From assembly GCA_048884785.1 (NCBI GenBank), contig JBHLQM010000062.1, forward strand, positions 1 to 21,174: 21,174 nt of DNA, given 5' to 3'. The notes beneath the pieces were generated by a model. It saw only the letters and a list, made by a program, of their open reading frames with translations, was not told the origin of the DNA and did not search any database. This document shows, one piece after another, positions 1 to 21,174 of the stretch (positions within the stretch are counted from its first letter, which is position 1; each line of letters starts with the position of its first letter). The position numbers were made by a program, and so were the translations under genes. Source of the stretch: Candidatus Thorarchaeota archaeon (GTDB lineage Archaea; Asgardarchaeota; Thorarchaeia; Thorarchaeales; Thorarchaeaceae).

Positions 1-332
1 TCAGTCTTATACCTGTCTGCCTCCAAGAAGAAATCCATCACACGAACGAAAGTATTGAACTTCGCGCTATGGATTACCCCCTCCGGAATATGATACGAAT
101 CTCCAGCTCTATAGGTTCGCGTTTCTTCTCCTATGGTGAGAACCATCTCTCCTTCAAACACGTACCCATATTGTTCTCCATGGCTATGTGGTGAAACTTC
201 ACCACCTGCTTCTATCTCGAAGAAGACTAACTGGAACTCCTCTCCTTGGGCGACCCATCCTTGCACTCCTGGAAATGAAATTATCGCCTTTGCAAGACTC
301 CTGATATAGTCAGGATATTGTTTTGCTATCAT
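1..332 (-). CDS. Cupin domain protein, 3' end truncated by the window edge
   Basis: Manual translation from ATG at 332: MIAKQYPDYIRSLAKAIISFPGVQGWVAQGEEFQLVFFEIEAGGEVSPHSHGEQYGYVFEGEMVLTIGEETRTYRAGDSYHIPEGVIHSAKFNTFVRVMDFFLEADRYKT..., no stop before base 1. Cupin motif 1 (PHSH..Q..YV.EG) and motif 2 (GD.Y.IP.G..H) present. Absent from the ORF track because it lacks a stop. Confidence 0.9.
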   Translation of the reverse strand, partial: MIAKQYPDYIRSLAKAIISFPGVQGWVAQGEEFQLVFFEIEAGGEVSPHSHGEQYGYVFEGEMVLTIGEETRTYRAGDSYHIPEGVIHSAKFNTFVRVMDFFLEADRYKT

Positions 333-440
333 TCAAATCACGATGGCCGTTACGCTGGTTAGCTTACATTTTAGCATTATGCAAAATCATAGCACGCTCA
401 AAATTGGTTATTACAAAAAGGAATGGATGATAGACAATCG

Positions 441-511
441 CAAAAGAAAGATGACCGGTGAGTCAATCCGCCCTCAGAGTTCGAGTGATCGGAGAAACTC
501 ACCTTTGTCAT
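441..511 (-). terminator. Long imperfect stem-loop plus U-rich tract downstream of the Lys-rich micro-ORF
   Basis: Minus strand ATGAC-AAA-GGTGAGT-TTC-TCCG-ATCA-CTC-GAACTCT-GAG-GG-CGGA-TTG-ACTCACC-G-GTCAT (511-451), followed by CTTTCTTTTG. Starts 7 nt after the TAA at 519. Confidence 0.55.
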
Positions 512-518
512 ATTGGTG

Positions 519-614
519 TTACTTTTTCTTTGGTTTTTCAGTAGCTTTCGCTTCTTTCTTTGCACCTGCTTTCTTTGCAGGTGGTTTCTTTGTTGTTGGT
601 TTTTTACTACCCAT
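519..614 (-). CDS. 31-aa Lys/Ala/Pro-rich basic micropeptide (histone H1 tail-like composition)
   Basis: MGSKKPTTKKPPAKKAGAKKEAKATEKPKKK* (13 K, 2 E). SD-like AGGTG at 626-622. TATA-like TTTTAAT at 670-664. Downstream hairpin and U tract. Confidence 0.75.
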   Translation of the reverse strand: MGSKKPTTKKPPAKKAGAKKEAKATEKPKKK

Positions 615-711
615 CAGTTTACACCTAAGTGATATTGATTACAATCTGATTCTTAGTCAGGTGATTAAAACAGACAGATGGTAGAATCATGAGAATTGAA
701 TCAGACTAGTA

Positions 712-795
712 CTAGAAATCATCATCGTCCCAGTCATCATCATCGTCCCAATCTTCATCATCATCTTCCCAGGTATCTTCATCATCGAAGACCAT
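712..795 (-). CDS. 27-aa polyacidic Trp-punctuated micropeptide
   Basis: MVFDDEDTWEDDDEDWDDDDDWDDDDF* (16 D, 3 E, 3 W, no basic residue). Strong archaeal SD GAGGTGA at 806-800, 4 nt before ATG. ATATAAA at about 867-861. GAT/GAC/GAA codons are mixed, so this is not a pure DNA microsatellite. Confidence 0.8.
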   Translation of the reverse strand: MVFDDEDTWEDDDEDWDDDDDWDDDDF

Positions 796-950
796 TTTTT
801 CACCTCTCGGCAAGCGTAGTCAAATCAAATGTAAAATGTGTCTAACGCACAATATCAAGTTTATATGGCTTAATTCGAAAAAGTAAGGCATATAACGATG
901 TTAGAATTGAATAGAATCTCTATCAACTTTTTTTATGAGGCTTAAGATGA

Positions 951-976
951 TTTAATTGTCACAATAAAGATTTTAA
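951..976 (+). promoter_or_regulatory. Palindrome next to a TATA-like box upstream of the 280-aa gene
   Basis: TTTA-ATTGT-C-ACAAT-AAA (951-968) followed by TTTTAA (971-976), in the divergent intergenic region 796-1051. Confidence 0.3.
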
Positions 977-1051
977 CGGTTATAGCTATCGCACATGTGT
1001 GTCACTCTGGTTTTCGTGTGAGTATATCAAGTCAACAATCAAACTCGAATT

Positions 1052-1894
1052 ATGGATGGTTTAATCATCGTGAACGAGGTGAATACTGAGAGTATCAATC
1101 TTGCTCAGATTGATTTGAAAGGCACATCAAAATTAGTTATTCTTCTTGGGACGAAAGAAGGCACCAAAGGAATTTCGAAGAAACTACGTCAATATGATGA
1201 TTTAGTGCGTGTTGGAAAAGGTCTCTTTATTACAGGCTCAAACGACGGGGCTTACACAGAACTCTTGCGCTCATTGCCTACATTATCCTTCATTCGAACC
1301 CGTGAGATTCCTGGTATAAAAGCCCGACTTGATGATCCACACGCAGACCGAACCTACTCGATAGTTTCCTACAGCTTCAATAATCCCACTCCAGGACAGA
1401 AAAAGCGTGTCGAAAGACTCCTAAGAAGGTCTATGGGTATTCGCATAAGACCTGGTGTTCTTCTATTCCCTGTGTTGCGGGCTAGAGAACGCAGGAAAGT
1501 TCTTGACTATGAAAAAGGGCATTCATTACTAGACTCCAAGGAATTCAATAACCAGTTGAAAACTATAGGCGCGTTCTCCATGCGGTGGTCTCGACTTCGA
1601 TTAGCTGAATCCAAAGATTCGATACAAATCAGAGAGGCAATTGAGAGGACTCTAAATAGAGATCTTTTGTCAATTGAATCCAAACTCCAGCAAATTCGTG
1701 AGATGAGCAAGAATCCCTTGACACCTTCAGATATTCTTAGGAAACAATCTCTTGTCGTATTGCGACGGTATCGCAAACTCAAATTCAAATGGGTTCTTGC
1801 TAAGACCCTCTGGTACTATAATGCTGAGAAACCCTTGAAACGAATCTACAATCTTGGGTTGAATACAAAATATATGATTGATAACCGAGATTAG
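1052..1894 (+). CDS. Basic hypothetical protein with a ChrB-N/PaaX-like (Cas2/VapD-type ferredoxin fold) segment and helical C-terminus
   Basis: 280-aa ORF. Segment YSIVSYSFNNPTPGQKKRVERLLRRSMGIRIRPGVLLFP resembles the ChrB N-terminal/PaaX middle pattern (hydrophobic strand, R..v.R.L...G...l...V...P). Family call is by eye only. Confidence 0.55.
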   Translation: MDGLIIVNEVNTESINLAQIDLKGTSKLVILLGTKEGTKGISKKLRQYDDLVRVGKGLFITGSNDGAYTELLRSLPTLSFIRTREIPGIKARLDDPHADRTYSIVSYSFNNPTPGQKKRVERLLRRSMGIRIRPGVLLFPVLRARERRKVLDYEKGHSLLDSKEFNNQLKTIGAFSMRWSRLRLAESKDSIQIREAIERTLNRDLLSIESKLQQIREMSKNPLTPSDILRKQSLVVLRRYRKLKFKWVLAKTLWYYNAEKPLKRIYNLGLNTKYMIDNRD

Positions 1895-2023
1895 GTCATA
1901 GAGTCATAACAGGCGTATTGTTTCTGCAAACTATCTCTAATGTAAAATATCTTCGAGTTCTATAGAATATGAAGAGAGATGATTGAGAATCACACTATTG
2001 TTGGTCAGACCGACATACATTGT

Positions 2024-2827
2024 TTAACTTGTGCATGTAGCTTTCACAAAAAAGACTGGGTCTGCCTTTGAATATATGAACCCCATCTTCTCATAGAGCT
2101 GTTGTGCTGGCTTATTATCTTCGAAATAATGAAGAACTGCTAGATCCGAATCCTTGAGGACTTCTTCAACTACCGCTTTGATACATGCTGCTGCATACCC
2201 CTTCCTCACATGGTCTGGATGTGTAGCTATATTGCCAATCTCTGTTCCATAAGGTGTCATAAAATGAACACCCGCAGCAGCTGAAATTGTTCCATCATTC
2301 TCAATAATCCCATAGAATGGTCCCAGATTCATTGCATTGGGTGTCCATGCAGGTGTTCCTGTAATCTGGTATAGCTCTCTCAGCTTTCCAGAATCACGTA
2401 TTGAGAGTCTGACTGGAATCTTTCGACAATCGCAGTGAAGCTTTGTCGCTCTGTCAATAATCATCTGACGCTCCTTTATCGGTTCTAAAATGACACAGGC
2501 TTCTGCAAACTGATTAAGTTGCTCTTGAGTACAAATTGCTACGAATTCTTTTCTAACAAGAATATTGGCGAAATCCATCATGATGTTTCTTAGCGAAACC
2601 GGATCTCGACCCCAAAACGCAGTTGCTAGAAAATCAAGGTCCCTATACACTGAAAAAACAGCCTTGATTTCATTATCACTTAATAGGATGCGAACATCAC
2701 ACCATTCTCTCAGTTGTGTGCAGTCTGCAATAAGCACAATGTTTGATAACGCATCTTCAGCAAGAAGCTGGAGCACTTCGTCGATGTTCTCCTCTGATAA
2801 TGGTTCAATTTTGGAGGTCATGGTCAA
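2024..2827 (-). CDS. GNAT family N-acetyltransferase (FR47-like C-terminal GNAT domain)
   Basis: EIGNIATHPDHVRKGYAAA (motif A) and DNKPAQQLYEKMGF (motif B). Confidence 0.9.
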   Translation of the reverse strand: MTMTSKIEPLSEENIDEVLQLLAEDALSNIVLIADCTQLREWCDVRILLSDNEIKAVFSVYRDLDFLATAFWGRDPVSLRNIMMDFANILVRKEFVAICTQEQLNQFAEACVILEPIKERQMIIDRATKLHCDCRKIPVRLSIRDSGKLRELYQITGTPAWTPNAMNLGPFYGIIENDGTISAAAGVHFMTPYGTEIGNIATHPDHVRKGYAAACIKAVVEEVLKDSDLAVLHYFEDNKPAQQLYEKMGFIYSKADPVFFVKATCTS

Positions 2828-2951
2828 TTGAAATATTGCCTCCTCTTATCAATTGTACCTCCTCTTTTTCAAGCTAATTCTAAATCAAGTATCTCACGAT
2901 TCCATTACGGAATACAACCTCTATGAGCAATAGTTCTTGATACCAATCATT

Positions 2952-4484
2952 CTACTCTATTTCCTTCTTAGAGTCATCCTTTTGCTCTTCAGCTACTCTT
3001 TTCTTTCTTTTTCTCTTTGGTAAGTCAGGGCGGTCGGAAACTGGAAAATGAAATGTTTGTCTAAGCCCATCCACTGTAGACAGTGTCCTGACATTTCTTC
3101 GTGTTTCCTCAAGTATTGCTTCAAGGACAATACGTTCATCGACTTCACCAAGCTCCTTTACTTTCGATAGCCTATATAGTGAATAGAATCCAATCAAGGC
3201 TGAAATTATGAATATGAAATCTAGACCGGTGATATCATAGGCTGGAAAATTGTTGAAGCTACCTCCAGGGAACGTGAATGTGAGATCAAGTCGAAATCCA
3301 TATTGTGTGAAAAAGTCTGCGGCAGCACCACCAATTAGAGGCGCTGCGCCTCCAGCCACAGCAACAATACTTCCTCTCGATGCCAAATATGATGTAGCCT
3401 CTCCTCTCGGTGCGAGTTTCAGACCAATATTGCTAGTTGCTAGATTCACACCTGCTGAAGAGAATCCTGAAACAATATGTATCAGAATCAAGAGAGGCAC
3501 CTTCATGGAATAGAAGTCAGCCATTGCTGTAAAGGTCCACATTAGCGTGCTAATGATGAAGAGAGGCGATGATATTTGCAGGATGGACTTGTTGCTAAAC
3601 CGATCCGAGAGGCGTCCCCAGAATCTGAAGAACACGATGCTGACAAGCTGTGTAATGGCAACAAGTATTGTAATCGCTGGCAAATCAAGTCCGGCGCGGC
3701 TAAGTAAATAAACTGTAAAGAATGGCGACACAAGAGCAGTACTAAATGTCCAGACGACTGAGAACCAAATCAGCTGTTTGAAATTTTCATCCTTGAATGG
3801 TTTTGCCACAAGTTGTGAGAATTTTTGTCCACGATCAGGAACAATTAGTTTAGGTTCAGGAGTTGTAGCTGTGAAATAAACCGCAATCATACCGAATAGA
3901 AATGCAATGAAGAATAGGATTGCGTACCCGATGCTTGAATCCTGAATGTATACATTAGTCCAGAGCCCAATGAACTGGCCACCGATTAATGATACGACTA
4001 TGGCAACCAATCCTGTTGCAGCCATCCTTACGGAAAAGAATCTGCCCAATCGATCCACTGGTACCAAGTCTCTCAGCCACGAGTTCCAACTTGGAGAACC
4101 TATTCCATTGAAGATAGCCTGAACTGCAACGAAAATAACTAGGAGAATGAGTCGAACATCTGATACTGAGAAGAATGGTATCAGTGCCATCCCGAGAATG
4201 GCCAATCTGTTGCCTAGTTGGGTGATAATATTGATGGCTTTCCTCTTTCCTGCTCTGTGGATAATATACACCGAAGGAATCTGGAGCAACTGAGCTAAGA
4301 ATGGTATAGCTGCCAAAATACCGATTAGTGTGTTGGGGGCATTTAGGACTGTGACAGCAAATCCTACAAGGAACACACTTTCAGTGAGAGTGATTCTAAC
4401 CTGACTTGTAATGCCCTGCCATGTCATTTTCCGCAAGCCCAATTCTCTCTGGTCTTGAGTCAATGAATCGTCGTCAGAGCTCAT
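2952..4484 (-). CDS. MFS transporter
   Basis: About 12 hydrophobic segments, MFS motif-A-like WGRLSDRFSNK in the second half, charged C-terminal tail. SD AGGTGA upstream. Confidence 0.9.
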   Translation of the reverse strand: MSSDDDSLTQDQRELGLRKMTWQGITSQVRITLTESVFLVGFAVTVLNAPNTLIGILAAIPFLAQLLQIPSVYIIHRAGKRKAINIITQLGNRLAILGMALIPFFSVSDVRLILLVIFVAVQAIFNGIGSPSWNSWLRDLVPVDRLGRFFSVRMAATGLVAIVVSLIGGQFIGLWTNVYIQDSSIGYAILFFIAFLFGMIAVYFTATTPEPKLIVPDRGQKFSQLVAKPFKDENFKQLIWFSVVWTFSTALVSPFFTVYLLSRAGLDLPAITILVAITQLVSIVFFRFWGRLSDRFSNKSILQISSPLFIISTLMWTFTAMADFYSMKVPLLILIHIVSGFSSAGVNLATSNIGLKLAPRGEATSYLASRGSIVAVAGGAAPLIGGAAADFFTQYGFRLDLTFTFPGGSFNNFPAYDITGLDFIFIISALIGFYSLYRLSKVKELGEVDERIVLEAILEETRRNVRTLSTVDGLRQTFHFPVSDRPDLPKRKRKKRVAEEQKDDSKKEIE

Positions 4485-4574
4485 TCACTTTTCACCTAGC
4501 GAATGCCTTGTGCATCAAACTACTACATAAAGACACTCTTGATAGCTAGCATTACTCTTCCGCCGCTTTTTGAG

Positions 4575-5396
4575 TCACGTGGCCAATTCAAACACATCTA
4601 GATCTTTTCCAGAAATGACCCTACCGCTGTATCCCTCCGTCACTTCTGATAATAATTCATCATCAGTACGTTTCCAATGGAGTTGATGATACAGAACAAG
4701 CAGGTCCGGCTTTACAAGGTTGGCAATTTCTGAAAGTTCAAAGGTTGAAGTATGAACCCTTGAGTGATATTTCTGCCATTCTTTTGGACGGTCTTTCAAT
4801 CCCTCCGCAGTGTACACTTCATGTATTAGAATGCTGCATCCCCTTGCCTTTGTTATAAGAGCAGGTGATGGCCGCGTGTCTCCCGAAATCACAATTGCGC
4901 CATCCTCTGCAAGAAACTTGAACCCGTATGCCTCCAAGGAACCATGATCAACGCGAAAAGCTTCAACGGTTGTATCATCATCATGATAGATTATGCCTTC
5001 ACATATCTCATGCGGATTTACGATGTATCCTCTCTCATTAGATAGTGCAGACCATTGTTTTCGTTCCCTTAGATCTTCACTATAGGCTGCCATAACATGG
5101 TCGGTCATCCTTGTGAGTCCTGTTGGTCCAAAGACCTCCAATGGCTCAGTTCTTCCTACTACAGCAGGGCTGAAGATCAAGTCTGGATACCCTGTTGTAT
5201 GATCTGAGTGCAGATGTGTGAGAAATGCACAGGTCATCTGTGATGGAAGAATGCCTGCTGATGTTGCACGTCGAACGACGCCTGGTCCAAAATCAATGAT
5301 ATATGCAGACCGGTTCACGGTTATCGCTACGGAAGGTCCGTATCTATCTGGATCCAAGTTAGGTGTTCCAGTTCCTAATAGTATGACTCTACTCAT
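4575..5396 (-). CDS. MBL-fold metallohydrolase (RNase Z/ElaC/AtsA-like)
   Basis: LLGTGTP, IDFGPG, THLHSDH (HxHxDH), SGDT, LIHE, HT and LYH motifs. Confidence 0.9.
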   Translation of the reverse strand: MSRVILLGTGTPNLDPDRYGPSVAITVNRSAYIIDFGPGVVRRATSAGILPSQMTCAFLTHLHSDHTTGYPDLIFSPAVVGRTEPLEVFGPTGLTRMTDHVMAAYSEDLRERKQWSALSNERGYIVNPHEICEGIIYHDDDTTVEAFRVDHGSLEAYGFKFLAEDGAIVISGDTRPSPALITKARGCSILIHEVYTAEGLKDRPKEWQKYHSRVHTSTFELSEIANLVKPDLLVLYHQLHWKRTDDELLSEVTEGYSGRVISGKDLDVFELAT

Positions 5397-5416
5397 ATCA
5401 CAGGAACTCCTGCTAG

Positions 5417-5881
5417 TCAGAGGTCTTCTATTTCTGAGCCTCCTTCGGAGTCATGGGGGATTAGATTATCAAGAATTCGTCGGAGCATCGTTTCAAAATC
5501 ATTGATTTCATCCTCAGTGAATCCTTTGTAGAATAGCTTGGTCATCTCAACTGAGAGATTGATGTAGACTTTCTGGAGTTTTTGCGTTCTCTCTGTTAAT
5601 TTGATTAAGATTTTTCTTCTATCTTCATCTGACTGTTCCCGCTGGATATATCCTGCTTTCTCAAGGTTATCCAAAAGCTCACTAAGTGTTGATTTCCTCA
5701 GGAGCGTCCGCTCCACTAAGTCATTGATAGGAACACCGTCTTTCTGCCATAACGCAAAAAGAATTCTGCCCTGACCTGGACCTATATCTATCTCATTTTG
5801 CTTTAGTAGTTCAGTGAAGACTCTTCTTCCTAAATGATGAATTTGAGTTATGAGGAATCCACCGGCTCTTTGCGACATCAT
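5417..5881 (-). CDS. MarR family transcriptional regulator
   Basis: QGRILFALW, KSTLSELLDNLEKAGYIQR and EDRRKILIKLT (winged helix with DRR). Start overlaps the upstream stop. Confidence 0.93.
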   Translation of the reverse strand: MMSQRAGGFLITQIHHLGRRVFTELLKQNEIDIGPGQGRILFALWQKDGVPINDLVERTLLRKSTLSELLDNLEKAGYIQREQSDEDRRKILIKLTERTQKLQKVYINLSVEMTKLFYKGFTEDEINDFETMLRRILDNLIPHDSEGGSEIEDL

Positions 5882-6351
5882 TTTGAATCACCAAGTTCCA
5901 ATCTGAATGTCTGACTTCCAGTCCAGCCCTTGGCCATTACTGGAATGAGACGAAGAACTGAATGGTCTGGATCATTATATCCCGATAAATAGTACCTAGA
6001 CCACTCTGGATGCCAGATTGATTTCTTGATATCGGAATCTGTAACAATCTCAATCAGACCACTAAACATCACACCTCTCCACGTTTCTGGATCGCAGTAG
6101 TACGCTGAAACCGCCTTGTTTGCTTCGATGTCTTCCATCTTTGGCGAGGATGTATTAGTAGTGAAAATCATAGTGAAATCATTTTCTTGTTGTTCAAAGA
6201 AAGGTATCAATTTTGGAAACCGTTCTTTGTTCCTGAGATTAAACATAGCTCGTGTCTGCGGAAATCCTCCTTTGTCTACTGTCGTTACATATGCTGGCCA
6301 TCCAAAATCCAGGAGATTTAGACACATTTCCCTAATTTCGTTATCATTCAT
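5878..6351 (-). CDS. Pyridoxamine 5'-phosphate oxidase-like FMN-binding split-barrel protein (general stress protein 26 type)
   Basis: VTTVDKGGFPQTRAM, FTTNTSSPKMEDIEANKAV, KKSIW and DPDHSVLRL. First gene of the operon containing MarR. Confidence 0.85.
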   Translation of the reverse strand: MNDNEIREMCLNLLDFGWPAYVTTVDKGGFPQTRAMFNLRNKERFPKLIPFFEQQENDFTMIFTTNTSSPKMEDIEANKAVSAYYCDPETWRGVMFSGLIEIVTDSDIKKSIWHPEWSRYYLSGYNDPDHSVLRLIPVMAKGWTGSQTFRLELGDSK

Positions 6352-6369
6352 TTTGGTGCAACCCCAGAT

Positions 6370-6406
6370 TAGTTCGATTCCTAATTGTTAGGGTACGAAC
6401 TATATA
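6370..6406 (-). promoter_or_regulatory. Tandem palindromic MarR-type operators abutting the TATA box
   Basis: TAGTTCG-ATTC-CTAATTG (6370-6387) and TTGTTAG-GGTA-CGAACTA (6385-6402), both close to TAGTTMG-N4-CKAACTA. TATATA at 6401-6406. Confidence 0.7.
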
Positions 6407-6463
6407 CCTTTTGGTTCGCGCTTTAGCCTAGTGAGTTATAGCATACTGACAAAACCAAAGGGG

Positions 6464-6492
6464 AAAAAAGAGGAAGCAGGATTTCTGCTTCC
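6464..6492 (-). terminator. Intrinsic terminator of the surface-protein gene
   Basis: Minus strand GGAAGCAG-AAATC-CTGCTTCC followed by TCTTTTTT, starting 14 nt after the stop at 6507. Confidence 0.75.
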
Positions 6493-6506
6493 ACGATAAC
6501 TTGATT

Positions 6507-7457
6507 CTATCGTCGCCTAATAATGACTGCAACAAGCAGGAGAACCACAACAGCTCCACCAATCAATGCAAGCGTCATTGAATCTAGTACGATTCCTGTT
6601 GAACTTGAAGACTCAATACCGAGTATTGGATCATACTCTAGTGTTTCACTCCCAAAGTTCTCGAAGGCAATATAGATTGCTTGACCAGTTTCCAGTCCAG
6701 TGCCTTCTCCATAGCTTGCTCTGACCTGCAATGAATTGTTAGCTGCAAGAGCGGTCTCTTCGTATCCAAAGTATCCATTCTCGAATTGGAACATCGTTCC
6801 AGTCTTATGGAATCCTGATGGATCTCTATCTCCTTGGACTTCACCATGATTGCTCTCAGTAAGGTTGAACTGAAGCACAAGAATAGAGTCTTCATAAGTC
6901 CATTCCCATCCTCCAACAATCAGGTCGAATTTCATCTCGCCGGGTGTAGACAAATTGAGATGAACTCTAATTTCAATTGTCACATTGAATGCCGAAAGAC
7001 TTGGAAGATTACCATAGTCCATTCCGACACCTTCAGGGCGTGGATCAAACTCGGTCGTAGTTGTGAAATTGAAATGGACAGCAGTGATGTTGTCGCCTTC
7101 TTCAACAACTACAAAATCACCGAATTCCCATCCAATTGTTGGGAGGGCAAAGGGGGCACCAATCATGGTATCAGTACCATTAGTGTATGCTCCATCAGCA
7201 TTGGTATCATTAGCCTCGAACATCTTCACAAACATAACATGGTAGTCAACTGTGGGCGTGTTGGGATCCCACCAGTGAAAGTGCGGGGCTTGATTATTTC
7301 CTGTAACCTTGGTAGAGATATCATCTGTAGTCAGTGTAACGATACCTGCTGAATACTGATACTCTACACTGTTACCTTGCGCAGCAGCCAAGGGCATTCC
7401 AATGCCCATCATCAGTACTGCAAAGGTCGCTAGAATGACTTTCTTGTAAGTGTCCAT
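6507..7457 (-). CDS. Secreted, C-terminally membrane-anchored beta-rich surface (glyco)protein of unknown function
   Basis: Signal peptide MDTYKKVILATFAVLMMGIGMPLAAA, C-terminal TM helix ending IIRRR, eight N-x-S/T sequons, DTNADG Ca-loop-like motif, YDPILG just before the Ser-rich linker. Confidence 0.85.
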   Translation of the reverse strand: MDTYKKVILATFAVLMMGIGMPLAAAQGNSVEYQYSAGIVTLTTDDISTKVTGNNQAPHFHWWDPNTPTVDYHVMFVKMFEANDTNADGAYTNGTDTMIGAPFALPTIGWEFGDFVVVEEGDNITAVHFNFTTTTEFDPRPEGVGMDYGNLPSLSAFNVTIEIRVHLNLSTPGEMKFDLIVGGWEWTYEDSILVLQFNLTESNHGEVQGDRDPSGFHKTGTMFQFENGYFGYEETALAANNSLQVRASYGEGTGLETGQAIYIAFENFGSETLEYDPILGIESSSSTGIVLDSMTLALIGGAVVVLLLVAVIIRRR

Positions 7458-7499
7458 TAGATCACCGAAATATCATGTGAATTTTGTATATATAGCAAA
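7458..7499 (-). promoter_or_regulatory. Promoter/leader, copy 1 of the shared element
   Basis: Minus strand TTTGCTATATATAC-AAAATTCACATGA-TATTTC-G-GTGATCTA-ATG. TATATATA at 7494-7487, GGTGA SD. Confidence 0.75.
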
Positions 7500-7604
7500 T
7501 ATTGCTCAGCAATGTGTTTTGGGATACTAAATAGCACTATAAAGTCTCTAAATTGAAATAGAAGATTTATGAAACCTTGTAAAGGTTCATGAAGATGATT
7601 TTTC

Positions 7605-15468: not shown

Positions 15469-15900
15469 ATGCGGCTTTGGAGTAATGATTTTGCGGAAGG
15501 GCAGCCAATTCCTAGCAAGTGTTCCTATCGGCATGAGAACCAGCGTCCTCACCTTGCATGGGATGATATACCCCCGGAAACAAGGAGTTTTGCAATTATG
15601 TGTAATGATCCTGACGCTCCCGTAGGAGATTGGATTCACTGGCTTGTTCATAGTGTCCCTGTAGGAGTGCATGAGATTAAACCTGAAGCACAAGTACCTG
15701 GAATTCAGATACAAAACGACTTTGGGATTCAAAATTGGGGTGGGCCAGCTCCCCCTTTTGGTACACATCGATATGTTTTCTCAATCTATGCACTATCAGT
15801 CCCAGCATTAGAAACTGTGGACAAGAATTGCTTCAAAGAACTATGTGAAAAGCATAAGATTGCAGTAGCCAAAACAATGGGTACATATACACGAAAGTAA
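15469..15900 (+). CDS. YbhB/YbcL family (PEBP/Raf kinase inhibitor-like) protein
   Basis: PHLAW, DPDAP, WIHW, NDFG, GGPAPPFGTHRYVF. ATG 15469 is the likely start, with TTATATAT about 30 nt upstream. Confidence 0.92.
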   Translation: MRLWSNDFAEGQPIPSKCSYRHENQRPHLAWDDIPPETRSFAIMCNDPDAPVGDWIHWLVHSVPVGVHEIKPEAQVPGIQIQNDFGIQNWGGPAPPFGTHRYVFSIYALSVPALETVDKNCFKELCEKHKIAVAKTMGTYTRK

Positions 15901-15959
15901 GAGCCCGTTTTATAGGTGGAGATGGTCCTTGTTGATGTTGGGTACAAGCTCCAAAGACG

Positions 15960-16247
15960 TTGATTCTAGTGAGTAATGACGTCCTTCTTGTCAGTAATAC
16001 CGCAGTGATAAGAGCTGTTCCTATGCTTGCGGCTCGTGCGGAAGGTTCAGAGTTGAGTCACGAAGCTAGCGTTAGGAAGATTGGTGCCGAACAGCTTAGC
16101 TACCTCATGAGTCGTGGATTAAATGATGAAGAGGCTACTACGCTCCTCATCCCAGAATTTGTCAAATTGAAGGTTCCGGTTCTTCCACCAGCACTTCAGA
16201 AATCGATTGATGATGCAATCAAGATGAGTATGGAAGGAAGTATGTAA
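15960..16247 (+). pseudogene. C-terminal fragment of a SufB/SufD-family Fe-S assembly protein
   Basis: AVPML...SELSHEASVRKI..EQLSYLMSRGLNDEEATTLLI matches the SufBD C-terminus. Only 95 codons, an in-frame TGA shortly upstream, and no room for the beta-helix. Confidence 0.75.
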
Positions 16248-16256
16248 TTTGCTAGA

Positions 16257-17549
16257 TTACTCTCTTGGTACTATCTCTCGCATTCGAGAGGGAAGATACT
16301 TGTGGAGTGCTGCTGGAATCTTGACACTACCATCCTCTTGCTGATAGACTTCTAAAATCGCAACTAGTGTTCTGGGATTAGCCATCAGCGTGCTGTTCAA
16401 AGTATGCACAAATGCTTTCTCAGTTCCACCTTTTTTAATTCTGAATTTAATATTCAGACGTGTTGCTTGATATGCTGTGCAGTTACTACAAGACCCGCCT
16501 TCGCGGTATGTTTGTTGCCCTGGGAACCAGAATTCAAGGTCATACCTCTTTGCGGCGACACTTCCCATGTCTCCTGTACATATATTCACAATGCGATAGG
16601 GAAGTTTGAGGGCTTGAACATATTCCTCTTCATTTTGAATCAACTCCTCATGAATCTCCCAAGACTCATCAGGATGGCAAAAGACGAATTGTTCAACCTT
16701 ATTGAACTGGTGCACTCTGAAGATTCCTTTTGTATCCTTTCCATGAGAACCTGCTTCCTTTCTAAAGCATGCACTTACTCCAGCAAGTTTGATTGGAAGA
16801 TCCGCCGGTTCGAAAATCTCTCCCATATACATAGCTGCCATTGGGTGTTCTGATGTTGCAATAAGGTAAAGATCTTCTCCTTCAATCTTATACATCACAT
16901 CAGCAAAATCAGCTAGATCGGTAACTCCTTCATACGGTTCTCGCCGCATCATAAATGGTGGATATACCAGAGAATATCCTTTTTTCAACAGCATATTCAA
17001 TGCCATCTGCTGCATGGCAATATCAAGCATTACCAACTCGTTCTTGAGATAATAGAATCTAGAACCTGCAATTTTAGCCGCTCTCGGTATGTCCCCAATG
17101 TTAAGTGATTCAAGTAAATCTACATGGCTGTGAATCTTGAAATCAAACTCTGGTTTGCCACCCCATTCTTTCACGACCTCATTATCCTGTTCACCGGTGC
17201 CATATGGCACACTTTCATGAAGTATATTGGGGATGCTCATTTGTATCTGCTTAAGTTCAGACTGCAATTCATCAGTTTCTCTTTCAACTTCAGAGATTCT
17301 CCTATTGACCTGATTGGCTTGCTCCACAAGCTCTGAATCGTCTTGACCGGCTTTCTTTCTTTGACCCACTTCTTTTGAAAGTCTATTTCGTTGTGTTCTG
17401 AGATTCTGAATTTCTCTCTGAAGAGCCCTGATCCTATCATCAAGTTTGAGAAAACGCTCAAACTCCTGAAGCTTGACCTTATCTCTACGTCGTTCTAGAT
17501 TCATTCGAATAAGGTCTACATTCTCACGGATGAATCGAATATCTAGCAA
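16257..17549 (-). CDS. serS: Serine--tRNA ligase
   Basis: MLDIRFIREN, N-terminal coiled coil, IPN, LIATSE, motif 2 FRKEAGSHGKDTKGIFRVHQFNKVE, SCSNCT, HTLNST. TTG start with GGAG SD. Confidence 0.98.
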   Translation of the reverse strand: MLDIRFIRENVDLIRMNLERRRDKVKLQEFERFLKLDDRIRALQREIQNLRTQRNRLSKEVGQRKKAGQDDSELVEQANQVNRRISEVERETDELQSELKQIQMSIPNILHESVPYGTGEQDNEVVKEWGGKPEFDFKIHSHVDLLESLNIGDIPRAAKIAGSRFYYLKNELVMLDIAMQQMALNMLLKKGYSLVYPPFMMRREPYEGVTDLADFADVMYKIEGEDLYLIATSEHPMAAMYMGEIFEPADLPIKLAGVSACFRKEAGSHGKDTKGIFRVHQFNKVEQFVFCHPDESWEIHEELIQNEEEYVQALKLPYRIVNICTGDMGSVAAKRYDLEFWFPGQQTYREGGSCSNCTAYQATRLNIKFRIKKGGTEKAFVHTLNSTLMANPRTLVAILEVYQQEDGSVKIPAALHKYLPSRMREIVPRE

Positions 17550-17630
17550 TTGTATTATCTCCTACATCAGTTGGCTGAGTCAAGCAGAGCCTCTTTCCTC
17601 ATAAGTCGTTCTCTCTATAAACTCGACTTT

Positions 17631-18740
17631 TCACCTTGTTCTTTCTATAGCTTTTCTATAGACTTCCTCAATTTGGCCAATCTGATTATACCAAGAGTAC
17701 TTTTCCTCAATCTTCCTTCTACAGCGCATACCCATCCTCTGTCGTAACTTCTTGTCTTCCGCAAGAATTCTCATTGCATCGATAATAGCCTTGACATTCT
17801 CAGGCTCGACTAGAATTCCTTCATCCTTTCCTAATAGTTTGACAGTTTCACCAATTGCTGTTGTTATCACTGGGAGTCCGCAACCCATTGCTTCTAGGAC
17901 ACTCAAGCCAAGTCCTCCGATATTTTGCGGAATCACGAATGCGTCCATTCTCTGAAGAACTGCGGGAATTTCATCATGCTCAATTGCTCCCAGCCAAGAG
18001 AGTGAACCATCATCAACACACCCATTGAGTTGATGTTTCAACATTCCATCACCAATGAGTGTTAGTCTGGTTTTCGGATTCTCGCTATGATACTCTCGAA
18101 AAGCATCTAATAATAGATGGACCCCCTTATCGTAGCTAAGACGACCAACATACACAAAATCAACAATACCATCGTCAATCATTCTACTACTGTCAGGCCT
18201 GAAGAGGTCAATATCAACTCCATTTCTTATGACTGATACGTCATCTTCTGAAAATCCACTCGCAAGGAAGTATGGTTTTTGAGAAGGGTCAACTAGAATG
18301 ACTTGATCATATTTTCTGCTAGCAAATAAGGAGGCTTTCCATGCAATGCCAAACAGGGTCGTATATATTGAACTGCCAGCAGCATAGGCAAGATGATACG
18401 TAACGACAAGAGGTGGTAATGCTCTCTTGAAATAGGGCAATAGGAACTCGGTGCTTCCAGAGTTCATTTGAATGTGAAGAACTTCGATTCCACTTTCTTG
18501 ACACTGTCTAGCTATGGACCGTGGGGCTGTAACAGAATCAATAGAAAAATGAGGATTCAACTGGATTGCTTTGTATCTATGTACTCTCTCAGGAATAAGG
18601 TTTTCCACTCTCTTTGATTGAGTGAACACATGTACCTCATGATTTCGTTTGACTAATCCTGTGAGGACGGCATTGGCTCTAATGCATAGCCCGTCTGGTG
18701 CGCCAAACTTGCTTACCATTCCAATCCTCATAGTGTTCAC
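17631..18740 (-). CDS. Glycosyltransferase family 4 (GT-B)
   Basis: HEVHVF, VIRNGVDIDLF, YVGRLSYDKG, LIGDG, GLSVLEAMGCGLPVI, GILVEP, YSW. Confidence 0.93.
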   Translation of the reverse strand: MNTMRIGMVSKFGAPDGLCIRANAVLTGLVKRNHEVHVFTQSKRVENLIPERVHRYKAIQLNPHFSIDSVTAPRSIARQCQESGIEVLHIQMNSGSTEFLLPYFKRALPPLVVTYHLAYAAGSSIYTTLFGIAWKASLFASRKYDQVILVDPSQKPYFLASGFSEDDVSVIRNGVDIDLFRPDSSRMIDDGIVDFVYVGRLSYDKGVHLLLDAFREYHSENPKTRLTLIGDGMLKHQLNGCVDDGSLSWLGAIEHDEIPAVLQRMDAFVIPQNIGGLGLSVLEAMGCGLPVITTAIGETVKLLGKDEGILVEPENVKAIIDAMRILAEDKKLRQRMGMRCRRKIEEKYSWYNQIGQIEEVYRKAIERTR

Positions 18741-18794
18741 AACAACCGGGCTCTGGGTTCAATTACATCCTCTTATAACGTCTTTCGATGATAC

Positions 18795-19442
18795 TTAGTC
18801 TTCAATCTCTGACGAAGGACACAGACTGTTGATAGAACATGTTGAGCATTTTGGTTGTGAGGCTTTACATGTTTGTCTGCCATGTGCTCCAATGAAACGA
18901 GCGTAGTCAATCCATTTGTCCTTCGGAAGAAGCTGCATGAGGTCTTTCTCAATCTTATCTGGTTTCTTGTCATGTTGACTGAAATGAAGTCTTACTGTGA
19001 CTCTCATGATATGGGTGTCTACAATGATACCCTCGGCGATTCCATAAACAGTTTGAAGAACCACATTTGCAGTCTTTCTACTGACTCCTGGAAAGGTAAT
19101 TAGCTCTTCAAGAGTTTCGGGAACTTTTCCACCAAAGTTTTCAACAATCATTCTTGAAGTGTCCCTGATATATGCAGCTTTTCGATTGTATGATCCGCAA
19201 GAGCGAACTATTTGAGCTAAATCCTCCACATTCCCTTTTGCCATCTTCATTGGATTTGGGTATTTACTAAATAACACCGGTGTGACTTTGTTTACACCTG
19301 CATCCGTCACACGCGCCGATAGAATCGTAGCAATTAACATCTCAAATGGATTACTGAAATGCAGGTATGTGGGTGGCGCATCAGGGTAAGTTTTCGTGAG
19401 TTTGCGAAGAACTTCTTTTGCCCTCATCTCTTCTTCAATCAT
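18795..19442 (-). CDS. nth: Endonuclease III
   Basis: NPFEMLIATILSA, HhH motif FPGVSRKTANVV with catalytic Lys, VDTH, 4Fe-4S motif C-x6-C-x2-C-x5-C. Confidence 0.96.
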   Translation of the reverse strand: MIEEEMRAKEVLRKLTKTYPDAPPTYLHFSNPFEMLIATILSARVTDAGVNKVTPVLFSKYPNPMKMAKGNVEDLAQIVRSCGSYNRKAAYIRDTSRMIVENFGGKVPETLEELITFPGVSRKTANVVLQTVYGIAEGIIVDTHIMRVTVRLHFSQHDKKPDKIEKDLMQLLPKDKWIDYARFIGAHGRQTCKASQPKCSTCSINSLCPSSEIED

Positions 19443-19509
19443 GTTGATTCCTCACATTTGTGAAAGAGCACAAATCTATACTTTAAGGATACCATCATAT
19501 GAAACCATC

Positions 19510-20982
19510 CTACAAGAGCGCAGTTTCATCTTGGTTTTGGTGAGATTTGGATGTAAGATCGTATCGTGCGATTGAACCAAGAATCAGAAGATTCAAAATC
19601 AGCACACCAGCAAAGAGATACAAAATATTAGTTGTTTCTGAAATTAATCCTCCAATAAATGGACCGACTGAGGAAGCCAAGAAGATTACAAACCAAAACA
19701 TACTAAGTATCTTTGAGGTATCTTGACTTGGCAGTCTCTTTCGAATCAAAACAAGCATCACAGTATACCATAGTGTGTCATTAACATATTTCAAAACCAC
19801 AGCAATAAATGAGGTCTTAAAGACAACTCCAAGTCCCGGTATTATCAAATTAGCAGTGTCAGAGAAGGCGATAGGTGCCCAGTCAGGAAACCAATTAGCA
19901 AGTATCAGAAAGGCTGCAGATATAGGCATTACAGCGTATACCATAAGTGCTGTTGATTTCACTCCTTTTCGGTCAGATAGACGACCTACCTTCAGTAAGA
20001 GTGGGACTTGAATCACTAGAGTCATAACCATCATGATTGCTATAGATTGAACATCTATTTGCAATACATCATTCATGTAAATCAGAGCACCAAGCTTGAA
20101 GAAAGAATCACTTATTGCGTCAAGAATGCAGACCGCTATCATCCCTGGAATTATTGCTAATAAAATCCTGAACGCCCGTGTATTATCCTCTACGAACGTT
20201 CTCCATAACTTTGTCCCTGCTCCCCTTTGTTTCTGCGGACTACTTTCCAGATAAATTGCCCGTGCAAGTGTGGAAACAAGTAGGCACACCCCACCAACGA
20301 GGTGTATCTGTCGATAGGCTTCAAATTGAATAAATGGATAGAGAAATGCAAAAACTGCTAACGTGATAATTGATAGAACTCTACCTGCTGTGAACAATGA
20401 GAGTGCGAGACCACTATGTTCTCTAGGAATGTTATCCATTATGTAAGCTGTTGATCCTCCCTTTGTAATCTCCATCGATGATATGACTATAAGAGCTATG
20501 ATAATGAAGATTGGATCGATGAAGACACCAATCATTAGATGATAAATTGCCATCAAGAACATTGAAACAACAGACAGCGTCTTTCGATTTACCGTGTCTC
20601 CAACATAGCCACCAAAAAAGCGTGAAATAGCAGCTATTAACGACGTTATGGTTCCTATGGCACCAATGATTATGAAGCTAGGAATTATGTACCAAAGATA
20701 CAGATTGAGAAATGTTGATAGATATGCAAAGGCATTGTAAACCCATGCTGTAGCTAAATATACTCTGTAATTTCCCCATGAAAAAACAGCGCTCAGAGAG
20801 GCTCGGATTCCAGTCGACTGCTCACGAACCTCGTTAGCGTCATCGTGGTCCACTTCTCCCAAATCAAACGGGGGTCCGGGATTTCCTGTTGCGGGATTAT
20901 TGTCCAAACTCTCGTCACTCCGCACACCATACTTCTGGACCACTTTCAATTTTAGCCTATCTCCGAACACTAGCCTATGCAA
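19510..20982 (-). CDS. MFS transporter (start uncertain, possibly GTG at 20925)
   Basis: About 12 TM segments, motif A twice (GGYVGDTVNRK and GRLSDRKGVK), acidic N-terminal tail. Confidence 0.9.
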   Translation of the reverse strand: MHRLVFGDRLKLKVVQKYGVRSDESLDNNPATGNPGPPFDLGEVDHDDANEVREQSTGIRASLSAVFSWGNYRVYLATAWVYNAFAYLSTFLNLYLWYIIPSFIIIGAIGTITSLIAAISRFFGGYVGDTVNRKTLSVVSMFLMAIYHLMIGVFIDPIFIIIALIVISSMEITKGGSTAYIMDNIPREHSGLALSLFTAGRVLSIITLAVFAFLYPFIQFEAYRQIHLVGGVCLLVSTLARAIYLESSPQKQRGAGTKLWRTFVEDNTRAFRILLAIIPGMIAVCILDAISDSFFKLGALIYMNDVLQIDVQSIAIMMVMTLVIQVPLLLKVGRLSDRKGVKSTALMVYAVMPISAAFLILANWFPDWAPIAFSDTANLIIPGLGVVFKTSFIAVVLKYVNDTLWYTVMLVLIRKRLPSQDTSKILSMFWFVIFLASSVGPFIGGLISETTNILYLFAGVLILNLLILGSIARYDLTSKSHQNQDETALL

Positions 20983-21174
20983 AGGATTTCCAAGTCTTTA
21001 GAGTCTTGGATGGGCAATAGCTAGGTGTTTGTTCGGAACTATTTAGACTCCTTTCCTATTTTCATCTAATTCCAACTTTTCGAAGAACCGCAGTTCTCGA
21101 ATGTGGATTTTATTTTCTTCATGACTACCAATGAATCACTAATCGAACACAAGCACCTTGACCTCCCCATCAGC

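What the first reader, a model, noticed from the sequence alone, without database searches (positions are those of the whole stretch)
712..795. 27-aa W-acidic micropeptide resembling Sem1/DSS1 and the WASP acidic motif
Seen: MVFDDEDTWEDDDEDWDDDDDWDDDDF with a GAGGTGA SD, Trp at positions 9, 16 and 22 and a terminal Phe in an Asp/Glu matrix. Established: eukaryotic Sem1/DSS1, a disordered subunit of the proteasome lid and other PCI complexes, has the core WEDNWDDD...DDF. WASP-family proteins end in an acidic Trp motif (DEDEDDEWDD) that binds Arp2/3. Inference: in an Asgard host this could be an unannotated proteasome- or actin-associated peptide, or an ssDNA mimic. Low complexity makes convergence quite possible.
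Basis: partly seen in the sequence, partly recalled or inferred. Interest (0 to 1): 0.72.

Follow-up and report, generated by a model that had tools for sequence, protein, structure and literature searches.

The report
Conserved acidic tryptophan micro-gene, Thorarchaeota
The 27-codon frame is a real, unannotated and conserved gene of an Asgard (Thorarchaeota) archaeon for a tiny Asp/Glu/Trp peptide; it sits beside a very basic orphan protein and a lysine-rich micro-gene, which it probably binds, and nothing shows it to be a relative of Sem1/DSS1 or WASP.

Summary
Window 795..712 (minus strand) encodes MVFDDEDTWEDDDEDWDDDDDWDDDDF, with GAGGTGA 4 nt before the ATG.

It is a real gene. 48 of 50 related loci carry such a frame with the same ribosome-binding site, and the other two stop at contig ends. 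Against three close orthologues there are 19 synonymous changes and 3 conservative D/E changes.

The frame lies about 180-320 nt upstream of, and divergent from, a 280-residue orphan protein (pI 10.2-11.4, net +16 to +36). That protein is modelled as two ferredoxin-like domains plus a three-helix bundle. A lysine-rich micro-gene (window 614..519) follows in many relatives. The three genes also occur in other Asgard families, once as a same-strand operon. Acidic/lysine peptide pairs exist in Asgard genomes without the basic protein.

The Sem1/DSS1 and WASP readings are not supported. There is no PF05160 match, no match to PDB sequences, and similarity to DSS1 is no better than shuffled peptides (z = -0.07). 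That test has little power.

Best explanation, inferred only: a disordered polyanion that binds and neutralises its basic neighbours, perhaps as a nucleic-acid mimic.

No paper describing it was found. This scan has noted the same module before on other genomes. The contig looks mis-binned.

The parts
712..795 (-). Acidic Trp micro-gene: 27 codons plus TAG stop, net charge -19
   Evidence: Orthologues in 48 of 50 related loci. 19 synonymous versus 3 conservative changes against L004, L005 and L007.
800..806 (-). Shine-Dalgarno-like GAGGTGA, 4 nt before the ATG
   Evidence: The same motif sits 4-8 nt before the start in orthologues of many genera. The anti-SD could not be checked, because the bin holds no 16S 3' end.
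519..614 (-). Lysine-rich micro-gene MGSKKPTTKKPPAKKAGAKKEAKATEKPKKK (31 aa), 97 nt downstream of the acidic gene. An AGGTG lies at 626..622.
   Evidence: Relatives (MAKKKPAKK...KKKK) lie 64-104 nt after the acidic gene in 25 of 30 close loci. Its nucleotide identity to L004/L005 is 0.98/0.96, against 0.82-0.83 for the spacer.
1052..1894 (+). Divergent 280-aa orphan protein, pI 10.3, net +25. Modelled as two ferredoxin-like domains plus a three-helix bundle.
   Evidence: No Pfam or NCBIfam match. Homologues in 60 of 86 genomes of the family. Models with pLDDT 86 and 89. Fold searches. Charge.
796..1051 (.). Divergent intergenic region. It holds a strongly conserved block at about 952..1014 near the 280-aa gene and a TATA-like ATATAAA at 866..860 upstream of the acidic gene. 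Both promoter roles are inferred.
   Evidence: Alignment of six orthologous regions.

Best explanation
Window 795..712 is a translated micro-gene. Its product is a 27-residue, presumably disordered polyanion (net -19) studded with Trp and ending in an aromatic residue.

It most likely works by binding basic partners encoded next to it: the Arg/Lys-rich 280-aa protein (net +25) and, where present, the lysine-rich micropeptide. Binding would use salt bridges plus Trp-Arg/Lys cation-pi contacts. This would neutralise the partners, chaperone them, or compete with nucleic acid for their basic surfaces, in the manner of a nucleic-acid mimic or anti-factor.

Shown: the gene is real, conserved and under purifying selection, and it is genomically linked to the two basic partners. 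Inferred: disorder, physical binding, and the consequence of binding.
For: - Coding: conserved SD and start, conserved N-terminal M-x-F-D-D-E-D-x-W in close kin, and 30 of 40 peptides ending in Trp. 19 synonymous versus 3 D/E changes.
- Linkage: a divergent acidic frame lies 180-320 nt from the 280-aa gene in 48 of 50 loci across 13 genera.
- The same trio occurs in other Asgard families. In L082-L085 it is a same-strand operon (basic protein, then Lys peptide, then acidic peptide); in L056 and L057 it is divergent.
- Genera g4 and g16 gave no match for either the basic gene or the acidic motif.
- Charge: peptides are net -14 to -26 (median -19); basic proteins are net +16 to +36 with pI 10.2-11.4. 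88 of 90 representative clusters of the basic family have pI above 9.5.
- Nearly all invariant residues of the basic protein are Lys/Arg, plus one Trp.
- In family f18, acidic peptides carry a Lys-rich N-terminal half. This is a natural joining of the two charge types.
Against: - No binding was or could be tested here, and no multimer prediction was available.
- The net charges of peptide and neighbouring protein do not co-vary (Spearman rho 0.15, p 0.36).
- None of the 90 representative clusters of the basic family carries an acidic run, so there is no Rosetta-stone fusion with that protein.
- The link is not absolute. G062 (99% complete) and G066 keep an acidic frame but have no detectable 280-aa homologue.
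- Five genomes of f18, f9 and f5 with acidic/Lys pairs lack the basic protein.
- The Lys peptide is missing from most loci of the more distant genera.
- The basic protein's fold is generic, so its own function is unknown.
Confidence: 0.5

Rival explanations
1. It is an archaeal homologue or functional forerunner of Sem1/DSS1, an acidic Trp-containing disordered subunit that glues PCI-domain complexes such as the proteasome lid.
For: Shared composition and a W-acidic core ending in an aromatic residue, as the sequence shows directly. The host is an Asgard archaeon. The genome has two weak PCI-profile matches elsewhere.
Against: - PF05160 gives no match at E<=10 in the six-frame genome search or on 40 family members.
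- The family profile finds nothing among PDB sequences at E<=10.
- The peptide is 27 aa against about 70-90 aa, and lacks the second half of DSS1.
- The PCI matches are not linked to it, and the PCI profile also matches in control prokaryotes.
- The conserved neighbours are unrelated to proteasome, TREX-2 or BRCA2.
- Caveat: the shuffle test also fails to recognise distant true family members, so remote homology cannot be excluded by sequence.
Confidence: 0.04
2. It is a WASP-like acidic motif peptide that engages actin-related proteins.
For: An acidic run with Trp resembles the A region of VCA domains (from general knowledge). Asgard archaea have actin-family proteins (PMC9433394).
Against: - There is no WH2 or central amphipathic helix, and the peptide is free-standing, not the tail of a multidomain protein (sequence).
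- No actin or ARP gene lies in the 21-kb window or appeared among the neighbouring genes that were profiled.
Confidence: 0.02
3. The frame acts in cis as a regulatory leader ORF. Translating the Asp/Glu run and the terminal Trp-stop would stall or destabilise the ribosome and so control the downstream Lys micro-gene or the divergent gene. The peptide itself would have no function of its own.
For: - Runs of acidic residues and Trp-containing leader peptides such as MgtL and TnaC are known translational sensors in bacteria (general knowledge).
- The frame has a strong SD, 30 of 40 members end in Trp just before the stop, and a short gene often follows 64-104 nt downstream.
Against: - The downstream gene is not conserved. 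The Lys gene is absent in most loci of distant genera, and it lies upstream of the acidic gene in L082-L085 and L072/L073.
- In the C1 copy, what follows looked by eye like a hairpin, not a gene (not tested).
- The conserved partner is on the opposite strand, so it cannot be controlled by attenuation.
- Length and Trp spacing vary while charge is kept. That suits a binding polyanion better than a precise arrest sequence.
Confidence: 0.12
4. The acidic peptide mainly partners the lysine-rich micropeptide as a charge-matched pair (a storage, chaperone or condensate-forming polyelectrolyte complex). On this reading the 280-aa protein is a lineage-specific addition or regulator.
For: - Acidic-Trp and Lys-rich micro-genes are adjacent, in either order, in several Asgard families that lack any detectable 280-aa homologue.
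- f18 peptides join both charge types in one chain.
- The Lys gene is more conserved than its flanks.
Against: - Within the window's own family the acidic gene stays with the 280-aa gene in loci of 12 of the 13 genera that have that gene; no locus of the thirteenth, g12, was fetched. The Lys gene was seen next to it in 26 of the 48 loci.
- The charges do not match one to one (-19 against about +11 to +13).
Confidence: 0.25
5. It is not a protein gene: either a chance frame in GAT-rich DNA or a C/D-box sRNA.
For: Sub-threshold Rfam C/D-box matches overlap 665..762 on the minus strand (24.8 bits against a gathering score of 36, E 0.086), because GAUGAUGA resembles a C box.
Against: - All the matches are below gathering score.
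- The CUGA 'D box' is changed in L004 (CGGA) and in L006/L007 (CUGC), and GAT-to-GAC changes break the C-box copies, while the reading frame, SD, start and stop are kept.
- The reversed-pattern control found nothing in 400 genomes.
Confidence: 0.03

Closest known systems
Prothymosin-alpha with the linker histone H1 tail (disordered high-affinity polyelectrolyte pair of eukaryotes; from general knowledge)
   Same: An extremely acidic partner and a Lys-rich partner with large opposite net charges. No folded domain is expected in either peptide. The suggested role is chaperoning or competing off a basic nucleic-acid binder.
   Different: The peptides here have 25-40 residues, are Trp-studded and Asp-rich, and are encoded as separate adjacent micro-genes in an archaeon. 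A folded Arg-rich 280-aa protein is the most constant neighbour. There is no sequence relationship, and binding is untested.
Sem1/DSS1 (Pfam PF05160)
   Same: A small acidic protein with Trp embedded in Asp/Glu and an aromatic residue after an acidic run. DSS1 is also proposed to mimic ssDNA.
   Different: No profile match. Similarity equals that of shuffled peptides. The peptide is a third of the length and has no linked PCI, BRCA2 or TREX-2 partners.
Acidic C-terminal tails ending in a hydrophobic or aromatic residue: bacterial SSB ...DDDIPF, archaeal/eukaryotic ribosomal stalk P1, eIF1A ...DDIDDI, alpha-tubulin ...EEY (from general knowledge)
   Same: An acidic run followed by a terminal aromatic residue with a free carboxylate, used as a docking peptide for basic pockets. 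In another Asgard family a PCNA carries just such a W-acidic tail.
   Different: Here the tail is a free-standing gene product rather than the end of a folded protein. It has several Trp, not one terminal anchor.
PaaX / Rv0674 and Cas2 (for the neighbouring 280-aa protein)
   Same: Foldseek ranks PaaX 8a39 (E 5.1e-4, prob 0.97) and Rv0674 3kfw (E 3.8e-3) first for the whole model. All share a ferredoxin-like domain followed by a helical domain.
   Different: TM-scores are only 0.24-0.32. At domain level Z is 4.8-5.3 for PaaX, Rv0674 and Cas2, which is within noise. The N-terminal domain is beta-alpha-beta-beta-alpha-beta, not a winged helix. There is no Pfam match.

Membership tests
Sem1/DSS1 (PF05160) | Matches the DSS1_SEM1 profile | tested here: not met
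   Six-frame search of the genome found no match at E<=10 (3 candidates scored). None of 40 peptides matched at E<=10. HMMER's composition filters may hide weak matches.
Sem1/DSS1 (PF05160) | Sequence similarity beyond shared composition | tested here: not met
   Score 53 against a shuffled mean of 53.5 (z -0.07). Over 40 peptides the median z is 0.41, with 3 of 40 below p 0.05. The test has low power: distant true family members also score z below 3.
Sem1/DSS1 (PF05160) | About 70-90 residues with two acidic Trp segments and a C-terminal helix | tested here: not met
   The peptides have 25-40 residues and are acidic throughout.
Sem1/DSS1 (PF05160) | Partners are PCI-domain complexes | not testable with these tools
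   Two weak PCI matches lie elsewhere in the genome (C27, C2), unlinked to the peptide. The PCI profile also matches in four control prokaryotes.
WASP-family VCA domain | WH2 (V) and central (C) helix precede the acidic Trp region at the end of a multidomain protein | tested here: not met
   The frame is free-standing with 27 codons. Only three residues precede the acidic run.
Disordered polyelectrolyte pair (prothymosin-alpha/H1 type) | Two partners with large opposite net charge | tested here: met
   Acidic peptides are net -14 to -26. By count from the printed sequence, the window's Lys peptide is about +11 (13 Lys, 2 Glu). The basic protein is net +16 to +36.
Disordered polyelectrolyte pair (prothymosin-alpha/H1 type) | Direct high-affinity binding while staying disordered | not testable with these tools
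   Needs peptides and protein at the bench, or a multimer prediction.
PaaX-like regulators (neighbouring protein) | N-terminal winged helix-turn-helix DNA-binding domain | tested here: not met
   The models show beta-alpha-beta-beta-alpha-beta at residues 27-82.
PaaX-like regulators / Cas2 (neighbouring protein) | Cas2-like ferredoxin domain followed by a helical domain, with clear structural similarity | tested here: inconclusive
   Foldseek gives PaaX E 5.1e-4 but TM 0.24. VIA gives Z 5.3 (PaaX), 5.1 (Cas2 8ia4) and 4.8 (Rv0674), no better than ACT, RAM or NikR domains.
C/D-box sRNA | Reaches an Rfam gathering score, with conserved C and D boxes | tested here: not met
   Best match 24.8 bits against 36. 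The D-box CUGA is not conserved in orthologues.
Leader-peptide attenuator | A conserved downstream gene on the same strand under its control | tested here: not met
   The downstream gene varies or is absent, and the order is reversed in other families.

The most novel reading that the evidence does not exclude
Asgard archaea possess a widespread, so far unannotated system of charge-matched micro-proteins. A Trp-studded polyanion and a polylysine peptide are joined in Thorarchaeota and some other lineages by an Arg-rich two-ferredoxin-domain protein. Together they would form disordered polyelectrolyte complexes that control access of basic proteins to DNA or RNA. This would be a prokaryotic counterpart, possibly a forerunner, of eukaryotic acidic chaperone/linker-histone or DSS1-type DNA-mimic systems.
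Probability: 0.2. Interest if true: 0.85.

Novelty: new variant of a known kind. Interest (0 to 1): 0.62.

Why it matters
Genes this short are missed by standard annotation; none of the eight peptides looked up is in a 15-billion-protein collection. Yet this one is conserved across genera with its expression signals and its neighbours.

[quoted passage not shown] Eukaryotes use this principle in chromatin chaperones and DNA mimics.

The parts are cheap to test: two synthesisable peptides, built-in Trp fluorescence and one soluble-looking 280-aa protein.

The case also warns against calling homology (here to Sem1/DSS1) from low-complexity resemblance.

Tried and rejected
- **Peptide as a search query.** A protein search of 41 relatives found only one orthologue and missed the second copy in the same assembly. 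I replaced it with synteny and a codon pattern.
- **Pfam and NCBIfam** on the peptide, the Lys peptide and the 280-aa protein gave nothing.
- **PDB sequence searches.** The peptide profile found nothing. The 280-aa profile found only coiled-coil noise.
- **The search for related loci.** The single-protein scan gave one locus, which supplied the taxon.
- **Fold searches.** The whole model returned lists dominated by three-helix bundles. The N-terminal 167 residues alone gave only generic ferredoxin-like matches with Z<=6.5. CorA cytosolic domains at Z about 9 are treated as common-arrangement matches.
- **Charge co-variation** between the peptide and the basic protein: none.
- **Fused forms.** None of the 90 representative clusters is fused.
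- **A fourth conserved component.** GNAT, cupin and MFS neighbours are shared only with the nearest kin.
- **'Duplicated pairs'.** The second acidic frames in L033, L046 and L050 lie between the basic gene and a CN_hydrolase gene, not beside a second basic gene.
- **'Two paralogues in one genome'.** The contig is probably mis-binned.
- **Literature.** No paper on these micro-genes was found.

Full report
**1. Observation**

GAGGTGA lies at 806..800, four bases before the ATG.

A second micro-frame follows 97 nt downstream on the same strand, at 614..519. It encodes the lysine-rich MGSKKPTTKKPPAKKAGAKKEAKATEKPKKK and is preceded by AGGTG. On the other side a 280-codon gene (1052..1894, plus strand) is transcribed divergently. 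It has no Pfam or NCBIfam match.

**2. Is it a gene?**

A six-frame scan of the whole assembly (3.6 Mb, 158 contigs) found only two short frames with at least 16 Asp/Glu in 20 residues. One is this frame. The other is at C1:27857-27934, with a TTG start eight bases after GAGGTG.

The 280-aa protein has homologues in 60 of 86 genomes of the same family, covering 13 of 16 genera. The second copy in this assembly lies beside the C1 frame.

I inspected 50 homologous loci. In 48, a 25-40-codon Asp/Glu/Trp frame lies on the opposite strand, 180-320 nt upstream of the basic gene. A (G)AGGTG(A) motif sits 4-8 nt before its ATG, TTG or GTG start. The other two loci stop at a contig end.

Close kin share M-x-F-D-D-E-D-x-W at the N terminus, and 30 of 40 aligned peptides end in Trp.

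Against three orthologues of equal length, the substitutions are:

| Orthologue | Synonymous | Nonsynonymous |
|---|---|---|
| L005 | 6 | 0 |
| L004 | 6 | 2 |
| L007 | 7 | 1 |

The three nonsynonymous changes are all D<->E. The flanking spacers are only 82-86% identical.

The codon pattern acid3-Trp-acid4 occurs in 198 of 400 genomes of the phylum. The same pattern read backwards occurs in none.

Sub-threshold C/D-box Rfam matches over 665..762 come from the GAUGA repeats. The supposed D box is not conserved in orthologues.

I conclude that this is a translated gene under purifying selection. None of the eight family peptides I looked up, as delimited here, is in a 15-billion-protein collection, so they are unannotated.

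**3. Host**

The only hit of the neighbouring protein in named genome records is 85% identical. It lies in a 'Candidatus Thorarchaeota archaeon' MAG. Protein-atlas clusters are also mainly Thorarchaeota. The 'Asgard host' claim stands.

One caution applies to the assembly:

- A transketolase on the same contig is 89% and 85% identical to genomes of another genus (g6), but only 65% identical to the bin's own genus.
- Every other genome has a single copy of the basic gene.
- The contig is therefore probably mis-binned. The two copies in this assembly are likely orthologues from two organisms, not paralogues.

**4. Neighbours**

*The 280-aa protein.*

- It is very basic in all 24 aligned members: pI 10.2-11.4, net +16 to +36.
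- Its invariant and nearly invariant residues are mostly Lys/Arg, plus one Trp.
- AlphaFold models are confident (pLDDT 86 for the whole protein, 89 for residues 20-186). They show two beta-alpha-beta-beta-alpha-beta domains and a three-helix bundle.
- Foldseek ranks PaaX (8a39, E 5.1e-4) and Rv0674 first, but TM-scores are only 0.24-0.32.
- At domain level the best Z-scores are 5-6.5. They are shared by ACT, RAM, NikR, Cas2 and PaaX domains.
- The fold is generic, there is no winged helix, and PaaX/Cas2 membership is inconclusive.
- Among 1.84 billion representative proteins only 90 clusters match. All are 101-295 aa except one marginal 444-aa hit (E 1.3e-4, pI 4.3). 88 have pI above 9.5, and none carries an acidic run.

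*The lysine-rich micro-gene.* It follows the acidic gene at 64-104 nt in most close loci but is rare in the more distant genera. It is more conserved than its flanks.

*Other neighbours.* GNAT, cupin and MFS genes are shared only with the nearest kin.

**5. Beyond the family**

Loci from other Asgard families show the same elements:

- In L082-L085 a homologue of the basic protein, a Lys peptide and an acidic Trp peptide lie in that order on one strand.
- In L056 and L057 the acidic frame is divergent from the homologue, as in the window.
- In family f18 and elsewhere, acidic-Trp and Lys-rich micro-genes are adjacent in either order. Five such genomes have no detectable homologue of the basic protein.
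- Many f18 acidic peptides carry a Lys-rich N-terminal half.

Some genomes break the link with the basic protein:

- G062 (99% complete) and G066 keep an acidic frame without the basic protein.
- Genus g5 has longer acidic frames after an unrelated 440-aa protein.

So the acidic peptide is the common element, and its basic companions vary.

**6.

- The DSS1_SEM1 profile finds nothing at E<=10 in the six-frame genome search or in 40 family members.
- The family profile finds nothing among PDB sequences at E<=10. From my own knowledge, not checked here, those include DSS1/Sem1 chains.
Across 40 peptides the median z is 0.41.
- The same test gives z below 3 for distant true family members. It therefore removes support for the DSS1 reading but cannot exclude remote homology.
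- The peptide is a third of DSS1's length.
- Two weak PCI matches lie elsewhere in the genome and are not linked.
- The WASP comparison fails on architecture: no V or C region, and the peptide is not a tail.

The 'ssDNA mimic' thought remains compatible with the basic neighbours.

**7. Mechanism**

The best-supported reading is a disordered polyanion that binds the adjacent basic products. It would neutralise or chaperone them, or compete with nucleic acid for them.

Support comes from conserved linkage through rearrangements, complementary charge, Arg- and Trp-rich conserved surfaces, and natural Lys/acid joining.

Weaknesses:

- No binding test was possible.
- Charge does not co-vary between the peptide and the basic protein (rho 0.15, p 0.36).
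- No fused form with the basic protein exists.
- Some genomes lack one partner.

A cis-acting leader role is less likely. The same-strand downstream gene is not conserved, and the constant partner is on the opposite strand.

**8. Prior knowledge**

Literature searches found no description of these micro-genes.

Notes of this scan show that other agents reached similar readings on other genomes. I had formed my reading before looking at them. I re-tested the main claims here and add these qualifications:

- The family is not confined to Thorarchaeota.
- The link to the basic protein is not absolute.
- The contig is probably mis-binned.
- The 'Cas2/PaaX-like' label is weak.

Noticed in passing
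window 1-21174 (contig C62): The contig looks mis-binned. Its transketolase (7605..9608) is 89% and 85% identical to two genomes of another genus, on the same contig as their copy of the 280-aa gene. It is only 65% identical to genomes of the bin's nominal genus. Every other genome has one copy of the 280-aa gene; this bin has two.
   Followed up: partly
L066, L067, L069, L074, L076, L078, L080 (family f18 genomes): PCNA homologues of about 300 aa (PF00705, E 3.5e-15 for L069:646-1557) end in a Trp-acidic tail such as ...AYADEDWDEDEDEDEDWDEDEE. The same kind of motif is fused to a replication clamp in another Asgard family.
   Followed up: partly
G000:C33:27459-27881 (+), locus L086: A 140-residue open frame in the same assembly ends in ...KKKTRLVDDDWEEEDDE. 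It has no Pfam match.
   Followed up: partly
window 952-1014: A block of about 60 nt (plus strand ...CACAATAAAGATTTTAACGGTTATAGCTATCGC...GTGTCACTCTGGTTTT) is nearly invariant among six orthologous intergenic regions that otherwise diverge. It lies 40-100 nt before the 280-aa gene, which has no obvious SD. It could be a promoter, an operator or a structured leader.
   Followed up: no
L033, L045, L046, L050 (C1-type loci): In these loci the basic gene is followed by a carbon-nitrogen hydrolase gene (PF00795). In L033, L046 and L050 a second acidic Trp frame sits between the two genes on the opposite strand.
   Followed up: partly
L068, L070-L073, L075, L077, L079 (family f18): Micro-frames such as MKPPKKKKKVEVEEEEEEWNEEEWDDDEDEAN join a Lys-rich head to an acidic Trp tail. 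They lie beside separate Lys-rich micro-frames. L072/L073 hold two such pairs in tandem.
   Followed up: no
L087-L089 (genus g5) and L090-L091 (G062, G066): Acidic Trp frames exist without any detectable 280-aa homologue. In g5 they follow a 440-aa frame, which in L088 has NosD/beta-helix/PKD matches. In G062/G066 a frame ...HFDDEDLWEEEDWDDDEWEDDDDW, with a probable TTG start, lies between a metallo-beta-lactamase gene and a GNAT gene.
   Followed up: partly
window 665-762 (-): Three sub-threshold C/D-box snoRNA matches (best 24.8 bits against 36). They are caused by Asp codons (GAUGAUGA) imitating a C box, which is a likely source of false sRNA calls in such genes.
   Followed up: yes
window 343-684 (+): A 113-codon frame lies on the opposite strand over the lysine-rich micro-gene. 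It is Phe/Leu-rich and is probably the shadow of the AAG/AAA-rich gene rather than a gene itself.
   Followed up: no
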